Part shown: positions 1 to 64,000 of the stretch, piece after piece
How positions within the stretch are numbered: position 1 is the first letter of the stretch
How the letters are laid out: the number at the start of each line of letters is the position of its first letter
Sequence record: MT596505.1
Length of the DNA: 64,000 nucleotides
Source of the DNA: Staphylococcus phage vB_SepM_BE08
Strand: one strand, 5' to 3'
The notes under the pieces: model-generated
What the model was told of the DNA's origin: nothing
What the model saw: the letters and a program-made list of their open reading frames with translations, nothing else
The model's database searches: none
Position numbers and translations under genes: made by a program

Positions 1-1
1 A

Positions 2-277
<276 letters not shown>

Positions 278-297
278 TACTTATATTTTATAAATAA

Positions 298-328
298 AAG
301 CAAGAGTTTTTATCTCTTGCTTTTTAAA
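298..328. terminator. bidirectional rho-independent terminator (aagcaagag-tttttat-ctcttgctt + T-run)
   Basis: 9-bp perfect inverted repeat flanked by A/T runs between convergent ORFs. Confidence 0.6.
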
Positions 329-1737
329 TTATCTATTTTACTTTGCAATATATCTATTTCTTTTTGGTAATCTCTTATTTCAAATTCATAAGCTTCATAT
401 TCTATCTGATTTAATTTTTTTAATTTATTTATATACTCTCTTACAACTTTTTTATTTAATTTAGATTCTATAGATATTTCTTTTAAAGTTAAATTTTTTT
501 CATATAATTTTTTAACTAATAAAATATTATCTGTATCATAGAAAGAGTTTTTGAAAACATTAAACCAATTAACATCAGTATTATATAAAGAAGAGTTTTT
601 AATACTATTTTTAATGTATTCAAAGTCAGAAAGCTCAGCATTTATCTCTACATATTTAATACTATTATTAAGAACCGCGTCTTTTTTCTCTTTATCTACT
701 CTTTGTTGTTCCTCTAAAGTTAGTTTAAATCTAGCACCTTCTCTTAACTCTTTATAATGTTGAGCACCATGAACTTCTATTACACAATCTAAATTTGGTA
801 AATAGAAATCATACCTTCTTCTTTTTAAGAAATCAAAAGTCTTTTCTTGTATATAAGAAATACCTAACTCATCTAAGTAAGCTTTAACGACTTTTTCTGG
901 ATAACTTCTTTTTATATTAAATTTACTTTTGTTTTCTTTATTTTTACTTTTTAATTCCGCACAATAACCACAATTTTTTTGTACTCCATTTAAAAAATGG
1001 TCTACTCTAACCTTCTTAACTGTACCGCAAGTTAAACACTTAACTTTAAACATATTTCTTGTATTTATAGTACCATCCTTATTTATAAACTCTTCATTAA
1101 AATAATCAACTATCTCATAGTTATTATTTACTTCACCTATTAAATTTTTATTAGCATCAGAGTTCTTGTTAGCTAAATAAGATATATTACAAGTAAAGAA
1201 ATTATACTCATTATATAACCTATTTTTATTATCATGTTCTAATCTTATATAACCAATTTCTTTACCCTTATTATTATATTTAGTAAAATAGTCTAAGATA
1301 GTGACGTAACCCTTATAGTTATTAAATTCAAAGTAAACATCACAACCAATACTATTTTTTAAATCTACTTTACCATTATTTTTTAGCGGTAAGCTTTCAT
1401 AATACATCTTTCTTTTAGCTGATTCTTTACTGTGTCCTAATTTATCACCTACTATACTTTTAAGTGATACATTTAAAAAACTTTCTTTATTTATAACATA
1501 ATATTTATTATCATACTTTAATTTTAAACGAGCTTTTTTATTATCTTTAGTACTAGGTAAATATTCTTCTATTACTATATAACCTTTAACACCTATATAC
1601 TCAAAAGGAACTTCTGTATTATTACATTTTTTAAAATCATATACTTCTTTTCCAGATGGTTGTATTTTAGTAGGTACATTATTTAAGTCTATGTAACAAG
1701 GTTTATTATTTTTATATACTTTAATTATTTTATCCAT
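310..1737 (-). CDS. multi-domain endonuclease-like protein: beta-rich repeats, Cys4 zinc ribbon (CLTCG...CGYC), Vsr/PD-(D/E)XK-like motif (YDFYLP...IEVHGAQH), C-terminal HTH
   Basis: 475-aa ORF; SD AAGGAG 10 nt upstream of ATG at 1737; motif inspection. Confidence 0.55.
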   Translation of the reverse strand: MDKIIKVYKNNKPCYIDLNNVPTKIQPSGKEVYDFKKCNNTEVPFEYIGVKGYIVIEEYLPSTKDNKKARLKLKYDNKYYVINKESFLNVSLKSIVGDKLGHSKESAKRKMYYESLPLKNNGKVDLKNSIGCDVYFEFNNYKGYVTILDYFTKYNNKGKEIGYIRLEHDNKNRLYNEYNFFTCNISYLANKNSDANKNLIGEVNNNYEIVDYFNEEFINKDGTINTRNMFKVKCLTCGTVKKVRVDHFLNGVQKNCGYCAELKSKNKENKSKFNIKRSYPEKVVKAYLDELGISYIQEKTFDFLKRRRYDFYLPNLDCVIEVHGAQHYKELREGARFKLTLEEQQRVDKEKKDAVLNNSIKYVEINAELSDFEYIKNSIKNSSLYNTDVNWFNVFKNSFYDTDNILLVKKLYEKNLTLKEISIESKLNKKVVREYINKLKKLNQIEYEAYEFEIRDYQKEIDILQSKIDNLKSKR

Positions 1738-2045
1738 TTAATATTTCTCCTTATTATTTTTTATCCTAGGTATAGTATAATATAACAAAAATTAACGGGG
1801 AAGGGTATGAGTACATAAGAAAGTTATTTATTATTTTTTTTGTTGACTTTTGTAGATTATAGTTTATTTTTAAGGTGGTTTATAGGGAACCTGAGGTAGG
1901 TATACTAGGGTATTATTACACCCCTTGTTTATGGCAATTTATAACGGGGCGTATATATAAAAAAATTATACAATATCATAGATATATTAATTCACTCTTT
2001 AACTATTCCTTTTTATATTTATTTATAAAAATTTTTTTATTTTAT

Positions 2046-2088
2046 ATTTTTAAAAACAAAAAAATACAAAGGGAATTATTCCCCTTTG
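2046..2088 (-). terminator. rho-independent terminator after acidic-protein gene (caaaggg-aattatt-cccctttg then U-run on minus)
   Basis: hairpin overlapping stop codon followed by T-rich tract on transcribed strand. Confidence 0.55.
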
Positions 2089-2354
2089 TACTCTCTTACT
2101 AATATCTCTAGTTCTTCATCTTCTATTGTTTCTAAGTCTTCTAGTTGTTCATCTATTGAAGCATTTTCAATGCTTAACGCTTCTGTTAGCTCTTCATATG
2201 TTAAGCTCTCATTGATAGCTTCTAATCGTTCTCTAGACAATTCTTTCAGTTCTTCTAATAGTTCTGTTTGTCTTCTTTCTTCTTCTCTTTCTTGTTGCTC
2301 TTGTTCTCTCTCAGATTGTAAATACTCGATTTCATATTGTTCTAATGTTTTCAT
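2076..2354 (-). CDS. small highly acidic (Glu-rich) coiled-coil protein, early-gene class
   Basis: ORF with SD AAAGGAG and own consensus promoter upstream. Confidence 0.6.
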   Translation of the reverse strand: MKTLEQYEIEYLQSEREQEQQEREEERRQTELLEELKELSRERLEAINESLTYEELTEALSIENASIDEQLEDLETIEDEELEILVREYKGE

Positions 2355-2385
2355 TTAAATACAACTCCTTTGATTTGTTAATTAC

Positions 2386-2415
2386 ATTATAGCATTATAT
2401 GTTAGATATTGTCAA
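2386..2415 (-). promoter_or_regulatory. sigma-A-type promoter TTGACA-N18-TATAAT
   Basis: revcomp of tgtcaa at 2410-2415 and attata at 2386-2391. Confidence 0.6.
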
Positions 2416-2424
2416 CAGGTTTTT

Positions 2425-2562
2425 TTAATCTTTTTCAATAACATATTTAACAATGTTATTATCGAGTTTGTGCTCAATATCTACCATTGAACAGTTAGGA
2501 GTTACCTCTTCACGTGTGACTCTCACAGCCTCGTCAAGAGCTCTTTTTGTTTCCTCGTTCAT
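2425..2562 (-). CDS. unlisted small ORF (45 aa, MNEETKRALDEAVRVTREE...)
   Basis: ATG at 2562 preceded by SD AAAGGA; below ORF-track length cutoff. Confidence 0.4.
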   Translation of the reverse strand: MNEETKRALDEAVRVTREEVTPNCSMVDIEHKLDNNIVKYVIEKD

Positions 2563-2621
2563 TTGTATTCAATTCCTTTCTTTTCTTTAATATGAAGCTA
2601 TAAGGTGCCTTATAACTAATA

Positions 2622-2969
2622 CTAGAATTCTTCTACCTCTTCAACCATTTCAAAATATTGTTCTTGCTCTGCTGTTGGTTCTTGTCCTTGTTTTACTAAA
2701 ATCCAACCACTCTCTGGCACATGTTGAATCATTCCTGTTCTTTCATGTGCTTGTTTCCAAAAGTCTTCTGTGTATCTGTCTATATCGTCAAACAATACCT
2801 CAATTATACGATGGTCTTCTGTACGACAACCGTCATAAAACATGCCACTGATTAAAGTACCATCATCTAAGATGTAAATTGCTTCATCTAAATTCTCTGT
2901 AGTTTCTACGCCTTCCGCTTCAAATAGTTCAATAATTTCTTCATTTGTTAATGTTCTCATTACTAACAA
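2622..2969 (-). CDS. small acidic hypothetical protein (early-gene class)
   Basis: ORF with SD GGGAG and consensus promoter. Confidence 0.6.
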   Translation of the reverse strand: MLVMRTLTNEEIIELFEAEGVETTENLDEAIYILDDGTLISGMFYDGCRTEDHRIIEVLFDDIDRYTEDFWKQAHERTGMIQHVPESGWILVKQGQEPTAEQEQYFEMVEEVEEF

Positions 2970-2990
2970 CTCCCTTTTCTTTATATATCT

Positions 2991-3019
2991 ATAATAACAT
3001 GATATATAAATGTTGTCAA
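2991..3019 (-). promoter_or_regulatory. sigma-A-type promoter TTGACA-N17-TATTAT
   Basis: tgtcaa 3014-3019, ataata 2991-2996 (plus coords). Confidence 0.6.
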
Positions 3020-3049
3020 CACTTTTTTATTTAAAATATTAAACGGAAA

Positions 3050-3334
3050 TTATTCCGCTTCTTCTTGCATAGCAATAAAATCATTATATTTTTCTTCATT
3101 ATCTGTATAAGTAATTATCAAATCTGAAGACCATTCATTTAAATAAACCTCTTCAATAATTGCATATTTACGAACGATACGACCAAATTTTATTTTTTCT
3201 TGGCTATTGTCTATTGTGAATTCATCCGCAAGTGAGCCGATGAATCTATTAACCTCTAACCCCCAATCTGAACATTGTTCAACTAAATTTTCCGCAATTT
3301 CTAGTGTAATTTGTTTCTTAATATCTTTTTTCAT
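3050..3334 (-). CDS. small acidic hypothetical protein
   Basis: ORF, SD AAAGGA, own promoter. Confidence 0.6.
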   Translation of the reverse strand: MKKDIKKQITLEIAENLVEQCSDWGLEVNRFIGSLADEFTIDNSQEKIKFGRIVRKYAIIEEVYLNEWSSDLIITYTDNEEKYNDFIAMQEEAE

Positions 3335-3366
3335 TTGTAATAATTCCTTTCTTAACTTTCTATAAT

Positions 3367-3395
3367 TATAATATCATGTTATAGTTACGTTGTCA
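3367..3395 (-). promoter_or_regulatory. sigma-A-type promoter TTGACA-N17-TATTAT
   Basis: tgtcaa 3390-3395. Confidence 0.6.
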
Positions 3396-3406
3396 ATAGT
3401 TTTTTT

Positions 3407-3670
3407 TTAAATTTCTAAATATCTTTTTTTGTCTGTATCTGGGTTGTGAATTTCAATTTTTAAAGTTGTATCATTATTAAATACTGAGCAAATTGTTTCA
3501 TTATCTAAATTCATTAATTTGTTGTTAATTACATAATCAAAAATTTCATCCATTAGTTTATCTTCTTTTTCAGTGTTTGGCTTATCTTCATATAAATCCT
3601 TACCATCGTTAAAGTTTTCAATATCCATAAAGTTATAGTTTGATAAAAATTCATTTTTGAAATTTGTCAT
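3407..3670 (-). CDS. small acidic hypothetical protein (start re-assigned to internal ATG; track start is a TTG lying in the -35 box)
   Basis: SD GAGAGGAATTGATTACT-ATG at 3670; TTGACA at 3731-3736 is the promoter. Confidence 0.5.
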   Translation of the reverse strand: MTNFKNEFLSNYNFMDIENFNDGKDLYEDKPNTEKEDKLMDEIFDYVINNKLMNLDNETICSVFNNDTTLKIEIHNPDTDKKRYLEI

Positions 3671-3707
3671 AGTAATCAATTCCTCTCTTGTTTTAATTTC
3701 TATATTT

Positions 3708-3736
3708 ATATTAACATGTATTATGTAAGGTGTCAA
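3708..3736 (-). promoter_or_regulatory. proximal promoter P2 TTGACA-N17-TAATAT
   Basis: tgtcaa 3731-3736. Confidence 0.6.
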
Positions 3737-3799
3737 TACCTTTTTTTATTTTTTTCTGTAAGGTGTGGGAGTTTTCCGCTCCCTTAACCTTACATCTTT

Positions 3800-3828
3800 A
3801 TATTATCATAGTTTCAAATTACTGTCAA
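3800..3828 (-). promoter_or_regulatory. distal tandem promoter P1 TTGACA-N17-TAATAT, separated from P2 by hairpin tgtaaggt...accttaca
   Basis: tgtcaa 3823-3828; conserved hairpin 3760-3797. Confidence 0.5.
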
Positions 3829-3843
3829 TAGTTTTTTTAAAAT

Positions 3844-4182
3844 TTATTCTACAAATTCTATAGGCTCAATTTCCCCGTCTTCTAGTAGTTCATTGTAGCG
3901 TTCTACAATTTCATTGTAATTGTCTTTCAATAGTTCTTTATAGTCTAGGTTGTCTAAGCTGTCTAAGTTACCGTAAACGTTAATCGTGAAATAATCATCA
4001 TTCCAATCAAACTCTCCAAAGTGTGCCATTCTTAAGATTTCAGTAACTGATGTGTCTACTAAAATATCGTCTAGTTCATCCATTGGATTATAGTCAAATT
4101 CTTCTAAACTGTCATCCCATGCGTTAACCTCTCTTACGATTTCTTTTAATTGTTCTACTGTGTATTTTTTCATTTTAATCAA
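3844..4182 (-). CDS. small acidic hypothetical protein
   Basis: ORF; leader AAAGGAATTGATTAAA-ATG. Confidence 0.6.
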   Translation of the reverse strand: MIKMKKYTVEQLKEIVREVNAWDDSLEEFDYNPMDELDDILVDTSVTEILRMAHFGEFDWNDDYFTINVYGNLDSLDNLDYKELLKDNYNEIVERYNELLEDGEIEPIEFVE

Positions 4183-4213
4183 TTCCTTTTCTTTGTTTTT
4201 GTTTTTCTTTCTA

Positions 4214-4247
4214 TAATTATAATACCATGTGCTTTAGTTTCTGTCAA
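4214..4247 (-). promoter_or_regulatory. promoter P2 TTGACA-N17-TATTAT
   Basis: tgtcaa 4242-4247. Confidence 0.55.
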
Positions 4248-4303
4248 TACTTTTTTTAAAGTTTTTTTTATTTTTTTCTGTAAGGTGTTTCCTTAACCTT
4301 ACA

Positions 4304-4337
4304 ACTATATAATATCAAATAGTGAAGAGATTGTCAA
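4304..4337 (-). promoter_or_regulatory. distal promoter P1 TTGACA-N17-TATTAT with conserved hairpin downstream
   Basis: tgtcaa 4332-4337; hairpin 4277-4303. Confidence 0.5.
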
Positions 4338-4339
4338 CA

Positions 4340-4486
4340 CTATTTGATAAAAATATTTATACTATCTTGAATACTAATCAAGTAATCAAGAGTAGTTATA
4401 ATAGTTGTGCCACCTACTAAGGTAACCAAAGCGTCAGTTAATTCTGTGCTTTTATATGATTTGTTTTTATATTTAAATTTAATCAT
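4340..4486 (-). CDS. unlisted small ORF (~48 aa, MIKFKYKNKSYKSTELTDALVTLVGG...)
   Basis: ATG 4 nt after stop of upstream gene; SD AAGGAG 8 nt upstream. Confidence 0.4.
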   Translation of the reverse strand: MIKFKYKNKSYKSTELTDALVTLVGGTTIITTLDYLISIQDSINIFIK

Positions 4487-4489
4487 TTT

Positions 4490-4738
4490 TTAAGCTCCTT
4501 TTTTTATATATTTTGTTTTATTATCATTAAGAATAAGTTTAACACATTTAGGAGTAGTAGATATTTCTTTTGTTCCTGTGCCATATAGATTTAAACATGA
4601 TAAATTTATTTTATAGAACAAATCATCACATTCTTCAATGTTAGACCATTGAGAAACATCAGGTGTTATAGTTCCCTGCTCTTTAATTCTTTCGTATGTG
4701 TCGGCTATATAGTTTTTATAATTATTCATTTGTAACAA
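4490..4738 (-). CDS. hypothetical protein
   Basis: ORF; leader AAAGGAATTGTTACAA-ATG; promoter tgtcaa 4787-4792. Confidence 0.6.
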   Translation of the reverse strand: MLQMNNYKNYIADTYERIKEQGTITPDVSQWSNIEECDDLFYKINLSCLNLYGTGTKEISTTPKCVKLILNDNKTKYIKKGA

Positions 4739-4802
4739 TTCCTTTCTTTATTTGTTAAGTTAATAATAACATGTGTTGGGGTTGAGTGTCAACCCCTTTA
4801 TT

Positions 4803-4958
4803 TAATTTTTATTTTTGTAACTCTTCTAGTTCTTTTTTAGCTTTCTTAATCTCTCTTCTTGCTTCCGCTTCTTCTTTCTTAGTAAGGTCTTGGAATTCCA
4901 ATTCCATTTCTAAGTTCTCGATAATGCTTTCTAGTTCTAATTCTCTCATTTGTAACAA
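4803..4958 (-). CDS. unlisted small Glu/Lys-rich coiled-coil ORF (51 aa, MRELELESIIENLEMELEF...)
   Basis: Same leader as neighbour (45-bp direct repeat 4732-4776 and 4952-4996); promoter tgtcaa 5006-5011; plus ORF 4786..4983 is antisense artefact. Confidence 0.5.
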
Positions 4959-5032
4959 TTCCTTTCTTTATTTGTTAAGTTAATAATATCATAAAGGCTT
5001 GAGAGTGTCAAGCCTTTATTTAATTTTTTTAT

Positions 5033-5152
5033 TGTGGAAATCTTCCAGTATCTTCTAGCGTTTCATTACCTTTGAACGTTGGGTAATATTCTAATTCTTC
5101 CACCCATTCGTTAAATTCTACACTATCTAATAATTGGTCTAAATTCATTTCT
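5033..5152 (-). CDS. unlisted small acidic ORF (39 aa, MNLDQLLDSVEFNEWVEELEYY...)
   Basis: leader AAAGGAATTGATAGAA-ATG; promoter tgtcaa 5209-5214 TTGACA-N17-TAATAT. Confidence 0.45.
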
Positions 5153-5324
5153 ATCAATTCCTTTTCTGTTTGATTTGTTATCTTTATATTAACATGTAAG
5201 TTTCAGATTGTCAACACATTTTATTAATTTTTTTATTTCTTTTTTTTTGTGTTGTTCCCTGTTCCTTACAAATACTATTATATCAAATATACTATATAAG
5301 TCAATAGTTTTTTAAAAGAAAAAA

Positions 5325-5382
5325 GTGTAAAATTTACCTATTGACAAATGGTAGTTTTTAATATATAATAGAAGTGATGACC
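5325..5382 (+). promoter_or_regulatory. conserved plus-strand promoter element GTGTAAAATTnnCCTATTGACA-N17-TATAAT-aGAAGTGATGAC (copy 1)
   Basis: TTGACA 5341-5346, TATAAT 5364-5369; near-identical copy at 8169-8226. Confidence 0.5.
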
Positions 5383-5617
5383 TTTTTTAGTATAAGAATA
5401 AAATTAAATAATTTTTTTATTTAATAAAAATTAGGTTAGGTCTTTCCTGTTACCCCTCTTGGGCAACTCTGGTATCTCTACAATTATTATTATACAGTAG
5501 TAAGCAAATAAAGTCAATAGATATTTAAAAGAAATTTTACACCTTAAATTTTAATATATAAAAAATGAATATAAATTTAAACAAACAAAATAACCTAGGA
5601 ATTTAATCCTAGGTTAT
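5370..5617 (+). ncRNA. candidate ORF-less plus-strand transcript between consensus promoter and CTAGGAATTTAATCCTAG terminator hairpin
   Basis: no ORF with RBS in 245 nt; antisense orientation relative to flanking genes. Confidence 0.2.
5593..5616. terminator. bidirectional terminator hairpin aacctaggaatttaatcctaggtt (family copy 1 of 3)
   Basis: perfect palindrome with U-runs on both strands; immediately after stop of 5630..6199. Confidence 0.6.
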
Positions 5618-5629
5618 TCTATAACTTTT

Positions 5630-6199
5630 TTAATTATTTTCATTGAATTCTTTAAATAATTCTAATTGATTATTTTTAAAATCAGTTATATATTTATAAC
5701 CTTTTCTAACTGCTTTTAAATCTTTAAACATATAATATAAACTGTCTTGTAATTCTTCAAATTCTGCTTGCAAGTCGTCTTGCAAGTCTTCTATATCGTC
5801 ATTCAAGTTACTGTAATATTCTTCAAAGTTATCTGATAGGAATACGTCTTCAAGCTCATTTAATCCATAGCCTAGAACGTCAAATATATCTTCATTGTCT
5901 TGTACGTCAAATAATTCAAAGTCAGTCATTACGCTTTTAGGTACGATTTTGAATGATGAAGTTGTTCCTAGTTGTTCTGTTTCTAACCCATTGTCTTTTA
6001 GGTATTCTGTAAATTCATCAAATTCAAGCTCACAGAAGCTATTAAACATTCTCATATCTTCTTCAGTTTCTAAAGTGAAAGCAACATCATGAAGCTTCAC
6101 ATTTGTATAGCCTAGCTTTTCTACATGTTTTTTAATATTCATAAATTGTTTATTTAATTTTTCTGTTTCTTTTTTAATTTCATTATATAGTTTTTTCAT
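5630..6199 (-). CDS. acidic hypothetical protein (189 aa)
   Basis: ORF; leader GAAGGGAACTGATTTAA-ATG; promoter tgtcaa 6294-6299 TTGACA-N17-TATTAT. Confidence 0.6.
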   Translation of the reverse strand: MKKLYNEIKKETEKLNKQFMNIKKHVEKLGYTNVKLHDVAFTLETEEDMRMFNSFCELEFDEFTEYLKDNGLETEQLGTTSSFKIVPKSVMTDFELFDVQDNEDIFDVLGYGLNELEDVFLSDNFEEYYSNLNDDIEDLQDDLQAEFEELQDSLYYMFKDLKAVRKGYKYITDFKNNQLELFKEFNENN

Positions 6200-6303
6200 T
6201 TAAATCAGTTCCCTTCAAATTCTATAATTTTTTTATTTGCTTTAGGTCATTTCCTTAACCTTGTGTCTTAATAATAACATGTTGTGTTTAAGTTGTCAAT
6301 AGT

Positions 6304-6433
6304 TATTTTGAATATTTTACAATTTTATTTGCTTTCAAAAATGTAACATCTTGACGGTAGTTTTTTAATTCTTCTGCAAAATTTTCATTATTTTTCATAC
6401 CGATTAATTTTAAAGTTGTTGTAATTTTTTTCA
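6304..6433 (-). CDS. unlisted small ORF (~43 aa, MKKITTTLKLIGMKNNENFAEELKNYRQDV...)
   Basis: leader GAAGGGAATTGATTTAA-ATG, ~50-bp duplicate of leader at 6190-6250; promoter tgtcaa 6547-6552. Confidence 0.45.
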
Positions 6434-6984
6434 TTTAAATCAATTCCCTTCAAATTCTATAATTTTTTTATTTAATTTCTTTAGGTTAGAAGCGGTTGAC
6501 CGCTTCCTTAACCTTACAATTATATAATATCATAGTTTCAAGTGACTGTCAACACTTTTTAAAAAATTAATTCTTTTTCTTTTTTACTATCCATATACAT
6601 TTTTATTTCACAACATAACCAAAGTGTTATCATTTGTAACAACCCCTAATTAATAATTTTTTTATATAATTCTTGTAAGGTTTGTTATTTCTTTCCCTTA
6701 CAACTATTATATTACTACACATTAAAACCAATTGCAACCCCTAAATGCAAATTTTTTTAAGAAAAAAAATAATAAAAAAGTTGGTAAAACCCCTTTACAA
6801 ATACCGTAGAATTTGTTATTCTATATATAGAAAGAAAGCGGTGACCTGCATCCATGTCCGCTATATAAATGAAGTTGTAGGGGGAAAGACCAACCCTAAA
6901 CCTTTTTATATAAAAAAGTTATTTAATTTTATTTTTATATTAAAAAAAGATTCCCACTCTATTATAGCATTTTTAATATAATAT

Positions 6985-6990
6985 TGTCAA
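6985..6990 (-). promoter_or_regulatory. -35 box of minus-strand promoter TTGACA-N18-TATAAT driving an ORF-poor segment (6730-6960)
   Basis: tgtcaa 6985-6990; tataat revcomp 18 nt downstream. Confidence 0.4.
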
Positions 6991-7054
6991 GTGTTAATTT
7001 TACACCTTTATTTTTATTATATAATTTTTTTATATAAATTTAAAAAATAAAAAA

Positions 7055-7074
7055 CCTAGGAATTTAATCCTAGG
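7055..7074. terminator. terminator hairpin cctaggaatttaatcctagg (family copy 2)
   Basis: identical palindrome to 5593-5616. Confidence 0.5.
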
Positions 7075-7122
7075 CTTAATATTATTTAATATAATTTTTT
7101 TTTATTTAATTCAGAAGCGGTA

Positions 7123-7404
7123 TTATTTAACCGCTTCTATTTCCTTAACTGTTTCTAGTGCCCATTTGATAGTTTCTTCAATGTTGTAGCTTTGGAACAC
7201 TACACCGCCACCGAACCATTTGGCAGTGTACTTTTTAAAACCGTATAGCTTGTTAATATCGTCATAATCCCAAAGGCTAATACCTAGGTCGCTAAAGTGT
7301 ACTACATATCTAGGGTTTCCGTTATTATCATTTTCAATTCTGAACACTGTAATCTCGTTTCCATTTACTGTCACTGTTTCTTCATATTTAAAATTCTTTT
7401 TCAT
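7123..7404 (-). CDS. hypothetical protein (93 aa)
   Basis: ORF; leader AAAAGGATTTGATTTAA-ATG; promoter tgtcaa 7499-7504 TTGACA-N17-TAATAT; GAAGCGGT hairpin over stop. Confidence 0.6.
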   Translation of the reverse strand: MKKNFKYEETVTVNGNEITVFRIENDNNGNPRYVVHFSDLGISLWDYDDINKLYGFKKYTAKWFGGGVVFQSYNIEETIKWALETVKEIEAVK

Positions 7405-7607
7405 TTAAATCAAATCCTTTTCTATATATTTTTTATTAAATTTCTATTCCGTGTGCTTGATTACCTTACATCTTTATATTACCATGTATCTTATAAGCTG
7501 TCAACACCTTTTTTTAATTTTTTTATTTTTTTTCTTGTTGTTGTTGTTTCCTTTTCCCTTACAAGTATTATTATAGCAAATAGGGGTTTTGATTGCAACC
7601 CCTAATT

Positions 7608-7916
7608 TTAAATTATTTCATCAAAAACAATTTCCCCGTTATCAATAACGATAACGCCACCTTGTACAATAAAGAAAGTTAACCCTTTATATTCCCGTGC
7701 TATTCCGTAATCATAAGGCGTTTTACCAAATAGCTTATTTCTTTTATAAAAAGTAATATCTTCACTATATAAGCCACTAGGTACATGTACAGTCAATTCT
7801 GGATGCCAACCTGTACCCCCTAAATCGTTTCGGTATAAGTTTTTGGACTTATAACCATCATAACCAAATGTTTCCATTATATTATTTGCAATTAATTCTA
7901 TATTATTTTTATACAA
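7608..7916 (-). CDS. hypothetical protein; start re-assigned to TTG 10 nt after AAAGGA (track start has 1-nt SD spacing)
   Basis: leader AAAGGAATTGATAATA-TTG matches family leader; aggggtt...aacccct hairpin after stop. Confidence 0.45.
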   Translation of the reverse strand: MYKNNIELIANNIMETFGYDGYKSKNLYRNDLGGTGWHPELTVHVPSGLYSEDITFYKRNKLFGKTPYDYGIAREYKGLTFFIVQGGVIVIDNGEIVFDEII

Positions 7917-8168
7917 TATTATCAATTCCTTTCTGTGAATTACTGTAATTATATATTACCATTTATCTTATGATTAATCAATAGATTTACATGAATTTAT
8001 TTAAATTTTTTTATTGGTCTGTTTTCTACTATTATATGAAGAAACTGGAAAATAGGTTAAAATAAAATTAGATTGTGTACAACAAGATCTCACCATAAAA
8101 AAATTATTCTATAAAAAAATTATAGAAATATAATGTACCTGTCATGATCCATTTATAAACAGAAATAA

Positions 8169-8226
8169 GGTGTAAAATTGCCTATTGATTTTGAACATGG
8201 TTTATTATATAATGGAAGTGATGACT
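8169..8226 (+). promoter_or_regulatory. conserved plus-strand promoter element copy 2 (TTGATT-N17-TATAAT-GGAAGTGATGAC)
   Basis: ttgatt 8185-8190, tataat 8208-8213; homologous to 5325-5382. Confidence 0.5.
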
Positions 8227-8501
8227 ATCTTTAAGTTAATAAATATATTATATAAAAAAATTATATAATACCCTTTTTTTATAACCCACCCACCACTCCA
8301 ATTATTATGTTAAGGCATTTTTGCCAATTTGTCAAGAGGTAAATTTTACACTTTTTTCTTTTGTAAATAGTGTAAAATTGCCCTAAAAACTTTTAAAATT
8401 ATATTTACAAATACGGTAATATGCTGTAATATATTAAGTGTAGTAAGCAAGGGAAACAAATTCCCACTACAAATATTATATAAAAAAGGAATTGATTAAA
8501 A

Positions 8502-8723
8502 ATGAAAAACGTTAAAAATTTAAAAAATTGGTTAAAAAGAAATGATTATGATTTTGAAGAATACAACACGCCAGACGGTTGTGGGAGCACATTGAAAGGG
8601 ATTATCATTCATAACATTGAATTTGCTACTGAGAATGATGAACTAGTTGCTCTATTCCCTGATGGTGATTATGAACACATGACAAACAGACAAGCTTATA
8701 ACTTTATAAGAAAAAACATTTAA
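8502..8723 (+). CDS. hypothetical protein (73 aa)
   Basis: leader AAAGGAATTGATTAAAA-ATG on plus strand; promoter-like TTTACA-N17-TAATAT at ~8402-8431. Confidence 0.6.
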   Translation: MKNVKNLKNWLKRNDYDFEEYNTPDGCGSTLKGIIIHNIEFATENDELVALFPDGDYEHMTNRQAYNFIRKNI

Positions 8724-8755
8724 TAAAAAAATTAATTAAAAAGGAATGAATTATA

Positions 8756-8956
8756 ATGACACATATTAAAGTAGATAAAAGAAAATCATTAAATAAAAAT
8801 ATAAAAGAAAATGGATTAAAAAAAGAATTAAATAAAAATAGTGGAAAAATAAAAATAAAAGAAAGTTTATTAAGAAAAGCAAAAAGAAATAATGATATAG
8901 AAAAAATTAATAAACTAGAAAATGAATTAAAAAAATTATATAATCAATTAGACTAG
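8756..8956 (+). CDS. small lysine-rich basic protein (66 aa)
   Basis: SD AAAGGAATG; terminator hairpin ctagggaaaaccctag over stop. Confidence 0.55.
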   Translation: MTHIKVDKRKSLNKNIKENGLKKELNKNSGKIKIKESLLRKAKRNNDIEKINKLENELKKLYNQLD

Positions 8957-8976
8957 GGAAAACCCTAGTCTTTTTA
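8953..8976 (+). terminator. rho-independent terminator ctaggg-aaaa-ccctag + TTTTT
   Basis: palindrome plus T-run. Confidence 0.65.
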
Positions 8977-8996
8977 TGTTCTATATCTTATATCTT

Positions 8997-9189
8997 TTTT
9001 AGGGGAAATCCGTACGATACTACTTGCTATTTTTAGGGGAAAATCGACACCAGACTACTTGAAACAACTAGCCTTTTTCATACAATACTACTTACTAATT
9101 ATGTATATTTATAAGAATATTTGAATAAAATTCATGCAATACTACTTACATTATATAGTTAATATATAAACAATACTACTTGAATATAT
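8997..9189. repeat. five degenerate 34-bp tandem units with conserved core CAATACTACTTG (iteron-like array)
   Basis: core starts at 9018, 9052, 9086, 9139, 9173 (spacings 34, 34, 53, 34); first two units also share TTTTAGGGGAAA. Confidence 0.7.
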
Positions 9190-9600
9190 AATAGTATTCA
9201 GGAAGGTAGTGGGTAGATTAACCCCCTAGTATTAAAAAAGATATTAATACTAGAGCTAAATCATATTTCAGTTTAGGCTAGGTCTAGTTTCATTTTTGTT
9301 AATATTTTTACACGCACTCTTATCCACGCAACCTAACTTAATAGGTTAATACTACCCCGTTCATATTGAACCTAAGAGTCCTCCCTGTCCTTTATTGCTT
9401 GGTAGACACCACCAACTATGGTAGAAGGTATAGTGTATCTATACCTACAAAGTATAAGCATTGCATATCTTATACCCGCCCTGTGAGTTTTATGCAGGTG
9501 CTCGTGGCTCACTATCACCACATCATTGTCGCTATTCCTATAGGTTCCTATGCATGACCTATACTCATCAGCTCTTTATCTTATTGTACTTATACTATAC
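9190..9600. ncRNA. GC-elevated (~40%) ORF-free island with multiple hairpins; candidate structured RNA or foreign DNA remnant
   Basis: compositional contrast with ~28% GC surroundings; only junk ORFs (Cys/His/Tyr-rich, no RBS). Confidence 0.2.
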
Positions 9601-9720
9601 CATACTTTTAATATCAGGTCAAGTAAAAAATGATAACTTTTACTTATTACTTATTATAAGTTTATCTTATTGTAAATAAAACCTTTTTGAAATTTTTGAG
9701 TACCCTATTGTAAAAATTTT

Positions 9721-9829
9721 TAAGGGGGTATCATCCTAAATTTTTTAAGGTCTTCATCCTAAAAAAATAAGACCGCTTCATCCTATTTAAGTGAAGCGGT
9801 TTAACCTAAATATACTTCATCTTAAAAAA
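9721..9829 (+). promoter_or_regulatory. four direct repeats of TTCATCCTAAA (plus GAAGCGGT hairpin) immediately upstream of a consensus promoter
   Basis: repeat cores at ~9731, 9754, 9777, 9816. Confidence 0.45.
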
Positions 9830-9832
9830 TTA

Positions 9833-9861
9833 TTGACAATCTAATTATCCTATAGTATAAT
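9833..9861 (+). promoter_or_regulatory. consensus sigma-A promoter TTGACA-N17-TATAAT
   Basis: ttgaca 9833-9838; tataat 9856-9861. Confidence 0.65.
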
Positions 9862-9902
9862 TAACTTAACAAATTAAATTTATTAAGAAAGGAGTTAATA
9901 CA

Positions 9903-9983
9903 TATGATTAACTTTTTAATTGGAGTATTTGTAGGTGGAACATTAGTATTAATCGAGAATGTAATTATGAATAAATATATGTA
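9903..9983 (+). CDS. 26-aa hydrophobic peptide (MINFLIGVFVGGTLVLIENVIMNKYM)
   Basis: strong SD AAAGGAG 9 nt upstream; single predicted TM segment. Confidence 0.4.
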
Positions 9984-9995
9984 GGAGTGATACAA

Positions 9996-10181
9996 ATGTC
10001 TTTAAGTACATTATTTGGAACTATAGGAGTTATTTTATTAGCAATTGTATTTTTAATAGTGACTATTGAAGCTATTATTGAATTAATAAAAGAGAAAATG
10101 TATATACAGTTAGTTATTTTCTTATTATTAGTATTAGGTTTAATATCATTAATATTAGCATCTATATTCAAATATTATTAA
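9996..10181 (+). CDS. 61-aa two-TM membrane protein (start re-assigned to ATG with SD AGGAG)
   Basis: two hydrophobic stretches; track start GTG lacks SD; antisense ORF 9965..10171 rejected. Confidence 0.5.
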   Translation: MSLSTLFGTIGVILLAIVFLIVTIEAIIELIKEKMYIQLVIFLLLVLGLISLILASIFKYY

Positions 10182-10189
10182 TTTCATTT

Positions 10190-10217
10190 GAAGCGGTTAA
10201 TATACCGCTTTTTTTAA
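10190..10217 (+). terminator. terminator gaagcggt-taatat-accgctt + TTTTTTT
   Basis: hairpin plus T-run. Confidence 0.65.
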
Positions 10218-10268
10218 TACATAAAAATAAGACCACTCATTTGAAGTGGTCTTATTAGTATACTTATA

Positions 10269-10604
10269 TTACTTCATACCTTTAAAAAATTTATTTAATT
10301 TAATCTTTTCTTTTTCTTCTTTTTCAAGTCTTTCTTTATTTTTTTCATCATAGAAATCAATTAATTCGTAAATAGTATCAAACTTAGTTAATTTCTTTTT
10401 AAAATTTCTACCTTTAAGTGTGTTTAATTCAAACATTTCAACATAGTTACCCTTTGATATAGTAACAATACCTCCTTCTTTATCAAAAACACACTCTACA
10501 CCATACTCATCATTAGTTATAGTATAATAAGTATTATACCCTACATAACTTTTTCTTCCACGTTCTTTAATATAATTTTTAAATCCAATAATATCAATAT
10601 CCAT
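10269..10604 (-). CDS. hypothetical protein, weak paralog of 10745..11089
   Basis: ORF; shared motifs D-I-x-x-KNYI and LIDFYDE/LIDDLYED. Confidence 0.55.
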   Translation of the reverse strand: MDIDIIGFKNYIKERGRKSYVGYNTYYTITNDEYGVECVFDKEGGIVTISKGNYVEMFELNTLKGRNFKKKLTKFDTIYELIDFYDEKNKERLEKEEKEKIKLNKFFKGMK

Positions 10605-10744
10605 TTGTATAATCTCCTTTATATTTAATACCCTTAGCTTAAGGACTTTAAAAGTCTATATGAAACGGTAATATTTTTCTAGTACTATTTATCCTAGAAA
10701 CAATACCGCTTCTATATAAGGCTATAAACACCTTTAGAATTAAT

Positions 10745-11089
10745 CTAGCTTAAAAATTCTTTAACACTTGATTCAATTCTTCTTTGTCTTCTCTTTTCTT
10801 CATTTTCTTTTCTAGTAAGGTCTTCATATAAATCATCAATTAAATCAAATACGTTAGAATGTAATTCAATATCTTTGTTAAGTTGTTCTAATTTATCTAA
10901 AGCACTAAGGTCTACCTTTAATATAGTTTTTCCATTTTTACAAAATAGTAAATAACCAGAAAAAATATTTAGTTCTTTATACTGTATCTCATAACCTTTA
11001 CCTAAGTCAATAGTTTTTGATAATTTTTTATCATCTACTCTACCATACTTATCAATATAATTCTTTAAGTCTATACTATCAAATTCCAT
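10745..11089 (-). CDS. hypothetical protein
   Basis: SD AAAGGAGAG; promoter tgtcaa 11145-11150 TTGACA-N17-TATCAT. Confidence 0.55.
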   Translation of the reverse strand: MEFDSIDLKNYIDKYGRVDDKKLSKTIDLGKGYEIQYKELNIFSGYLLFCKNGKTILKVDLSALDKLEQLNKDIELHSNVFDLIDDLYEDLTRKENEEKRRQRRIESSVKEFLS

Positions 11090-11175
11090 AATTTAATCTC
11101 TCCTTTAAACTTTATATATAAATGATACCATGATACTTATACTTTGTCAACACTTTTATTTAAAGGCTCTACTAC

Positions 11176-11850
11176 TTAATCAATTGTAGTACCTAAAAAG
11201 AATTGATAAGCATTAAAAATATTCCTTTTTTCTTTCTCATTATCTTTATTCATTTCTAATCCTTTTTCTAAAAACTCTTCTAAATTACCTTTCCAGCAAC
11301 CAGCAAATATTTTATCTTGCTCTGGTAAATACGTTACTTTACCTGCAAATGTACCTATATTGTCAATTGAATATACTTCTAGTCCTTCAGTACATCGGGT
11401 ATTAGCTTGAGATAAATTAACATCTTCTAGATTACAATTTTCTAAATGAGCGTTATCTAAATTAACATTCTTTAAACTAGCATTTTTAAAATCAACACAT
11501 CTTAAATAAGAACTATCTAAATTAGCACCATATAAGTTAGCATTTTTCAAATTAACACTATTTAAGTCAATATTTTCTAAATTAGAAAAACTTATAATAG
11601 CCTTTGTTAAATCCATCTTTACTAAATCAGCATCTTTTAAAGTAGAAAAACTTAAATCAGAGTAACTTAAATCTACATTACTTAAAATAGAACAACTTAA
11701 ACTAGAGTACCTTAAATCAGAATTACTTAAATCTAAATTTCTTAAGTTATAACCATTTAATTCTAACTTTTCCCCTTTGTTATCATCTTCTAACCATTCT
11801 TTATGCAATTCAATTTTATTGTTTAATTCTTCTTGTGTAATTTTTTTCAT
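11176..11850 (-). CDS. pentapeptide-repeat protein (Qnr/MfpA-like fold, tandem A(D/N)LxX repeats)
   Basis: ~25 consecutive pentapeptide repeats readable in translation; SD AAAAGGAGAAG; promoter tgtcaa 11906-11911. Confidence 0.75.
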   Translation of the reverse strand: MKKITQEELNNKIELHKEWLEDDNKGEKLELNGYNLRNLDLSNSDLRYSSLSCSILSNVDLSYSDLSFSTLKDADLVKMDLTKAIISFSNLENIDLNSVNLKNANLYGANLDSSYLRCVDFKNASLKNVNLDNAHLENCNLEDVNLSQANTRCTEGLEVYSIDNIGTFAGKVTYLPEQDKIFAGCWKGNLEEFLEKGLEMNKDNEKEKRNIFNAYQFFLGTTID

Positions 11851-11934
11851 TAATATCTTCTCCTTTTATTAAGTATATCTATATACTACACTATTATTTA
11901 TCAAGTGTCAATACCTTTTAATAAAATAATTTAC

Positions 11935-11963
11935 TTGACAACTAATATTACTTATGCTATAAT
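11935..11963 (+). promoter_or_regulatory. divergent plus-strand consensus promoter TTGACA-N17-TATAAT
   Basis: ttgaca 11935-11940, tataat 11958-11963. Confidence 0.65.
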
Positions 11964-12023
11964 AGTAGTATAATCAATAAGGAGGAATAATATGGAATTT
12001 ACAATAGTTTTAATAAAGGTATA

Positions 12024-12218
12024 TTGCTATTATACAGAGATAATATTCAAGTAGAAACAGTAGATTTAGGTAAAGAGGAAGAAAGAAATGAATTTGAAAA
12101 AGTTTTATTCTCTCAAGATAATATCTATGATTTAATTGATGTATACTATTTTAAGTACATTGAAGCGGAAGAAGAAAGAGAAAACACACTTGAAAAAATA
12201 GAAAAATATTTTGAATAA
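12024..12218 (+). CDS. acidic hypothetical protein; start uncertain (TTG, or coupled to 20-aa leader ORF 11992..12054 in another frame)
   Basis: ORF without internal Met; strong SD AAGGAGG serves a short out-of-frame ATG ORF. Confidence 0.35.
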   Translation: MLLYRDNIQVETVDLGKEEERNEFEKVLFSQDNIYDLIDVYYFKYIEAEEERENTLEKIEKYFE

Positions 12219-12226
12219 TAATTACT

Positions 12227-12250
12227 AGACCTCTTGTCAAGAGGCCTTTT
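12227..12250 (+). terminator. short hairpin cctct-tgtca-agagg + T-run
   Basis: inverted repeat after stop. Confidence 0.45.
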
Positions 12251-12293
12251 CTATGTTATACTTATAGTATAATAAATAAGGAGGAGTTACATA

Positions 12294-12554
12294 ATGATTG
12301 AACTTAATAAAGTTACAGGAGAAGAAAGTGTTAATGTAGGAGATTTAGTACAAGACGACTATACAGGTGATATAGGTATTGTAATTAAACAAGACTTTAA
12401 TAGTACTTCAAGTATTTATAATGTACTAATACTAGATACAATAAATGAAGAACACAGTTTACTATACCTAGAACCTAAAACATTATATGATATATCAAAA
12501 GACTTTACTGTAATACAAAAGAAAAATAACTATAAACTTAATATAGAGTATTAG
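12294..12554 (+). CDS. hypothetical protein, tandem paralog A (SIYNVLILDT...NYKLNIEY)
   Basis: SD AAGGAGG; paralogous to next gene. Confidence 0.6.
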   Translation: MIELNKVTGEESVNVGDLVQDDYTGDIGIVIKQDFNSTSSIYNVLILDTINEEHSLLYLEPKTLYDISKDFTVIQKKNNYKLNIEY

Positions 12555-12572
12555 TATAAGGAGGTATAAATA

Positions 12573-12839
12573 ATGATTGAAGTAGTAAAAAAGAAAAGTA
12601 CTAGACCATTACAAGATGGAGATTTATTATATGACAGTGATTTAGATATGTATGGCTTTATAATTAAAGAAGATACCAGTAATTATGAAAGCATATATAA
12701 TGTCATGTTACTTGATACTAACTCAAAAAAGCCTGAATTATATTTCTCTGAGCCTATAACACTAGAAGAAATAGAAGAGTTTGGATTTAATCTAGTAAGT
12801 AAAAAAGGTAACTATAATATTAAGATAGAATACAGTTAA
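12573..12839 (+). CDS. hypothetical protein, tandem paralog B (SIYNVMLLDT...NYNIKIEY)
   Basis: SD AAGGAGG. Confidence 0.6.
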   Translation: MIEVVKKKSTRPLQDGDLLYDSDLDMYGFIIKEDTSNYESIYNVMLLDTNSKKPELYFSEPITLEEIEEFGFNLVSKKGNYNIKIEYS

Positions 12840-12912
12840 TACTACATGGACTATACATTAGAATAGTTTAACTATATATTAGAACAATTGAATAGTATAT
12901 CAGAATAGTTGA

Positions 12913-12948
12913 GTACCGCTTCAGTAATATAGAAGCGGTACTTTTTTG
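12913..12948 (+). terminator. terminator gtaccgcttc-agtaatata-gaagcggtac + TTTTTT
   Basis: 10-bp stem, T-run. Confidence 0.7.
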
Positions 12949-13218
12949 TTTATTATTAAGTTGTATACAATAGTAATGTAATGTTTAAATATACTATAGT
13001 AGTAATATAAATAAATTATAGTAAACAGGTAACGTCAAAACAGGTCAAGACAACGAATAGGACAGACAAAAAAATCCTAGGGTAATTGGTTTACTTTTTT
13101 CTTTTTTTCTATATACTTTTAATTTTTCCTTATTTATACTATATGGTTTTCTTCTCTCCTTTTATCTCCTCTCTTCTACTTTTTTAAATAACTCTACCTA
13201 CATATCTATTTTTTTATC

Positions 13219-13243
13219 TATATATATATATATATATATATAT
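13219..13243. repeat. (TA)12 dinucleotide repeat
   Basis: seen directly. Confidence 0.9.
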
Positions 13244-13390
13244 GTCTATATACTTTATTCCTCCCTTTTAATAATCAAAGAGTAATAATACAAAGAATAG
13301 GAGTTTTATTTATATATTAATAAGTAATAAGTAATTAGTTTCTTTTTTCCTTGGTTTTCTTTTTTTTTCTTATTTTATTTAAAGTCAACA

Positions 13391-13408
13391 TTATTATTAT
13401 TATTATTA
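13391..13408. repeat. (TTA)6 repeat
   Basis: seen directly. Confidence 0.9.
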
Positions 13409-13808
13409 CTATACCTCATCCCTATTTCTTCTATATTACTTTATTAATAAAACCCCTATATATACTACTTATACATAAGGGTCTTTACTTATATTATTCT
13501 TATTCTACTTGTACATACTTACTTAACTGATAAATAATTTTTTTATGTTATTCTATTCATAATTATTTACTATATAATTTAGCTAAAGTTTCAAGCGGTA
13601 ATTCAATTAATTCCCCACTAAATAATAAATCTTTTACTTTTTTAGGTACAGATACATGATAATCTAAGTTTAAACTATTTATGATTTCACTAGCTTTCCA
13701 GTTTAATTCAATTTTATACATAGAATTTTCTCTAACCTTTTGATGTAACTTTTTAATAAGTTCTGGTTTATGAGTTAAATGTTGAAACTATGCCTAATGA
13801 TTTTAATT

Positions 13809-14051
13809 TCATTTATTAATCCTCCTTCTAATTTTAGCATAATCCCACAGCTGTTTATATTCTGGAATAACAGGTAATAAATAATACTTATCTGTACTAT
13901 TCTTATTTAGTTTCTTCAAAACTCTTTTTGCTTTCTTTTTATTAGGGAATATTCTTGGCGTTATCTTAGTTAAAATAGTAAAATCTTTATACTTCTTATC
14001 ATAAAAAGCAATTGAGTGTTCAAGTTCTGTAGCTATAACATATTTAGTCAT
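13809..14051 (-). CDS. hypothetical basic protein (80 aa)
   Basis: ORF, SD AAGGAGG. Confidence 0.55.
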   Translation of the reverse strand: MTKYVIATELEHSIAFYDKKYKDFTILTKITPRIFPNKKKAKRVLKKLNKNSTDKYYLLPVIPEYKQLWDYAKIRRRINK

Positions 14052-14146
14052 TATTAATCCTCCTTATTAAATTTACCTTTATTATACAACAAAACCTCAA
14101 CTATGTCAATAGCTTAAGTTTTTTTATAATAATCACAGCTCCTTTT

Positions 14147-14539
14147 TTAACTATCTATAAAGTTATTCAATTTTATTTCTCTATCTCTAGCTTCTATTCT
14201 TTCTTTTCTATCTCTTTCTTTCTCACGTTTTTCAATTCTTTTTTGAGTATCTAAATGTTCTTTTAGGCAATAATGTAAAAAATCCATTAACGTTTCACAA
14301 TGTTTATATTTTTCATAATCAGTATTCATTTTATGACTAAGAACACCTGCATAATGACCATGTGTGATAAATGCAATAACCTCACCTTTATAGAGGACAT
14401 TAATCCCAGAGGGGAGTATGTCACCTAGCTGGCAATCTCGATATTTAATTTTAAATCCTTGTTCACGCATTGTTTCAGTTTGTATATTACCTAACTCTTT
14501 AACCTTATCTACTAAAGCGTCAAACACTTTAAATTCCAT
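14147..14539 (-). CDS. hypothetical protein
   Basis: ORF, SD AAGGAGAGG. Confidence 0.55.
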   Translation of the reverse strand: MEFKVFDALVDKVKELGNIQTETMREQGFKIKYRDCQLGDILPSGINVLYKGEVIAFITHGHYAGVLSHKMNTDYEKYKHCETLMDFLHYCLKEHLDTQKRIEKREKERDRKERIEARDREIKLNNFIDS

Positions 14540-14552
14540 TACTACCTCTCCT

Positions 14553-14996
14553 TTAGCTTAAATACATACCAATCTTAGGTTCTGATAGTTTATTTCTATA
14601 TTCTAGGAAACTAAGACTTATATGTTCTATATTATATTCATGATGTTTTACTTTAAAGAAAAGGTAAAAGGCATCTGCAATATCGTTATCGTAATTTGAA
14701 AAGAAATCTTCAATTTCAAAAGTTGCACCATCTATGTTTATAGACATAATAGTACTTATATCAGACTTGTTAAACAAATGTAATCTCTCTACTAATGCTT
14801 TATACTTCTGAATTAAATGCTTATCATTAATAGTTGCACGAAGTATATTAGTAAAACTATAGCTGTAATCATTATTTTTCAACGTTTCACGTATACTAAA
14901 ATCTAAATCTGACACAAATAGAGATAATAGTTCTCTTGTATGCTCTAATTCTTCCTTTTTGTTTTTATTTATTAATTCTTTAATATCAATAGTCAT
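14553..14996 (-). CDS. hypothetical protein
   Basis: ORF on coding strand. Confidence 0.55.
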   Translation of the reverse strand: MTIDIKELINKNKKEELEHTRELLSLFVSDLDFSIRETLKNNDYSYSFTNILRATINDKHLIQKYKALVERLHLFNKSDISTIMSINIDGATFEIEDFFSNYDNDIADAFYLFFKVKHHEYNIEHISLSFLEYRNKLSEPKIGMYLS

Positions 14997-15016
14997 TATC
15001 CATTCTCCTTTACTTT

Positions 15017-15355
15017 TTATCTATTTGCCACTTTAATCAGTTCATCTATTAAATTGCTTACTTTTTTAATTTCTTCTAAACCAGAAAATTCAAGACAAAT
15101 TCTTTCAAATTCTCTATGGTTTACGATAGGTTCTGCATTATTATAAACCACATCTCTACTATTCTCATATCCATTTTCAATGATAAGTGCTAAATAACCA
15201 TCTTCAGTTTTTGCTGTTTTAAGTATATTCTTATTTTTTTCTATGATGATAGAAGAAGTCATTACATCATCATATTTAATTATTTTTTTATTATCTTCCT
15301 TTGCTTCATCTTCAGTTAAAGTATCGTAAATAACTTCTTTCCAAACATTAGTCAT
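15017..15355 (-). CDS. hypothetical protein
   Basis: ORF on coding strand. Confidence 0.55.
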   Translation of the reverse strand: MTNVWKEVIYDTLTEDEAKEDNKKIIKYDDVMTSSIIIEKNKNILKTAKTEDGYLALIIENGYENSRDVVYNNAEPIVNHREFERICLEFSGLEEIKKVSNLIDELIKVANR

Positions 15356-15373
15356 TATTCATTCTCCTTTATG

Positions 15374-15829
15374 TTACTTCCTTTTATTTTTTACATAATC
15401 CATTTGTTTTTGGTATAACCCATCGTCTTTTTCTTTTTCCATTAATAAAGGTAATACAGTATTATAAGCATAATCATTTATTTTTCTTCTATTTTTAGAT
15501 AATTTAATTCTATTGCCTACACTATTACCATATTTTACTCTTAAATCATCACATTTATCAGCTAAAAATTCAAAAGGTGCTGTTATAATACTAAAAATAA
15601 AGTAAACACCTTCTAATATATACTCAGGAATTTTTAAAAAGAAAGCTTTAATACTATGAATACATCTTTCTCTCTTCCATTTTTTAATTAGCTTTTTTAA
15701 ATAAGGTCTATGTTCTTTAGCAATTTCTAATTGTTCTTCGTTTAAGAAATCAGAATTATCATTAACGATATACTCTCCAAAAGCACTATAAACTTCATTT
15801 TTAATTCTTTTTACCATAATACTATTCAC
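15374..15829 (-). CDS. hypothetical protein (one hydrophobic segment)
   Basis: ORF on coding strand. Confidence 0.55.
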   Translation of the reverse strand: MNSIMVKRIKNEVYSAFGEYIVNDNSDFLNEEQLEIAKEHRPYLKKLIKKWKRERCIHSIKAFFLKIPEYILEGVYFIFSIITAPFEFLADKCDDLRVKYGNSVGNRIKLSKNRRKINDYAYNTVLPLLMEKEKDDGLYQKQMDYVKNKRK

Positions 15830-15832
15830 TCC

Positions 15833-16069
15833 TTAGTTTTTATCATCTCCAACAGTAGCAAACGCAATTCTTAAAGCTAATCTTTCCATAATATGTGATA
15901 GTGATTTATCTAGAAATTTGTCAAATTCATCTCTATATTCTTCTATTACATCTAAAACTTCTTCATCTTCTTTACTATCAAACTCAGTCATAATATCCCA
16001 AATATTTATATCATACTTACTATTTTTTAATACTTGCATAACTTTATCATAATCAATTCTATTACTCAT
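15833..16069 (-). CDS. hypothetical acidic protein
   Basis: ORF, tightly packed operon. Confidence 0.5.
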   Translation of the reverse strand: MSNRIDYDKVMQVLKNSKYDINIWDIMTEFDSKEDEEVLDVIEEYRDEFDKFLDKSLSHIMERLALRIAFATVGDDKN

Positions 16070-16071
16070 AA

Positions 16072-16491
16072 CTACTTCTCCTCCTCTTTTATATTAATAA
16101 TTAATTCGTCAAAACCATGTATATAGGTATATGATTGATAATTATTATTATCATCACCATATCCCTCTTCATAAGGAACAGCTATTGTTTGTCTTGATTC
16201 GTCAGAATATACTAATGTAACATGAGCAATATCATCAAATTCAGTAAGTCTATTGAATATTACTTCCTCATTTTCAAAATTAAAAGGGTTATATCGTAAT
16301 TTTGTCGATTTTTTTACAATAAAGTAAATATCTTGTGCACTTTTATACGTTTCTACTTCCTCGTCTTCATAATTTAAATGTTCAATACTATCAGAAATAC
16401 CTTTAATATGAAGACCTCTAATATATTTTGATTGTATTTCCATACTATCGCAATTTTCAAATGTTAAAATAATACTTTTTAATTTACTCAT
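16072..16491 (-). CDS. hypothetical protein
   Basis: ORF. Confidence 0.55.
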   Translation of the reverse strand: MSKLKSIILTFENCDSMEIQSKYIRGLHIKGISDSIEHLNYEDEEVETYKSAQDIYFIVKKSTKLRYNPFNFENEEVIFNRLTEFDDIAHVTLVYSDESRQTIAVPYEEGYGDDNNNYQSYTYIHGFDELIINIKEEEK

Positions 16492-16522
16492 ACTATATTC
16501 TCCTTAATTTTTTAAATATCAA

Positions 16523-16723
16523 CTAAATTATTTTATTAGCTTTCTCTAATGCTAACATTAGTTCAGTCATTACATCCCTTTTTTCAGAATTAGAAACGGG
16601 TAAATCAAGATACTCTTTAATAATTTTATGTGCCTGAACATAACTTAAGTCATCAATATTTTCTGATTTACTTACTACTTTATTTGCTTTATCATGTAAA
16701 TTTTTAATTTGTTTATTATTCAT
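16523..16723 (-). CDS. hypothetical protein
   Basis: ORF. Confidence 0.5.
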   Translation of the reverse strand: MNNKQIKNLHDKANKVVSKSENIDDLSYVQAHKIIKEYLDLPVSNSEKRDVMTELMLALEKANKII

Positions 16724-16735
16724 AATTACCTCTCC

Positions 16736-17182
16736 TTAATTTATATTAACATATCTACGAACGAATTTCTTAATATTTACTTTTGTAGAATGTTTATACC
16801 ATTTCTTTAAATGAATGTCATAACCTTGAAGTATAAAGTACTTAATACCATTTCCTAAATGTATTTCTGTTTCAATAGCCTGGTCTTTAAACCTTGACTT
16901 TGCATAACCATTTTTAATACTAAATATTCTAGTCGTGTCTTGCCAACGTTTAGGAGTTTCTTCAAACATGTATTCTAAGATAGGATAATGGTTTTTATTA
17001 TCAAAACTTAAAGTGTTTTTATATAAATATGCTTTCCTATTCTCAATTTCTATTGGAATAGGGTTTTGAGAAAACCAAGCACACTTATCATTATTCTCTT
17101 TTTTAATAACAAGAACACCATAATCTAAACTAGCCATTCTAATCACCTTTTCCTTTATATTAAGTATATTTATAATATACAC
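16736..17182 (-). CDS. hypothetical protein
   Basis: ORF; promoter tgtcaa 17197-17202 TTGACA-N17-TATATT. Confidence 0.55.
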   Translation of the reverse strand: MYIINILNIKEKVIRMASLDYGVLVIKKENNDKCAWFSQNPIPIEIENRKAYLYKNTLSFDNKNHYPILEYMFEETPKRWQDTTRIFSIKNGYAKSRFKDQAIETEIHLGNGIKYFILQGYDIHLKKWYKHSTKVNIKKFVRRYVNIN

Positions 17183-17368
17183 TATATTTATACAGTTGTC
17201 AATAGTTATTTTTAAGTGTTTTTAGAGCTTTATAGTGTTGTTTTATTATTTAGGTACATTTATACCTAAAATTTATTAGATATTCTGTATGCTTCTTATA
17301 TAAGCTTTGTGTAGGTATAAAAATAACCTTTACATATTAGTAAAGGTTATTTGTTATTTAAACATTAT

Positions 17369-17773
17369 TTATTTTACCAATTCTCCATCTTTCCAAATGA
17401 GTGTCATTGTGTCATCTTCATTAACTAAATATATACATTTAGTAACAATACGGTTAGAAGTGTACCCTAGAATATCATTAATACTTACAGATTTATGAAT
17501 ATCCGGAAATTTTGATTTTGTGTAATCTAAATTTGTATATATTTCTAAGACAGAATCTAGTTTTGTTTTTTCTGTAATTTCTTCTTCAACTTCAACTGTG
17601 AAAGTTTCATCTTTATTAATTGGGTCATCTATAAATACTGTTTGAAAACGATTAAACCTCACACAACTATTATCAAGGTTGCTATAAAATGTTTTTTCTT
17701 TAATATTGTTCTTCCAAACATATTCAATCAATTCTGGTAATGCCATTTCTATTTTTCTTTTAATTTTAACCAT
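17369..17773 (-). CDS. hypothetical protein, paralog of 18044..18460
   Basis: shared blocks IKRKIEMALPELIEY/IKKEITMSLDELIKW, VEVEEEITEKTKL/VEIEEEITEGTKL, KCIYLVNED/KCLYLVQED. Confidence 0.6.
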   Translation of the reverse strand: MVKIKRKIEMALPELIEYVWKNNIKEKTFYSNLDNSCVRFNRFQTVFIDDPINKDETFTVEVEEEITEKTKLDSVLEIYTNLDYTKSKFPDIHKSVSINDILGYTSNRIVTKCIYLVNEDDTMTLIWKDGELVK

Positions 17774-17784
17774 AATATCTCTCC

Positions 17785-18051
17785 TTAGTCTATAAAATCA
17801 TACGTTTGTTTAAAAATATATGGTTTAACCGCATAAAACTCACCTTGTACACCTTTCACAACATAGTCTCCTTCAGATACTCCTAGAGTTCCTTCTAATG
17901 TATCAATACCGAAAAGAATATCAAAATTAACCTCATCATAAAAAGGATGAGCTTTACCATTAGTCCAGTCACAAATTTCTTGTTTGTTTTCATCTCCATT
18001 ATACTGAATATATTCAACTTCTACTGGTTTCTTTTTTGCTTTTTTAATCAT
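17785..18051 (-). CDS. hypothetical protein
   Basis: ORF between paralogs. Confidence 0.5.
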   Translation of the reverse strand: MIKKAKKKPVEVEYIQYNGDENKQEICDWTNGKAHPFYDEVNFDILFGIDTLEGTLGVSEGDYVVKGVQGEFYAVKPYIFKQTYDFID

Positions 18052-18460
18052 TGTTTATATCTCCTTTACTATCACATACATTCATGTAAATCAATGACAT
18101 TGACATATCTTCTTGTACTAAATACAAACATTTAGTCTTAAATTCATCTTGGTTATTTGTAATAATTTCATTAATACTTTTACTACGGTGTATAGTAGAA
18201 CAAACTTCTCCTGAATAAGTATTATAATATAATTCTAATATAACTTCTAACTTTGTTCCTTCAGTAATTTCTTCTTCAATCTCTACAGATATGTTACTAT
18301 CTATATTAAAGCAACCACTAACTGATATGTCTCCAAACATATCAAAACTAACTATATCTCCAAAATTATTTTTATAATCTTTTGAAGTTATATTATTTTC
18401 TTTTGCCCATTTAATTAGTTCATCTAAACTCATTGTAATTTCTTTTTTAATTTTTATCAC
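18044..18460 (-). CDS. hypothetical protein, paralog of 17369..17773
   Basis: see paralog. Confidence 0.6.
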   Translation of the reverse strand: MIKIKKEITMSLDELIKWAKENNITSKDYKNNFGDIVSFDMFGDISVSGCFNIDSNISVEIEEEITEGTKLEVILELYYNTYSGEVCSTIHRSKSINEIITNNQDEFKTKCLYLVQEDMSMSLIYMNVCDSKGDINND

Positions 18461-18560
18461 GAGTTATACCTCCTATATTTTTTATTACCAACTTACTCTT
18501 TCTAATCGTTTTTGATAATATGGTAACTCATCATAGAATTCTCTAGCTTCTGTCTTCCTT

Positions 18561-18764
18561 TTAATCCTTCTTTTTAAACTTTAAAGTCACTACATCTCTA
18601 AAATGTTTATTTCTTGTATGCGTTTCTGAAAGTTTATAATTAGTTATCATTTCAATAACTTCATAGTCTACTAGGTTCAGACGAGATATATGAATATTAG
18701 TTTCATCTTTTCCGTCAAATAATCTTTTTAATATTTTTATTGTTGGTTGCTCAAAGTTTTTCAT
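18561..18764 (-). CDS. hypothetical protein
   Basis: ORF. Confidence 0.45.
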   Translation of the reverse strand: MKNFEQPTIKILKRLFDGKDETNIHISRLNLVDYEVIEMITNYKLSETHTRNKHFRDVVTLKFKKKD

Positions 18765-18796
18765 TTTTTAACCCCTTTTGATTAAGTATTGTCTCA

Positions 18797-19195
18797 TTAA
18801 TGTTTCACCACTGGATAATGAATATCTTTTATTTTTAACGAACATATGCTGTAATAAAAATCACCGTTACCTGCATCTGCATAACATTCACCCTGTGCTA
18901 TAGGGTTTTGGTTATGATATAAAACAACAGTAGCCAAACTTTCTGATTCAGCACTCCATGTATCAAACTTTTGTTGTTCTCTCTCATTCTCTATTTTAAC
19001 ATTTGTAATAACTGCATCTAGTTTTACATTAGTCCATTCTCCACCAGCACTTGCACAACAATCTTGTTCACTTTCCACTATTTCTACAAGAGTGCCATCA
19101 TCTAAAGTCAATGTTTTATCAGTCCATTCCTTGACTTTTTTATATAACAATTGTTTTTTTATTTCCTTAAATTCTTTATAATTAATTTTATACAT
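18797..19195 (-). CDS. hypothetical protein
   Basis: ORF. Confidence 0.5.
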   Translation of the reverse strand: MYKINYKEFKEIKKQLLYKKVKEWTDKTLTLDDGTLVEIVESEQDCCASAGGEWTNVKLDAVITNVKIENEREQQKFDTWSAESESLATVVLYHNQNPIAQGECYADAGNGDFYYSICSLKIKDIHYPVVKH

Positions 19196-19223
19196 TTATA
19201 TTCACTCCATACTTAGTATTTAT

Positions 19224-19577
19224 TTAGTGTTCTTCTATTTTTTCACTCATTGATTGAATAATGTGTAATACCATAGTTGCTAAATCGTTTTTTACATCAT
19301 CACCAGTATAAACATTAGCTAGTGTGTCGCAAAGCGGACATGTACCATAAAAATCCGATGTCGTTATATCCGGAACACCATCTACTTTAGATTTAAAAGT
19401 ACAAAATATTTGTCCTTGATAATCTCCTAAATATCTAACAATAGGTGTAGTATTATGTGTATCTTTTAAAACCAGTTCTCCTGCTAATTGATGTAAATCT
19501 TCATAAAAATAATGATTATTAGTATCTATGTGCTTTTTAATTTCTTTTGTAGTGATTCCTTTAGCATTTTCAATCAT
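19224..19577 (-). CDS. hypothetical protein
   Basis: ORF. Confidence 0.5.
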   Translation of the reverse strand: MIENAKGITTKEIKKHIDTNNHYFYEDLHQLAGELVLKDTHNTTPIVRYLGDYQGQIFCTFKSKVDGVPDITTSDFYGTCPLCDTLANVYTGDDVKNDLATMVLHIIQSMSEKIEEH

Positions 19578-19580
19578 TTA

Positions 19581-19799
19581 TTATTCCTCCATGTTTTTTA
19601 TAATATTAATTATATCTAAGTACATATTAATATATTTATCCATTAATTTTAATTGTTTTTGGTATAAATCTGTATCTATAGTTGAATCTATACTACAACA
19701 TTGAGCTATAAAATCTTCTTTATAATTAACAATATTGGAAAGTTCCTTAAGTAATACTTCTATCGGTTCTCTTACATACGTTAATTTACTTTCGACCAT
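19581..19799 (-). CDS. hypothetical protein
   Basis: ORF. Confidence 0.45.
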   Translation of the reverse strand: MVESKLTYVREPIEVLLKELSNIVNYKEDFIAQCCSIDSTIDTDLYQKQLKLMDKYINMYLDIINIIKNMEE

Positions 19800-19819
19800 A
19801 ATTGTGTTACTAACACTCC

Positions 19820-20113
19820 TTATTCAACTTCAAATCCATTTTTAACTAGTTCTTTTCTGAAATACTTAACTGCTTCTACTGCTTCATTATAAGTATTTAT
19901 ATGTTCTTCCATTTCTTCTAATGCAAGAACACCAGGACTACTTGTTCCAATTTTGAAATATGTTTCTACACCCATATCACTTTTACCATAACCGTGAATA
20001 TCTGTATGAGGTTTTGTTCTATCAATAGGTGTTACTTTAAGAATTCTAATATACTCACTCCCTAATACTGTTAATTTATAGTTACCAAATTCCGTTTCAA
20101 ATTGTTTTTCCAT
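19820..20113 (-). CDS. hypothetical protein
   Basis: ORF, SD AAAAGGAG. Confidence 0.55.
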   Translation of the reverse strand: MEKQFETEFGNYKLTVLGSEYIRILKVTPIDRTKPHTDIHGYGKSDMGVETYFKIGTSSPGVLALEEMEEHINTYNEAVEAVKYFRKELVKNGFEVE

Positions 20114-20203
20114 AATATCAATCTCCTTTTTACTTGTTAAATCAATCTTAACATATAAAAATTATAATGTCAACAGCTAAATAAAAAAAAGGAGTAAGTT
20201 TCC

Positions 20204-20704
20204 CTACTTCTTTATTATACTAATATCTAAAAAATCATTATCTCTTATTTTATGGTTTTTAATATTAATATTTTTATTATTTTCAAGACTAATTTTATCT
20301 CCTGATTCTATGTTTTTACTGTGTCTAGAATTAATAACATACAATTCATTTTTTGCATCTTTAAAGTATATTTTTTGCTCTATTGCATCTCTATCATCTA
20401 CTTTTGGTTCAAAGTTTTCTACTTCTGTTACTTTAGTATAACCTTTTGTTTCATAAATTTTATCTTTTACAAGTAAATAATTCATTGTTAAACCAAAGAT
20501 AATAACACCAAATACTAATGGAGGTACAACTATAGAATGAAGTATAAAAGATGAAGATAATTTTATTTTTTCTACACTTAAAAAGAATATTGAAAAAACA
20601 ATAATAGCAAATATAGATATAGTAATACCTTCTACAATAAGGTCAGTATTAAAGTTTTCTTTTAAAAACTCAAAATAACCTATATCTACTTTATTTATAT
20701 CCAT
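20204..20704 (-). CDS. membrane protein (2 TM segments)
   Basis: hydrophobic stretches. Confidence 0.55.
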   Translation of the reverse strand: MDINKVDIGYFEFLKENFNTDLIVEGITISIFAIIVFSIFFLSVEKIKLSSSFILHSIVVPPLVFGVIIFGLTMNYLLVKDKIYETKGYTKVTEVENFEPKVDDRDAIEQKIYFKDAKNELYVINSRHSKNIESGDKISLENNKNINIKNHKIRDNDFLDISIIKK

Positions 20705-20705
20705 A

Positions 20706-21188
20706 TTAAATCCTCCTTATACTTTTTAGTAACTCATTATACTCATAAACATATCCTTTAACTTTTGAATGTTCTAATAACGATACAATATAATTTGAAC
20801 TAGACTCACTTTCAAAGTCTTCTGTTGAAACATCTGTATGATTAATTCTAAAATCAGATAAATAGATGCGTTCTTTTCCCCCTACTAAATCAACATTAAC
20901 TACAGCTCTATTAATAATACTTGAAGCACTCTCTGAATCATTTATATTTAAAAGTACTTCATCTTCAAATTCAATAATTGCTTTATCATAAATTTCTTTA
21001 TTATCTATATCGTTAACACCACTATAAAATAAAATATTTACATGGTCTGTAACATCTGCAATCATACCTGATTCTTCATCATAATTTAAATCTCCAGCAA
21101 GTACAGTACCATTAGGAAGTAAGCAAACATCACAGTAATCAATGAATTCTTTGTTCATTGTATTCCAAACTATATATTTAAAAGTCAT
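20706..21188 (-). CDS. hypothetical acidic protein
   Basis: ORF. Confidence 0.55.
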   Translation of the reverse strand: MTFKYIVWNTMNKEFIDYCDVCLLPNGTVLAGDLNYDEESGMIADVTDHVNILFYSGVNDIDNKEIYDKAIIEFEDEVLLNINDSESASSIINRAVVNVDLVGGKERIYLSDFRINHTDVSTEDFESESSSNYIVSLLEHSKVKGYVYEYNELLKSIRRI

Positions 21189-21212
21189 TTATATTTAACT
21201 CCTTTTTAATTA

Positions 21213-21413
21213 TTACTGATTAGGTAAACCAGCTTCTAGACATTCATTATATGCTCTTTCGTTATCAATTTCTGTTCTATAATAATCAATAATTTGTCCG
21301 ATTTCAAGATGTGTCATTTTGTTAATTTCACTAGCTTTATATATTTCATCATCTTTTAATCCGTATTCTTTTTGTAATCCTTGCACATATTTAATTTGTT
21401 TCTTTGTAGCCAT
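21213..21413 (-). CDS. hypothetical protein
   Basis: ORF. Confidence 0.5.
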   Translation of the reverse strand: MATKKQIKYVQGLQKEYGLKDDEIYKASEINKMTHLEIGQIIDYYRTEIDNERAYNECLEAGLPNQ

Positions 21414-21419
21414 TATAGG

Positions 21420-21587
21420 TCATCCTTCTTTTTTAGTTTTGAATTCTTTATGCATTTTATCCCAAGATTCTGCTTTTCTATACACTTCTTCTATTTCTTT
21501 ATCTATATCATCACTATAAGAACCATATATTATATCTAAGACATCTTGTTTTTCTTTATAGTTAATATCATAAATGTTATATGACAT
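21420..21587 (-). CDS. unlisted small ORF (~55 aa, MSYNIYDINYKEKQDVLDIIYGSYSDD...)
   Basis: strong SD AAAGGAGG upstream of ATG 21587; below track cutoff. Confidence 0.45.
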   Translation of the reverse strand: MSYNIYDINYKEKQDVLDIIYGSYSDDIDKEIEEVYRKAESWDKMHKEFKTKKEG

Positions 21588-21602
21588 TACTAAGTTCCTC
21601 CT

Positions 21603-21890
21603 TTATTTAAAGTATAAATTAGATAAAAGTGCTAATTCCTTAATCTCTTTTCTACTAGTTAAACTTAAGTGTTTCTTTTTATTGCCTTTTATAATATCTA
21701 TCTCGTATAACCAACCATCAAAGTATGGCTTGCTTAAATGCTTCATTAATTCTCTTTCTAAATAAATAGGGTGGTCTGCTTTAATGTATACACACTTAGA
21801 ACTAGGTAAATACATTGAATACCTAAGTTGTTGTTGCTCAATCTTTTTTTCTGGGATATCGTTAAACCAATCCATAATACGATGCCACAT
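21603..21890 (-). CDS. hypothetical protein
   Basis: ORF. Confidence 0.5.
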   Translation of the reverse strand: MWHRIMDWFNDIPEKKIEQQQLRYSMYLPSSKCVYIKADHPIYLERELMKHLSKPYFDGWLYEIDIIKGNKKKHLSLTSRKEIKELALLSNLYFK

Positions 21891-22310
21891 TTAATCTTTC
21901 CCCTCCTTTATTGTTTTAATTATTATTACTATAACACCTATCACAATAATTGTCAATATAATATATAAAAATAATATTGGATGAATAAAACATAATGCTA
22001 ATATTGAAAATATACAACCACCTAATATACCACAGAACAATAACTTATACCATTTAACTTTTTCTTCTTGATTAAAATCATCAAGAAAAAGAATAACTAT
22101 ACTAAATACAGAAAAAAACCAAATAATAGCTGGTATGGTTAAAAAATATGACTGAATATTGAAATGATTTAATATTAAACTAGGAAGTATTGCAATAAAA
22201 GATATTACACCGAGTATAATAACAATTCCAGCCAAAACTAATAACACTAATATTACAGGTAATAGTAAATATTCCCACAAATTTTTAAATAATCTTTTAA
22301 TAAAATTCAT
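21891..22310 (-). CDS. polytopic membrane protein (3-4 TM)
   Basis: hydrophobicity. Confidence 0.55.
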   Translation of the reverse strand: MNFIKRLFKNLWEYLLLPVILVLLVLAGIVIILGVISFIAILPSLILNHFNIQSYFLTIPAIIWFFSVFSIVILFLDDFNQEEKVKWYKLLFCGILGGCIFSILALCFIHPILFLYIILTIIVIGVIVIIIKTIKEGKD

Positions 22311-22328
22311 ATTTTCCTCCTTTTTAAA

Positions 22329-22547
22329 CTACTTTAAGTAGTCTGTAAATTCATTTATTATTGTATCCTTATTACTGATATACAACATGTTGTCGTACTT
22401 AACATCATATATTTCAATAAACTCAAATGAATCCAAATCATCTTTTTTATTTAATAAATCAGACAAATTATTAAACTTAAGTACTACATCATCCATCCCT
22501 CCTGCTGGGTAATATTCAGAATAACTAAATAGTAAAAATCTATACAT
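22329..22547 (-). CDS. hypothetical protein
   Basis: ORF. Confidence 0.45.
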   Translation of the reverse strand: MYRFLLFSYSEYYPAGGMDDVVLKFNNLSDLLNKKDDLDSFEFIEIYDVKYDNMLYISNKDTIINEFTDYLK

Positions 22548-22592
22548 AATATTTCCTCCTATAAAAATGATTTTTTTAAAATTTATTTAATA

Positions 22593-22808
22593 TTATAAAA
22601 TTTTTAAAATATTATCTGATTCATCTACTACTAATATATTTTCGTGTTTTATAGGTACATAAACACCGTCTATTTTTACAACAGGTTCATATGTAAAATA
22701 ACTACCTAATGAACTCTCTCCTGTATCACAATCTACAGTTTTAATCATTGGATAAGCAAGACTTCTTTCGTATATCCATTTTTCTATATCTACTTTAATT
22801 TCTCTCAT
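22593..22808 (-). CDS. hypothetical protein
   Basis: ORF. Confidence 0.45.
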   Translation of the reverse strand: MREIKVDIEKWIYERSLAYPMIKTVDCDTGESSLGSYFTYEPVVKIDGVYVPIKHENILVVDESDNILKIL

Positions 22809-22836
22809 TATAATTTCTCCTTATAAAATGTATATT

Positions 22837-23346
22837 TTAAATCCTTTCAATTGTATCAGTGTTTAAATTCAAATAATACTTTACCTTTTTATTTAATCCT
22901 CCTTTAGTAAAACCTTCAGATGTTCCTTGCCCTTGCATATAAAAATACTTAAACAGTTCATTATTGTATCGTAAGTATATATCCATACCGAAATATGTTT
23001 CAATATAAAATGGAGGATATTCCATCACATTATCATTGTAAAAGTTATTGATATACTTACAAATAGATTCTAACTTTTGATGCATAAACTCTTCACTTGA
23101 ATATAGATGTTTATACTTATCTTTATAGAGATACAGAATATCTTCTGTTGAGATACTTCCGAGTATCTCAATTGTCTCAGTAAACATTTTATTTAAATCA
23201 AAATCTTTGTTTTTGGCTTTCTTTAAAATTAAATTTCTTCTATTTTCTTTTTCTTTTAATCCATTATTAATGCTTTCTATTTGTTCATCAGTCATATTTG
23301 ATATATTTTTCAATATTTTATCAAATTTGTCATCTATATTACTCAT
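22837..23346 (-). CDS. hypothetical protein
   Basis: ORF. Confidence 0.5.
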   Translation of the reverse strand: MSNIDDKFDKILKNISNMTDEQIESINNGLKEKENRRNLILKKAKNKDFDLNKMFTETIEILGSISTEDILYLYKDKYKHLYSSEEFMHQKLESICKYINNFYNDNVMEYPPFYIETYFGMDIYLRYNNELFKYFYMQGQGTSEGFTKGGLNKKVKYYLNLNTDTIERI

Positions 23347-23378
23347 ATAGTATCGCTCCTTATAAAATGATTCTTTTA

Positions 23379-23573
23379 TTACCTCATATATTTATTCCTA
23401 TTTACTGTACTTGGTTTTGGTAGCTTATCAATGTCATATTGCTTTACATCTTCATGCATATATGTTTTTAATAATTTATCATTCTTTATAATGTATTTGC
23501 TATAATCTTTACTACTATTAAATTCTAAATGGCTTTTATCTTTTAAATTTTCTTTTTTCTTACCTTTTTCCAT
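23379..23573 (-). CDS. hypothetical basic protein
   Basis: ORF, SD AAAGGAG. Confidence 0.45.
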   Translation of the reverse strand: MEKGKKKENLKDKSHLEFNSSKDYSKYIIKNDKLLKTYMHEDVKQYDIDKLPKPSTVNRNKYMR

Positions 23574-23610
23574 ATTTAAAACTCCTTTACTTTATTGTAG
23601 TCTAAGTATA

Positions 23611-23645
23611 TAACAAAAAACACCCAGTGTCAAGGGTGTTTTTAT
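23611..23645 (-). terminator. terminator hairpin aacaccc-agtgtcaa-gggtgtt + U-run whose loop also supplies a TTGACA -35 for the next gene
   Basis: inverted repeat right after stop of 23649..24758; TTGACA-N17-TATATA downstream. Confidence 0.5.
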
Positions 23646-23648
23646 AAT

Positions 23649-24758
23649 TTATTCAATATATTCAATATTATCTTTAGTTTCTAATATACCTTTTGCTGTA
23701 TTATATACTAACTCAGGTTTATCTTCGACATCAAATGGAACAATGTTTTTACTTTTATCAAGTTCAAACTTTATTTTACTCATTAAGTCTTTAAAACCTA
23801 CAAAATAACCTTTTCTTTCATCTAGATTATTCTTTTGATACGTGTATGTTCTATCAAAAGGTTTAACAAAGAATCTATAAGTATTTCTGCCTTTAACATA
23901 GTTAAATGATATTGCGTGACTTTCATAATATCTAATACTTGTTTCTTGTAAGATATAACCATTAATAGGTATTTTTGTAATACTATCAAAAGCATCTTGG
24001 AAATCAGATAAATCATATAATAAGTCATTTGTATAAGATTTAATAGTTTCTAATACATTATTTTCAGTAACAAATACGTATTTTAAATCACGAGTAGTAA
24101 AACTAGGAATACATATAGCTTCTTTAACATCTCTAAAATTCCCTTTAGAAGATAATATTATTTCATTTATTTTTTGTTCTCTATCAGGAACTAATCCTAT
24201 AATTAAAGGTATATTATTATATTTCAATTCTACATTAATACTCTGACTTTCTATAATATATGGTTTAACTATTTCTTTAATTTTTTGAAAACTTTTGATT
24301 TTATTCTCTACAGAAGTTATATTATAGTTTATTTCTTTAAAAATAGAACTTAATGCTTTATGTGCTTTATAACCATCTAAAGTATAATCCAAATCATAAA
24401 TACTCATTAAAAAATAAGATAAAACTTTTTTGTTTAAGCTATTATAAATTTCTAGATTTAAACTAGGATTTTTATACGAACAATCTAGTTTTAGTAAAAA
24501 TTTAAAATTTTCATGTCCGTATTTACGTGTACGTTCAAGACTATACTTAGAGTAGTCACTAACTTCTACTAAATCAAAGTCCAAATCTTCTTTGATTTTA
24601 TTTACTAAACTTTTAGCAATATCATACTTGGAAAATAGGAACATATCATCTTTTTTCTTTATTGTTGGTTCTGGTTTAGACTCGAGAAATGCAAAAATTA
24701 CACTAAAAATAACTAAAAAAACTACGAAAACTATCATCATACCTAATACAATTTTCAT
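23649..24758 (-). CDS. membrane-anchored hypothetical protein (N-terminal TM, 369 aa)
   Basis: ORF; internal 23822..24028 ORF is an overlapping artefact. Confidence 0.6.
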   Translation of the reverse strand: MKIVLGMMIVFVVFLVIFSVIFAFLESKPEPTIKKKDDMFLFSKYDIAKSLVNKIKEDLDFDLVEVSDYSKYSLERTRKYGHENFKFLLKLDCSYKNPSLNLEIYNSLNKKVLSYFLMSIYDLDYTLDGYKAHKALSSIFKEINYNITSVENKIKSFQKIKEIVKPYIIESQSINVELKYNNIPLIIGLVPDREQKINEIILSSKGNFRDVKEAICIPSFTTRDLKYVFVTENNVLETIKSYTNDLLYDLSDFQDAFDSITKIPINGYILQETSIRYYESHAISFNYVKGRNTYRFFVKPFDRTYTYQKNNLDERKGYFVGFKDLMSKIKFELDKSKNIVPFDVEDKPELVYNTAKGILETKDNIEYIE

Positions 24759-24811
24759 TATTTATACACTCCTTTGTAATTATTTTCATTAGTATCTTCT
24801 CCTTTTATTTT

Positions 24812-25321
24812 TTATGAAAATACATCTTTCATTTTGTTATAAGCATCTAATAGTTTATTATATTCTTGTTTAGAAATAGTTACTTTTTCTTGTATACTTG
24901 ATTTTTTAAAATGTTCTTCATAATCTCGTTTACAAGGTCTAACAATATAATCAATTTGTTTCTTTGGAAAGAGGTGTTTTTCTACGGGTTTATTTCCTTT
25001 ACCATCTCTATTTTGAGTAATAACAGCTACGTTATCAAAATTATGGTTGTAAACAATGATACCATTGAATCCAAATATAGATATTTTTTCTGATACAAAT
25101 ATATCCCCTTCTCTATAATCGTCAGTTTTTAATAATTCTTTGGACTTAATGATTTTCCAAGAATTAGGTAATTTCTCGTATTTCATTCTACTAGCATTTA
25201 ACTTAGTTGTATATTTATTTAAAGTTAATCGTTTTACATAATTAGATACTAGATTTGTGGATTGGTACCCATTAATATTGTTACTTTTTATAAATTTTCC
25301 TACGTAATCATTTAAATACAT
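24812..25321 (-). CDS. hypothetical protein
   Basis: ORF. Confidence 0.55.
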   Translation of the reverse strand: MYLNDYVGKFIKSNNINGYQSTNLVSNYVKRLTLNKYTTKLNASRMKYEKLPNSWKIIKSKELLKTDDYREGDIFVSEKISIFGFNGIIVYNHNFDNVAVITQNRDGKGNKPVEKHLFPKKQIDYIVRPCKRDYEEHFKKSSIQEKVTISKQEYNKLLDAYNKMKDVFS

Positions 25322-25336
25322 GTTTTATTTTCTCCT

Positions 25337-25513
25337 TTATAAATTTTCTAAATGGTATTTGTAAGAACGTTTTACTTTGTTTAGCTCTTCTAATGCTTTA
25401 TTTAAACATACAGTATTGATAAGACCATTAGTGTCTAATTTTAAGTACTCTACATCAGTAATAATTCTTTCTAAAGAATTCACATACTCCTTTAATTGCT
25501 CTTCACTTTCCAT
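25337..25513 (-). CDS. unlisted small ORF (58 aa, MESEEQLKEYVNSLERIITDVEY...)
   Basis: SD AAAGGAG 7 nt upstream of ATG 25513; stop region carries SD for 24812..25321. Confidence 0.5.
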   Translation of the reverse strand: MESEEQLKEYVNSLERIITDVEYLKLDTNGLINTVCLNKALEELNKVKRSYKYHLENL

Positions 25514-25766
25514 TATATAACTCCTTTCTATATACCTAATGCTATTAAGATAAGGCTTACTAAGATAAGCACTACCATAATTAACATTATTAATAGAGGT
25601 ATGGCTTCTTCTTTATTTCCATCTTTAAATAGTTTAATTACTTCTACTAAAACACTAAAACAAATAGCTAAGTAAAATAAAGCTAATACACTTGCTAAAA
25701 TAATAAAACCTATAACTTTTACTCCTCCTTATTTATTATATATAAACTATAACATAAAAAAAGACC

Positions 25767-25795
25767 CCTGTCAATAGGGGTCAGTAAAAAATTTT
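25767..25795 (-). terminator. terminator hairpin gacccctgtcaataggggtc after SPFH gene
   Basis: 8-bp stem with U-run on minus. Confidence 0.5.
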
Positions 25796-25833
25796 AATAC
25801 TATTTTAGATTAACAATCGGTTCTTTATCTATA

Positions 25834-26646
25834 TTATTTATGTCTCATATCTAATATAGCATTTCCTGAATCTGGTAATGTGATAGGTGTATCACCTTTC
25901 CATTTTTCGATAAGTTGTTTTTGTAGTAACTCATCTGTTAATGATTCTTCTACAATTTCATTTGCTTTCTTAGTACCTTTTGCTTCAATTTCTTTACGTT
26001 CAGCTTCTTCTTTAGCAATTTGTTTGTCAACTTTCTTTCTCTCTAATTCTTGATTTGCTTTAACACGACTGTCAATTGCTTTTTGAGTATTTTTATCTGC
26101 TTTTGGAGAACTTAAAGCAATATCTTCAACAATAAAACCTTGACCTTTAAGATTTTCTTCAAGTTTATCTAAAGTAGATTTTTTAATTTCACTTGTTTTA
26201 ACACCGAAAGCATCAATTACTGAGTATTTAGAAACAGATTGACGTACGTTATCTTGTACTCTTGAACGTAAATAACCTTTTTCTAGCTGTTCAATATCTG
26301 CACTACCAAAACGATTAAATAATTCAACTGCTTTTGAGCTATCAACTTTATAGTTTACATCAATATCTAAATTAAGGTTTTTACCATCTGACGTTGATAC
26401 ATTCATATCTTTGTAGCTGATAGTTTGTGTTCTTGTAGGATATTCATTTACTCTGTTCATAGGTGCTACTAAGTGCCAGCCAGGACTTAGAGTATTATCC
26501 TTAACACCTTTAGGTGAGTATACAACACCTACTGTTCCTTGCGGTACTCTTTCAATACTTAGAAACGCAATTATAATTGCTACAATAATAATAATACCGC
26601 CTATAGTTAATCCTAAACCTGCTTTTACTTTACTTTCCATAATCAT
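25834..26646 (-). CDS. SPFH/band-7 (prohibitin/flotillin-like) membrane protein
   Basis: N-terminal TM then IERVPQGTVGVVYSPKG...GWHLVAP SPFH signature and long charged coiled-coil. Confidence 0.65.
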   Translation of the reverse strand: MIMESKVKAGLGLTIGGIIIIVAIIIAFLSIERVPQGTVGVVYSPKGVKDNTLSPGWHLVAPMNRVNEYPTRTQTISYKDMNVSTSDGKNLNLDIDVNYKVDSSKAVELFNRFGSADIEQLEKGYLRSRVQDNVRQSVSKYSVIDAFGVKTSEIKKSTLDKLEENLKGQGFIVEDIALSSPKADKNTQKAIDSRVKANQELERKKVDKQIAKEEAERKEIEAKGTKKANEIVEESLTDELLQKQLIEKWKGDTPITLPDSGNAILDMRHK

Positions 26647-26915
26647 TCTCCTTTTTTAATATCTTTATGAAGTTTTTTTAACTCTGATATTTCTTCTTCA
26701 AGTTCTTTAATTTGAGATACACTCGATGTTGATGATTCTAATGCTTCTTTTTCATGGTTTTTTAATTCAATCTCATAGTCAACCATTTTTAATCTCTTAT
26801 TAATTTCTCTTTTCTCTATTTCTTTCCTTACATACTCAAATAGCTTAGTTGCTCCAATAATTATACCTAGTATGATTACTACAAAAATTAAAGCAACTAA
26901 TAGTAACCAAGCCAT
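26643..26915 (-). CDS. small TM + coiled-coil protein, translationally coupled to SPFH gene (ATGA overlap)
   Basis: N-terminal hydrophobic helix, charged helix. Confidence 0.5.
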   Translation of the reverse strand: MAWLLLVALIFVVIILGIIIGATKLFEYVRKEIEKREINKRLKMVDYEIELKNHEKEALESSTSSVSQIKELEEEISELKKLHKDIKKGE

Positions 26916-26985
26916 ATATACCTAACCTACTTTCTTCTCTTTAACTATTCTTGTTTAAGTTTATCTTTTTGTTCAGGTGTTAACA

Positions 26986-29322
26986 TTAACTATCTCTCCA
27001 AACTTGATTTATTTCATTATGAGTTCTTCCTGTTTCATTTTTTGCAAATTCTTCTTGCATTTTTCTTAAAGTGATAATATCTGTATTCTTAAGTTCTTTT
27101 CTAGTTAAATTAGAATAATCACGAACCCAGTAATAAAAAGCTCTTAAACTTTCGTTTTCTTGTAAAATTCTTTGAATAGGTCGTCTATCATTACCTTTAG
27201 CTAAGCTTTCTACGATACCTCTCATGTATTTCCAGTCATTATAGTACTTAGATTTATACTTAAACATAAAACCATTTGAATCTTCAAATACATATCCTTC
27301 ATGTTTAATATCTAAAGAATTATGATTATTCTTATACCAATCATAAAACTCTACCCAAGTATCGAACATAAGAGACCATGATTTAAAAGGTACTCCGATA
27401 GATAAAGCAAATGTATAAGTATTGGAATAACTTTCTTTTTTGAATTCTAAAGTATTATGAATAATATCTAATAAAACGATATGACTTTTATCATATTCAA
27501 TGATATGTGGGTCGTTTTCAATATCAATAACTTCAAACACTAAAGTTCTATCATGTTCTTTAAGATACTTAACGATTGTTTCTACTTGAATATCATCAAA
27601 CTGCTTATCAAATAAATCTTTAAACCATAGAGCATAATCATTATTATGCTTACTTAAATGTGTTTTTGATTTACTACAAAAGACTAAATCATCAATGTTA
27701 GAATCAAAGTAAACTAAACCTAAATAACCATTCTCTTTTTTATAACCATATAACGGAAATTTAATAATATCAGGTAATGCATCTAATTTTGTCTCAGGTC
27801 TTTCATTAATATTGAAAAATTTATTATAACCTCTACCTAAAATTTTATTTACTAGAGTATCAATAAATAATCCTCTAGCACTTACTGTTAATTGGTTCCA
27901 TCTTTTTTTATCAAATGCTTTTTTAGTAAAGTTAACAGATACTACATAATTGTACTGTTCAATGACTTTGATAGATTTTTTCTCTTCTTTAGCTAAACTT
28001 AAATATTTATCTACTGTTAAATCTTTATCAATTGATTTTAAATAGTCTTCATTAACTAAGAACTTATGATTAAATTTTTCATTTTTAATTAATACGGGGT
28101 CAATAGAGTTGTCACTATTAATCGTTACTGCTCTTAAGTAACCACCTTTTTCAACTCTACCTTCTAAGTTGATAGAATTTTTTGTTAAATCTAAACGTTC
28201 ACGATATAAATTTCTATGACCGTGAATCTGAATAACTGAACTATCTTTCCATTTACTGTCTACATCAAATTCATAACTACCTACACCATTAATAAGTTGA
28301 TGTGTTGATACTTTATTTAAATTATCTAACATATTAGGTAAGATACCACCATGATTAATAACATAGTACTGTCCTCTATAATTAAAGTATAGAACTTGTT
28401 GTAAGTTTCTTAAAATAGCACGTACTCGTTTAGGTGTAATACCATTATCAAGGAAAGATTTTAACGTGTACACAAAACCTCTAGCTTTAAATACATCTAA
28501 GGCTAATTTAAATAGTTTAGTTTTATCATCACTAACTTCATGGAGCTCTTTATACGTATCTGTATCTAAGTGAGCATACCTACGTAAATGTCTTTCATGA
28601 TTACCTTCTAATAATTCTACATTGTCTAAGTTATGGATAAGTTCTAAATAATCAAAAGTTTCTTTAGGTTCTAAACCTCTATCAAAGTAATCTCCTACAA
28701 AAATGAATAATTCGTTAGGGTGGTCTACAATGTAGTTATAACTAGCAAATTCATTTAAAGCTGTGAAACAAGAATGTACATCACCGATAACATGAATTTT
28801 ATCATAATGATTTACTTCCATAAAATCTTTATCCCACTCAAGAGAATCTAATACTTCTTCAGGTTTTAATTCTTTTGCAACGCTAGGAATATGCTCATGT
28901 TGTAGTCTTTCATAAATATTCTCAATAACTTCTACAGGAACTTGTTTTAATTTTTCCCTTTGGTTATTACGTTCAATTAATGTGTCTAAGTCTTCTTCTA
29001 AGGTTACTACATAAACACGATAACCATATACTTTAGCTAACTTCTCATATCGTTTAATTAATTTACCTGTAGAGTGTGTAGCATCAATTACAGTAAATTC
29101 ACCATTACTCATACGATTCTCTAAAATTTCAAATAATGTTTTCCAAACTAGATTATCTTTATCTTGAGTAATCGCTATTCTACCTTCTTCATTATAGATA
29201 GGTGAACCGAATTGTAATCTTAAAGTGTCTGGACTTAATGTGTAATTTTCTAGTCCTTTCTCTTTAATAAAAGTAGATTTACCTACACCTGGTACACCTC
29301 TCATTAATAATAATTGTTTCAT
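26986..29322 (-). CDS. trifunctional Pnkp-like RNA repair enzyme: 5'-OH polynucleotide kinase (GVPGVGKST), calcineurin-like phosphatase (GDVHS, GDYFDRG, GNHE, GHRN), C-terminal ligase-like nucleotidyltransferase (KENG...EGYV...KYK)
   Basis: 778-aa ORF; motif order matches bacterial Pnkp architecture. Confidence 0.65.
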   Translation of the reverse strand: MKQLLLMRGVPGVGKSTFIKEKGLENYTLSPDTLRLQFGSPIYNEEGRIAITQDKDNLVWKTLFEILENRMSNGEFTVIDATHSTGKLIKRYEKLAKVYGYRVYVVTLEEDLDTLIERNNQREKLKQVPVEVIENIYERLQHEHIPSVAKELKPEEVLDSLEWDKDFMEVNHYDKIHVIGDVHSCFTALNEFASYNYIVDHPNELFIFVGDYFDRGLEPKETFDYLELIHNLDNVELLEGNHERHLRRYAHLDTDTYKELHEVSDDKTKLFKLALDVFKARGFVYTLKSFLDNGITPKRVRAILRNLQQVLYFNYRGQYYVINHGGILPNMLDNLNKVSTHQLINGVGSYEFDVDSKWKDSSVIQIHGHRNLYRERLDLTKNSINLEGRVEKGGYLRAVTINSDNSIDPVLIKNEKFNHKFLVNEDYLKSIDKDLTVDKYLSLAKEEKKSIKVIEQYNYVVSVNFTKKAFDKKRWNQLTVSARGLFIDTLVNKILGRGYNKFFNINERPETKLDALPDIIKFPLYGYKKENGYLGLVYFDSNIDDLVFCSKSKTHLSKHNNDYALWFKDLFDKQFDDIQVETIVKYLKEHDRTLVFEVIDIENDPHIIEYDKSHIVLLDIIHNTLEFKKESYSNTYTFALSIGVPFKSWSLMFDTWVEFYDWYKNNHNSLDIKHEGYVFEDSNGFMFKYKSKYYNDWKYMRGIVESLAKGNDRRPIQRILQENESLRAFYYWVRDYSNLTRKELKNTDIITLRKMQEEFAKNETGRTHNEINQVWRDS

Positions 29323-29339
29323 AATTACCTCTCCTTTTA

Positions 29340-29603
29340 TTATTTAATACTAATAAATTCTATACTGTTTAAAGGTACCCAAACATCGTCTTCTGTTGAA
29401 TTACTTGCAAAAAATAGTGAAAATGTATCAGCGTCACAGTTTTTTAACAACTTAATAAGACTATCTCTCTCTTCAATTGAAACATTAATATCCATATATT
29501 TCCCACTTTTTAGAGCTACTGTGACTTTATATTGTTTTTCTTCTTTAAAATTTTCCATATTATTCATTGAAATATCTCCTTTATTTTTTGATATATACAT
29601 CAT
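29340..29603 (-). CDS. hypothetical protein
   Basis: ORF. Confidence 0.45.
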   Translation of the reverse strand: MMYISKNKGDISMNNMENFKEEKQYKVTVALKSGKYMDINVSIEERDSLIKLLKNCDADTFSLFFASNSTEDDVWVPLNSIEFISIK

Positions 29604-29928
29604 ATTTAGTGTCTAATTCTCTATTACCTGTTATGAAATAAATTTTACTTTTCTTTGATACTGTATATGTTGTTTTCTTTATATAACTTTTATTACTCTC
29701 ATGTGCTTTTACGTCAACAGAAGATACTGATGCTATTTCATTGAATTGTTCTGCTGAAATTACTGATACATTTTTATCTTTTAAAGCTACTTCTTTAGGT
29801 AAAATAATAGTTACTCCTATTAGTAAAATACCTATAAATCCTAAAAATTCAAAACTTTTTTTTCTCTTTTTTATCCCTACGTACCATGATACTACTGTTA
29901 GAATTAAAATAATAAAATAAAAAATCAT
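29581..29928 (-). CDS. membrane protein (2 TM)
   Basis: hydrophobicity. Confidence 0.5.
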   Translation of the reverse strand: MIFYFIILILTVVSWYVGIKKRKKSFEFLGFIGILLIGVTIILPKEVALKDKNVSVISAEQFNEIASVSSVDVKAHESNKSYIKKTTYTVSKKSKIYFITGNRELDTKYDVYIKK

Positions 29929-29981
29929 AATATACCTCCTTTAACTTAACTATAAACTATAATAACTTTTTTGTCAAGTAC

Positions 29982-30551
29982 TTATTTAAACTCAATTAAA
30001 TCTTTATGTACATCTTCAGGTTCTAAATAATACTTTTTAGCGGTTTTAGTTATGCCTATTAGTTTATCATTTGTGTTATCCTTATCTACAATCAAACTAT
30101 TAATTTGCTCTTGTATAATATTTTTCGTATTAGGGTTCTTTGTTTTAATTTTACTTATTTCTTTTTCATAAATTTTAATTTGAATATCATTACGTTTTTT
30201 GATTAAAGGTCTAACTTCTTTATTTAACTTACGTTTAATAAAATCACTAATATCATCTCTAGTATCCTTTATAGATTCCCAATCAGCTTCATTATCACTC
30301 ATAATAGTAATAATATTTAAGTGTTTATCAATAACAAGTTTATGCTCTTTAAATACATAAACTTCTCGACCCTTTTCTTGTTGTGTAACATAAGTAGCTT
30401 TATTTAAAGCTTGAGCTACCCACTCTTTTGCTTTCTCTCTTGATGAGTTTTCTACACGCATTAAAAATCTTTCATATGCATGGTTTGTTATATTTACGTG
30501 TTTACTTAAAATAGGTTTTTTTCTTTCCACTATATTTAGCATGTTTAACAT
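29982..30551 (-). CDS. hypothetical protein
   Basis: ORF. Confidence 0.55.
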   Translation of the reverse strand: MLNMLNIVERKKPILSKHVNITNHAYERFLMRVENSSREKAKEWVAQALNKATYVTQQEKGREVYVFKEHKLVIDKHLNIITIMSDNEADWESIKDTRDDISDFIKRKLNKEVRPLIKKRNDIQIKIYEKEISKIKTKNPNTKNIIQEQINSLIVDKDNTNDKLIGITKTAKKYYLEPEDVHKDLIEFK

Positions 30552-30634
30552 CTCCTTATTTGTTATGTCTTAATGATACTATAATTTATATTAGATGTCA
30601 ATACTTTTTATAAAAAAAGAAGTGTAGTTTTATA

Positions 30635-30958
30635 CTACACTTCATCCACTACATTTTGTGCTTCTTTAAACATTGTATCTTCTAAGTTATAAATCTCACT
30701 TAAAGTAAATTGCAATGCGTCACTAATTCTAGATAGTGCAATTCTTTCAGTAACTTTAATATTTAATTTAGTAAAGTGTTGTTTTACTAGTCCGTTATCT
30801 GTTTCTAATACCGTATCTCCATTAACTTTAATTACAAATTCGTTATTATCTTTGAGTAGTCGTAATGAACCTACATCAAAAGATTCTAACAATTTAACAA
30901 TACTATTTAAAATACTTAACTCTGATTCTTTTAATACTGATAATTTTTCATTATTCAT
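30635..30958 (-). CDS. hypothetical protein
   Basis: ORF. Confidence 0.5.
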   Translation of the reverse strand: MNNEKLSVLKESELSILNSIVKLLESFDVGSLRLLKDNNEFVIKVNGDTVLETDNGLVKQHFTKLNIKVTERIALSRISDALQFTLSEIYNLEDTMFKEAQNVVDEV

Positions 30959-30961
30959 ATA

Positions 30962-31462
30962 TTAATTCACTCCTTCTTTGTAATGAATTGAATAGCCTTC
31001 TACTTGAGATAATAAGAATTCTAAATCTACAGTTGAGTCATGTTCTTTAAACTCGATTAAAAATGTATTATTTCTATCACTTTTAAATGCATGTTTGAAT
31101 TTATTAATCTCATTTTCTAAACTATAAACATCATTTTTATTTACTTTAATAACTTTACCACTCTTCAAGTTGATAACGAGTTCGGTTGGTCTTTTAATGA
31201 TGTCAGCATATGTTTCTAGTTCTCTCTTTTGTTTTTCGTGATACTGAATTACTAACGTTAAATCAGAACCTTTTAGACCTTCTTTATTAAAGTTAGCATT
31301 TAAGTCATTACCATTAGATAGTGTGACATGGTTGTCTAGTTTTCTACTTTCTCTAATAATTAAGTCCTCATCTTGTAAATGAATAATGATACTTCCTTTA
31401 CGTACTTCATAATTATATCCATACTGGCTTAACTTATCTTCAATTAAATCTTGATATAACAT
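30962..31462 (-). CDS. hypothetical protein
   Basis: ORF, coupled operon. Confidence 0.55.
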   Translation of the reverse strand: MLYQDLIEDKLSQYGYNYEVRKGSIIIHLQDEDLIIRESRKLDNHVTLSNGNDLNANFNKEGLKGSDLTLVIQYHEKQKRELETYADIIKRPTELVINLKSGKVIKVNKNDVYSLENEINKFKHAFKSDRNNTFLIEFKEHDSTVDLEFLLSQVEGYSIHYKEGVN

Positions 31463-31815
31463 TATTTTTCCACCTTTTTCTTTATTAAATTATCTATATC
31501 AGGTTCATTAAATGATTTAATAATATATCTACCTTTCTTATTAAAAATAACATCAAAGAAACCATCATCTTGTAACCTAATAACTGCTTCAATATTAAAC
31601 TGCTTTAACTTTTTAAATATTTCTGTTGTCATAGGTGATTCAAAAACAAAAACAACATCTTTATTTTTTTGTTTATTAACATGTTTTTTATTGAAGTTTG
31701 TAATACTACCATAACATAATTTATTTTTCTTGTCAATACCTTTAAAGTATTTTTTCATAGAATCATTTAAGTATGGTTCTTCTTGTTTTTTATACGGAAA
31801 TGCTACTATAATCAT
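31462..31815 (-). CDS. hypothetical protein
   Basis: ORF, 1-nt overlap. Confidence 0.5.
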   Translation of the reverse strand: MIIVAFPYKKQEEPYLNDSMKKYFKGIDKKNKLCYGSITNFNKKHVNKQKNKDVVFVFESPMTTEIFKKLKQFNIEAVIRLQDDGFFDVIFNKKGRYIIKSFNEPDIDNLIKKKVEK

Positions 31816-32093
31816 CTTCTATATCCTTTCAAATATAATATCTTATGAAAATACTCTATTGCTCTGTGTGCTTTAGCTATTGTTGTAGCGTACTCTAATA
31901 ATTCATTTTCTGATAGAGGTTTTTCTGTATCTCTTTTTATATCTGCTACTAAGTTTACTTTATCTAAACCATCATCATAAATAACAGGAGCATATTCTAA
32001 ATCACAATCTACTGTAGCTATTATTTGCTCTCCTGCTTTTTCTACTTTCAATCTAAACTCTCTATAGTAATCTTCAAACACAACTTCACTCAT
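31812..32093 (-). CDS. hypothetical protein
   Basis: ORF, ATGA overlap. Confidence 0.5.
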   Translation of the reverse strand: MSEVVFEDYYREFRLKVEKAGEQIIATVDCDLEYAPVIYDDGLDKVNLVADIKRDTEKPLSENELLEYATTIAKAHRAIEYFHKILYLKGYRR

Positions 32094-32268
32094 CTGTATA
32101 CCTTCTCCCTAAATCAATATATCCTGACTTTTCTCTAATATGTTTTAATCGTTGTAGTTTCTGTTCTCTTGTCAGGTTAGACCTATACGGTTCTGCTTTT
32201 TTGTTTTTAAATCTTTTTTTAGTATTCGTATCTTTACTTTCTTGTTGCATCTTTTCTAAAAAATTCAT
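32086..32268 (-). CDS. small basic protein
   Basis: ORF. Confidence 0.4.
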   Translation of the reverse strand: MNFLEKMQQESKDTNTKKRFKNKKAEPYRSNLTREQKLQRLKHIREKSGYIDLGRRYTDE

Positions 32269-32404
32269 AACAAACCTCCTCTTTTATTATAGTAACATAA
32301 AAGCAAAAAACAGTCAATACTTTTTAGTATCGACTGCTTAAAAAAAGGATGATTCCTATAGCTATGAATACAACTACTACCAAAAAACTCACGGTATCCC
32401 TCCT

Positions 32405-32788
32405 CTATTTTACTTTTTCTCCTTTAGGTACAAATCTATATATGTGTACTCGGTTACCATCATCATCTTTTGAGTATACTCTAATGAGTGTAAATTTTTT
32501 AGCCTCTTTAAACTTACTAGTTTTAAATACAGTTGTATCTACACTATTATTTGTTGTTCTTCCAGGAATATAAGTAGGTAAGTTTTCTGTAAAATAAATT
32601 TTATTATCACTTATATGGTCTTTTGTGAAATTACCTACTTTTTCTACTTTCTCTCCTTTAACTTCTGATGATTGTTTTGTAAAATGTTCAGTGTCTTTTC
32701 CTTGGATATTTACTGTTGTAATGTAAATACTCATAGAAAGAATTAAAATAATAATAGCTACAATATAACCTTTATTTAATCTATCCAT
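32405..32788 (-). CDS. membrane-anchored protein (N-terminal TM)
   Basis: hydrophobic N-terminus; plus ORF 32349..32573 antisense artefact. Confidence 0.5.
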   Translation of the reverse strand: MDRLNKGYIVAIIILILSMSIYITTVNIQGKDTEHFTKQSSEVKGEKVEKVGNFTKDHISDNKIYFTENLPTYIPGRTTNNSVDTTVFKTSKFKEAKKFTLIRVYSKDDDGNRVHIYRFVPKGEKVK

Positions 32789-32852
32789 TTCTACTTATTC
32801 CCTTCTATAATAAAATAGCTTTCTCTTATGTAATATAAGAGAAAGCATAAAA

Positions 32853-33554
32853 TTAAATACTATTCATAATAAATACACATTTATCTACAAGAGGACAATA
32901 AACCATACTCTCAGAATCATCTAACATATCTTTTAATTTAAGATAATGCTTGAGATAGCTATCAGGATTAGCTAAATCTTTATACCTAACTAAGCAATCA
33001 TCAATTTTAAGTTCTATATCTTTTTTACTTACGATTTCTAATTGAGTTACTTCTTCACTAGAAGTTAATATATAACCTTTCTCTATAACCTCATCTGATA
33101 CATCTTCAACTTTTACATTATTTTTAATATCTTCCACTAATTGATACTGGTCGTAATTGTAATCATCAGATTTAATTCTAAATAAAGGCTCTATTACTCT
33201 AGCTCTTTCAAGAATACTAATTGGTGCACTGTTTTTATGCTTATTATATAGGTACTCATTTTCTGTTATTCTTTCTTTTGATAACCCAATATAATGACCT
33301 GCTGGTGTTCCAAATTTCTCTTCTAAATCTGGAGTTACAGTAGCAATCATAAGCGTATCATAATTAACTTCAGTACCTATTACTTTGTAATTACTTACTA
33401 CATTTTCTAAACCTTCTAAATCTAATAAGGAATGTTTAAGCTCTTCTAATGTATAACCTGATTCTATATTCTTTATTTGTGTATTTTCTTCATTATTAGG
33501 AGAACCATAATGTTCTTTATTCCTCATCTCATTTAATTTATCTGAAAAACTCAT
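32853..33554 (-). CDS. hypothetical protein
   Basis: ORF. Confidence 0.55.
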   Translation of the reverse strand: MSFSDKLNEMRNKEHYGSPNNEENTQIKNIESGYTLEELKHSLLDLEGLENVVSNYKVIGTEVNYDTLMIATVTPDLEEKFGTPAGHYIGLSKERITENEYLYNKHKNSAPISILERARVIEPLFRIKSDDYNYDQYQLVEDIKNNVKVEDVSDEVIEKGYILTSSEEVTQLEIVSKKDIELKIDDCLVRYKDLANPDSYLKHYLKLKDMLDDSESMVYCPLVDKCVFIMNSI

Positions 33555-33586
33555 ATGTTACACACCTACAATTCTACTACAATTTC

Positions 33587-34027
33587 TTATTCCTCTTGTT
33601 CATCATTAAGTACTTCTTCTTTAGAACCTGTTTTTCTCTCTACATTATATAAGTCTAAAATATAGTACAAACCATTTTTATGAATATTATACTTCTTATA
33701 AATATCTTCTACATTCATAAAATGATAATCTTTGATAAGTTGTTTTGTCTTTTCTACATCATTTAATACGTGAGCTACTCTCTCAGAAACTCTAGATTTC
33801 TTGTTTCTTTTCTCTACTTTATAACTGTTAATTACTGAGTAAATCATACCTGTACTTACTTTAACTGCTTTTGAGATTTCTTTAAACGGTGCTCCTTCTT
33901 CATATAAAGTAACGATTTGTTGCTCTTTAATTGTGTTGAATCTTTTATCTTTCTTTAAAGGTGTAAATTCTTTTTTATTTTCTGTACCTAAAATCTTCTC
34001 TTCTTCTTTATTTAATGAAATAAACAT
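33587..34027 (-). CDS. HTH DNA-binding protein (TLYEEGAPFKEISKAVKVSTGMIYSVINSY)
   Basis: HTH-like segment by inspection. Confidence 0.45.
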   Translation of the reverse strand: MFISLNKEEEKILGTENKKEFTPLKKDKRFNTIKEQQIVTLYEEGAPFKEISKAVKVSTGMIYSVINSYKVEKRNKKSRVSERVAHVLNDVEKTKQLIKDYHFMNVEDIYKKYNIHKNGLYYILDLYNVERKTGSKEEVLNDEQEE

Positions 34028-34069
34028 ATAAAAAACTCCTTTTGTTTTGATACTTATATCATACTACAC

Positions 34070-34558
34070 TTAATCATTCTTGTCAATATCTTTTACTAAA
34101 GTTAACTCACTTTCTTTAAATACCTTATCGTATTCACCTGTTAGCTTATAAAAGTAATTGTTGTTATCAGTTAGTACTTCTGTAATCCTAGCAACATCTT
34201 TACTTGAATTTTCATTTAATAGATTAAATCGTTCATACTCTACAATGTCATTAACTTTAAATTTATTGTCTGTTACATTAAATTCTTCATCTAAGTAAAC
34301 ATTAAATGTAATAAGAGCATTAATAGAAATATTATAAGGCACCCAATACCTATTATAAAAAGTTGTTTCTTTTCTAATATCTCTTGATATTTCTGTCATC
34401 TGGTGTTTACCAGGATTAAGTCTTACAAGGATTGTTCCTTGGTCTCCTTGTTCTAGTCTTAATACTTTACCATCTACTAGGTAATGAATAATATCTGTTA
34501 AACTTTCAATTGGTAATGCTTCTTTTACTGGTTGTATATTAATCGGATTGACTTCCAT
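34070..34558 (-). CDS. hypothetical protein
   Basis: ORF. Confidence 0.55.
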   Translation of the reverse strand: MEVNPINIQPVKEALPIESLTDIIHYLVDGKVLRLEQGDQGTILVRLNPGKHQMTEISRDIRKETTFYNRYWVPYNISINALITFNVYLDEEFNVTDNKFKVNDIVEYERFNLLNENSSKDVARITEVLTDNNNYFYKLTGEYDKVFKESELTLVKDIDKND

Positions 34559-34582
34559 AATTTACCTCACTCACTTTACACA

Positions 34583-35308
34583 TTAAATAGATATTCCAGC
34601 TTGTTCCATAGCTTCTTTAAATCTTTTGTCTTCTTCATTTAAATCTAGACTTTGATAGAATTCTTTTTCCTTTTCTTCTAATCTTTGTAGTACCTGTTCG
34701 TGTTGCTCTTCAGGAATAAATTCTAATAATACTTCTGTCATAGCTGATTCTCTAGCTGTTTGTTTAAGCATAAGCTCTTTTAACCCAATATAACTTAAAC
34801 CTTTTAATTCCCCATTAGTTATCTTATTCTTTGTTTCTATTGCTCTTATCATTAAAGCTGGGTCTAATGTATCTACCCATTTTAAACCTTCTCTACCTTT
34901 ATAAATAATTTCATCTAATATCTGAGCGTCATTATATATTTTCTCAGTATAACTTTTAGCTTCTTCAAAACTAGGTGCAATTTCTTGACCTTTATAACTC
35001 ACCTCTTTATCAGATATATCATCTACAGAGGTTTTCTTTCTCTTATCTATAAGCTCTCCTAAATCCCAACCATTTTGAATAGCTTCTCTTCTTTTGTTTT
35101 TATATCTTGATAAAGATGGTTTAGATATGTCTAAGTCATACTCTTTACATATATCTATAATATCATCGAAACTCATATCTTCATCTAAAGCATTATCTAC
35201 TTTAGTTCTTAATAATTTATTGTGATATAGCTTAGAGAGTATACTCTCTTTTTTTTCAACAACTTTAATAGTGTCTTTTTTATTTTTTAAATTTTTCTTT
35301 CTAGCCAT
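34583..35308 (-). CDS. putative DNA-binding protein with N-terminal HTH (MSFDDIIDICKEYDLDISKPSLSRY)
   Basis: ORF following 340-bp AT-rich noncoding region. Confidence 0.5.
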   Translation of the reverse strand: MARKKNLKNKKDTIKVVEKKESILSKLYHNKLLRTKVDNALDEDMSFDDIIDICKEYDLDISKPSLSRYKNKRREAIQNGWDLGELIDKRKKTSVDDISDKEVSYKGQEIAPSFEEAKSYTEKIYNDAQILDEIIYKGREGLKWVDTLDPALMIRAIETKNKITNGELKGLSYIGLKELMLKQTARESAMTEVLLEFIPEEQHEQVLQRLEEKEKEFYQSLDLNEEDKRFKEAMEQAGISI

Positions 35309-35645
35309 AATATAATATTTCCTTTCTAATGTAAAAGTATGTAATTAGTTACATATATGAAACGTAGTTACAATTAATAAAACAATCCCTTTACATCAAC
35401 TTATTTCAGTCCACATTATATAATATATCACAATTTCTGTTATTATTTTATATCATTATAAGTATTTATAAAAAATATATACAATTTTGTAGTAAATTTT
35501 ATTTGTAAAACACTTTAATTTAGCTATATTTAATTGAAATACAGAGTTGTTTTTCATAAAAATTCATTTTATGAATATTATTTACCTGCATTTTTTACTA
35601 CTACTTACTTTACTTTTTAATAAAAGAAACTATTTAAATATACAC

Positions 35646-36146
35646 TTATTCTGCATAAATTCTCTCTGCTTCTGCTTTCATTTCCTCTACAAATGAATCA
35701 TCTTCATAAGCTTCTTTAGTAAAGAAAACGATTGGCTCTTCAGCTACACCATTTTGATATTCATAAACATCATCCATAGCTACTTTAGAATACTTTTGAT
35801 AGTAGTTAACCATGAATGTAGGTAAGTTAGCTAAAACATTATCTCCAAATAGACCAAATAAAACTACAATAAGACTATTCCCTAATAAAGGAAAAGCAAA
35901 AATTAAATTATAAAGTGCGTAAATAAATACAAAAAACCCAATAACTCTAAGGAATGGAATACTAAATACAATTCCTGAAATCATAAACCAGTTAATAAAT
36001 CTTACTCCTGCATCTACTGAAGCTGTTCTCAATGCTTCAGTTCCTTCAAACGCTTCTTTACCATTTAACATTAATGAATCTAATACTCTTAATCCTTTAA
36101 TGACTAAAAACCAAATTACTCCTAAAATAATAATTCCTAATAACAT
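35646..36146 (-). CDS. polytopic membrane protein
   Basis: hydrophobicity. Confidence 0.55.
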   Translation of the reverse strand: MLLGIIILGVIWFLVIKGLRVLDSLMLNGKEAFEGTEALRTASVDAGVRFINWFMISGIVFSIPFLRVIGFFVFIYALYNLIFAFPLLGNSLIVVLFGLFGDNVLANLPTFMVNYYQKYSKVAMDDVYEYQNGVAEEPIVFFTKEAYEDDSFVEEMKAEAERIYAE

Positions 36147-36229
36147 AATAACAAAATCCCTTCTCTTTTTTTATTTATTGTTTCTATAGTTATACTATAA
36201 TACAAAGAGAGGGGATTGTCAACAGTTTT

Positions 36230-37075
36230 TTAGAAAAAAATTGATAATTTTTTATTATTTTTTAAGGTAATTTCAAAAGTGTACCTGTTATCTTCTTTAA
36301 TAACTTTAGAATAAGATATATCATTAGTTTTAAATGATAAAAATGATTGACCGCAAGCTATAGAATATCTACTAGTATTATCTGATACAATAAATATTCC
36401 TGTTTCATTGGTATTATATAAATTATAAGTAATAGAGCCATCATCAAAGAATACACAAGGTATTTCTTTATTGATAATTCTTCTCTCTAATAGGAAATCA
36501 AGTAGTTTTTCCGTATCTACTTTTGTTAATTTATCTTTCTTTGATAGCATACCTAATAGTGTTTGTCCTTCATACTCTTTAGGTGTTGTCAACAAGTAAA
36601 CCTCGTGTTTAAAGTCTATAATTTCTTCTTCAATTTTATATAATTTTAATTTAATATCTTTAGCAAGTGTAATTGTAGCTTCTGAAATTTTAGGCTCAAT
36701 AAATAAGTTCTCCACATCAATAGCTTTAACTTGACTTACTTGAGTTCCTTTTAAAATCATATCTGTAAGAAGTCCAGGGTCTTTTACACCTTGGTCTATT
36801 TGGTCTACTTTAACACTTCCTAATCCTGAAGATTCTAATGATTTATTGTATCTAATAATATTAGGTTTATCGTTATCATGAACAATTAATCTATTGATAA
36901 ATTCAAATCTATTACCTTTTTCAAATGTTACGTCTTCAATGTAAGGCTCAGGTATAACACCAATAGGATAATCTTTATCATGATAAGTAATACCTAGTAG
37001 TTCAATTTCTCCGTTTTTCATTTTATTATATAATGTCTCAGGTTTAATCTTTTTAAATGTGTTGGTTGTTAACAT
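36230..37075 (-). CDS. hypothetical protein (281 aa)
   Basis: ORF. Confidence 0.55.
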   Translation of the reverse strand: MLTTNTFKKIKPETLYNKMKNGEIELLGITYHDKDYPIGVIPEPYIEDVTFEKGNRFEFINRLIVHDNDKPNIIRYNKSLESSGLGSVKVDQIDQGVKDPGLLTDMILKGTQVSQVKAIDVENLFIEPKISEATITLAKDIKLKLYKIEEEIIDFKHEVYLLTTPKEYEGQTLLGMLSKKDKLTKVDTEKLLDFLLERRIINKEIPCVFFDDGSITYNLYNTNETGIFIVSDNTSRYSIACGQSFLSFKTNDISYSKVIKEDNRYTFEITLKNNKKLSIFF

Positions 37076-37506
37076 TAATAACCCTTCCTTTTATTTGTTT
37101 GTTTTCTAATTTTAAATATAAAAATTAGATGTGTACTTTTAAATGTTCTCTGCTCTCTAATACTTAGTTTTCCTATTAGTAAACCGCCTTTATGAACATA
37201 ATAAAGCCTGTCAGTATGTGTTATTTCTTGGTTTTTATATTTCTGTTTTAAACTTAACATATTTTCATTCACACCAATAGCTTTACTAATTAAATCAATA
37301 CCATATTTTTTTTGTAATTTAACATCAGTTGAAGATATATTATTAAACTGTTTAGTAAATAGTAATTTGTACATAGTTGTTGATTTATCTTTGTTAGGGT
37401 CTCTATGATTGTAAAACTTTGTATTCCCTGGTGATGGTGTGGGTGCAAAGTTAACTGGCATAAGTTTTGCTTTTCTTCTTTTATTCACGTATAGATTCAA
37501 CTCCAT
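37075..37506 (-). CDS. hypothetical basic protein; overlaps upstream gene by 26 nt (true start may be internal Met at ~37461, or a frameshifted continuation of 37481..38230)
   Basis: ORF overlap pattern. Confidence 0.4.
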   Translation of the reverse strand: MELNLYVNKRRKAKLMPVNFAPTPSPGNTKFYNHRDPNKDKSTTMYKLLFTKQFNNISSTDVKLQKKYGIDLISKAIGVNENMLSLKQKYKNQEITHTDRLYYVHKGGLLIGKLSIREQRTFKSTHLIFIFKIRKQTNKRKGY

Positions 37507-38230
37507 TTTTTACTACATTAAAGAAGTCTTCTTCAATAACTTTCCATCTATCATTATAACCATAAATAACTACCCTTGTAAATAATTTATAGGTATTTTC
37601 TTCTCCTAAGTATTTTATTATTTGATTAATAACTGAGAATTTTTTCATTCTTTTAGATTGTGTTGTTTGAGAGAAGTTACCTGCTCCTCCTGTGTATCTA
37701 CCATTCTTATTATAGTTATACCCTGAACGGAAAGTAAAAGGGTCTCTTATTTGTTTTAACATTATTAATAAGTTATGTTTCCATAGAATATTAAGTGTAT
37801 GATAAGGACTTCTATGAGGTGATATAGTTGCCTTTTTATATTTACCTACAATAGGTTTACCTTTAACATTTATATAGCTTATAATACCTACATGGTGATG
37901 TTTATATCGTTTTAATATTTGTTCTACTTTAAGTACATGCTTATCATGACACATAACATATACGTATTTACATACTTGACTATAATAGTGTAGTTGTTTA
38001 TTAAGTCGTTGTGTAGAATCCCTCTCTGTTTTTATCTCGATACCCATTACAGTACCGTTTCTATCTAATACTAGGCAATCAGTTCTACATTTACCTTGAC
38101 AAATTACTTTTTCATTGAATATAGCAATATCCTTAACATCACTTATAATATCATCATCATAAAAAAGGTGCTGTTTAGTTTTTATTAGGTCTTTTATATC
38201 TTTTTCATAAAATCTAACTTCAGAAGACAT
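37481..38230 (-). CDS. PD-(D/E)XK nuclease-fold protein (DCLVLDRNGTVMGIEIKTERD)
   Basis: D...E-I-K motif by inspection. Confidence 0.45.
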   Translation of the reverse strand: MSSEVRFYEKDIKDLIKTKQHLFYDDDIISDVKDIAIFNEKVICQGKCRTDCLVLDRNGTVMGIEIKTERDSTQRLNKQLHYYSQVCKYVYVMCHDKHVLKVEQILKRYKHHHVGIISYINVKGKPIVGKYKKATISPHRSPYHTLNILWKHNLLIMLKQIRDPFTFRSGYNYNKNGRYTGGAGNFSQTTQSKRMKKFSVINQIIKYLGEENTYKLFTRVVIYGYNDRWKVIEEDFFNVVKNGVESIRE

Positions 38231-38759
38231 TTAATCTATCCTCTTTCGTTTTTTTATAATATTCTATTACACTTTCTAAAGGTGTATATGAATTAAACCA
38301 TTTAATGTTAGATAAACCAATAAAAACACCTGTATACTTACCATGCTCAACAACTATACCATCTTTTTGTGTCATTTTTTTATTATCTGGTTGTCTTTCA
38401 AAGAAACCTTTTCCAGTCTCACCTGTTACTGTATCTCTGCCTAACGGAATCACAGTAGCTATGAATATAGGTTCTTCTTCTACTTTCTTAGGTGTAACTT
38501 TCTTAGGTAATCTGCTTTTAATAATATTACTAATTGTTGTTCCTCCAGGTATTGTTTTTCTATATTCTTCAATTCTATATTTTTTAACTGGATTATCTAT
38601 ATTATTAACATCATGTACATTATATACAATAACATATTCTGATAAATCTTCTTCTATGTGTTCTACTATATAAACAGGTTTACCATCAAAATAATAAGCT
38701 CCTATACTTACCCTCATTTTTATTGATGGGCTATCAAATGCACTAAAATTAAAATCCAT
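38220..38759 (-). CDS. hypothetical protein
   Basis: ORF; plus ORF 38305..38673 antisense artefact. Confidence 0.55.
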   Translation of the reverse strand: MDFNFSAFDSPSIKMRVSIGAYYFDGKPVYIVEHIEEDLSEYVIVYNVHDVNNIDNPVKKYRIEEYRKTIPGGTTISNIIKSRLPKKVTPKKVEEEPIFIATVIPLGRDTVTGETGKGFFERQPDNKKMTQKDGIVVEHGKYTGVFIGLSNIKWFNSYTPLESVIEYYKKTKEDRLNVF

Positions 38760-38823
38760 TCTTCATCAGTTCCTTCTTTTCTTTTTATTATACCATATAA
38801 TTAAAGTAGAAGCAAATATGCCT

Positions 38824-39162
38824 CTACTTTTTCTTAATTAACTTAGCTTGAATAAAAGACATAATCAAGGTAGTAATTAATCCTACAATAAGGTATCCTA
38901 CTATAAATATAACACAATATAGTATTAAGAACCAAATATTAGTAGGTTGAATAAAATTATCAGAAAAAAAGCTAATTACTAATAAAAACATAAAACCAAG
39001 TAACCAATTAAGTAACGGATAGTAATAATCAAAGTTATTAAAAGCTGGATAGCCAGCTTTTACTCTTTCTTTTTCAACCGACCATTGTTGAAATAAAGTA
39101 GCGACTGTATTTATTGTAACTAATATCATAGTAGATATTAGTATAGATAAAACATAATTCAA
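38824..39162 (-). CDS. membrane protein (3 TM)
   Basis: hydrophobicity. Confidence 0.55.
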   Translation of the reverse strand: MNYVLSILISTMILVTINTVATLFQQWSVEKERVKAGYPAFNNFDYYYPLLNWLLGFMFLLVISFFSDNFIQPTNIWFLILYCVIFIVGYLIVGLITTLIMSFIQAKLIKKK

Positions 39163-39174
39163 AATTAATCACTC

Positions 39175-40440
39175 CTAATCTAAGAACACTGTTTTAATGT
39201 CTATATTCTTAGTCCCCTCTTCTAACACTAATATTTGTTGAGAAGGTTTTGTCTTACTTAAGTGTAATTCTTTAGCATAGTTATTATAGCCCATTGGAGA
39301 GCTGGCAACAATATGAAATCTGTTATAATCTTCTTGTGTTATTCTATGATGATGTACATGTCCTGTAATAAGCAAATCAATATGTGAATCTGTAATAAAT
39401 TTAGGAATATGATTACCTTTTCCTTTAAGTCCATCACCATGATTAACTACAATTTTTTTACCTAAAATTGTATCTCTAATATTATAAATATCTTCCCTAT
39501 TATCAATAAGCTCAATATCTTTTAATACACCTTGTTGTTTTAACATAAGTAGCATATCTAGTACTACAAACGCTACATTATCATTATAAACTTTTTGATT
39601 TTTATTACCTTGCATACGGTCATGATTACCACCAATAATACCAAATGTTAATTTACCTGGTACATATTGTCTAATATTATTTAAAATATCTATAATTAAT
39701 CTAGTTCCTTTAGAAATTTGTTCAGCTAAAGTAAATTCTGTCTCAAATGCTTGGTTAACATCTCTCATAGATATATGTTCTACTAAATCACCTACAAAGT
39801 ATACTGTAACATCTGTAATATCTTTACTTTCAATATCTTCAATAACTGTCTCTAAAAATTGGTTAAGTCTACGTTTTAGTATATTAAAGTCGTAACCACC
39901 ATTAGTATAATCAGATGTCAAAGCACCAATATGAAAATCTGACAGTAAAACTACCATTGATTTTTCTTTTTCTGTATTTACATAATTATAAAACTGACTT
40001 TCTAATAATGTATTTATAGGTTGTAAATCTCTAATTATAGATTTCTTTAAATCTTCCATTAAGATATTAATATGTGCACCTTGTTTAGCATACTTACGAA
40101 ATTCTCTTTGTTGTGATAGTGTGCGTTCATTCTCAGTAACATATGTTGAAACAGTTTTAAAGTAATCATTACCTGTAAATACTTTTCTATCATCTACACT
40201 TCTTAAGTCACCTAAACCAAGTTCTCCAGATAAAGCTGAATTTTTAAGACTGTTTAAATACTCATTCTCTCTAACTGTATCTACAATATCAACAAATTCT
40301 GAAGAATTTACTTTGTCTAATCCTAATTCTTTAATAATTTTATTAAATTTAGTTAAAACTATTTTACCTTCTTCTTTTCCTAGAACTCCGATAATAATAG
40401 CATATAACTCTTCTACTGTATTAAATCTACTTTCTGTCAT
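39175..40440 (-). CDS. calcineurin-like metallophosphoesterase (DFHIG, GDLVEH, GNHD, GHVHHH)
   Basis: metallophosphatase motifs in order. Confidence 0.65.
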   Translation of the reverse strand: MTESRFNTVEELYAIIIGVLGKEEGKIVLTKFNKIIKELGLDKVNSSEFVDIVDTVRENEYLNSLKNSALSGELGLGDLRSVDDRKVFTGNDYFKTVSTYVTENERTLSQQREFRKYAKQGAHINILMEDLKKSIIRDLQPINTLLESQFYNYVNTEKEKSMVVLLSDFHIGALTSDYTNGGYDFNILKRRLNQFLETVIEDIESKDITDVTVYFVGDLVEHISMRDVNQAFETEFTLAEQISKGTRLIIDILNNIRQYVPGKLTFGIIGGNHDRMQGNKNQKVYNDNVAFVVLDMLLMLKQQGVLKDIELIDNREDIYNIRDTILGKKIVVNHGDGLKGKGNHIPKFITDSHIDLLITGHVHHHRITQEDYNRFHIVASSPMGYNNYAKELHLSKTKPSQQILVLEEGTKNIDIKTVFLD

Positions 40441-40442
40441 AA

Positions 40443-41192
40443 TTAATTCCCTTCTTTAATAAATTTCATTGTATTTTTTGCTAGTCGATTGACTGAACTA
40501 GGTATAAATAAACTAAACACATTTGTCTTATCATTATAACGTGTATCAAACACTTTTGTCAAGTAATTTTTATCAACATTTTTACAATGAAATGTTATTA
40601 AGTCACTATTTGACCGTGTTTGAGATGTTATAACAACCACACCTGTATTTCTTTTCCTTAAAATTCTATGAGCTAATACATATTTATAGATAACATCATT
40701 CTCGTTTAAGAAAAAGAAATTATTACCACCATCAACAACCCTATCTAACATCATTGAAATATAAACTTCATCTATATTAAGTTCTTTTTCTACTTGTGTG
40801 TAATTTATTTCTTCTAAGTTAATAAAGTTAAAATAGTTAGTAAAATCTCTAGCTATACTTAACCACTTATCATCTTTTATATCTAATAAAATCATAAGTT
40901 GTTTTAACAGGCTTAAATGCTGTTCTTCTTTAGTTACAGTAATAAAATTATCAGGTAATAACCCTATGTTACTTACATAATAGATACTACCTTTTAAGTA
41001 TTGAGTATCTATATTTTTATAAATATAACCTACAAAAATAACATCTTCATCTTCTACACTTTCAAAAGAAACACGATTTATGTCTGTTTCATACTTTATC
41101 TTACTAATACCTTGAATATTTTCTTTGAAAAACTTATCTACTATATTCTTCTCAAGTATTAAAGGGTTAATAAAAATATACACTCTTACCAC
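40443..41192 (-). CDS. hypothetical protein
   Basis: ORF. Confidence 0.55.
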   Translation of the reverse strand: MVRVYIFINPLILEKNIVDKFFKENIQGISKIKYETDINRVSFESVEDEDVIFVGYIYKNIDTQYLKGSIYYVSNIGLLPDNFITVTKEEQHLSLLKQLMILLDIKDDKWLSIARDFTNYFNFINLEEINYTQVEKELNIDEVYISMMLDRVVDGGNNFFFLNENDVIYKYVLAHRILRKRNTGVVVITSQTRSNSDLITFHCKNVDKNYLTKVFDTRYNDKTNVFSLFIPSSVNRLAKNTMKFIKEGN

Positions 41193-41449
41193 TCCATTCT
41201 AGCATATAAATATCCTTTTGATTCTTTATCTAGTCCTAAATTATCTTTACCATATTCTAGTACTCTATAACCATAAATATTTAGATAGTTTTGTATTGCG
41301 TTCATTTGACTTTGCACATTAACAGTAGCTACTGAAACTGTATCAAACTTAACAGCTACAAACTCTTCTTTATTTTCCATAAGTCTTTTTACTTTAACAT
41401 GGTCGTCTGGGTTTCTAAGTAGAATAATATTCTCTTCTTTTATCATCAT
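41186..41449 (-). CDS. hypothetical protein
   Basis: ORF; promoter tgtcaa 41503-41508 TTGACA-N17-TATAGT. Confidence 0.5.
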   Translation of the reverse strand: MMIKEENIILLRNPDDHVKVKRLMENKEEFVAVKFDTVSVATVNVQSQMNAIQNYLNIYGYRVLEYGKDNLGLDKESKGYLYARMEW

Positions 41450-41517
41450 TTACACCTCTCTATATTTATTACAATTAATACTATAACATATATGTATATA
41501 TTTGTCAATAAAAAAAG

Positions 41518-41539
41518 ACTAGGAATTTAATCCTAGTCT
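41518..41539. terminator. hairpin gactaggaatttaatcctagtc (family copy 3)
   Basis: same core as 5593 and 7055. Confidence 0.5.
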
Positions 41540-41552
41540 AAAAAGCGGTATA

Positions 41553-42212
41553 TTATTGAGGTTTTTCTTCTGCATTAACATCTGCTGTTGTATCTTTAGG
41601 GTCTACAGATACATCTACGTCTACATCTGAACGTGACTCAGAAGGTTCTGAAGTATCTCCTTGTCCTTCACTTTGGTCGTTATGACGTACGTCTTCACGA
41701 GCATTTCCTGTTGGATAACTTGAAATTAAATCTTCGTTTGCACGACCTTTTTTATCTTCTGTTTTATCAGCGTCTGATTGTTCTACGTCTTTAACTTCAA
41801 GTACGTCTTCTTTCTCATTAGTAATAAAGACGTTATATACTCCTAAGCGGAATCTGTCTTCAATAAATGCTAAGAACGCTTGTACCAATTGTTTACCTTT
41901 ATCTAAACCTTTAATGTTTTCAGTTCGGATAAATGATTGGTGGTAAGGGTCAAATAAAGTGTTCACTACAAAATGAATATTATCTCCGTCTGTGTATACA
42001 ACTGGAGAATCTTTCATTACATTAATAGTACCTCTACCATCTAATTGAATAGGAAATAGGAATAATTCACCATCTTGCTCTTTACAAATGTAAGAATAAA
42101 TACCTCTATGTGTACGTGTATATCCGTCTTGTTCAGTTCTTACTTGTAAGTATTTATCTTTCAATGTTACTGTATCTTGCGTTAAAACTTCTTGTAAACT
42201 TTTTTTAGCCAT
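41553..42212 (-). CDS. hypothetical protein with long acidic disordered C-terminus
   Basis: ORF, SD. Confidence 0.55.
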   Translation of the reverse strand: MAKKSLQEVLTQDTVTLKDKYLQVRTEQDGYTRTHRGIYSYICKEQDGELFLFPIQLDGRGTINVMKDSPVVYTDGDNIHFVVNTLFDPYHQSFIRTENIKGLDKGKQLVQAFLAFIEDRFRLGVYNVFITNEKEDVLEVKDVEQSDADKTEDKKGRANEDLISSYPTGNAREDVRHNDQSEGQGDTSEPSESRSDVDVDVSVDPKDTTADVNAEEKPQ

Positions 42213-42228
42213 ATTTAAAATCTCCTAA

Positions 42229-42573
42229 CTATTTTTTTATAATATCTTTAACTCTAGGTTTAGAAATAACTTGATTTGCTATTTCTTCCCTTTGTTTATC
42301 TTTTTTACTGAAACTTGTATTTTTCCATGAAGTCCATACAATAGCTACTAATGAAACAATACCAGATATAATTAAGTAAAGTTGGTCGTCTGAAATTGGT
42401 AAAAAATCTTTACCTAATATACTTGATAATATTAAATTAATAACAGTTATAATTGAAACTATCAACGGTACAAATTCAGAAAATTTACGTCTTACTTGTT
42501 TTGAATTAGGAATAATAACCTCAACACTATCTAAGGCATTATTAAATTTATCCTTGTCAAACTTATTTATCAT
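42229..42573 (-). CDS. membrane protein (2 TM)
   Basis: hydrophobicity. Confidence 0.5.
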   Translation of the reverse strand: MINKFDKDKFNNALDSVEVIIPNSKQVRRKFSEFVPLIVSIITVINLILSSILGKDFLPISDDQLYLIISGIVSLVAIVWTSWKNTSFSKKDKQREEIANQVISKPRVKDIIKK

Positions 42574-42648
42574 GAAAATAACCTCACTACTGCTTTATTA
42601 AATTCATTCCTAATATAACAGTAGTAAGGCTTTTTTGCAAATATTTTG

Positions 42649-43323
42649 TTATTCCCAAACATTATTTTCAGTATATACTCTGTGTGTATTACTATTTATG
42701 TGTCTATTATGCTCATGATAAGCATTAATTTTAAATTTTACATAATCTTTTAGTTCTGACAGCTCTTTTGCTACATCTTTACGTTTAATTTGAGTGTCTT
42801 CAGATACTCTGTTAACTATATATTTTTCATCTTCCATATCTTCATTCATTAGTAGTTCTTTTAATAGAATACTTTGTAATTCTGTAAATTCTACATCATC
42901 AAACACATATCGTATTAATTCACTTTCTTCTATACCTGTAGTTAAAGCTTCAGTTAGAGATTCTACTGTAGATTCTTTTTTACCTATCAACTCTGTACTT
43001 TTATACTTTTTATTCTTTTTAATATAACTATTACGTACTCTTAGAGTTAATTTTGCTTTAATATATCCAGGAAAATCAACTTTACTGTGTATATCATATT
43101 CTTTAACAAGTTTAATAAACTGCTCGTCTATATACTCTCGTAAATCTTCCCTTTCAGCTTCATTAGATAATATACCTGCATATTTATGGTATAGCGACCA
43201 TCTTAAATTTTTATATTTATTAAGTAATTTATCTATATCTCTTTCAAAATCAATAGGTATACCATCAGAATCAATTACATATCTATTACCGTTGTTCTTC
43301 TTCATAAGGGTTTGCTCCTTCAA
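42649..43323 (-). CDS. putative sigma-factor-like protein (position after recA-like gene as in Twort/K-like phages)
   Basis: size, charge pattern, synteny; motifs weak. Confidence 0.35.
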   Translation of the reverse strand: MKEQTLMKKNNGNRYVIDSDGIPIDFERDIDKLLNKYKNLRWSLYHKYAGILSNEAEREDLREYIDEQFIKLVKEYDIHSKVDFPGYIKAKLTLRVRNSYIKKNKKYKSTELIGKKESTVESLTEALTTGIEESELIRYVFDDVEFTELQSILLKELLMNEDMEDEKYIVNRVSEDTQIKRKDVAKELSELKDYVKFKINAYHEHNRHINSNTHRVYTENNVWE

Positions 43324-43654
43324 AAATAATTTTTATTTTATGATTTTTATCCCTTACAAAAATATCTGAATAATGTATTGTTCTAGGTACTTTAACTGTA
43401 CTATTTTCATATCTAAGTAGTGAATAGCCTCCTACCCATCTATCCGAGACATAATTAATATACATTACATTAGAATCAGTGTGAGGGAAAGTACCCTCTT
43501 CAACAATTACTGATTCATTATTATCTTTTACTTTTTGAAATTTTTTAGCAATACTGATATACTCTCTAGGTGTTGCATCTTTTGAATTTGTTTCACTTAA
43601 AGATTGTTTTACTCTATCTATATTTTGGTCTATTAAATTATAACTATTTGTCAT
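43286..43654 (-). CDS. hypothetical protein
   Basis: ORF, ATGA coupling to recA-like. Confidence 0.5.
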   Translation of the reverse strand: MTNSYNLIDQNIDRVKQSLSETNSKDATPREYISIAKKFQKVKDNNESVIVEEGTFPHTDSNVMYINYVSDRWVGGYSLLRYENSTVKVPRTIHYSDIFVRDKNHKIKIIFEGANPYEEEQR

Positions 43655-44898
43655 TCTTCATCCGTACCTTTGTTTTCAATTTCAGTACTTTTAATCTCAT
43701 AAAAATCTTTAAGAGCTTGATATTCTTCAATAGTAGTAATATCCACTATTTTATTTTCTAAAGGTCGATACTTAGTAGGAAAGTTTTCAAAGTATACTCT
43801 ACTAAATAATTCTAAATACAAATCATGATTATTAACAAGTGTAGGAACCCAATCTTTATCATAGTGTTTAATTTCTTCACCATTTAAAGTTACATAGTTA
43901 CGCCATGTTCCTTTAGAAATTAAACCTCGTTCTACTGCTTCCTTATAAACTGTGTGATAAGGGTCAATACCATCTAATAACATCGTATCATCTTTAGAGC
44001 CTACTTCATAACTTGATAATAAATCTGCTTCCGCTTTTTGTCCTGGTGTAACTAATTTAGATTTTTTAGTTTCAATACGCATTACATGACCTCTATAAGT
44101 AGGCTTACCTGTTGTTACATCTGTTTGTTTAAGACCTGATTCAGCACCCTTGGTTACTTTAATACGTAAACTAGCACCATGCTCAAAAGCTCTTCCACCT
44201 GTTGATTTTATAGGGTCACCATACATACCTGCGTTCATATCATCGCGAGCTTGGTTGATGATAACTAACCCTGTATTAGTATCATTGAGTTTAGGAGTAA
44301 TAGCATTGATTACTTTTTGTGTAGCTGAGGCTTTTAAACCCATTTGTTTTTCATCAATTCCTCCTTCAATTTCTTTAGCTGTTCTTGTAGCTCCTAGAGA
44401 ATCCCAAATAAATAAAATAGGTACACCAGGTGCTTTTTCGTTAAAAGTATCAATCCAATATTCTAATTCTTTTCCTACAGTTTCTACTGATAATTCAACA
44501 GTATTTTTAAGTCTACCTTCTCCTGCTTGAATAGTAAATAATTTAGATACATCTACCCCTAGTTGCTTCATTCGTTGGTTATCTGCTGTTCCTTCAATAT
44601 CAATCCAAATAGTAATAACACCTAGTTGTGTAGTTATTCTAGATAAGTGTACTGCAAACGTGGATTTACCCGAACCTGTTAGCCCATACACTTCTGTAAG
44701 TCTTCCTAAAGGAATACCTCCCCCTAGAATTCTATCATATTGAGGAACCATAGTAGGAATTATATTTGTAATGTCTGCTTTATTACTATCTGATAATAGA
44801 GTTAAACCCATTTCTTTACCTAAATCAATGGTATTGTAATCTTTCATATCTATTTCTTTACCTTTTTTTGCTCTTGCCATTATCTTATCACCTTTCAA
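43651..44898 (-). CDS. RecA/Rad51-like recombinase (Walker A GLTGSGKST)
   Basis: P-loop and RecA-like core by inspection; nested ORF 44150..44530 is an artefact. Confidence 0.7.
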   Translation of the reverse strand: MKGDKIMARAKKGKEIDMKDYNTIDLGKEMGLTLLSDSNKADITNIIPTMVPQYDRILGGGIPLGRLTEVYGLTGSGKSTFAVHLSRITTQLGVITIWIDIEGTADNQRMKQLGVDVSKLFTIQAGEGRLKNTVELSVETVGKELEYWIDTFNEKAPGVPILFIWDSLGATRTAKEIEGGIDEKQMGLKASATQKVINAITPKLNDTNTGLVIINQARDDMNAGMYGDPIKSTGGRAFEHGASLRIKVTKGAESGLKQTDVTTGKPTYRGHVMRIETKKSKLVTPGQKAEADLLSSYEVGSKDDTMLLDGIDPYHTVYKEAVERGLISKGTWRNYVTLNGEEIKHYDKDWVPTLVNNHDLYLELFSRVYFENFPTKYRPLENKIVDITTIEEYQALKDFYEIKSTEIENKGTDEE

Positions 44899-44937
44899 TT
44901 AAAAAATCAAATAAAAGAGTGCTTAAGCACTCTAATA

Positions 44938-46182
44938 TTACATGTCTAGGTTTAAACCTTTTAGAACATCATCAACATTTTTTGGCTGTTCCATTTTAGG
45001 AGGTTCTTGATATTGCTGTTGATTTTGTTGTACGTTTTGTTGTTGAGGTGGTTGTTGCTGACTTCCAGTGTCGAAAGGTACTTGAGAGTCATTAATAGTA
45101 TTCTCATCAAAATTCTCCCAAGGATTATTTCCTTGTGGCTGTTGTGGATGCTGTGGTGCTTGTTGTACCTGATTAAACTGTTGCTGTTGAGTTGGTTGTT
45201 GAGTATTCTGTTGCGATTGAGTATTAATAGTATTCCAATCATTCTGTGGTACTTGTTGTGTGTTTTGTTGTGGTTGATTACTTAAATTACCTGGTAACTG
45301 TTGTTCTACTTGTTGTTGTGTTGGCTGTGGTTGCTGTGTTTGTTGTACAGGTTGTTGTGGTTGGCTAGGTGCATCCCCTAATGTATTTGTATCTCTATTA
45401 AAAGTAAAGTTATCTGTTTCTAAAGGTGTTCCATTTACTTTATTAATTAAGAAGTTAACAAGATTAGGGTTCACTTCTTCTGTAGGTTGTGCTAACTTAT
45501 CTAAATCTGAAGATAGTTCTATCCAATTTGATGGTAGGTTACCAAATTGATATTGTGGATTAGAGTATACTTGAACGTACCAATTTGTTTTATCATTTTC
45601 TTTTGCTTTCTTAAACATTACAGGATAAGCAATATTTTCAGAAATAAAGCTAAATTTAGCATCAGGTGAAGGGTTAAACATTTCATCTCCTAATTGACTA
45701 GCTAAAGCATTATATGCTGTAATAGGAATTTCTAAAGGTGAAATCTTAGGATTACCTGAGTTATCTACTACAGGTTGTAAAGTACCACCATTATTAATAT
45801 ACTCAATAACTTCAATGTAATATCTGTTAGATGGTCTGTTAGGGAATCGACTAAAAGGAACCTTATTAGCTATCCAAGATTCAATAAATGGGTCAATAAC
45901 TGACTCTCCTGATGTAGCTGGTAGTGTTAAACCTACGAATTTTTGCTCATTGTTTTTATTGTTGAAGTTAATACCTGTGTTTCTAAATTTCTTATAAAAT
46001 TCTAAAGAACCTTCTTTTTTAGGTGGTAAAATACGTACTAAAATTGAATCTTTAGTTGAACCATCTTTTTGCTTACCTAATCGAATAACTGGATTTTTAG
46101 GTGTATAGTATTCCACCTCATTATTGTTATTATTTTGTGTTTCTTTTGCTTGTTGGTTAATAAATTCTGTAAATGCTGACAT
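44938..46182 (-). CDS. Gln/Pro-rich protein with acidic C-terminal tip (possibly ssDNA-binding)
   Basis: low-complexity Q/P linker 230-380, ...DDVLKGLNLDM end; 44961..45242 and 45007..45285 are repeat-driven artefacts. Confidence 0.35.
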   Translation of the reverse strand: MSAFTEFINQQAKETQNNNNNEVEYYTPKNPVIRLGKQKDGSTKDSILVRILPPKKEGSLEFYKKFRNTGINFNNKNNEQKFVGLTLPATSGESVIDPFIESWIANKVPFSRFPNRPSNRYYIEVIEYINNGGTLQPVVDNSGNPKISPLEIPITAYNALASQLGDEMFNPSPDAKFSFISENIAYPVMFKKAKENDKTNWYVQVYSNPQYQFGNLPSNWIELSSDLDKLAQPTEEVNPNLVNFLINKVNGTPLETDNFTFNRDTNTLGDAPSQPQQPVQQTQQPQPTQQQVEQQLPGNLSNQPQQNTQQVPQNDWNTINTQSQQNTQQPTQQQQFNQVQQAPQHPQQPQGNNPWENFDENTINDSQVPFDTGSQQQPPQQQNVQQNQQQYQEPPKMEQPKNVDDVLKGLNLDM

Positions 46183-46272
46183 TATTATAATTCTCTCCTT
46201 TATTTTTATTATGTTATGATTGTAACATAGTTTATTCCATTTGTCAAGTTTAAATTTATAAGAATTTGTATT

Positions 46273-46755
46273 CTAATGTGAAAATGGATTAGTCATTCCA
46301 CCATTTTTATTTGTTTGTCTTAGTTCTGCTGATAACTGTACTAACATTGTAGAACGTTGTTCCCAAGCTTTTACAATATACTGTAACTGTTTTACTTTGT
46401 AATTCCATTGTTCTACAATTTGTTGTTGCTTTTGATAACTTTCATTAAGCAAAATATCTGATTCTATAACATCTTTAGTTGGTTTAATTTTTTGCTGTGT
46501 ATATCCTTGTCTTACTTGTTTATTTACAGAAGCTCCTATTTGCTCTAACTTTCTACTTTCTGCTTCTGCATAAGCTCTAACTCTCTCAAGTAAAGAGCTC
46601 CAAAAAGCATACTTACTAGACTGTGTATACATCTCTTGTTGTATAGTATATTCACTTAGTTTTAGCTCATCATGAATATTGAATGTTTTAGCTTCACCAT
46701 TCATATCAACAATAGTAAGTTCTGTAAAATCTAGACTATCTACATGAATTTCCAA
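46273..46755 (-). CDS. hypothetical protein
   Basis: ORF. Confidence 0.55.
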   Translation of the reverse strand: MEIHVDSLDFTELTIVDMNGEAKTFNIHDELKLSEYTIQQEMYTQSSKYAFWSSLLERVRAYAEAESRKLEQIGASVNKQVRQGYTQQKIKPTKDVIESDILLNESYQKQQQIVEQWNYKVKQLQYIVKAWEQRSTMLVQLSAELRQTNKNGGMTNPFSH

Positions 46756-46808
46756 ATCAATTCCTCCTTTGACATAACTATATCATAAATAGATATAGTT
46801 TGTCAATA

Positions 46809-47798
46809 TTAAATTTTAGTAAATGCTTCTTTATTTCCTTTAATATAATTTTCTTTACTTTCTTTTTCTTCTTCAGTAATCTTACCTGATTCAAAATAAT
46901 CTTGTATTTTTTGGAGTGCTAACATGTATTTAACATAACCAATAGGAGAGTTAAATTCATTCATATGATTTTCATCATATTCTACTAAATCTCCATAGCT
47001 TGTTCCTATTTCCATATCTGCTACAATAGGATACCTAATATTCTCTCCTTCATACTCAATGTATAAGAAATCAAAAGGTAAGTTTTGCATACAATGTAAT
47101 ACAACTTTAGCCATAACTTTAACTTCATCTGGGTGTGTATCAACTACAATACTATCATGTACTGTGGCAATAAGTTTAGACTTCATATTTCTAGTTTGAA
47201 TAAAATCATCAATATAAGTAATTGCCATACTTGTAAACCATGAACCTAAACCTTGTATTCTAGCATTAAATGATTGTCTTAAAGCTTGATTTCTTTTTTG
47301 TTTATCATTACTTGTAGCATTACCTAAAAATCGTCTAAACCCATGTAATGTTTCTACATAACCATGTTTTTGTGCAAACTCATGCGTGTCTTCAATCGCT
47401 TGTCCTACAGCTGGCTTATTTTTATAGTAATTATCAAATAATTCTTCTGCCTCTTCTACAGGCATATTATTTTTACTAGCAAAAGAAAATGGAACGTCAC
47501 CATACAATAATGAGAAACTTACTGTTTTTGCTTTTGTACGTTCATCAGTAGTTATCTCTTCCTCTGGTTTATTATACACTAAGCTTGCTGTATTCTTGTG
47601 TAGGTCTCCCCCGTGTAAGAAAATATTAGTCATATCTTTATCTTTTGTCATCAAACCAGTAACTCTGAGCTCTAAAGCTGAATAATCGGCTTGTAAAATT
47701 ACACCATTGTTAAATCTTGAAACAAAAGAACGTTTAATAGGGTGATGATAATCAAATTTATTGACATTAGATGTGTGTGCTACAATATTTTGTAAATT
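46809..47798 (-). CDS. DNA polymerase (family A) exon 2: NLQNI..DYSALELRV (motif A) .. KTVSFSLLYG (motif B) .. VHDSIVVD (motif C)
   Basis: in-frame extension upstream of track start to AAT at 47798-47796; Pol I motifs. Confidence 0.75.
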   Translation of the reverse strand, partial: NLQNIVAHTSNVNKFDYHHPIKRSFVSRFNNGVILQADYSALELRVTGLMTKDKDMTNIFLHGGDLHKNTASLVYNKPEEEITTDERTKAKTVSFSLLYGDVPFSFASKNNMPVEEAEELFDNYYKNKPAVGQAIEDTHEFAQKHGYVETLHGFRRFLGNATSNDKQKRNQALRQSFNARIQGLGSWFTSMAITYIDDFIQTRNMKSKLIATVHDSIVVDTHPDEVKVMAKVVLHCMQNLPFDFLYIEYEGENIRYPIVADMEIGTSYGDLVEYDENHMNEFNSPIGYVKYMLALQKIQDYFESGKITEEEKESKENYIKGNKEAFTKI

Positions 47799-48895
47799 TT
47801 ACTTGTGTACAATATAATTTATTTATTATATTGTATCTATTGTCATTTAAACAATAGCTATATATCTCTATATAGGACAGACTATATCATATATCATTTC
47901 TGTGGTAGGTTTATTGTTTATTTACTGTTTCTAAATTTATATCCTTTATACTCTACAAAGTCATCTGTTTTTCTTAATTTATCTCTCAATGTCTTATGAT
48001 TATTCATGTTGAGTAGTTTCATCACCTTATTCATACTATACTTAGTATACAATAGATTACCGTCTAAGTCAAATACATCAATTTTCATATTTTTACTTCT
48101 TTTAGACTCTTTATTTACATACTCCCACTTATAACCTTTATGTGATTTATGTCTTCCAGAAATTACTTGACTTATTTTTGATGGGCTAAAATACCCACCA
48201 GTTTCTCTTTGTGCTTGAGTGGGTGAATCCCACACCTTAACAATATTACCTTCCATATCTTTTTGATATACTGCTTTATTAGATACCTTTTTAAGTTGTT
48301 CCCTAGCACTATACGTATTTTGTCTACCTTGTTTAGCAGAGTGTAAGGTATTGCCCCTATAATCTACCCATTCTAGGTTGTTTACGTGGTTATTCAATCT
48401 ATTATTATCGATGTGGTTAACAACATTTAGATTAGGATTATTGTTAGGTATAAAAAGCTTTGCTACTAATCTATGCACTAATATGTTACCCTCAGTAACT
48501 GTAACTTGTTTGTACCCTGAATTAATAATCCATGGTTTTAATTCATGCTTAGTAATTTTATTTATTACTCTACCTGTATTACTTACTTTATATTTATCAT
48601 CATAATCTTTCCAAACTTCTTTCATATACTCTTCCTTACTATTCCCTACCACAGAAATAATATCCTTGCTTTCGTGGGTGTGTATTGGTTGTGCTACCTC
48701 AACACCTAGTCGTTGAGCCTTCCCCATACTTCCATACACTTTCAGGGGCTTGGTTGCGGATTCTCTTTATTCTTAACCTTTTTACTGTACCAAACACATT
48801 ACTGTTTGCCCTTATATATGTTTCCATTATAAGTTAGTAGTTAAGACCTAACAAGTTTCTCCCCGCAGTTAACAAAGTTTTACAACCCCAATTTA
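47799..48895 (-). other. group I-type intron interrupting DNA polymerase between ...TGRLASSNP and NLQNI...
   Basis: exon 1 stops right after SSNP, exon 2 resumes with NLQNI; GC-rich structured segments 48740-48895; encodes HNH endonuclease. Confidence 0.65.
47918..48739 (-). CDS. HNH homing endonuclease (VNHIDNNRLNNHVNNLEW; repeated NUMOD-like basic modules)
   Basis: HNH motif by inspection, intron-encoded. Confidence 0.7.
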   Translation of the reverse strand: MYGSMGKAQRLGVEVAQPIHTHESKDIISVVGNSKEEYMKEVWKDYDDKYKVSNTGRVINKITKHELKPWIINSGYKQVTVTEGNILVHRLVAKLFIPNNNPNLNVVNHIDNNRLNNHVNNLEWVDYRGNTLHSAKQGRQNTYSAREQLKKVSNKAVYQKDMEGNIVKVWDSPTQAQRETGGYFSPSKISQVISGRHKSHKGYKWEYVNKESKRSKNMKIDVFDLDGNLLYTKYSMNKVMKLLNMNNHKTLRDKLRKTDDFVEYKGYKFRNSK

Positions 48896-51124
48896 AGGGT
48901 TACTACTGGCTAATCTTCCTGTACTTGTAGTTGTTGATGAGAAACTACCATGTAGTGTTTGTGTGTTTTTATTAACCATTCTAGGAAGCTTATGAGTAAA
49001 TGAGTTTCGTTTTGTTCGTATAGAGGCGTAGTATAATAAGTCTTCTATTAGTTCTTTGTTATCTTCTGTTACTTCTAAATCAGATAATATATATCCTAGA
49101 GCTTTAGTATCTGTTTTATAGTCTTCCCAACTAATATCTTGCTCTTTCTTTTTCTCAAAAGAGGTAGCTTTAACGTAGTTCTGGTCATAAGGTAATTCAA
49201 AACCTAATATTTTATACAATAGTTCACTTTTATGGTCTCCTGACCCTATATTAAATTTCCACCCATCATCTTTATACTTATTTCTGTACTTCTCTATTTC
49301 TGGGTCTCTTTCTTTTTTAGGTTTACTAAACTCTTCTAAACCTAGTTCATATAAGTTATATTTTTCTTCTTCAAATTCTTTTACCGCCCAATGTTCTCTT
49401 ATTTTATTTTCAATTTTAGTTAATTCTAATTCATAGGCTTTGTCATTCTTTTCCATGTAATCTAAATCAGCATATAGACCATTACTCTCTATTCTTGCTA
49501 GGGTTCTATCTAACCTTGGATAATCTTGTTGCCATAACTTTATTGCTTTAGGTCGTTGTTGGTCTTTTAATTTTTCTAGTATATTAGAATAAATTCTACG
49601 ACATACATCAACGTCACCACTAGCATAAGGGTGCATTAGTTCTAAAGGAATCCAATCATAATTAAACTTACCACCATCAACTTCATTATATACATCTGTA
49701 TGTTTTTTAAACCTATTAATTAATTCTAAAGCTGTTTTAAGTGTATATTCTTTACCTTCATCACTTAAAGACATATACTCATCCGAAAGCTTAGCTACCT
49801 CTTCAAACTCTGAATCACCCATTAACATTGTTTTTGTTAATCGTTCTGGGTGTAAACCTAATTGAATATATTGCTTATCAGTACTATTCATTTCTGTTTT
49901 TTGCTCATATTTATCAAGCTCTACTTCTTTATCCACACTAATGTTTTCAGATAACCAATTTTTATATTCTGTTGCTTTAATATTATGTTCTTTTTTTGCA
50001 ATACTCTTATTATCTTTAATAATAGTAGACATTTTTTCTGACAAGAATTTAAGTAATTTTCTACTAAACCATTTTTTAAATTCTTCTAACGGTGTGTCAT
50101 ACCCACCCATATCTGTAACCTCATATGCTAAGTCAGACAGGCGTTTAGAATCTGTGGTTTCTTGTGTTACAGCTAAATACCAGCCTACAAGTGTGTCTTG
50201 ATTATTTTCAAATGTGTTAAATCCTAGTGTACTCATTAGGAATTTTATATCATATTTAATATTATGACCTACTTTTATATCCTCTTTATCAGCTAACCAT
50301 TCTCTTAAGTAACTTAGTATCTCATCAATATCTTTTTGTCCGTTTTTCCAATTAAAATCAGATTTATAAATAGGTATTGTGACACCTTGTCCGTTTTTCC
50401 AACTTAAAGATACTACTAAAACTTTACTTCCTGCTCTATCTGGTTTTAGTGAATTAGTCTCTGTATCCCAAGCTGTTATATCTATACCATCATTATTATC
50501 TTTTTTTACTTCTTTAGTAAAAATCTCTCTTACTCTTTCAATATCTGTTACAAGTTCATATGACACTTTTTTAGGTTTAAAGGCTTCTTCTCCATTTTTT
50601 ACAAATTTACCTAATAAATTAAGGTCTGTAACTACATGACGTTCAGCATTTTTATTAACATTAGTGTATTCAATACTATAAGTAGGTAATACCCAAACAC
50701 CTTTACTTGTATTTTCAGTACTTAATGTTATTTTGTGAGGTACACCTCTTACTGAACCTAATTTTGTAACGTTTAGTAAAAATTTAATACCTAGTTTACC
50801 TAAAGGAACAATAATATCATAATTATTATCAATAATTCGTTTAGTTAATTCTGAGTAATAAGGTTTAACTTCTGTTTGCTTTACATCTTGGTATTTAACA
50901 ATCTTACCGTAATTATTTGTTACAGGTGTTGGTATAGCCTTATACACAAAATCAATATCATAATCTTTTCTAGAATTATCTCTTACTAAACCTGAACATC
51001 TCTCTAATAACATTTTTAAAGTTTTACCATTTTGAGTATTAAAAAGATTTAATCTTGTTTTATTATCATCTGTAACTTTAAAATGTTCTTCTCTTATGTG
51101 GTCGTATAAAATTAAAGCTTTCAT
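48896..51124 (-). CDS. DNA polymerase (family A) exon 1: 3'-5' exonuclease (AWDTETN, VGHNIKYD, YASGDVD) and N-terminal pol domain; start re-assigned to MKALILYD with SD AAGGAG
   Basis: Exo I-III motifs; ends TGRLASSNP. Confidence 0.8.
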
Positions 51125-51204
51125 ATTTATCTTCTCCTTACACTTGTTTAAATATATGATACCATAGAATATCTTTAATGTCAATAAAAAAAGAGACAAA
51201 TTTT

Positions 51205-51504
51205 TTAATCTGTCTCTCTAAGTCTTTCATTTGCTTCTTCTAAGTATTTCATAGGTTTAATCTTAAGTACTTTCTTACTAGGTATAGTATAGTACTTCTT
51301 ATCTAATCCATTCCATGCTCTTTTTTCTGGTTTTTCAATTACTTCTATTTGATATAATTTATGATTTTTTATTTTTTCTTGCCCTTCGTCAATGAAATCA
51401 ACGATAGCTTTTGATTCTGCTTCTAATATTTCTTCTATATCCTGTATGTAGTATCCTGTTTCCTCTGATATTCTTCTAGCTATATCTTTTCTATTTACTG
51501 TCAT
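51205..51504 (-). CDS. HU/IHF-like DNA-binding protein
   Basis: size and motif pattern of bacterial DNA-binding protein family. Confidence 0.5.
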   Translation of the reverse strand: MTVNRKDIARRISEETGYYIQDIEEILEAESKAIVDFIDEGQEKIKNHKLYQIEVIEKPEKRAWNGLDKKYYTIPSKKVLKIKPMKYLEEANERLRETD

Positions 51505-51512
51505 TATTATAC

Positions 51513-52238
51513 CTACAGTTTAACATTCTTTTGTTTTTTTAATTTAGTTATCTCATTTGTAACATCTTGGTGGTCTTCTTCACTAGTAAGGATATAGATA
51601 TACATTTTCCATACAGATAGAGATACTCTAATTCTTTCAGCAAAATCAATTTTATATTCAGGTTTTAGTACGTAACCTTCACCATCAAAATCATAAAATT
51701 TTTTTTGTTTTTCTTCAATTGTTCTTAGCTTAGGGAATGTTAAATGAACCTCATCAACATTAGTTTTAATTGGATGTAAATTTCTAATAATTTCATAAGG
51801 ATTTACATAAGGAAGTACTATTGAAATATCAATTATTACTTTAGTTCCCATAAAGGATAATGCTATATTATCAATTTCTTTATCTGAAAAACGCTCACGC
51901 ATTTTATAAACAACTGCTGAATTTTGGTTTGTAGATAAGTCTTTAAATACATAATAAGGTATAATAGAATCTGTATAATAGTAAACACCGCCTCCATGTT
52001 TACATACTTTCTCAATAAGCCTATCGTTATTATACTTCTCATTAAATAACATATAAGTATTATCATCTTTGAGTATATATCTACTAGACTTAGTAGCTAC
52101 CTTATCTAGATTTTTTTCTATATCCTCTTCATTTGCATGTGTTATTTTTATTGATTTACTTATTTCTTTTTTATCTTTAGTATGAATATTGAAATATCTA
52201 TCACTATTATATATAGTTAGTGTTTTATTTTTTGCCAT
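51513..52238 (-). CDS. hypothetical protein
   Basis: ORF; internal 51863..52066 artefact. Confidence 0.55.
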   Translation of the reverse strand: MAKNKTLTIYNSDRYFNIHTKDKKEISKSIKITHANEEDIEKNLDKVATKSSRYILKDDNTYMLFNEKYNNDRLIEKVCKHGGGVYYYTDSIIPYYVFKDLSTNQNSAVVYKMRERFSDKEIDNIALSFMGTKVIIDISIVLPYVNPYEIIRNLHPIKTNVDEVHLTFPKLRTIEEKQKKFYDFDGEGYVLKPEYKIDFAERIRVSLSVWKMYIYILTSEEDHQDVTNEITKLKKQKNVKL

Positions 52239-52303
52239 AAAAAAACCTCACTTCTTTGTATAAATTAATTATACCATAAAAGTGAGATTTATCAAAATTA
52301 AAT

Positions 52304-52627
52304 TTAAATATTTTCTAAATCTTTAAATTTCATAGGGTTTACATCGTCACCTTCTAAAGTAACTTTAAGTTCTCCGTTTTTAAAACAAAGTAACAAAGGA
52401 GTACTCATAACATTAAATTTCTCGATAGCTAACTCTCTATCCACATCTTCATCATCTAAATTTAATGAGAAAATAGGTTTTGTAATATCTCCAGTATTTT
52501 CAAATTCAGGTAAGATATTTTTTAAAATCTCACATTTAGCACATCCGTCTTGTGAAATTAATACAATAGCGTCATCATTGTATGAGATTTTTGTATTTAA
52601 GTCTACTAAGCTTTCTAATTTTTCCAT
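52304..52627 (-). CDS. glutaredoxin/thioredoxin-like protein (CAKC active site)
   Basis: CxxC near N-terminus, ~107 aa. Confidence 0.65.
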   Translation of the reverse strand: MEKLESLVDLNTKISYNDDAIVLISQDGCAKCEILKNILPEFENTGDITKPIFSLNLDDEDVDRELAIEKFNVMSTPLLLCFKNGELKVTLEGDDVNPMKFKDLENI

Positions 52628-54033
52628 ATTTATTCTTCATCCGTTGTCAAAAACTTATAAAACTTTATAAATCTTATTCCTTTTTCAATGTACCCTCTTT
52701 TGAGTATTTCATATACATAGATTACTTCTTATTACTCTACTTGAGTTTGTATGATACTCCAAAGGCTTAAATTCCCGTACAACGAACGGTACATATATTT
52801 AGTATCTTGTTTTTGATATTCTAAATATTGTAGTTAGCTAAATTAATACTTGCATTGAGGTCTCTATCAAGACTAAAACCACATTCACAGTTAAATATTC
52901 TATCTGATAGTTTTAGGTTTTGATTAATAGTTCCACAGTTAGAACAAGTTTTACTAGAAGGATAAAATCTGTCTGCTAGTATAACTTCAATACCCTTTCT
53001 TTTACACTTATACTCTAACTGTCTTCTAAACTCGTAGAAACCTTGTTTTTGTATTGCTTTAGCTAAATGCCTATTCTTCATCATACCACTTACATTTAAA
53101 TCTTCTATAACAATTCTTCTAGGTTTGGTTTTCACGATAGAAGTTGTTGTTTGATGTAAATGGTTTTTACGAATGTTAGACAATCTTCGTTGTAGGAGTT
53201 TAATTTGTTTTTCAAGTTTTATAATATTGCAAGTTTTGACAAACTTTCCTCCTTCTTTATTTTTTTGATATTTACGAGATACCTTACGTTGCAATCTACG
53301 TAATCGTTTTTCTAGTTTTTTAACTTTTACTGTTTTATTTATGTTTCCATAAATAGTTCCATCAGAACATATTACTAATTCTTTTATTCCTAAATCAATA
53401 CCTAGTGATTCATCAGTTAGTTCTTCGTAGATGTTTTCTTCTTCAATAGAAACACTTATATACCAATATTTACCATCAAAAGTAATTCTAGGATTATAAT
53501 ACTTAGTATTCGTTGGTAGTTGTTCTGATGTTTTAACCCAACCTATTCTTTGTAACAATACTAAATTTTCTTTTACTCTTAATCTATGTGTATCATTATA
53601 AAAACTAGGTTTTGTTTTCTTCTTATATTTAAACTTAGGAAATTTAGCTTGTCCTTTAAAGAAACGCTTATAAGAAATACAAGCATCTTTAACTGCTTGT
53701 TTAGGAATATTGTTACTAACTTCTTTTAGCCATTTATACTCTTCTGTTTTCTTTAACTGAGTAATTTCTTTACGTAAAACAGAATCTTGTATAAACTTTT
53801 TTCCTTGTTTATAATTTTCTTGTTGTTTTGCTAAAGTCCAGTTGTATATAAATCTTGCTGTTCCTGCTGATTTATATAATTGTAGCTCTTGTTGTTTAGT
53901 AGGTCTAAGCCTAACTTTTTTAGTTATCATTATTTAGCCCACCTTAAGATATGTTATCACCTCTACAAGTATTATAACATATCTTAGGTAAAAATGCAAC
54001 TTAATTTATAAAAAAGTTATAAATTTATATTAA
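52628..54033 (-). mobile_element. IS200/IS605-family (IS1341-type) element carrying tnpB only; left-end-like 13-bp inverted-repeat hairpin at 53944-53987; long 3' noncoding tail
   Basis: unusually long flanking gaps (193 and 103 nt) around tnpB; subterminal hairpin; boundaries not determinable. Confidence 0.4.
52821..53930 (-). CDS. tnpB: TnpB (OrfB) RuvC-like RNA-guided nuclease: RuvC-I IDLGIKE, RuvC-II IVIEDLN, Zn finger CSNCG...CECG, RuvC-III DRDLNASINLA
   Basis: all catalytic motifs intact; N-terminal LRPTKQQELQL motif. Confidence 0.8.
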   Translation of the reverse strand: MITKKVRLRPTKQQELQLYKSAGTARFIYNWTLAKQQENYKQGKKFIQDSVLRKEITQLKKTEEYKWLKEVSNNIPKQAVKDACISYKRFFKGQAKFPKFKYKKKTKPSFYNDTHRLRVKENLVLLQRIGWVKTSEQLPTNTKYYNPRITFDGKYWYISVSIEEENIYEELTDESLGIDLGIKELVICSDGTIYGNINKTVKVKKLEKRLRRLQRKVSRKYQKNKEGGKFVKTCNIIKLEKQIKLLQRRLSNIRKNHLHQTTTSIVKTKPRRIVIEDLNVSGMMKNRHLAKAIQKQGFYEFRRQLEYKCKRKGIEVILADRFYPSSKTCSNCGTINQNLKLSDRIFNCECGFSLDRDLNASINLANYNI

Positions 54034-54345
54034 TTATCTTTCATCCTTTTCTAATAAATTAATTACTTCTTCAAAGCTATTTACATTATAAACTATTGGA
54101 TGTTCTAATCCTTGTGACTTATCTATAACTGTGAGTGCACTGTTATTATACCCTAAAATATAATTAGTACTCTTATAACTAAATTCTAATTGAAAAGAAG
54201 TAGACTCTGAATCAGGTCTAGTATCTTCTTTCTGATTAAGTATTTTAATAGGGTCGTATAAGTCTTCTACATATTTGAAATCATCATACTTTTTAAACAA
54301 AGTCTCTGCTTTATTCATAAGTACTAATGCTTCTTTTCTATCCAT
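54034..54345 (-). CDS. hypothetical protein
   Basis: ORF. Confidence 0.5.
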   Translation of the reverse strand: MDRKEALVLMNKAETLFKKYDDFKYVEDLYDPIKILNQKEDTRPDSESTSFQLEFSYKSTNYILGYNNSALTVIDKSQGLEHPIVYNVNSFEEVINLLEKDER

Positions 54346-54384
54346 AATAACTTTCCTTTCTTATGTTATACTATAAAAAGGTTA

Positions 54385-55431
54385 TCATAAAAATTTATCT
54401 ACTAAATCACTTTCATTATCTTCGATATTAAAATCATCATCTTTAATATCTTTAATATTAGTAGATTTTTCATAATCTGCTTTCCCACTAAAGAAATCTA
54501 CGTGTCTCATTCTACCTACATCAATTTGATTATTAACAATAGCATTAAAAGGTTCTGGATGAAAATAATCTTCTTTACCTAAATTAGATAAGGCTCTATT
54601 AAAATTATATTCTACATATCTAATTACATCTTCAGTTAATCCTAAGTCATCATATAACATATGTGTATATGATACTTCATTATCATATAATATGTCAAGT
54701 AATTTATACATTAATTTATCAGCTTTTTCTTTTTCCGTATCTGTTAATTGTTCATAATCATATTGTGCTGTCAACCCTACTGCTGAACCATGATATGATT
54801 CATCTTGAGTTATTTTAAATATAACAGCTCCTGATTGTGTCATACGACCTTGACCTGCTAAAAGTAAAGGGTAATAGAACCCGGAGTAGAATAAGGCACT
54901 CTCTAAAAACGCACTGGCAACTTTTGCCATATATCTATCAAAAGTAGTAGGCTCTGGGTTTAGTAACTTTTTGTAAAAATAACCAATAAATTGAGCTTTT
55001 TTAATTAAGTGGCTTTCTTCTCTTACCCACTCATCTAATAAATAATTAGTTTCTTTATTATTTAAAATAGTTGTAAATATATGAGAGTATGAACGTTCAT
55101 GTACAAACTCCATCATACCCATATATCCAAAAACAGCTTTATAATGTCTTCTAGGTTCTTGATATGAAATAAGGTTCATACCTTCTCCGCCTTGTTTAGC
55201 ATCTAAACCAGTTAACCCTGCTAAAACTTTTTTATAAGTTTCTCTCTCAATGTCAGAGAGTTCATTCCAAGAATTTAAATCCCTGGAAATATCGAACTCT
55301 TCAGGAAACCAGATTTGATTAACACCTTGGTTCCAATAAATCTCAGACATACCGTCTGATTGTTTATTCCAATTAATTGGTTCTAATTTATCTTCTTTAT
55401 TATTTAATTCTACTGCTTTTCTTAGTGACAT
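54385..55431 (-). CDS. nrdF: ribonucleotide reductase class Ib beta subunit; start re-assigned to MSLRKAV with SD AAGGAAGG
   Basis: di-iron R2 fold motifs; synteny nrdI-nrdE-nrdF. Confidence 0.8.
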   Translation of the reverse strand: MSLRKAVELNNKEDKLEPINWNKQSDGMSEIYWNQGVNQIWFPEEFDISRDLNSWNELSDIERETYKKVLAGLTGLDAKQGGEGMNLISYQEPRRHYKAVFGYMGMMEFVHERSYSHIFTTILNNKETNYLLDEWVREESHLIKKAQFIGYFYKKLLNPEPTTFDRYMAKVASAFLESALFYSGFYYPLLLAGQGRMTQSGAVIFKITQDESYHGSAVGLTAQYDYEQLTDTEKEKADKLMYKLLDILYDNEVSYTHMLYDDLGLTEDVIRYVEYNFNRALSNLGKEDYFHPEPFNAIVNNQIDVGRMRHVDFFSGKADYEKSTNIKDIKDDDFNIEDNESDLVDKFL

Positions 55432-55445
55432 TTGTTTTCCTTCCT

Positions 55446-57563
55446 TTATACCGAACATGTTTCACATTCAATTACCTCTAACTTACGTGAACGTGTATAA
55501 TATAATGATTTTAATCCTTTAGACCATGCATAGTAGTATAAACTTACTAGTTTATTTGTAGGTATTTCTGATTCAACATATAAAATTGTAGAAACTGCTT
55601 GGTCTGTATGCTTCTGAACCACAGCACCTGTATTTATGATTTTTTTATTATCTAATTTATATGCTGTTTCATTATCGTAAAAGAATTGAGTAATAGGACT
55701 CAAGAAAGGCATAGGGTAATATGTTTCCATATCTCCATATTGTCTATTCTCAATCGCACTAGGTACAGGCATAATGCTTGCTGTAGCATTTTGAACATAT
55801 GAAATAGATTGTGTTGGAGCTTCCGCTCTTCTGTAAGCATTATATAAACCGTATCTTTTAACATCTTTAGCTAATTGTTCCCAATCATCTTGACTAGGGA
55901 TATACACTTTTTCTAAAACTTCTTTAGCTTTTTGTGTTGTTGGTTCATTAGATTTATTAATGTATGGTTTGAAATAATTACCATTAGCATACTCGGATTT
56001 TTCAAACCCTTTAAATGACTTACCTTTTTCTTTAGCAATGTGCATACTAGATTTAATAGAGTTATAGTTTATTGCACTATACAAGCTGTTAATGAGGTCT
56101 AAAGCTTCTAATGAACCATAACTAATCATATTTTTAGCTAAGAGTCCATGTAAATTAAGTGAACCTAAACCTACTGCATGTAATTCATCATTAGCTTTAT
56201 TTACACTAGGTAAAAATGGTAGATACATCATATCAGTAACATTTGACAAAGAACGCATACCCATATCAACTGACTCTTCAAGTAAACCTTTCTCTACAAC
56301 ATTTACTAAGTTTAATGATGCTAGTGTACAAATAACATCCCTACCGATATTATCTTTATCAGATTCCATATAAGGATGTATATCTGATACTTCTTGTAAT
56401 TGTGCTATTTCTGTACACAAATTACTAGCTCTAACTTTACCTATACCTTTTAGTGGGTGATTATCATTTGCATTATCAATATAGAAAACGTAAGGATAAC
56501 CACTCTCTAATTGAGTTTTAGCAATATCAGTCATTAAATCTCTTGCATTTAATTTTTTCTTCTTAATGTTATCATTTTTAATTAAATTTTCATACTCTTC
56601 ATTAAAATCAATCTCATCTAAATGTTTACCTGTTACTTCATATAAATTAGAAGTATCAAAAGTGTATAATGGTCTATCATCTTTTACTAATTCCATGAAC
56701 TTATTAGGAATTGTAACACCTAAAGATAAAGTATCTAACCTAACTTTCTCACTAGCATTAATTTTCTTAGAACTTAAAAAGTCTTCAATATCTTGATGAA
56801 ATACATTTAAATAAACTACAGCTGAACCTTGACGCATACCTGCTTGGTTAAAGTGGCTTACACCTTGTTCAATATTTTTAGCAAAAGGAATAACTCCCTG
56901 ACTAGCGTTAGGGTTGCCTTGTACTGTAGCTCCTTTAGGTCTTATTCTAGACGCTTCTACGGATACTCCACCACTATTTTTACTTGCATTTCGTACCGAG
57001 TTAGCTACAAAGTTAATAGATTCTATTGTATCATCTACAACAAAAATATAACAAGAACTTAATTCCCCTCTATTACCTTTACCTGAATGTAAATAAGTAG
57101 GTGTAGCTGGTTGTAATGTTTGTTCCATTAATTGAATAAGCATATCTCTAGCTTTAGCATAATCATCTTGGAATAAATATAATGCTACTCTAACATTATG
57201 CTGTTCATAATCCTCTACAAATACTACGTTATCATCTTTATCATATTGAACCACTGCATAGGATTCATAAAACTTTTGACAAGCCATAAAACTTTGGAAT
57301 TTAAAATTAAAGCTATATGCTAATTCTGTCATCTCTTTAATAATAGTATCAGGCACGTTATCTAATACTTTATCATAAGAGCCTTCTTTTGTCAATACTC
57401 TAACTCTATCTACTTCATTATCAAACTCTCTTGTATTAGACTTAACATAATCTTCATACTCTTTTAGAGCTTCTTTATCTTTATATAATTTATTTTTACC
57501 ATACTCATCCAGCTGGGTAATTTCGTTATTTAATTCAATCCATTTTCCATAATTCTTTGCCAT
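55446..57563 (-). CDS. nrdE: ribonucleotide reductase class Ib alpha subunit
   Basis: 705 aa, NxxC..E..CxxC-terminal CETCS tail, synteny. Confidence 0.85.
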   Translation of the reverse strand: MAKNYGKWIELNNEITQLDEYGKNKLYKDKEALKEYEDYVKSNTREFDNEVDRVRVLTKEGSYDKVLDNVPDTIIKEMTELAYSFNFKFQSFMACQKFYESYAVVQYDKDDNVVFVEDYEQHNVRVALYLFQDDYAKARDMLIQLMEQTLQPATPTYLHSGKGNRGELSSCYIFVVDDTIESINFVANSVRNASKNSGGVSVEASRIRPKGATVQGNPNASQGVIPFAKNIEQGVSHFNQAGMRQGSAVVYLNVFHQDIEDFLSSKKINASEKVRLDTLSLGVTIPNKFMELVKDDRPLYTFDTSNLYEVTGKHLDEIDFNEEYENLIKNDNIKKKKLNARDLMTDIAKTQLESGYPYVFYIDNANDNHPLKGIGKVRASNLCTEIAQLQEVSDIHPYMESDKDNIGRDVICTLASLNLVNVVEKGLLEESVDMGMRSLSNVTDMMYLPFLPSVNKANDELHAVGLGSLNLHGLLAKNMISYGSLEALDLINSLYSAINYNSIKSSMHIAKEKGKSFKGFEKSEYANGNYFKPYINKSNEPTTQKAKEVLEKVYIPSQDDWEQLAKDVKRYGLYNAYRRAEAPTQSISYVQNATASIMPVPSAIENRQYGDMETYYPMPFLSPITQFFYDNETAYKLDNKKIINTGAVVQKHTDQAVSTILYVESEIPTNKLVSLYYYAWSKGLKSLYYTRSRKLEVIECETCSV

Positions 57564-57567
57564 TTAT

Positions 57568-57966
57568 CTATGCTCCAATCACTTTATAATTTTCTTTAAA
57601 GTAATTTAATATATTTTCTACTTCATTAAAATGTCCTGATTGCTCAACTTTAGCAATTAGAGGTATATTAAACATGTTAGAAATTGTTCTTCCTGCTCCA
57701 CAGAAAAATTTACCCCATTGTTTATTTCCTGTTCCAATAACTTCTTTAGGGGGATGGTTATTATTAATTAATTTTTTTATCTGTACAGGCATTTCACCTT
57801 TCATATATGTTGGTGTAATTAATATATAATCTCTATTAATAACTTCTTTACCTGTTTTAACTCTTAATGTCTCAAATGAGTTATCAGGATTTATTTTATT
57901 TACTAACTTTTCTGTTTGACCTGTTCCTGAAAAGTAAACTATTAATGGTCTTTCTTTGCTTGTCAT
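57568..57966 (-). CDS. nrdI: NrdI flavodoxin-like protein
   Basis: YFSGTGQT flavin-binding loop; immediately upstream of nrdE. Confidence 0.65.
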   Translation of the reverse strand: MTSKERPLIVYFSGTGQTEKLVNKINPDNSFETLRVKTGKEVINRDYILITPTYMKGEMPVQIKKLINNNHPPKEVIGTGNKQWGKFFCGAGRTISNMFNIPLIAKVEQSGHFNEVENILNYFKENYKVIGA

Positions 57967-57983
57967 ATTGTATCTCTTCCTTC

Positions 57984-58595
57984 TTAAATATTATCAAGAA
58001 GGTTGTCTATCAACTTATCTTCATCTTTATTACTTGTTTCAGTTACCTTAGAATCAACCTTCTTATATGGAATTGTCTCAAATTCCGAATAGTGATTAAT
58101 AATATAGCAAGGTTTAAATCCAGTCAACCCGTCTATCGTGGTTATTAAAACATCGTAATAAAATTTATCTTCACGTATATTTTTGATAATAAAATCAGTT
58201 CTCATAACAGGATATTCTTCTTCTCTTAAGTCGTTATAAACTTCTTCAATATATGGTAAAGCAACATAAGTAGAAGCCCTATTTCTAGTAAAAATAAGAC
58301 AAGGTACTTTTCCTACCTCGTCACTATCATTTACTACTTGTTGCCACCATGTATGTGGTTCTTTATTATTAAGCAATACGTTATCAATTAACCAATTTTC
58401 ACGATGTTTACATTCTATAACAAGAGGAAAGTTAGAGCCTGCTGGAGTAACAATATCACCTACTGCGTTATTATCGCTAGCCCAACTTGCTCCTCCTGAT
58501 TGTGGAGAGCGGTTAAATTTCTCACCCCACCACTCCCCTAGAATTTTGGCTGTCTTTCTCTCAAACGCATCGCCTTTCTTTTTAGAGTTAGTCAT
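57984..58595 (-). CDS. PD-(D/E)XK nuclease, putative Holliday-junction resolvase (GDIV...IECKHR)
   Basis: motif inspection; position in replication module. Confidence 0.45.
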   Translation of the reverse strand: MTNSKKKGDAFERKTAKILGEWWGEKFNRSPQSGGASWASDNNAVGDIVTPAGSNFPLVIECKHRENWLIDNVLLNNKEPHTWWQQVVNDSDEVGKVPCLIFTRNRASTYVALPYIEEVYNDLREEEYPVMRTDFIIKNIREDKFYYDVLITTIDGLTGFKPCYIINHYSEFETIPYKKVDSKVTETSNKDEDKLIDNLLDNI

Positions 58596-59022
58596 TTTTA
58601 GGTGTCATTTTAACGACTTTCTCAGAATCTTCCTGTTTATCTGGTTCTTTATCTGGCTCAAAACTATCTTCTTGTTGTTTTTTAAACTCTTCTTGTTTAT
58701 TTTGTAAGAATTCTTCACGTTTTTTATTTACTTTCTCAGATGCTTTTTTAGCTTGTTCATCTGTAATACCTACTTCAGATTCTAATAAAACTAAAATTAA
58801 ATCAATATAGTTCCATGCATTATCAATAATACCTAATAGTTCTCGTTGGTTTTGTTCAGAAATTCTTTGAGCAATTACAGTAGCTGTCTCTAAGTCTACT
58901 TGTTTTTTACCAATCTCTTGTAATTCTTTTTGTTGTTTTTGTGTAATTTCTGAACCTTCTGCTTTTGCTTTTAATAAAGTTGTTAACCATGTTTTTAATT
59001 CTGTTTCTGTTACTTTAGTCAT
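58588..59022 (-). CDS. acidic hypothetical protein
   Basis: ORF. Confidence 0.5.
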   Translation of the reverse strand: MTKVTETELKTWLTTLLKAKAEGSEITQKQQKELQEIGKKQVDLETATVIAQRISEQNQRELLGIIDNAWNYIDLILVLLESEVGITDEQAKKASEKVNKKREEFLQNKQEEFKKQQEDSFEPDKEPDKQEDSEKVVKMTPKND

Positions 59023-59333
59023 TATTCATTCTCCTCTTCTTCTTTATCAATTTCTTCTAATTTTTCTTGAATAAAATCAATCACATCATCATTAATCATA
59101 TCAGCTTGTCTTAAAGCATCAATTAGGATATTGAGGTTCATATTATAACTTTCTTCAATATCATCTAACTGTTTAGATACTCCCATAGTTAAGTTAGTAA
59201 TTGCTTTAGCTAAGTCTGTATAAGAAGCTGTTTTATCTTTTCCTTCTTCTTCTAATTGGTTAGCTCTTTGGTAGTTTTCTGTTGATTGAGCTGTAATATA
59301 CGAATCAATAAACTTTAAAATATCTTTTTCCAA
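59022..59333 (-). CDS. acidic hypothetical protein
   Basis: ORF. Confidence 0.5.
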   Translation of the reverse strand: MEKDILKFIDSYITAQSTENYQRANQLEEEGKDKTASYTDLAKAITNLTMGVSKQLDDIEESYNMNLNILIDALRQADMINDDVIDFIQEKLEEIDKEEEENE

Positions 59334-59394
59334 ATTGTTTCCTCCTTTTAATTCTTAATTATTATTATACCACAAATAATAATATTATGCAAGT

Positions 59395-60450
59395 CTATTT
59401 GTAAAATTTTTGTTGTAATTTGTACCTAGAAATACCTTCTGGTGTAGCTAGTATTTTATTATTTTTAATAATCTCTATAGCTTTCTTAACACCTAAACCA
59501 TTAGCATCTTGTTTTCCATGAGGTACTACAAAAACATTTTTATGTGTTGTATATAATTTAGAAGCCAGTGATACATTTTGTGTTATAGTATCACTATCTA
59601 AAAATATAAATATTGGTGTCTCTTCATCTATATTTAACTTAAGTAGTCTTATTTGCTCTTCTGATACATGTTTACCTAATGTTGCTACACCGTATTTTCC
59701 GAATGTTAAAGCATCAAATACACCTTCAGTAATAATTACAAAAGACTGATTTTTAGCAATGTTTAAGTTAAATACAATATCTTTTTTTCCTATATCATAT
59801 TCATCTCCAGGTGCATTAAGTGTTTTAATATAAGGATTTTTTTCTATACTTCTAGTATTCCAATATTGATATTTGCCTTCGTTATCATAAGTAAAAAATA
59901 TAACACTGTTTGTAAGTTTTATTTTCTCTCCCTTGTTAGCCTTCCAACACCATCCTTCTATTATATAACCGATATTATAATTAACAATTTGATTATATGT
60001 TATACCTCTACTGTAAAGGTAGTCAAAGAATGGTTTAGCCTCAGTATTATTTACGTTATCTTTTAAATATTTAAACCCAGTAGGTAATTCTGGAGGTTTG
60101 ATACTTACTTGTTTTTTAGTAGTATCTACACCCCTCATCATTAAAATAAGTCGTTCACTTGTTGTTAGAGTATCGTCACCATAATCAACAATATTAAAAT
60201 TATCTAATTCTATATCGTGACCTTCTAATATATCCTTAGCACCTTTACTACTAACGTTAAAATATGCTTTCATAAAAGTAAATGGATTACCTACACGTTC
60301 ACATTTAAAACATATATATTGCCCTGTCTCTTCATGTACATAAAACTTATACTTTTTCTCCCCACAAAAAGGACAACAATATCTTTTTTCTCCTATTGTA
60401 TTTTCTTTAGGTCTTCCTATTTCAGAAGTTAAAAAGTCTGTAAATTCCAT
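59395..60450 (-). CDS. DnaG-type DNA primase (CHC2 zinc finger CPFCGE...CFKC; TOPRIM)
   Basis: zinc-finger and TOPRIM acidic motifs. Confidence 0.7.
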   Translation of the reverse strand: MEFTDFLTSEIGRPKENTIGEKRYCCPFCGEKKYKFYVHEETGQYICFKCERVGNPFTFMKAYFNVSSKGAKDILEGHDIELDNFNIVDYGDDTLTTSERLILMMRGVDTTKKQVSIKPPELPTGFKYLKDNVNNTEAKPFFDYLYSRGITYNQIVNYNIGYIIEGWCWKANKGEKIKLTNSVIFFTYDNEGKYQYWNTRSIEKNPYIKTLNAPGDEYDIGKKDIVFNLNIAKNQSFVIITEGVFDALTFGKYGVATLGKHVSEEQIRLLKLNIDEETPIFIFLDSDTITQNVSLASKLYTTHKNVFVVPHGKQDANGLGVKKAIEIIKNNKILATPEGISRYKLQQKFYK

Positions 60451-60461
60451 ACTACCATAAC

Positions 60462-61061
60462 CTATCTTACTTTAATTATTTTTTTCATAATAACTAACAT
60501 ATTATAAATCTTACCTAACATATCATAAGTGTAATCTGTTGAAGCATCTGTATGTTGTAATGCTTCTGATACTTGTGTATCTTTACTTTTTAGATTAAAC
60601 TTCTTAAGATACCTATCAGACAATGATTTCTTGTATCTTTCCAAAGAAACATCTTTCATTGTATTTAACATAACTCCTACAATATCGAAACCTTCATCAA
60701 CATCTTCTTGTGTAAATTTATCTTTAATTGTAGTAATACCATATTCTTCAGCTTTTTTAATTACTTTCATATTATATTTTTCTACAATAGGATTATACCA
60801 TGTATTTAAATTACATCTGTAACCCTCTTCTTTTTTTAATGAAGAATTGTTATCACTAATACCATAAGATGTTGGTAAATAAGACCGTAATCTTTTTAAT
60901 TCTAAAAAGTTTTTATCTTTTGCTAATTTATAATCATAAGAATTAGATAATGGATACCAATTAATTATAGATTCAATAGGTGATTTAAATTTTACATATG
61001 AATCTTTTTTATGGTATACCATAACTTCTACTTCTTGTTTATCTTTAAATACTAATTTCAT
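60462..61061 (-). CDS. hypothetical protein
   Basis: ORF. Confidence 0.55.
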   Translation of the reverse strand: MKLVFKDKQEVEVMVYHKKDSYVKFKSPIESIINWYPLSNSYDYKLAKDKNFLELKRLRSYLPTSYGISDNNSSLKKEEGYRCNLNTWYNPIVEKYNMKVIKKAEEYGITTIKDKFTQEDVDEGFDIVGVMLNTMKDVSLERYKKSLSDRYLKKFNLKSKDTQVSEALQHTDASTDYTYDMLGKIYNMLVIMKKIIKVR

Positions 61062-61067
61062 ATTTTC

Positions 61068-62981
61068 TTATCCCTTCTCTAGTCTTGATACTCCATCTTC
61101 TTTAACCATTGTAATTACATTCTCAAACAATGGTTTAAGAGATTCTGAATGAGTAATAACAAAAATAGTACTTACAGTTTTAAGTCTATCTTTTAATAGC
61201 TTAACTACGTTCTCACAACCTATAGTATCTAAACCATCAAAGCACTCATCATATAAAGCAATATTAGTAGAAATATCATCTTTAGACATGATTAAATCTT
61301 GAATTGCAAAACTAATTGATAAATCAATTCTTTTTTGTTCTCCTGCTGAGTTAGCTTTGTAAGATTCTCCACCATTACTATTTTTAACAATTACATCAAA
61401 CTTATCTTTAAGTTCTCCTTTTGAATTCTTAACTTGTGTTTGGAATTCAATTTCAATATCGGAGCCTGATAATGTTTGTAAATACTCATTAGCTCTTTCA
61501 TTTAAGAATGGTGTAATGAAATCTAGTACTACAGAACGTATACCTTTATTACCAAACGCATCTACTGCATTACTGTATTTGTTTTTCTTCGTCTCTAATT
61601 GTACCACTTTATCTTTATGTTTGTCAATAGCTTTATCAATATCATTTTGTTCTTTTTTGTATAATTTTTCATCAGGTTTTTCAATATATGAGTAATCATT
61701 AAGTGTTGGTTTTTGTAAACCTGATTTACTATTTTCTAATTGACTAATATTGTTATACACTTCTTGTTGTTGTTGATATTGTTTTTGTATTTCTCTATCG
61801 TGATTTTGTTTTTGTAAATCTTCTTCTTTCATCATTTGTTCTAATTGGTTAATCTTAGTTTCTAATTCTCTTTTTTTATCTTCTATTTTTTGTTTATTTT
61901 CTTTATGTTGTTTTAACTTTTCTTGTTCTTGTGATATTTGTGTCTCCATATTTTCTTTTTCTTTTACTTTGTGTGAATTATCAATTGGAGAACCACAAAC
62001 AGGGCAATGGTCGTTTGTATCTAGTTGATTAATCTTAGATTGGATACTTCTAATTTCTTGGTCTACTACTCGTTCAGACAATTCTTCTTGATTCCAAACG
62101 GGCATTAACTTATCATTTATATTGTTTTTAATAAGTTCAATACCTTCTTTTGCTTTATTATAGTTATCACTGAAAATAAACTCTGTATTTTCAATTTCAG
62201 GTATATTTTGTTTTAATGTGTTAATTTGTTCATCTAATTCTTTAACTTTGTTATTATATTCTTCTTGTCTTTGTTTGAAAGTTTCTTCCTCTTGTTTCTT
62301 TTGTTCCATTACTTGGTTATACTTAGACACTTCTTTATCAAACTGTTCTTGTTTTAGTTCTTTTTGGTATCCTAGTTTTTCAATTTCTTGCTGTTCTTTA
62401 TTTTGTTGTTCTTCTACTTCTTTTACTTTTTCCTTAGCTACATCTTGTGCTTTTTTATAGACTTCTACTTTTGTAATTGATTCTAAAATCTCTTTTTTAC
62501 CTTTATCTGTTGCTTGTGAAAACATAGGAATATCTCCCTGTCCGTAAATAATGGCATTGACATAGGTATTAAAATCAATTCCAAATAAATCTTGTATTTG
62601 TTTATCTGTCACATCATTTGTAGAGCCTGTAATTTCTTTATCATTACAAAATAATTTAACTTTGTTTTTAAATTCCTTATGTTTTCTATATCGTTCAACT
62701 CTATAATTATCTTCTCCAATATTAAAAGATAAAATAACTGATGTATTTTTCTTTTCATACTTGTTAACTACATCATCTGCTTTTAATCCTTTTTCTGTTT
62801 TACCATATAAAGCATAAGTAATAGATGACACTAAAGTAGATTTTGAACTACCATTAGAATCAAAAGAATCATTAGTTTTATTTACCCCTTCAATCAAAAT
62901 TAATCCTTGGTTATCTAACTCTAATTCTGCTTCTTTAATTGCCATAAAATTATTCATTTTAACATACTTAAATTTAACCAT
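61068..62981 (-). CDS. sbcC: SbcC/Rad50-like ATPase (P-loop GSSKST, CPVCG zinc hook, Walker B LYDECFDGLD)
   Basis: N/C ATPase halves separated by long coiled coil with CxxC hook. Confidence 0.8.
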   Translation of the reverse strand: MVKFKYVKMNNFMAIKEAELELDNQGLILIEGVNKTNDSFDSNGSSKSTLVSSITYALYGKTEKGLKADDVVNKYEKKNTSVILSFNIGEDNYRVERYRKHKEFKNKVKLFCNDKEITGSTNDVTDKQIQDLFGIDFNTYVNAIIYGQGDIPMFSQATDKGKKEILESITKVEVYKKAQDVAKEKVKEVEEQQNKEQQEIEKLGYQKELKQEQFDKEVSKYNQVMEQKKQEEETFKQRQEEYNNKVKELDEQINTLKQNIPEIENTEFIFSDNYNKAKEGIELIKNNINDKLMPVWNQEELSERVVDQEIRSIQSKINQLDTNDHCPVCGSPIDNSHKVKEKENMETQISQEQEKLKQHKENKQKIEDKKRELETKINQLEQMMKEEDLQKQNHDREIQKQYQQQQEVYNNISQLENSKSGLQKPTLNDYSYIEKPDEKLYKKEQNDIDKAIDKHKDKVVQLETKKNKYSNAVDAFGNKGIRSVVLDFITPFLNERANEYLQTLSGSDIEIEFQTQVKNSKGELKDKFDVIVKNSNGGESYKANSAGEQKRIDLSISFAIQDLIMSKDDISTNIALYDECFDGLDTIGCENVVKLLKDRLKTVSTIFVITHSESLKPLFENVITMVKEDGVSRLEKG

Positions 62982-63363
62982 TATTTATATCTCCTTTCGT
63001 AACTCTAAAGAAACAATGATGAGAACCGTAATCAATCCAATAGTATTCATCATGTTCTATAATTCTATTATAGTAATGTTTTTCAAAATTACTGTCGTCA
63101 AAAATCTTTTTTATTTTAGATAAACCATCTTCTAAACCTTCAACATTACAAATGTTTTCTATTACATTATCTGAATCTTCAAACTGTAATATTGGTTTAC
63201 TTTTATCTAAATCTTTACTTACCACATTACTTATATCTAATGTATTGATTTTAGGTTTCATATCTTTAAGCACTTCCCATAAATCATCTACTACTCTATT
63301 CCAATCTTCAGCTAAATTCTCTTCATCACTTATATCTAAATAATTCTTATATCGTTTCAACAT
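62974..63363 (-). CDS. hypothetical protein
   Basis: ORF. Confidence 0.5.
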   Translation of the reverse strand: MLKRYKNYLDISDEENLAEDWNRVVDDLWEVLKDMKPKINTLDISNVVSKDLDKSKPILQFEDSDNVIENICNVEGLEDGLSKIKKIFDDSNFEKHYYNRIIEHDEYYWIDYGSHHCFFRVTKGDINNG

Positions 63364-63441
63364 TTGATTAACTCCTTTTTTTTATTATATATAAATTATA
63401 CCACTTAACTTTTAATAAGTCAAGTGGTATTTTTATTTTAC

Positions 63442-64000
63442 TTAATTTATTTGTGCTTCTTTTAAACACTCTAATAACTCATCTTTTGAACCAGGGTAAT
63501 ACTTATCTGCAAAACTAGATACTATCTCAGAAGGACTGTCAGAAACATCTGAATCAATTCTCTTTTCTATTGTGTACTCTTTTTGCATTTGTACTTGTAC
63601 ATTTTTATCTTCCATACCTTTATCCAGTTCAAATACTTTAGCCTGTTCTGGTGTTCCGATAAATCTAATAAAATGATTTTTATTGATTAGTTCCTCTAAT
63701 TCTTCTGGTGGATTATCTCCTTGTATAGTAATAAATTTTCTAGTATCTAAAGGTATAAACTCTGTTGTTAATTTATCCGTATCAATTAAATGTACCCCGT
63801 TAGCTTCTTGTTCATCACTAAATGATTGTTGCATTAAGCTCCCACCGTACATATGATTTGTATTTTTAAAATACTGTCTTCTATGGTAATGTCCTAGTAA
63901 AATAAAATCATATTCATTAGGCATCAAATCTTGATAACCAAAAGCACCCTCTAGTCTATGTGACCCTTTACCTGTTAAGCTACCTTCTACACCTAAATGA
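63442..64000 (-). CDS. sbcD: SbcD/Mre11-like metallophosphoesterase, partial (N-terminus beyond window end)
   Basis: GHYH motif; frame remains open to window edge. Confidence 0.65.
   Translation of the reverse strand, partial: HLGVEGSLTGKGSHRLEGAFGYQDLMPNEYDFILLGHYHRRQYFKNTNHMYGGSLMQQSFSDEQEANGVHLIDTDKLTTEFIPLDTRKFITIQGDNPPEELEELINKNHFIRFIGTPEQAKVFELDKGMEDKNVQVQMQKEYTIEKRIDSDVSDSPSEIVSSFADKYYPGSKDELLECLKEAQIN

Follow-up and report, generated by a model that had tools for sequence, protein, structure and literature searches.

Genomic setting of the array

The window, by which we mean the whole 64,000-nt stretch of DNA analysed, belongs to a Staphylococcus epidermidis Sepunavirus (Herelleviridae, Twortvirinae) with ~99% identity to phage Terranova, and its segment 8400-9900 is 98-99% identical to the Sepunavirus myoviruses Terranova, Twillingate, phiIPLA-C1C, phages 110, 80A/B and BE25. 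G+C content is ~25% and most genes lie on the minus strand. The window is opposite in direction to the Sepunavirus records, such that the conventional plus strand is the window's minus strand. A repeat array occupies an ORF-free stretch between a terminator, at which the plus-strand ORFs 8502-8723 and 8756-8956 end, and a G+C-richer island that begins at 9196 (Table 1). The same setting had been described in a first-pass annotation made from the letters alone, which took the terminator as a plus-strand element; it is bidirectional.

No ORF of at least 40 aa was found across 8957-9365, no tRNA was found over the array, and no Rfam family reached its threshold there; the only Rfam match, CRISPR-DR14, was at chance level (E = 2.7), its 23.9 bits falling short of the gathering score of 45. 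PHROGs assigned the ORFs neighbouring the array to families of unknown function only, with the exception of an HNH-like cassette in SEP1. The product of ORF 8502-8723 was compared with ESa1 TreI without any similarity being found. A conserved 68-bp element precedes the genes at the treI position; it has matches in more than 200 Kayvirus records, immediately before treI, and provides a synteny anchor to the Kayvirus long terminal repeat (LTR), and homologues of TreK and TreN were found beyond the treI-position gene in this region of the window.

Table 1 Features of the array locus and predicted LTR ends in the window. A slash within a sequence marks a junction.
Feature	Position	Strand	Description
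Predicted right LTR end	1885-1900	-	..CCTAC/CTCAGGT.., ~1894/1895; homologous to mapped right ends of 812 and ESa1
Leader/promoter element	8420-8487	+	68 bp, conserved, upstream of genes at treI position; matches MSA6 3474-3546
Terminator	8950-8971		Bidirectional intrinsic, AGACTAGGGAAAACCCTAGTCT; left bound of array; also annotated in Terranova, SEP1 and Quidividi
Unit 1	8995-9029	+	Box A TTTTTAGGGGAAATCC 8996-9011, core CGATACTACTTG 9015-9026; kept in all Sepunavirus relatives
Unit 2	9030-9062	+	Box A TTTTTAGGGGAAAATC 9030-9045, core CCAGACTACTTG 9050-9061
Unit 3	9063-9096	+	Degenerate box A CCTTTTTCATA, core CAATACTACTTA 9083-9094; SEP1 identity stops at 9093
Extra spacer	9097-9116		A+T-rich; source of the single 54-bp interval
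Unit 4	9117-9150	+	Degenerate box A TTTGAATAAAATTCATG, core CAATACTACTTA 9137-9148; aligned unit of SEP1 and L055 has a full box A
Unit 5	9151-9182	+	Core CAATACTACTTG 9171-9182, the only exact copy
Inverted repeat AATACTA and TAGTATT	9172-9198		Joins last core to island start; TATAAT at 9187-9192 inside
Island cassette	9196-9622	-	Candidate structured RNA, ~400 nt; promoter TTGACC-17-TGgTATAGT 9622-9594; not part of array
Probable left LTR end	13072-13087	-	..AATTACCC/TAGGATTTTTTTG.., between 13080 and 13079 in conventional orientation

Repeat units and chance expectation

The 12-nt core CAATACTACTTG, allowing up to two mismatches, starts at 9015, 9050, 9083, 9137 and 9171, always on the plus strand, with a spacing of 35, 33, 54 and 34 bp. 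These are the five same-strand copies that the first-pass annotation had recognised; its core positions (9018, 9052, 9086, 9139 and 9173) mark the right copies but fall 2-3 nt inside each core, and its 34-bp phasing with one 53-bp gap approximates the measured intervals without matching them exactly. The further motif it had assigned to units 1 and 2 is present in both, as TTTTTAGGGGAAA(A)TC at 8996-9011 and 9030-9045.

We assessed the clustering against the rest of the sequence. Of the exact matches to the 9-mer ATACTACTT on both strands of the 64 kb, four are in the array and one is outside it, at 13462, such that the genome-wide search proposed as a check in the first-pass annotation found no spread of the motif through the genome, and the 7-mer ACTACTT is not enriched genome-wide (19 observed vs 21.6 expected). 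The largest same-strand cluster within 200 bp holds five copies, compared with a maximum of one in 172 and two in 28 of 200 shuffles that kept local composition. The array is also the only non-coding 7-mer cluster with at least five copies in the window, all others of that size being inside the pentapeptide-repeat gene at 11176-11850. The five-repeat array is real and non-random.

Conservation within Sepunavirus and the exchangeable neighbour

All 15 of the 15 Sepunavirus-like records retain the array at least to ~9047, and three IMG/VR contigs (L055, L064 and L066) carry it as well, with four to five copies across Sepunavirus. These contigs were the only relatives among the loci returned by IMG/VR pattern scans (41 for box A plus box B, 28 for paired cores), the rest being chance matches or unrelated tandem repeats. 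Alignment of the window, Terranova, SEP1, Quidividi and an IMG/VR contig resolved a fuller unit of 34-35 bp that consists of box A TTTTTAGGGGAAAATC, 8-9 variable nt, box B (A)TACTACTTG or ACTACTTG, and ~3 nt; the boxes themselves are conserved, unlike the sequence that separates them. There are four units in each of SEP1, L055 and Quidividi; the fourth unit of SEP1 and L055 retains a full box A, which is degenerate in window unit 4, and the Quidividi units carry inter-box sequences of their own. Identity with the window extends to 9093 in SEP1 and to 9047 in Quidividi and BE04. Absence of the region from close relatives, which the first-pass annotation had named as evidence against a functional array, thus applies to units 4-5, which the viable phages SEP1 and Quidividi lack, but not to units 1-3 or 1-4, which every relative has kept.

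Beyond these breakpoints the island is replaced by SEP1_141, a 192-aa HNH-like gene (phrog_59, E = 4e-10), in SEP1 and by Quidividi_011, a 315-aa HNH homing endonuclease, in Quidividi, and homology to both resumes at a consensus promoter at 9833-9861. An additional core copy, ACATACTACTTAC, lies on the far side of the SEP1 cassette. The right neighbour has been swapped among the island, SEP1_141 and Quidividi_011 while the array has stayed in place, indicating that the neighbour is an exchangeable cassette and that the array is retained.

Transcription of the island is predicted to run towards the array, the island is G+C-richer over 9196-9590, and its own promoter is conserved in 5/5 aligned sequences. 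RNAalifold on four island sequences predicted 57 pairs, of which 19 show compensatory double changes, and comparison of the island with Rfam gave no match; on this modelling, the minus strand of the island may well encode a new structured RNA. The conserved block of the island, when scanned for in IMG/VR, was present in three contigs only, two from Sepunavirus and one of 149,229 bp. The palindrome and TATAAT that join the last core to the island have a comparable counterpart immediately before the TTCAGG island start in CF5 and PG-2021_10. Because SEP1 and Quidividi have the array without the island, and BS1 and CF5 have the island without a clear array, the two are separable.

Orthologous arrays in other Twort-like phages

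PG-2021_10, Stab23 and Kayvirus have orthologous arrays in the equivalent position. The core, CTAAGTAG(C/T) in conventional orientation, corresponds to ACTACTTG on the plus strand of the window, and Kayvirus and Stab23 contain four to six copies of CTAAGTAGCTC, the reverse complement of the same core. The Kayvirus ESa1 has five copies of CTAAGTAGCTC (3226-3335, spacing 23-25 bp) between a plus-strand gene and the terminator of a convergent 112-aa gene, inside its PhageTerm-mapped 10,437-bp terminal repeat. Four copies in the Kayvirus MSA6 (2899-2999) begin at the treH stop codon and lie between treH(+) and treI(-), 2.9 kb inside an annotated LTR of 8,049 bp; the MSA6 segment was matched in 182 phage records, and where a record begins with the LTR the segment is at 2.7-3.5 kb. 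Stab23, with an annotated LTR of 12,304 bp, has six copies at ~5.6 kb, the last followed by GGATTTCCCCTAG, which is the Sepunavirus box A. Across the phages with mapped or annotated LTRs (MSA6, ESa1, Stab23 and Sa83), the array lies 2.9-5.7 kb inside the LTR.

The Staphylococcus xylosus phage PG-2021_10, from another lineage, carries in succession the terminator, CTAGGGGAAAATATCGAGAACTACTTGAC, three more (C)TACTTAG copies and the same island as the window. Its (C)TACTT(A/G) core is present in four to five copies with a spacing of 46, 37, 51 and 33 bp, and by-eye comparison found its terminator/hairpin block near-identical to the reverse complement of ESa1 3340-3440. By sequence, PG-2021_10 bridges the Sepunavirus and Kayvirus forms of the array.

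The core is exact in 14/15 Kayvirus and Stab23 units, while the 12-14 nt between cores differ. A second box, GGATTTCCCCTA, occurs in some units only, at a distance of 8-21 nt from the core in Kayvirus. We had considered a fixed offset of one helical turn between the core and box A and dropped it on account of this 8-21-nt range. The orientation of the array relative to transcription is conserved across genera, always 3' of a conventional plus-strand unit and upstream of its terminator. The window array shares the core (ACTACTT), the strand and the multiple copies (five) of the other Twortvirinae arrays, as well as their position beside the bidirectional terminator of a convergent gene with the 68-bp leader. 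On these grounds the window array is the Sepunavirus version of an orthologous array found in Kayvirus, Stab23 and the PG-2021_10 group, and it probably lies inside the LTR. We found no annotation of the array in the records examined and no description of it in the literature searched. An invariant core with variable spacers, kept in position and on the same strand although the flanks are unalignable, indicates selection on a short sequence that is read multiple times.

The array could lack any present function and be what slippage and successive recombination or homing events have left behind at a cassette hot spot. The adjoining segment is a swap site (island RNA, the HNH-like SEP1_141 and the HNH gene Quidividi_011), SEP1 has its additional core ACATACTACTTAC beyond the cassette, and units 3-5 are degenerate, all as expected of such a remnant. 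This account is nonetheless very unlikely in our estimation, as the core has been kept in place and in orientation across four genus-level groups with unalignable flanks, including 182 Kayvirus records. Retention of the core across groups, invariant against variable spacers, indicates purifying selection.

Position of the array relative to the terminal repeat

The unit genome of phages 812 and K (Kayvirus) terminates in 2 to >20 tandem copies of a 35-bp repeat, TATTAYTACTACTAAGTACCTTTGTTATGTACTAC (PMC6445280). The last copy abuts LTR position 1 at the Kayvirus left junction (..TAAGTACCT/GGGAATTC, where the LTR starts GGG), while ESa1, with ends mapped by PhageTerm, has a single copy there (..GTTACCTG/GGAAAAC). 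The Kayvirus right LTR end reads ..GGTCTAC(C)/C(C)AGGTACTTATTTTTTGGGGAAAATT and is followed by AAGTCAACA repeats. Read together, the left and right junctions indicate that the LTR is bracketed by an inverted motif, TACCTGG and CCAGGTA.

No mapped Sepunavirus termini were found in the papers or records examined, and we predicted both ends in the window. Read on the minus strand, window 1960 to 1880 aligns with the right ends of 812 and ESa1, sharing TATTGTATAATTTTTTTA, TGCCA, GGGGGTG and CTACC(T)CAGGT, and several relatives including Terranova lose identity to the window at 1882; the alignment and the identity break together place the predicted right LTR end at ~1894/1895. At the other end, the Terranova, Twillingate and Quidividi records all start at window 13079/13080, homology to 80A/80B breaks at 13083, and the DNA outside 13079 is of low complexity, (TA)n and (ATT)n, similar to that in MSA6. 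The resemblance of 13079 to the Kayvirus left junction is weak (z ~2-2.6, Smith-Waterman with shuffles) and does not discriminate it from a candidate at 9196 or from the plus strand at 8950-9190, the z values of all three falling within 2.0-3.0. Of the two predicted ends, the right one at ~1895 is clear and the left one at 13079 is probable but less certain. If they hold, the array is separated from the left end by ~3.9 kb and from the right end by ~7.1 kb.

These positions bear on whether the array is itself an LTR boundary or a terminase recognition or cutting site, as the counterpart of the Kayvirus 35-bp repeat. The two have the same ~35-bp period, the TACTAC-type core is similar to TATTAYTACTACTAAGTACC... 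(PMC6445280), the Kayvirus internal core has ACTAAGTA in common with the junction repeat, and mosaic breakpoints at 9047 and 9093 fall inside the array. However, the orthologous array is 2.9-5.7 kb inside the LTR in MSA6, ESa1, Stab23 and Sa83, and the Sepunavirus right end at ~1895 is homologous to the Kayvirus right end, with the probable left end at 13079. Sequences resembling the Kayvirus junctions were at ~1895 and 13079 and not at 8995-9196, and blastn of the phage K left junction and LTR start against window 8900-10000 gave chance-level matches only. We also considered as a terminus the end of the BE25 record, which falls in the array (9017), and rejected it: the start of that record maps to 9093, and the end in the array is due only to the resulting 77-bp overlap of the record ends, which we read as an assembler artefact. 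Since the window array is the orthologue of an LTR-internal element, we reject the boundary or packaging reading as extremely improbable.

Coincidence with an expression boundary

In phage K, gp010-021 peak immediately post infection, gp001-004 at 2-5 min and gp007-008 at 5-10 min (PMC11598898), and the array lies between gp008/treH and gp009/treI. The very-early module of SEP1 has been defined as gp142-154 (PMC11265418); it starts at SEP1_142, adjoining the array, and runs to about the predicted right LTR end. The array thus coincides with the boundary between immediate-early genes (gp010-021 in K, gp142-154 in SEP1) and later LTR genes. One side of the array is the end of a conventional plus-strand transcription unit, and the other is the bidirectional terminator shared with the convergent treI-position gene.

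We tentatively favour the explanation that the array is a cluster of binding sites for one sequence-specific DNA-binding protein and acts as a boundary element, which is plausible but short of probable. Selection on a short sequence read multiple times is most simply attributed to a DNA-binding protein. One protein would bind the core CTAAGTAG(C/T), with some units adding the second box GGATTTCCCCTA, and the occupied cluster would flag, or actively maintain, a boundary inside the LTR, with an immediate-early block, which would be first into the cell and expressed at once, on one side and a later-expressed part on the other. From the conserved repeats and their position at an expression boundary we infer both the protein ligand on DNA and the boundary function. 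Several observations sit less well with binding sites: the spacing is not helically coherent in Sepunavirus (35/33/54/34) or in PG-2021_10 (46/37/51/33), the second box is found in only some units and at a variable distance to the core, and units 4-5 are dispensable, given that SEP1 and Quidividi lack them. The terminator and the promoter classes alone could also give the expression boundary. The multi-site regulator operator proposed in the first-pass annotation is not supported: unlike classical operators, the array is at the 3' end of convergent units, beside a terminator and not at a promoter. Its label of an iteron-like array was a fair one, in that a short invariant core is repeated on one strand in four to six copies with spacers that vary among relatives. 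As judged from its sequence, the array is a multi-site element.

Because the array is in a transcribed 3' region, the conserved sequence could be read as RNA. The array would then be an element in the 3' untranslated part of conventional plus-strand transcripts, which would be the Kayvirus treA-H mRNA and the Sepunavirus island RNA or HNH mRNA, and its repeated CUAAGUAG and UCCC(C) motifs would be sites for a protein, an RNase or host RNAs. UCCC is the seed motif of staphylococcal Rsa small RNAs. The constant location downstream of a conventional plus-strand unit and upstream of its terminator, and the conserved orientation relative to transcription across genera, fit this possibility, though synteny explains the conserved orientation equally well. 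Minimum-free-energy folds of the transcribed strand of five array versions showed neither a common structure nor consistent placement of the motifs in loops, and Rfam gave no match, and we consider an RNA-level role quite improbable.

The iteron-like build, with an 11-bp invariant core every 23-25 bp in Kayvirus, would also suit a replication origin, as the first-pass annotation had suggested, with iterons bound by a phage initiator and an adjacent (TA)n palindrome as the unwinding element. Such a palindrome, TCTATATATATATAGA, lies beside the array in Kayvirus and PG-2021_10, and a remnant, TTCTATATCTTATATC, is present in the window. The spacing of 23-25 bp in Kayvirus is replaced by irregular intervals of 33-54 bp in Sepunavirus and PG-2021_10. 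The array region is transcribed in K, where snc001 (3114-3628) adjoins or overlaps the array. The origin proposed for K is a different repeat pair in the gp190/gp191 gap at ~39.2 kb, which is transcriptionally silent and outside the LTR (PMC11598898). The array is probably not a replication origin, and we regard an origin at this locus as quite unlikely. As for the partition site that had been offered as another option, nothing points to one in a strictly lytic phage.

Possible DNA entry pausing

The coincidence with the immediate-early boundary in K and SEP1 would also arise if the array were a pause in DNA entry as in T5. The right end would enter first and translocation would stall as the array, which has G/C tracts between A/T tracts, reached the neck, leaving the immediate-early block alone inside the cell until its products admit the rest. 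Phage 812 ejects its right end first and leaves residual left-LTR DNA of discrete lengths, and sequence-encoded pausing has been proposed, with passage from an AT tract to a GC tract inducing a switch to A-form DNA in the adaptor (PMC12886913). The composition of box A, TTTTTAGGGGAAAA, fits such AT and GC tracts, and runs of at least four G or C are rare (54 in 64 kb). In addition, gp001-004 peak later than gp010-021 even though P-treA is a perfect TTGACA-17-TATAAT promoter. Against this, CTCTCT replaces the C tract in ESa1 units 1-2, and the differences in timing may have other causes. An entry pause makes an attractive hypothesis but, in our estimation, an unlikely one. If it were true, Twort-like therapeutic phages of Gram-positive hosts would have a T5-like two-step DNA transfer, in which only the host-takeover block (gp010-021 in K, gp142-154 in SEP1) would be exposed until its products release the remaining genome.

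Significance

Staphylococcal phage therapy relies mainly on Twort-like myoviruses (K, 812, ISP, SEP1 and relatives), in which terminal-repeat organisation is poorly understood. Here, a conserved and previously unannotated non-coding element was found to divide the terminal repeat where immediate-early expression begins, and ends of the Sepunavirus terminal repeat were predicted. The element, which we tentatively read as a protein-bound boundary, provides a concrete target for a search for its binding protein, for tests of staged DNA entry and early transcription, and for phage engineering, the last because the neighbouring site already accepts cassettes in nature (the candidate structured RNA or one of two HNH genes). 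CRISPR-assisted editing has previously been applied to Twillingate (PMC11662646).

Comparison with known systems

The closest counterpart is the Kayvirus treH/treI array, which has the same core (reverse complement of ACTACTTAG/ACTACTTG), strand and position. Its units are 23-25 bp with an 11-nt invariant core, whereas those of Sepunavirus are 33-35 bp (one 54), their core is less strict and box A recurs among them; box A is common to Sepunavirus, Stab23 and PG-2021_10, and the genes flanking the Kayvirus and Sepunavirus arrays are not homologous.

More distant likenesses are found in other phages with terminal repeats. The injection stop signal of T5 is a repeat-rich non-coding segment in the long terminal repeat that delimits the first-entering host-takeover DNA; the analogy to the array would be functional only, with no sequence relationship. 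In T7, the short repeat arrays SRL and SRR flank the terminal repetition and act in concatemer processing. They resemble the window array as short imperfect direct repeats tied to a direct terminal repeat, but the T7 arrays flank that repeat and the window array is probably internal to its own.

The 35-bp repeat of the Kayvirus phages 812 and K (PMC6445280) likewise has a ~35-bp period, is TACTAC-rich, variable in copy number, non-coding and LTR-associated. It differs in that it abuts LTR position 1 from outside, its last copy forming the cut junction ..TAAGTACCT/GGG, whereas the window array lies within the probable LTR, departs from a perfect tandem arrangement and has no detectable homology to the 35-bp repeat. 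Plasmid and lambdoid iterons are likewise direct repeats of a short conserved core in four to six copies on one strand beside an A+T-rich, easily melted segment. Compared with these, the window array has no adjacent initiator gene, its spacing in Sepunavirus is irregular, and the K origin has been placed elsewhere (PMC11598898).

An exchangeable cassette beside the array

We compared the segment to the right of the repeat array with the corresponding sequences of two other Sepunavirus phages, SEP1 and Quidividi. By this sequence comparison, the segment is an exchangeable cassette whose content differs among the three, and SEP1 has one additional copy of the array core (ACATACTACTTAC) on the far side of it.

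In the window, the cassette holds a G+C-richer island that has the look of a structured non-coding RNA, ~400 nt in length, transcribed from a promoter of its own with a conserved extended −10. For this candidate RNA, 57 pairs were predicted, 19 with compensatory double changes (RNAalifold, n = 4 sequences), and a search of the island against Rfam 15 gave no match. Island homologues were found in CF5 (Silviavirus), PG-2021_10 and Baoshanvirus BS1/Golestan101. The first base of an IMG/VR contig with Sepunavirus sequence (IMGVR_UViG_3300006456_000001; 226,865 bp) falls inside the island; its length is far above that of a 140-kb genome, so the contig could represent either a concatemer or an assembly chimera.

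On the other side of the array, a non-coding 68-bp element with a hairpin (GTAGT..ACTAC) is present at 81–85% identity in >200 records from Kayvirus and other Twortvirinae. Directly downstream of this element there is always the treI-position gene, convergent and beside the array, and the ORFs found there are non-homologous between genera.

Further short repeat families occur in this region. Four copies of TCATCCTA lie immediately 5′ of a perfect TTGACA-17-TATAAT promoter, three copies of AGAATAGTT are close to a hairpin, and the equivalent place in Kayvirus has five copies of TAATCTA upstream of the treA promoter.

Feature coordinates (window positions unless another sequence is named)
Feature	Position	Strand	Content or motif
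Right LTR end, predicted	~1894/1895		
Left LTR end, predicted	13079/13080		
AAAGTCAACA	~1845	minus	
AAAGTCAACA	13381	plus	
Tre gene region	~3000-8000		
68-bp element	8420-8487		
Cassette, window	9094-9790		island RNA
Cassette, SEP1 (L007)	2234-2930		SEP1_141, HNH-like gene, 192 aa
Cassette, Quidividi (L008)	2232-3260		HNH homing endonuclease, 315 aa
Island, candidate RNA	9196-9622	minus	
Island promoter	9622-9594		TTGACC-17-TGgTATAGT
First base of contig (L064)	9608		
Short repeat families	9730-9825, 12850-12910		
Promoter 3′ of TCATCCTA copies	9833-9861		
RAGATH-18 motif	52677-52765	minus	

Terminal repeat ends and the Kayvirus comparison

The long terminal repeat (LTR) of Sepunavirus is predicted to be ~11.2 kb long. 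Its predicted right end is homologous to mapped Kayvirus right ends, and its predicted left end is the start point of three curated records. Just outside each predicted end is a single copy of AAAGTCAACA, the two in inverted orientation; outside the right end, Terranova, Quidividi and Kayvirus have 3–5 copies.

The 35-bp junction repeat of Kayvirus (TACTACTAAGTACC) and the core of its internal array, (C)ACTAAGTAG, have the 8-mer ACTAAGTA in common (loci for this and the following matches: L004 1140–1232, L092 395–500 and L010 885–900). An inverted copy (AGGTACTTA) is found immediately beyond the right LTR end, and the adjoining TTTTTTGGGGAAAATT is similar to the Sepunavirus box A. These short matches may be a coincidence or may reflect a common recognition motif.

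Elsewhere in the window, a RAGATH-18 RNA motif reached 61 bits (E = 1e-9), which exceeds its gathering score in Rfam. The Tre gene region, within the predicted LTR, is the host-takeover region, which in Twillingate includes gp17, the type III-A anti-CRISPR AcrIIIA1 (PMC11662646).

Follow-up and report, generated by a model that had tools for sequence, protein, structure and literature searches.

The GC-rich island and its putative transcription unit

The window considered here is a 64,000-nucleotide stretch of the Staphylococcus phage vB_SepM_BE08 (sequence record MT596505.1), in which positions 9190–9600 form an island with a GC content of 0.370, against 0.268 in the window as a whole. This value is matched by just 0.48% of 411-nt windows, and the 200-nt GC peak (0.435, within 9276–9628) is the joint highest in the 64 kb. 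The island is also the sole stretch of the window with a GC content of at least 0.37 that is free of overlap with open reading frames (ORFs) of at least 80 aa. The elevation described in an earlier, sequence-only reading (approximately 40% versus approximately 28%) is thus real, and is the expected look of a structured RNA in an AT-rich genome, which need not imply recent import. The window belongs to a Staphylococcus epidermidis myophage of the genus Sepunavirus, with 100% identity to vB_SepM_BE25 over the 501 bases compared.

Three short ORFs lie over the island (9366–9557 and 9461–9679 on the plus strand, and 9372–9521 on the minus strand), and the records of Twillingate and BE25 place proteins there that are labelled “hypothetical” or “putative membrane”. 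In every other lineage, these frames are broken by stops and frameshifts. No ORF over the island is conserved in the related phages compared, and the indels in the alignment of the staphylococcal-phage copies follow the helices, not the codons. This agrees with the dismissal of two plus-strand ORFs as junk-like in the sequence-only reading, the borders of which (9190–9600) hold for the island itself, whereas the unit runs slightly further, with its promoter reaching 9622. That reading dealt with the plus strand, but it is the minus strand that is functional. The unit and its borders are as follows:

9761–9800, minus strand: terminator of the upstream minus-strand operon, read from the sequence (stem 9772–9780/9792–9800, followed by a T-run)
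9594–9622, minus strand: putative RNA promoter, TTGACC, 17 nt, TG-n-TATAGT (extended -10)
9211–9579, minus strand: conserved body of the predicted non-coding RNA, from AUAAAGAGCUGAUGAG to CUACCC, defined by motif mapping, the alignments A1/A2, and covariation
8972–9210, minus strand: G-poor tail that separates the conserved 3' end from the terminator-like hairpin
8950–8971, either strand: bidirectional terminator-like hairpin, AGACTAGGG...CCCTAGTCT

The sigma-70 promoter has 10 of the 12 hexamer matches, plus the TG, and its -35 box, spacing, and TGnTATAnT element are kept in all six staphylococcal-phage lineages, 181–197 nt upstream of the centre of the element. Transcription would presumably start near position 9587. 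The terminator of the upstream operon, which was missed by the scan tool because its loop is 11 nt long, would insulate the RNA gene and leave it dependent on a promoter of its own.

At the other end, the stretch from 9211 to 8971 lacks an intrinsic terminator, as does the conserved 3' end itself, and a minus-strand transcript would meet its first possible intrinsic stop in the hairpin at 8950–8971. This hairpin also closes the converging plus-strand ORF 8756–8956, and the annotations of phages Twillingate and SEP1 give its counterpart as a terminator. No minus-strand ORF of at least 40 aa lies between the RNA and this terminator in the window, and the neighbouring genes converge on it. The intervening tail, in which G makes up 7% of the nucleotides versus 22% in the body, carries five or six copies of AAGUAGUAUUG (plus strand: AATACTACTT, 9016–9182). 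These direct repeats are specific to Sepunavirus, and not a feature of the family as a whole. The tail may form part of the primary transcript, in which case it would presumably be transcribed and then trimmed.

Predicted fold and covariation of the RNA

The minus strand folds more stably than its own shuffles (z = -3.6; plus strand, z = -2.0), and the following elements, all on the minus strand, make up the predicted fold, from the 5' to the 3' end:

9531–9576: 5' domain, with the 5' strand of P1, P2, P3, and a junction motif
9576–9573 (5' strand) and 9377–9374 (3' strand): P1
9572–9569/9534–9531: P2, 100% paired, two compensatory pairs
9563–9557/9545–9539: P3 hairpin, 100% paired, 5/7 pairs compensatory
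9521–9517/9508–9504: P4 hairpin (domain 9478–9521), 100% paired, three compensatory pairs
9501–9496/9482–9478: P5, 91% paired
9512–9508 with 9487–9483: probable pseudoknot GUGAG/CUCAC, recognised by eye
9475–9471/9456–9452: P6 (domain 9427–9475), from covariation scoring
9427–9445: P7 hairpin
9347–9419: family core, with P8, PK-B, GGGAGG, the 3' strand of P1, P9, and GGGGUAG in this order
9415–9411/9403–9399: P8 hairpin
9408–9404 with 9390–9386: PK-B, an H-type pseudoknot of the P8 loop UGUCU with GGACA
9371–9368/9362–9359: P9 hairpin
9262–9257 with 9221–9216: outer helix of the 3' domain (domain 9211–9262)
9253–9244/9235–9226: 3' terminal hairpin
9228–9211: UAGGGGGUUAAUCUACCC, after the 3' terminal hairpin

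Two of these hairpins, P7 (ggtatag...ctatacc) and the 3' terminal hairpin (ctagtattaa...ttaatactag, 9226–9253), had already been picked out from the sequence, and both helices are kept in the related phages through compensatory changes. In a CF5-like contig, for example, the GGUAUAG/CUAUACC of P7 is replaced by GUAAUAG/CUAUUAC, while the JDF86 group has one different hairpin in place of P6 and P7. The layout of the 3' domain is likewise repeated, with other helix sequences, in CF5, BS1, the plasmids, and L031. The junction motif GGAAUAGCGAC, which comes after P3, is found throughout the family, with the hairpin and AAUAnnGAC arrangement being present in the plasmid copies too.

In the staphylococcal phages, eight helices, including the pseudoknot, and comprising 40 pairs, are 97.6% paired, compared with 87.2% in the shuffles, none of which (0/500) reached the observed value. 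Compensatory changes affect 13 pairs, against 0–2 in the slid controls, which are approximately 40% paired; RNAalifold was also run for covariation in these phages. The sample consists of about six independent staphylococcal lineages, so some of these counts reflect shared ancestry. Across 22 members of the family, PK-B and P9 are 97.1% paired, and 8/10 of their pairs are compensatory. The fold is strand-specific owing to its numerous invariant G-U pairs.

The fold holds at least one pseudoknot, and probably two. Variants of GUGAG/CUCAC can be seen by eye in the alignment (GAGAG/UUCUC and UCGGA/UUCGA), and this pairing was left unscored because it is misaligned by MAFFT. Three long-range pairings are suggestive: GGGGUAG with CUACCC, GGGnGG with an upstream pyrimidine run, and a pairing of GAC with GUC/GUU that would close the 5' domain. 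The model is ambiguous in the region after P9 and for several long-range contacts.

The family itself is absent from Rfam 15. At the gathering threshold, no model matches over the island, and the sole match in the whole window is RAGATH-18, at 52.7 kb. With E-values of up to 10, positions 8800–10,000 gave four chance-level matches, none of them over the island, and the element is also unmatched at the homologous staphylococcal, plasmid, and metagenome loci, with ROOL, GOLLD, OLE, and raiA included in the search. The sequence-only reading had listed tmRNA, group I/II introns, 6S RNA, and riboswitches as classes to check, none of which matches, and it had failed to fold a tRNA, in line with ARAGORN, which finds no tRNA or tmRNA genes in the 64 kb. 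K-turns, T-boxes, the Alu domain and domain IV of the SRP RNA, and RNase P were looked for by eye, which revealed nothing convincing, and have no Rfam match. Nor is this RNA described in the literature searched on Sepunavirus RNA-seq, DUF5388, and structured RNAs of phages and plasmids, which yielded no RNA-seq study on any Sepunavirus.

Distribution on phages and plasmids

Approximately 370 nt are kept across Sepunavirus, Baoshanvirus, and CF5 (filed under Silviavirus), that is, at least three genera of the Twortvirinae, and also in the PG-2021 phages, which are unclassified and were mostly isolated on S. xylosus; no copy was found in Kayvirus by blastn. Among the phages compared, BE25, Twillingate, and phiIPLA-C1C have the element, which is absent from SEP1, Quidividi, and BE04. 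In SEP1, a protein gene occupies the slot of the RNA, which is thus accessory.

The same RNA is found on plasmids of Enterococcus, Vagococcus, Carnobacterium, Paucilactobacillus, and Virgibacillus, that is, in the Lactobacillales and the Bacillales, and on a phage-like element of Pediococcus and an unrelated, metagenomic phage contig. Four sequence traits define the family: a hairpin followed by AAUAnnGAC; a core pseudoknot, GGUGGUGnCnACC...AAGGnnAGGGnGG, with a hairpin after it; a long terminal hairpin, then UAGGG...CUAyCC; and a G-poor tail. When compared with this scheme, the element has a core formed by a GGU...ACC hairpin, the loop of which pairs with a downstream AAGGnnA, followed by GGGnGG and a hairpin. 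The AAUAnnGAC hairpin lies upstream, and the long hairpin, UAGGG...CUAyCC, and the G-poor tail lie downstream, at the spacing that marks the family (approximately 135–225 nt from the core).

A covariance model of the core built exclusively from plasmid copies (R1) recovers 9347–9419 on the minus strand, with 25.2 bits and an E-value of 4.4e-4, as the sole significant match in the window, the next-best match having 12 bits; this model also finds all the phage copies. A plasmid-only profile HMM ranks the right site at the top, but with an E-value of 0.16, and significance required the covariance model. The equivalent model of the 3' domain (R2) places 9208–9261 on the minus strand fourth in the window (12 bits, E = 1.2), which is weak alone, and this trait of the family therefore leans mainly on the order and spacing of the motifs. 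The scan of genome contigs for the core pattern returned 0 matches; the pattern proved too strict, given that cores of the E. hirae type differ from it. No match was found between the metagenome or Pediococcus copies and the phage collection by blastn.

At all nine of the plasmid-type loci with a partition operon that were inspected (seven plasmids and two metagenome contigs), the RNA is divergent from parA, and the element spans approximately 1–1.2 kb of ORF-free DNA. Iteron-like arrays lie between the RNA and parA in the four copies in which the intergenic sequence was read.

Given the conserved promoter, the conservation across genera, the covariation, including that of the pseudoknots, and the lack of conserved coding, the suggestion in the sequence-only reading of a candidate structured RNA is borne out, and positions 9211–9622, on the minus strand, probably hold a gene of this family that is transcribed into a structured RNA. 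The gene would be stand-alone, and its RNA, as judged from the sequence, approximately 380 nt long. The other suggestion, of captured foreign DNA, holds in part, though in another sense: the element behaves as a swappable cassette, given the protein gene in SEP1, and the family is found on plasmids and unrelated phages, but its GC content does not require import.

Possible functions and comparison with known systems

Some of the readings of this element find little room in the data. The short ORFs, and the proteins annotated over them in Twillingate and BE25, might suggest a decayed coding remnant, or foreign DNA that is inert and forms hairpins by chance, and a degraded coding remnant was one of the refuting cases named in the sequence-only reading. 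It is already refuted by the interruption of the ORFs in the homologues, together with the tracking of the helices by the indels, covariation far above the shuffle and slide controls, and the conserved promoter. On the plasmids, an ORF on the same strand lies within 100–500 nt downstream of the RNA, as would be expected of a riboswitch-like or attenuating leader acting in cis on the gene that follows. The proteins encoded there are mutually unrelated, so a conserved downstream protein partner was rejected, and in the window there is no minus-strand ORF of at least 40 aa before the 8950–8971 hairpin, with the next genes converging; the RNA (approximately 380 nt, plus the G-poor tail) is also far above the known leaders in size, and no expression platform, in the form of a terminator/antiterminator pair, was seen. 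The context of the gene largely refutes this proposal, which is scarcely credible. A single-stranded DNA element of the sso/ssi or Frpo type, in which the folded strand allows the host RNA polymerase to prime the complementary strand, is very doubtful. The element is certainly non-coding, strand-specific, and heavily folded, and most of the PLSDB carriers typed here are mobilizable or conjugative, although 13 of the 21 matches in the Virgibacillus-seeded search are non-mobilizable. The plasmid pTG9790 encodes a Rep_trans protein (of the Rep_trans/MOBT rolling-circle type), and the E. hirae, L029, and L023 copies have an upstream -10-like box, read from the sequence, inside a conserved inverted repeat. 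The CS-6 hexamer of ssoA is TAGCGT, which the junction TAGCGA resembles, but this hexamer varies (TAAGGA, TAGGGA, TAGTGA), and sits in a junction, and not in a hairpin loop. In the six staphylococcal phage lineages, moreover, a canonical double-strand promoter lies outside the fold, an sso would serve no evident purpose in a virulent myophage equipped with its own replisome, and the many invariant G-U pairs, with the free exchange of A-U, G-U, and G-C, are typical of RNA and costly in DNA, just as the H-type pseudoknots and conserved junctions are RNA-like. A new large ribozyme, cleaving or ligating itself or some other substrate, is also improbable, even though the invariant nucleotides cluster in the junctions and pseudoknots of a compact, multi-helix core that is found widely on mobile elements, and RAGATH-18, a class that owes its name to an association with genes connected with self-cleaving ribozymes, is found in the same window. 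A hammerhead-like CUGANGAG has its variable N (U, A, or C) rightly placed, and the CUGANGA box is found in the staphylococcal phages as CUGAUGAG, CUGAAGAG, and CUGACGAG, with only the N varying. The hammerhead core is nevertheless incomplete because the GAAA box is altered (GGAAUAG after stem II, or GGGAUAG in the contigs L010–L012), and the A15.1 position is a U. The hammerhead reading was rejected, given this altered box, the absence of CUGANGAG from the plasmid copies, and the lack of a match to any Rfam hammerhead model; the Rfam ribozyme models are silent even with E-values of up to 10, and there is no apparent logic of a cleavage site.

An RNA linked to replication, the transcript or transcription of which primes or licenses an adjacent origin, or sets the copy number, with the flanking repeats as iterons or an unwinding region, is an unlikely option, which nonetheless accounts for several features of the plasmids. 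Such an RNA would be akin to ColE1 RNA II, or to the phage T4 origins that pair a promoter with an unwinding element; both ColE1 and the T4 origins oriF and oriG are primed by structured or persistent transcripts. The divergence of the element from the parA operon places it in the usual position of the rep genes, beside the iteron-like arrays, and most of the plasmids with this arrangement lack a MOB-suite replicon type. The 9.6-kb pWNCR9, for example, has the RNA, and no ORF with a Rep domain, while p35B2_p1 has only a Rep_3 fragment, and the RNA of the window is followed by AT-rich DNA that holds five or six direct repeats. On the other hand, pKUB3007-4 encodes a RepB initiator, 10 kb from the RNA, pTG9790 has its Rep_trans protein, and the P. 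oligofermentans plasmid II has two typed replicons, so the RNA is not the sole replicon in these three plasmids. The element is also missing from Quidividi, BE04, and SEP1, which is a well-studied, viable phage, the repeats are restricted to Sepunavirus, the gene tables of PLSDB are incomplete, and the C/A-rich, G-poor tail is the opposite of what would stabilise an RNA-DNA hybrid. A broader version, in which plasmids and phages of the Bacillota share a module of establishment or replication that needs no protein and has this RNA as its active core, must be considered distinctly unlikely. In this version, the RNA itself would be the replicon in the Rep-less plasmids, such as pWNCR9, with RNA-primed or RNA-licensed initiation beside parA, and virulent staphylococcal phages would have co-opted it for early genome replication or host takeover. 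Such a module, if real, would represent a new class of large functional RNA with a defined job on mobile elements.

The reading preferred here, albeit tentatively, is that of a trans-acting role in the establishment of the mobile element. The RNA would be transcribed early by the host RNA polymerase, given that its gene is part of the terminal-repeat “Tre” gene region. The polymerase may then enter the G-poor tail and stop through Rho or at the 8950–8971 hairpin, after which trimming of the 3' end would proceed as far as the stable terminal helix. Once folded, the RNA might work in trans, whether as scaffold, decoy, or self-assembling particle, its target being a host component conserved across the Bacillota, to the benefit of a mobile element that is newly inside a cell or needs to be maintained there. 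The siting beside parA and the iterons, and the small plasmids without a recognisable Rep, fit a replication or maintenance function at least as well as a decoy.

Large and intricate bacterial RNAs without a known role are few (ROOL, GOLLD, OLE, and raiA), and each of them has drawn structural and functional work. The present RNA links elements that are otherwise dissimilar, including virulent staphylococcal myophages, which are used in phage-therapy research, a metagenomic phage, and the phage-like element of Pediococcus, and its enterococcal carriers include plasmids with the optrA/fexA linezolid-phenicol resistance genes, of the 36.3-kb pKUB3007-4 type. The sharing of a conserved RNA points to a common host target, or to a common step in the establishment of foreign DNA, and the natural presence/absence variants, together with the small carrier plasmids, make its function directly testable. 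In several phage records, an ncRNA feature should replace the spurious “hypothetical” or “membrane” proteins.

Among the known systems, ColE1 RNA II is a structured plasmid RNA of approximately 550 nt that lies beside the origin, has a constitutive promoter, and needs no plasmid Rep. There is no homology with this RNA, which belongs to Gram-negative theta plasmids, and its hybrid-forming segment is G-rich, unlike the G-poor tail of the present family, in which several plasmids also encode Rep proteins. The sso (ssoA/T/U/W) and ssi/Frpo elements are similarly non-coding, strand-specific, folded, and plasmid-borne, and close to maintenance functions, but the present element is distinguished by an external canonical promoter, G-U tolerance, pseudoknots, and its presence in virulent phages.

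The ROOL and GOLLD RNAs are also several hundred nucleotides long, intricate, and pseudoknotted, and are carried mainly by phages and prophages. The abundant lncRNA of the Lactobacillus salivarius megaplasmid is a member of ROOL. This megaplasmid lncRNA reaches a very high abundance, and the megaplasmid had a lower copy number once it was deleted (PMC5643018), while cryo-EM has revealed RNA-only multimeric assemblies formed by ROOL and GOLLD (PMC12286853). The present RNA has no sequence or structure match to either class, is shorter (approximately 370–450 nt), and lacks tRNA neighbours, with none in the window, being tied in the plasmids to parA operons.

The lncRNA1 and lncRNA2 of Kayvirus (lnc001/lnc002 of phage K; vB_SauM-515A1) come from the same subfamily, the Twortvirinae. 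They are non-coding regions of 0.5–1.1 kb, transcribed from the minus strand, one of which has its own early sigma-70 promoter, and they account for 2% and 8–9% of all reads (PMC9241854, PMC7698491). Homology to these regions (phage K 13595–14229 and 37679–38832) was rejected, as nhmmer returned only promoter-level matches, with E-values of at least 0.013, and the Kayvirus lncRNAs flank tRNA genes, which this RNA does not. A promoter of its own is present and conserved for this RNA.

A probable structured RNA gene in the GC-rich island

The GC-rich island at 9190-9600 corresponds to an element of approximately 380 nt that is promoter-equipped, non-coding, strand-specific, and pseudoknotted, is under purifying selection on its structure, and belongs to a family found in the mobile elements of the Bacillota. 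The most economical reading of its sequence is that of a stand-alone structured RNA gene. The sequence-only reading had described the island as GC-elevated and ORF-free, and both descriptions hold: its GC content is 0.370 (0.268 in the whole window), a value reached by only 0.48% of windows of equal length, its 200-nt peak of 0.435 is the joint highest in the 64 kb, and it is the only stretch in the window with a GC content of at least 0.37 that overlaps no ORF of at least 80 aa. Three short ORFs lie across the island, and none is conserved in related phages. The equivalent stretches of phage CF5, the PG-2021 phages, and Baoshanvirus hold 1-5 in-frame stops, and their length differences are not multiples of three. 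The records of Twillingate_011 (MH321491) and BE25 (OQ355703) place a "putative membrane protein" or "hypothetical proteins" over the RNA gene, which are probably mis-annotations, given that these ORFs are not conserved.

The signals around the RNA are the following:

9622-9594, minus strand: promoter of the RNA (TTGACC, 17 nt, TG-g-TATAGT)
9800-9761, minus strand: hairpin and T-run closing the upstream operon, as read from the sequence
8971-8950: bidirectional hairpin, the next intrinsic terminator for the RNA strand

Given that the 9800-9761 hairpin ends the upstream operon, the RNA would depend on its own promoter. In all six alignable staphylococcal lineages, the -35 (TTGACn or TTTACA), the spacing, and the extended -10 (TGnTATAnT) are kept, with the promoter 181-197 nt upstream of the family core (9347-9419, minus strand, in the window), and in four plasmid lineages TGCTATnnT lies 143-166 nt upstream of the core. 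No intrinsic terminator is present at the conserved 3' end of the RNA, and the 230 nt between this end and the 8971-8950 hairpin contain 7% G, against 22% in the body. This tail contains direct repeats (8995-9182), with five or six copies of AATACTACTT(G/A), which is AAGUAGUAUUG on the RNA strand, and two 32-nt repeats (8995-9026 and 9030-9061) that end in the same motif. The repeats are specific to Sepunavirus, mostly absent from phage phiIBB-SEP1 (SEP1), and may possibly be protein-binding sites, iterons, or part of the RNA tail.

Homologous GC-rich, unannotated islands occur in CF5 (80% identity), in the PG-2021 phages, for which S. xylosus was the main isolation host (~74%), in the Baoshanvirus phages BS1/BS2, Golestan101-M, JDF86, PSU4, and RSM-J51Sa, where the element sits in a gap of ~1 kb free of annotated genes, and in several IMG/VR and metagenome contigs. 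In the alignment of 13 staphylococcal-phage sequences (A2), invariant blocks are interspersed with hairpins whose sequence varies by lineage while complementarity is retained, and entire hairpins are inserted or swapped. The structured-RNA candidacy proposed from the sequence alone is borne out by this alignment, on which RNAalifold was also run: in eight helices, one of them a pseudoknot (40 pairs in all), pairing is 97.6%, where column shuffles give 87.2% (0/500 reaching the observed value), and 13 pairs are changed on both sides, a covariation that rests on few independent staphylococcal lineages. When the partner is slid by 1-3 columns, pairing falls to ~40% and compensatory pairs to 0-2. 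Both hairpins quoted from the sequence, the terminal hairpin (9226-9253) and P7 (9427-9445), are present, and each is part of the conserved fold. Invariant G-U pairs occur in P2, P4, and the pseudoknot and tie the fold to the minus strand; fold energies relative to shuffles are z = -3.6 on the minus strand and z = -2.0 on the plus strand. A putative second pseudoknot reads GUGAG/CUCAC, GAGAG/UUCUC, and UCGGA/UUCGA across lineages, its pairs being judged lineage by lineage because MAFFT misaligns them; this pseudoknot, P7, P9, and the 3' domain are supported as predicted parts of the fold.

A search of the 64 kb for tRNA and tmRNA was negative, just as the sequence-only reading could not fold the island into a tRNA, and in the Rfam scan that it had proposed no family matched the island, even at E values of up to 10. 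The sole Rfam match in the 64 kb is a RAGATH-18 RNA (RF03064; 52677-52765, minus strand; 61 bits, gathering score 44.9), whose class takes its name from an association with genes connected to self-cleaving ribozymes. A second GC-elevated stretch (48557-48943, peak 0.415), covered only in part by long ORFs, lies where related records have the boundary between DNA polymerase and an HNH homing endonuclease, and resembles an interruption of the intron or intein type; no group I intron match was obtained there from Rfam. At 9731-9861, CTTCATCCTA occurs three or four times, overlapping nested hairpins that include the minus-strand terminator at 9761-9800, and directly to the right a perfect plus-strand promoter (TTGACA-17-TATAAT, 9833-9861) faces small ORFs, including a hydrophobic one of 64 aa (9987-10181).

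Relatives on plasmids and other phages

In the phage collection, blastn with 9150-9650 recovered vB_SepM_BE25 at 100% identity over the full query, and BE05, Twillingate, Terranova, phiIPLA-C1C, 80A/80B, and 110 at 98.6-99.6%; every annotated match belongs to Sepunavirus (Twortvirinae, Herelleviridae). A core-pattern scan of metagenomes and IMG/VR recovered further staphylococcal phage contigs and also non-staphylococcal ones with 32-40% GC; these scans require exact patterns, and the carriers listed here are thus a lower bound. Beyond the scanned motif, the non-staphylococcal copies share a hairpin after the core, AAUAnnGAC preceded by a hairpin on the upstream side and, ~175-225 nt downstream, the terminal hairpin followed by UAGGG...CUAyCC; a C/A-rich, G-poor tail closes all of them but L020, in which the 3' motif was not located. 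Blastn of PLSDB with family copies added plasmids of Enterococcus (E. faecalis, E. faecium, E. hirae, E. mundtii, and E. lactis), Vagococcus, Carnobacterium, Virgibacillus, Paucilactobacillus, Jeotgalibaca, and Aerococcus. In Pediococcus, the carrier is a phage-like "plasmid" with terminase, portal, and capsid genes, and L031 is a phage contig that encodes an integrase and a terminase as well as a portal of the SPP1 type and a capsid of the SU10 type. No plasmid, Pediococcus, or metagenome copy matches an Rfam family.

The plasmid cores depart from the scan pattern (GGUGGUGGCGACC...CGGCUAGGGUGG in E. hirae, for example), which makes independent tests of kinship possible. R1, a covariance model of 67 positions (pseudoknot and P9) built from eight PLSDB copies only, has a single significant match in a search of both strands of the window, at 9347-9419 (minus strand; 25.2 bits, E = 4.4e-4; next match 12 bits), and detects every staphylococcal copy (E 5e-6 to 4e-3). 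In an alignment of 22 sequences, pairing in the pseudoknot and P9 reaches 97.1% (shuffles 72%, slid controls 30-45%), with 8/10 compensatory pairs, a count biased towards structure because this alignment was fitted to R1; one pseudoknot position appears as GC, CG, AU, UA, and GU. With a plasmid-only model of the 3' domain, the correct site (9208-9261, minus strand) came no higher than fourth (E = 1.2), a match that counts as supportive solely because its position and strand fit the core match.

Gene context and possible roles

The loci discussed here include the following:

L007 (SEP1) 1184-1762, minus strand: SEP1_141, in the exact slot of the RNA cassette
L044 (pWNCR9, Carnobacterium inhibens, 9.6 kb) 1275-2537: the RNA
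L032 6000-6028 and L029 about 7615-7665 (minus strand): inverted repeat around the plasmid -10-like box

In SEP1, both flanks are kept and the slot holds SEP1_141, an ORF of 192 aa with its own sigma-70 promoter and no match in a Pfam search, a natural swap of an RNA cassette for a protein one; Quidividi and BE04 match the left flank only. Within Sepunavirus, the RNA is an accessory element. The Twillingate copy of the region is located 4.3-4.8 kb from the left end, amid small genes noted as "Tre protein", "TreN", and "TreO from phage K", and the element was therefore assigned to the terminal-repeat region, whose transcripts are the earliest to appear in phage K (PMC9241854).

Of the ten plasmid records inspected, seven have a parA operon, as do two metagenome contigs. 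In all nine of these loci, the element lies in ~1-1.2 kb of ORF-free DNA and is divergent from this operon, which mostly includes a DUF5388 gene. In the plasmid copies of E. hirae, L029, and L023, a -10-like box (e.g., TGCTATAAT) was read directly upstream of the RNA, within an inverted repeat whose arms covary among the three; it may be an operator, a hairpin at the 5' end of the RNA, or a promoter on single-stranded DNA. On the optrA and fexA (oxazolidinone-phenicol resistance) plasmids, E. faecalis pKUB3007-4 and others of identical length (36,331 bp), the RNA has parA-DUF5388 on one side and a truncated D12-type adenine methyltransferase ORF on the other.

The mode of action tentatively favored is that of a folded RNA that would act in trans, as a scaffold, a decoy, or a self-assembling particle, early after the entry of the mobile element into the cell. 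This is suggested by its location in the early part of a virulent phage genome, beside plasmid partition genes, beside the integrase gene of L031, and, in Pediococcus, beside an ORF whose only match, a weak one, is repressor-like, and by its being dispensable and needing no conserved neighboring protein. A cis-regulatory leader is scarcely credible, as the downstream ORFs of the plasmids encode unrelated products and the window has no minus-strand ORF of at least 40 aa between the RNA and the terminator.

The main rival, a role linked to replication, is unlikely, and draws on the parA setting, with iteron-like arrays between the RNA and parA in all four intergenic sequences read (L029, E. hirae, pKUB3007-4, and P. 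nenjiangensis), and on small plasmids that appear to be Rep-less. The carriers mostly have no typed replicon, though not uniformly: pKUB3007-4 has RepB 10 kb from the RNA, and pTG9790 encodes a Rep_trans/MOBT protein; the gene tables of PLSDB are partial. No ORF with a Rep domain was found in pWNCR9, nor one with a recognizable replication-initiator domain in the Vagococcus plasmid p35B2_p1, where the only trace is a Rep_3 fragment, bordered by ORFs that weakly match transposase-type HTH domains; R1 scores these two at 61 and 67 bits, respectively, and their RNA-bearing non-coding regions are candidate replicons. A single-strand-DNA origin is less likely again, and very improbable, as the phage copies have a canonical promoter outside the fold, G-U pairs are freely used, and pseudoknots are present. 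A ribozyme is also improbable; the hammerhead-like CUGANGAG was set aside as a coincidence, because the GAAA box fails and the motif is absent from the plasmids.

Comparison with known RNAs

Homology of the element to ROOL, GOLLD, and the two abundant Kayvirus lncRNAs was tested for each and not found. In the published regions of these lncRNAs in phage K (12800-15000 and 36800-39600), Rfam finds neighboring tRNAs only, which makes them candidates, likewise, for unclassified structured RNAs. The literature searched, mostly outside subscription journals, contained no description of the element and, as a prior description is possible, it is filed here among the large structured RNAs of mobile elements, where the nearest in kind are ROOL, GOLLD, and the Kayvirus lncRNAs (PMC7698491, PMC9241854, PMC10383478, PMC12286853, PMC5643018).

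Follow-up and report, generated by a model that had tools for sequence, protein, structure and literature searches.

A putative single-chain RNA repair enzyme of a Staphylococcus phage, with healing modules of the Pnkp type and a ligase module of the Trl1 type

Introduction

RNA repair enzymes are known in a few set combinations, from phage T4 (Pnkp and Rnl1), from the bacterial Pnkp/Hen1 systems and from eukaryal Trl1, which has been pursued as an antifungal target. The phosphatase of C. thermocellum Pnkp (CthPnkp) depends on nine essential residues, D187, H189, D233, R237, N263, H264, H323, H376 and D392 (PMC3675462). The ligase of Trl1 belongs to the Rnl6 clade, whose defining feature is an all-helical C-domain; according to an earlier report, this domain lacks structural relatives beyond Trl1 (PMC6379707). 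The sulfate/2'-PO4 ligands of Trl1, a proposed 2'-PO4-binding triad, are His227, Arg334 and Arg337 (PMC6379707, PMC11404444, PMC12440814).

Here we analyzed one gene in a 64,000-nt stretch of the genome of Staphylococcus phage vB_SepM_BE08 (the window; MT596505.1). Its product is probably an autonomous, single-polypeptide enzyme that would heal and seal RNA, probably tRNA, in opposition to host ribonucleases. The observed basis is homology, fold, conservation of catalytic residues and distribution in phages and prophages; from these we infer the substrate, the activity of each of the three modules and the use against host RNA-cleaving defences.

Results

The gene and its transcription unit

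The source genome is that of a Sepunavirus (phiIBB-SEP1/Quidividi-like, Herelleviridae) infecting Staphylococcus epidermidis. A preliminary description of the sequence had noted a single 778-aa ORF, which we confirmed on the minus strand behind a strong ribosome-binding site. The features of the region are as follows.

29949..29977, minus strand: sigma-70-like promoter match, TTGACA-17-TATAGT (11/12; consensus match only)
29328..29336, minus strand: strong Shine-Dalgarno sequence, AAGGAGAGG, 5 nt 5' of the repair-gene ATG
26986..29322, minus strand: putative RNA repair ORF, complete, 778 aa (ATG start at 29322; TAA stop at 26986..26988)
26643..26915, minus strand: gene for a 90-aa membrane protein, downstream and apparently co-transcribed
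25834..26646, minus strand: gene for a 270-aa SPFH/Band_7 protein, downstream and apparently co-transcribed
25763..25782, minus strand: hairpin plus T-run, intrinsic-terminator-like

The probability of 778 stop-free codons arising by chance is ~1e-35 at the base composition of the window. The ORF corresponds to phiIBB-SEP1 gp099 and Quidividi_174, and GenBank labels for the gp099-type protein vary between 'RNA ligase', 'polynucleotide kinase' and 'hypothetical protein'. In the SEP1 and Quidividi annotations the gene is located in the early/accessory region, outside the tail module. The promoter match is likely to be the start of the transcription unit, and the SEP1 annotation has a promoter at the equivalent place. 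Likewise, the hairpin is likely to be its end; both SEP1 and Quidividi have an annotated terminator there. The ten neighbouring ORFs are mostly without assigned function. Band_7 genes were seen repeatedly beside homologues of the repair gene in other loci.

Healing modules

Three Pfam domains were found, in the expected order of kinase, metallophosphoesterase and ATP-dependent ligase: AAA_33 (residues 4-138, E 4.6e-21), Metallophos (residues 175-377, E 4e-13) and RNA_lig_T4_1 (PF09511; residues 482-693, E 1.3e-37). PHROG 8238 ('RNA ligase') matched the 778-aa protein from end to end (E=0). The motifs named in the preliminary description could all be located: the kinase P-loop GVPGVGKST (residues 9-17), the phosphoesterase set GDVHS (180-184), GDYFDRG (210-216), GNHE (240-243) and HGHRN (367-371), and the ligase motifs KENG (529-532), EGYV (675-678) and KYK (688-690). 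In a set of 122 full-length homologues, with identity down to 29%, the catalytic residues of kinase, phosphatase and ligase were invariant or nearly so. The two N-terminal modules are assigned as follows.

28828..29322, minus strand: P-loop 5'-OH polynucleotide kinase, residues 1-165 (key residues G9-K15-S16 of the P-loop, Asp32, Arg35, Arg122)
28078..28815, minus strand: putative binuclear metallophosphoesterase of the 2',3'-phosphatase type, residues 170-415 (active-site residues D181, H183, D211, R215, N241, H242, H324, H369, E387)

In sequence as well as in fold, the closest matches of both modules are their counterparts in CthPnkp. Profile searches against PDB sequences gave E values of 5e-12 for the CthPnkp kinase and 1.4e-12 for the CthPnkp phosphatase, the latter in a full-length alignment, and the ranking by Foldseek was the same. 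The N-terminal P-loop kinase is homologous to that of Pnkp, and the central metallophosphoesterase has all nine essential positions of the CthPnkp phosphatase conserved; they map to D181 through E387 as listed above, the equivalent of D392 being Glu. The protein reached 59 bits with the model of the bacterial Pnkp family, TIGR04075 (cut-off 750), in a match limited to residues 4-250, which comprise the kinase and the start of the phosphatase. The proposed bacterial Pnkp architecture held for the kinase and phosphatase modules and failed for the type of ligase (see below) and for membership of the Pnkp family.

The contrast that had been drawn with T4, in which a kinase is joined to an HAD phosphatase and the ligase is separate, proved correct: the phosphatase is calcineurin-type, and the match to T4 Pnk is confined to the kinase part. 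The C-terminal HAD (DxDxT) 3'-phosphatase of T4 Pnkp (PseT) has no counterpart here, a metallophosphoesterase being present instead.

We considered whether kinase and phosphatase could have another function, such as healing at DNA ends or the dephosphorylation of protein Ser/Thr residues in the manner of lambda phosphatase/NinI. The ligase would then work separately or outside repair, for example in the tail-fibre attachment ascribed to T4 gp63. Some GenBank records do carry the label 'putative serine/threonine protein phosphatase', PHROG 246 ('NinI-like phosphatase') and PHROG 562 ('RNA ligase and tail fiber attachment catalyst') gave weak matches (E ~3e-23 each), and T4-type kinases phosphorylate DNA as well. 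However, protein phosphatases align with the phage phosphatase only over its first ~90 residues, and the full-length alignment, insert included, was obtained only with the Pnkp RNA-repair phosphatase. The location of the gene outside the tail module also speaks against such a role. Moreover, hundreds of divergent homologues have the three domains in one polypeptide, with all three active sites conserved, which argues for one coupled pathway. We regard any of these other roles as very improbable.

The ligase module resembles Trl1

The C-terminal part of the protein contains the following features.

27250..27990, minus strand: Rnl1-like adenylyltransferase, residues 445-691, with N sub-domain and nucleotidyltransferase core (PF09511, Trl1-LIG/T4 Rnl1 alignment); ligase residues R483, K501, F502, motif I K529-E-N-G, motif III E597, motif IV E675-G676, motif V K688 and K690
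27736..27738, minus strand: Lys529 codon, predicted adenylylation site in motif I KENG, equivalent to CthTrl1 Lys148
26989..27249, minus strand: all-helical Trl1-type (Rnl6) C-domain, residues 692-778, with K698-x-x-R701 directly after motif V

The ligase is not of the Pnkp/Rnl4 type; it groups with T4 Rnl1 and is closer still to fungal Trl1 (Rnl6). The profile search against PDB sequences returned Trl1-LIG with an E value of 1.8e-31, in an alignment that extends through the Trl1 C-domain. Residues R483, K501, F502, K529, E597, E675/G676 and K688/K690 align with Trl1 residues (the first three with Arg99, Lys120 and Phe121) and are invariant in the 122 homologues, F502 nearly so. The module has an Rnl1-like adenylyltransferase with N sub-domain and motifs I, III, IV and V, the PF09511 domain found in T4 Rnl1 (RnlA), and the all-helical C-domain that defines Rnl6. 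This C-domain contains a conserved IIxLR motif (R753), and its final ~13 residues are predicted to be disordered.

The nearest relatives, the fungal Trl1 ligases (PDB 6n0v, 6n67, 8rbj, 9qw7), are only ~23% identical, and the His241 of motif IIIa in CthTrl1 is replaced by Leu618. An Rnl4-type (Pnkp) adenylyltransferase was not found at the C-terminus, nor was the C-terminal tRNA-specificity domain of the T4 Rnl1 type. The protein is not a Trl1 holoenzyme either, since it has neither the LIG-KIN-CPD order nor a 2H cyclic phosphodiesterase.

A methyltransferase domain was found in none of the ten neighbouring ORFs; there is thus no adjacent Hen1, in line with the preliminary description. Hen1 was also missing from the annotated relatives (SEP1, Quidividi) and from the surroundings of the gene in the other contexts fetched. 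The autonomy of the ligase suggested earlier is plausible: given its own Rnl1-like N sub-domain and Trl1-like C-domain, a Hen1-type activator should be unnecessary.

The fate of the 2'-phosphate

The ligase also contains the positions that correspond to the 2'-PO4 ligands of Trl1.

27505..27507, minus strand: His606 codon, equivalent to CthTrl1 His227 in the proposed 2'-PO4-binding triad (PMC11404444)
27220..27231, minus strand: Lys698-Tyr-Met-Arg701, equivalent to CthTrl1 Arg334-x-x-Arg337 (PMC6379707, PMC12440814)

By alignment, His606, Lys698 and Arg701 would form this triad. All three are invariant (122/122), position 698 being Lys where CthTrl1 has Arg334, and T4 Rnl1 has Ile at the His606 position. 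Such a triad is not easily reconciled with complete removal of the 2'-phosphate by the phosphatase.

This raises the possibility, in our judgement an unlikely one, of Trl1-like chemistry, in which the phosphoesterase in effect halts at a 3'-OH/2'-PO4 intermediate or the fused ligase captures it. The ligase would favor, or even need, the 2'-phosphate, and the repair junction would retain a 2'-PO4. The Trl1-specific C-domain on the phage ligase and the lack of Hen1 are consistent with it. In addition, the single change H189D makes CthPnkp heal to a 2'-PO4 end, which is open to sealing by yeast tRNA ligase (PMC1920235, PMC2190708), and the His equivalent to H189 is replaced by Gln in 3/122 family members. 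With similarly low probability, the 2'-PO4 mark could guard the repaired site against a second cut by transesterifying ribonucleases, a protection comparable to 2'-O-methylation by Hen1 in the Pnkp/Hen1 system. The mark would persist, because no Tpt1 is present.

Several observations weigh against this chemistry. The CthPnkp counterparts of H183 and R215 are needed for the monoesterase but not the diesterase activity (PMC3675462), and the conservation of H183 (119/122) and R215 (122/122) argues for complete removal of the phosphate. The triad itself is an unreliable predictor, since plant tRNA ligase requires a 2'-PO4 although it is without both arginines (PMC12440814), and the phage residue at position 698 is Lys rather than Arg. 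Tpt1/KptA was absent from the window, from the fetched loci and from 80 viral loci, and no Staphylococcus phage group was among 98 Tpt1-bearing phage records. The probe was E. coli KptA, which works as a query because it retrieved phage genes annotated as RNA 2'-phosphotransferase. A lasting 2'-PO4 in the anticodon loop would be expected to harm tRNA function, and Tpt1 is essential in yeast. We favor complete healing: a standard 2'-OH junction is clearly more likely than a 2'-phosphate junction, for which we see only a limited chance.

Distribution of the family

The family comprises 746 protein clusters at E<=1e-10 and occurs in at least 378 IMG/VR viral contigs. The homologue contexts examined were phage or prophage, as holds for most of the family; large phages and prophages of Bacillota frequently carry the gene, and it was also found in Fusobacterium phages. 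Together with some of the neighbourhoods, this distribution makes a role in counter-defence plausible. In one SPbeta-like prophage the homologue and the anti-defence gene Gad1 are ~6 kb apart, in Brochothrix phage A9 the homologue adjoins genes for NAMPT and PRPP synthetase, and in Fusobacterium phage FNU2 it is 0.9 kb from a cluster of five tRNA genes. At another locus the gene is followed, after 2.9-4.9 kb, by those for RlaP and a CCA-adding enzyme. RlaP was present in 4/80 viral loci, two of them also with the CCA-adding enzyme, and tRNA genes were within 10 kb of the homologue in 13/60 viral loci; both are minorities.

The window contains no tRNA genes, and its sole match to Rfam families, RAGATH-18, is far from the repair gene. 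PADLOC gave no match that would identify the repair protein as an anti-phage defence, and no host anticodon nuclease, the adversary proposed earlier, was identified. Some Twortvirinae have truncated or split copies of the gene; the intact enzyme is thus dispensable in those lineages. Full-text literature searches returned no study of the family; they did not cover the survey of Burroughs & Aravind (2016), which may describe the architecture.

Discussion

We propose the following pathway for the repair of cleaved RNA. The central metallophosphoesterase, a binuclear enzyme of the Mn2+/Ni2+ type, would open the cyclic phosphate and then remove the phosphate to give a 3'-OH, and the N-terminal P-loop kinase would phosphorylate the 5'-OH. 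The C-terminal ligase would adenylylate itself on Lys529 with ATP, transfer AMP to the 5'-phosphate and join the ends. A further reading, of low probability, is that the phage and prophage family is a prokaryotic-virus branch of Rnl6 that has kept the 2'-phosphate pocket, receives a 3'-OH/2'-PO4 end from the fused Pnkp-type phosphoesterase and shields repaired RNA by a 2'-phosphate junction. If this were so, repaired tRNA would be 'immunised' independently of Hen1, and the family would serve as a living model of how the chemistry of the eukaryal tRNA-splicing ligase originated.

Whichever junction is formed, bacterial viruses carry clear relatives of the Trl1 C-domain, contrary to the earlier report (PMC6379707), and the family offers a tractable bacterial system for asking how 2'-phosphate specificity arose. 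It is equally suited to asking whether staphylococcal phages, including therapeutic Twortvirinae candidates, repair RNA damage inflicted by host defences such as HEPN RNases, toxin-antitoxin RNases or anticodon nucleases.

The protein differs from each of the known systems. C. thermocellum Pnkp has similar healing modules but an Rnl4-type ligase and a Hen1 system. Trl1, a eukaryal enzyme, has the order LIG-KIN-CPD, its kinase being GTP-dependent and its cyclic phosphodiesterase of the 2H type, whereas the phage protein has the order KIN-PPase-LIG with healing modules of the Pnkp type. In T4, healing and sealing are divided between PseT and RnlA, in contrast to the one phage chain. Capnocytophaga Pnkp1/Rnl/Hen1 (PDB 4xrp) is a Hen1-dependent complex of three proteins. 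The baculovirus protein AcNPV ORF86 is arranged as ligase, kinase and HAD phosphatase. Neither of the latter two unites a metallophosphoesterase and a Trl1-type ligase in one chain. The phage family thus represents a fourth combination, in which Pnkp-type healing modules and a Trl1-type sealing module are carried by a single, apparently autonomous polypeptide.

The gene and its relatives

The gene occupies a minus-strand unit that also holds small membrane proteins and an SPFH/Band_7 protein.

Features of the gene and its unit
29977..29949, minus: match to the consensus of a host-type promoter, likely start of the gene's unit
29336..29328, minus: strong Shine-Dalgarno sequence, AAGGAGAGG
26986..29322, minus: 778-aa ORF; ATG at 29322, 778 codons, TAA at 26988..26986
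25782..25763, minus: terminator-like hairpin, likely end of the gene's unit
Residues 4-138 of the protein: AAA_33 (Pfam, E 4.6e-21)
Residues 175-377: Metallophos (Pfam, E 4e-13)
Residues 482-693: RNA_lig_T4_1 (PF09511; Pfam, E 1.3e-37)

At the base composition of the window (G+C ≈ 26%), the chance of 778 codons without a stop is about 1e-35. All motifs quoted in the preliminary description were found, each in its expected place, and Pfam returned the three domains in the order described there.

At the DNA level the gene shares 97-98.8% identity with its counterparts in 15 Sepunavirus records from Staphylococcus epidermidis (Quidividi, phiIBB-SEP1, BE04 and phiIPLA-C1C among them), and it corresponds to SEP1 gp099 and Quidividi_174. 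Since the relatives carry the labels 'RNA ligase', 'polynucleotide kinase' or 'hypothetical protein', and PHROG 8238 ('RNA ligase') matches over the full length (E=0), the family is already known to databases, under generic names only. No experimental work on any member was found in the literature searched, which excluded the 2016 Burroughs-Aravind survey; that survey may list the architecture.

Healing modules of the Pnkp type

A profile of 38 homologues (A1) was searched against all PDB sequences. It matched the kinase of Clostridium thermocellum Pnkp (CthPnkp; 4gp7/4jst, E ≈ 5e-12) and also its phosphatase, 4j6o. With a phosphatase-only profile (A3), 4j6o was the only phosphatase aligned over the whole domain (E 1.4e-12; profile positions 8-219, chain residues 12-241). 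This alignment takes in the helical insert that separates the GNH(E/D) motif from the HGG motif; alignments with protein phosphatases were confined to the first ~90 residues.

In the kinase, K15, D32, R35 and R122 do not vary among 122 full-length members, and position 16 is Ser or Thr. The four invariant residues correspond to the P-loop lysine, Asp35, Arg38 and Arg126 of T4 Pnk. In the phosphatase, the A3 alignment gave D181, H183, D211, R215, N241, H242, H324, H369 and E387 as counterparts of the nine essential CthPnkp residues D187, H189, D233, R237, N263, H264, H323, H376 and D392 (PMC3675462). Seven are invariant in the same 122 members; the exceptions are E387 (Asp in one member) and H183 (codon 28774..28776), the equivalent of the metal ligand H189, where 119 members have His and three Gln. 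The three Gln homologues may be naturally occurring variants in which healing ends differently.

A ligase of the Trl1 type

For the ligase alone, a profile of residues 432-778 from 13 homologues (A2) was run against the PDB with a threshold of E<=10. Its matches were limited to fungal Trl1 ligase domains (9qw7, E 6.7e-30; 6n0v, 6n67, 9r3w and 6n0t, E 1e-20 to 4e-19) and T4 Rnl1 (E 6e-10); no Rnl2, Rnl3, Rnl4 (Pnkp) or Rnl5 chain was matched at that threshold. The Trl1 alignments continued beyond motif V through the whole Trl1 C-domain. The T4 Rnl1 alignment ended at chain residue 249, and an hhalign alignment to the T4 sequence ended at residue 252. Within the C-domain, the family consensus 'K-x-K-..YYNxWKxMR' aligned to CthTrl1 'K323-Y-K325-FEEPYLMYR334QWR337', and the C-terminal 'dIIxLR' to Trl1 'GIIKLR'.

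Equivalent residues (verified CthTrl1 chain numbering)
Arg99: R483, N sub-domain
Lys120: K501, N sub-domain
Phe121: F502, N sub-domain
Lys148: K529, predicted adenylylation site
His227: H606, triad
Arg334: K698, triad
Arg337: R701, triad

H606, K698 and R701 are invariant in 122/122 homologues, a set that includes Lactobacillus phage Bromius (29% identity), Fusobacterium phage FNU2 (34%) and Brochothrix phage A9 (39%). Judged from predicted structures, the ligase fits the structural definition of Rnl6, the clade founded by Trl1, whose functional hallmark is 2'-PO4 dependence.

These results divide the earlier proposal of a Pnkp architecture. The domain order and both healing modules stand; the phosphatase is indeed of the Pnkp type, by its full-domain alignment to 4j6o and the nine-residue match, and the alignment of K529 with Lys148 points to the expected lysine adenylylation site. 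The ligase is instead Rnl1/Trl1-like, and TIGR04075 (NCBIfam, bacterial Pnkp; cut-off 750 bits) gave only 59 bits over residues 4-250. Membership of the bacterial Pnkp family was rejected on ligase type, curated score and the Hen1 partner alike.

Proposed reaction and the 2'-position of the junction

The metallophosphoesterase would open the cyclic phosphate and then remove the phosphate, the kinase would phosphorylate the 5'-OH, and the ligase, adenylylated at Lys529, would join the ends. The CthPnkp ligase depends on the N-domain of the methyltransferase Hen1. Here the ligase probably works without a partner: like the autonomous T4 Rnl1 and Trl1-LIG, it has an N sub-domain of the Rnl1 type and a C-domain to itself. 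Homology, fold, residue conservation and family distribution are established by the analysis; the activities, tRNA or other RNAs as the substrate and a possible part in counter-defence are suggested by the T4 paradigm and by surveys of phage RNA repair (PMC9503650; PMC7824862).

Wild-type CthPnkp generates 2'-OH/3'-OH ends that T4 Rnl1 can seal; with the single change H189D it halts at a 2'-PO4, and these ends are sealed by yeast tRNA ligase (PMC1920235; PMC2190708). A phosphatase of this type can therefore yield a 3'-OH/2'-PO4 end. The fused ligase also carries residues of Trl1's 2'-PO4 pocket: in Trl1 structures the His227-Arg334-Arg337 triad binds sulfate and is proposed to enforce 2'-PO4 end specificity (PMC11404444; PMC12440814). 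Four points weigh against a 2'-PO4 junction. The plant tRNA ligase requires 2'-PO4 with both arginines missing (PMC12440814), so the triad is not diagnostic, and residue 698 is Lys rather than Arg. Moreover, H183 and R215 are conserved, and CthPnkp needs both counterparts for its monoesterase activity and neither for its diesterase activity (PMC3675462). Finally, no gene for the RNA 2'-phosphotransferase Tpt1/KptA turned up in the window or at related loci (0/80 viral loci), nor did a Tpt1-bearing group of Staphylococcus phages. We consider a 2'-PO4 retained at the junction unlikely and a standard 2'-OH junction the probable outcome.

Distribution and genomic contexts

At E<=1e-10 the full-length search gave 746 protein clusters; of the 120 matches listed, nearly all have the same three Pfam domains. 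Relatives are encoded on at least 378 IMG/VR viral contigs. In shorter forms (proteins P0121-P0238) the ligase with its Trl1-like C-domain stands by itself or is joined to the phosphatase only or the kinase only; many of these stem from short contigs and could be fragmentary. The lone ligases are ~290-450 aa long, and some bear the name 'T4 RnlA family RNA ligase' or 'tRNA splicing ligase'. Some Twortvirinae have truncated or split copies: Silviavirus PM56 (L016 2579..4021) has a 480-aa ORF beginning within the phosphatase domain, phage Alsa_3 (L017 1569..4237) two neighbouring 'RNA ligase' ORFs of 379 and 485 aa, and S-CoN_Ph8 a ligase-only protein of 442 aa. The variants include proteins P0033, P0061 and P0042, the last a metagenomic homologue (1001 aa) with NUMOD/HNH homing-endonuclease domains within the protein.

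Homologues occur in Herelleviridae of Staphylococcus, Brochothrix and Lactobacillus, in a Staphylococcus pseudintermedius prophage, on phage-like contigs of 100-200 kb and, in one apparently chromosomal copy, in Thermoactinomyces. Of 60 viral loci, 13 have tRNA genes within 10 kb, and a Fusobacterium siphovirus has a five-tRNA cluster 0.9 kb from the gene. RlaP occurs in 4/80 viral loci and a CCA-adding enzyme in 2/80; one island has LigA, a sigma factor, RlaP and a CCA-adding enzyme after the gene. In an SPbeta-like prophage of Bacillus halotolerans (L003 16019..16906), arbitrium genes, the YoqV DNA ligase and the anti-Gabija gene Gad1 all lie within 8 kb, Gad1 at ~6 kb. In Brochothrix phage A9 (L015 3418..5834) the homologue directly follows the NAD+ salvage pair PRPP synthetase and NAMPT (nicotinamide phosphoribosyltransferase); this placement and the one near Gad1 suggest a counter-defence gene neighbourhood. 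As first noted for the window, no Hen1-like gene adjoins the gene, and the same held for annotated relatives and every other context examined.

The Band_7 gene (within window 25834..26915, minus) recurs near the repair gene (L004, L039, L042, L045, L047, L050-L055, L058, L064, L072, L080, L089, L092), a candidate linkage. It lies 343 bp downstream in sepunaviruses, past a 90-aa membrane protein, 24 bp upstream in a 12-locus metagenomic clade, 765 bp downstream in L092 and 1.4-2.1 kb upstream in three other loci. In every viral locus with this pairing the two genes share a strand; Band_7 also adjoins the Thermoactinomyces copy, convergently. The Band_7 proteins are mutually only 23-30% identical.

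Other features of the window

52821..53930, minus: TnpB/IS605 OrfB gene, 369 aa, with HTH_OrfB_IS605, OrfB_IS605 and Cas12f1-like TNB domains
52765..52677, minus: RAGATH-18 RNA match directly after the TnpB gene, 61 bits (gathering score 44.9)

The RAGATH-18 match looks like the guide (omega/re) RNA of the TnpB element. In Quidividi this insertion site is empty and an IS605 OrfB lies elsewhere, at a place empty in the window; the differing sites indicate that the element moves among sepunaviruses. GC skew is near zero at 8001..10000, 12001..14000 and 44001..46000 and strongly negative in the rest of the window, with G+C up to 0.336 at 44-46 kb. Plus-strand genes or inserted introns/homing endonucleases are possible causes of the skew change; relatives have such insertions in DNA polymerase, RecA and Mre11 genes.

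Comparison with known systems

Bacterial Pnkp shares the domain order and both healing modules with the protein but differs in ligase type, TIGR04075 score and Hen1 partnership. Trl1 shares the ligase; identity with the Trl1 holoenzyme was rejected on account of a different domain order and a phosphoesterase outside the 2H type. The likeness to the T4 Pnkp/Rnl1 pair lies in the presumed biology. As a phage RNA repair enzyme the protein is ordinary in concept. Noteworthy are its chimeric make-up and the wide occurrence, among bacterial viruses, of a domain that had been described as unique to Trl1.
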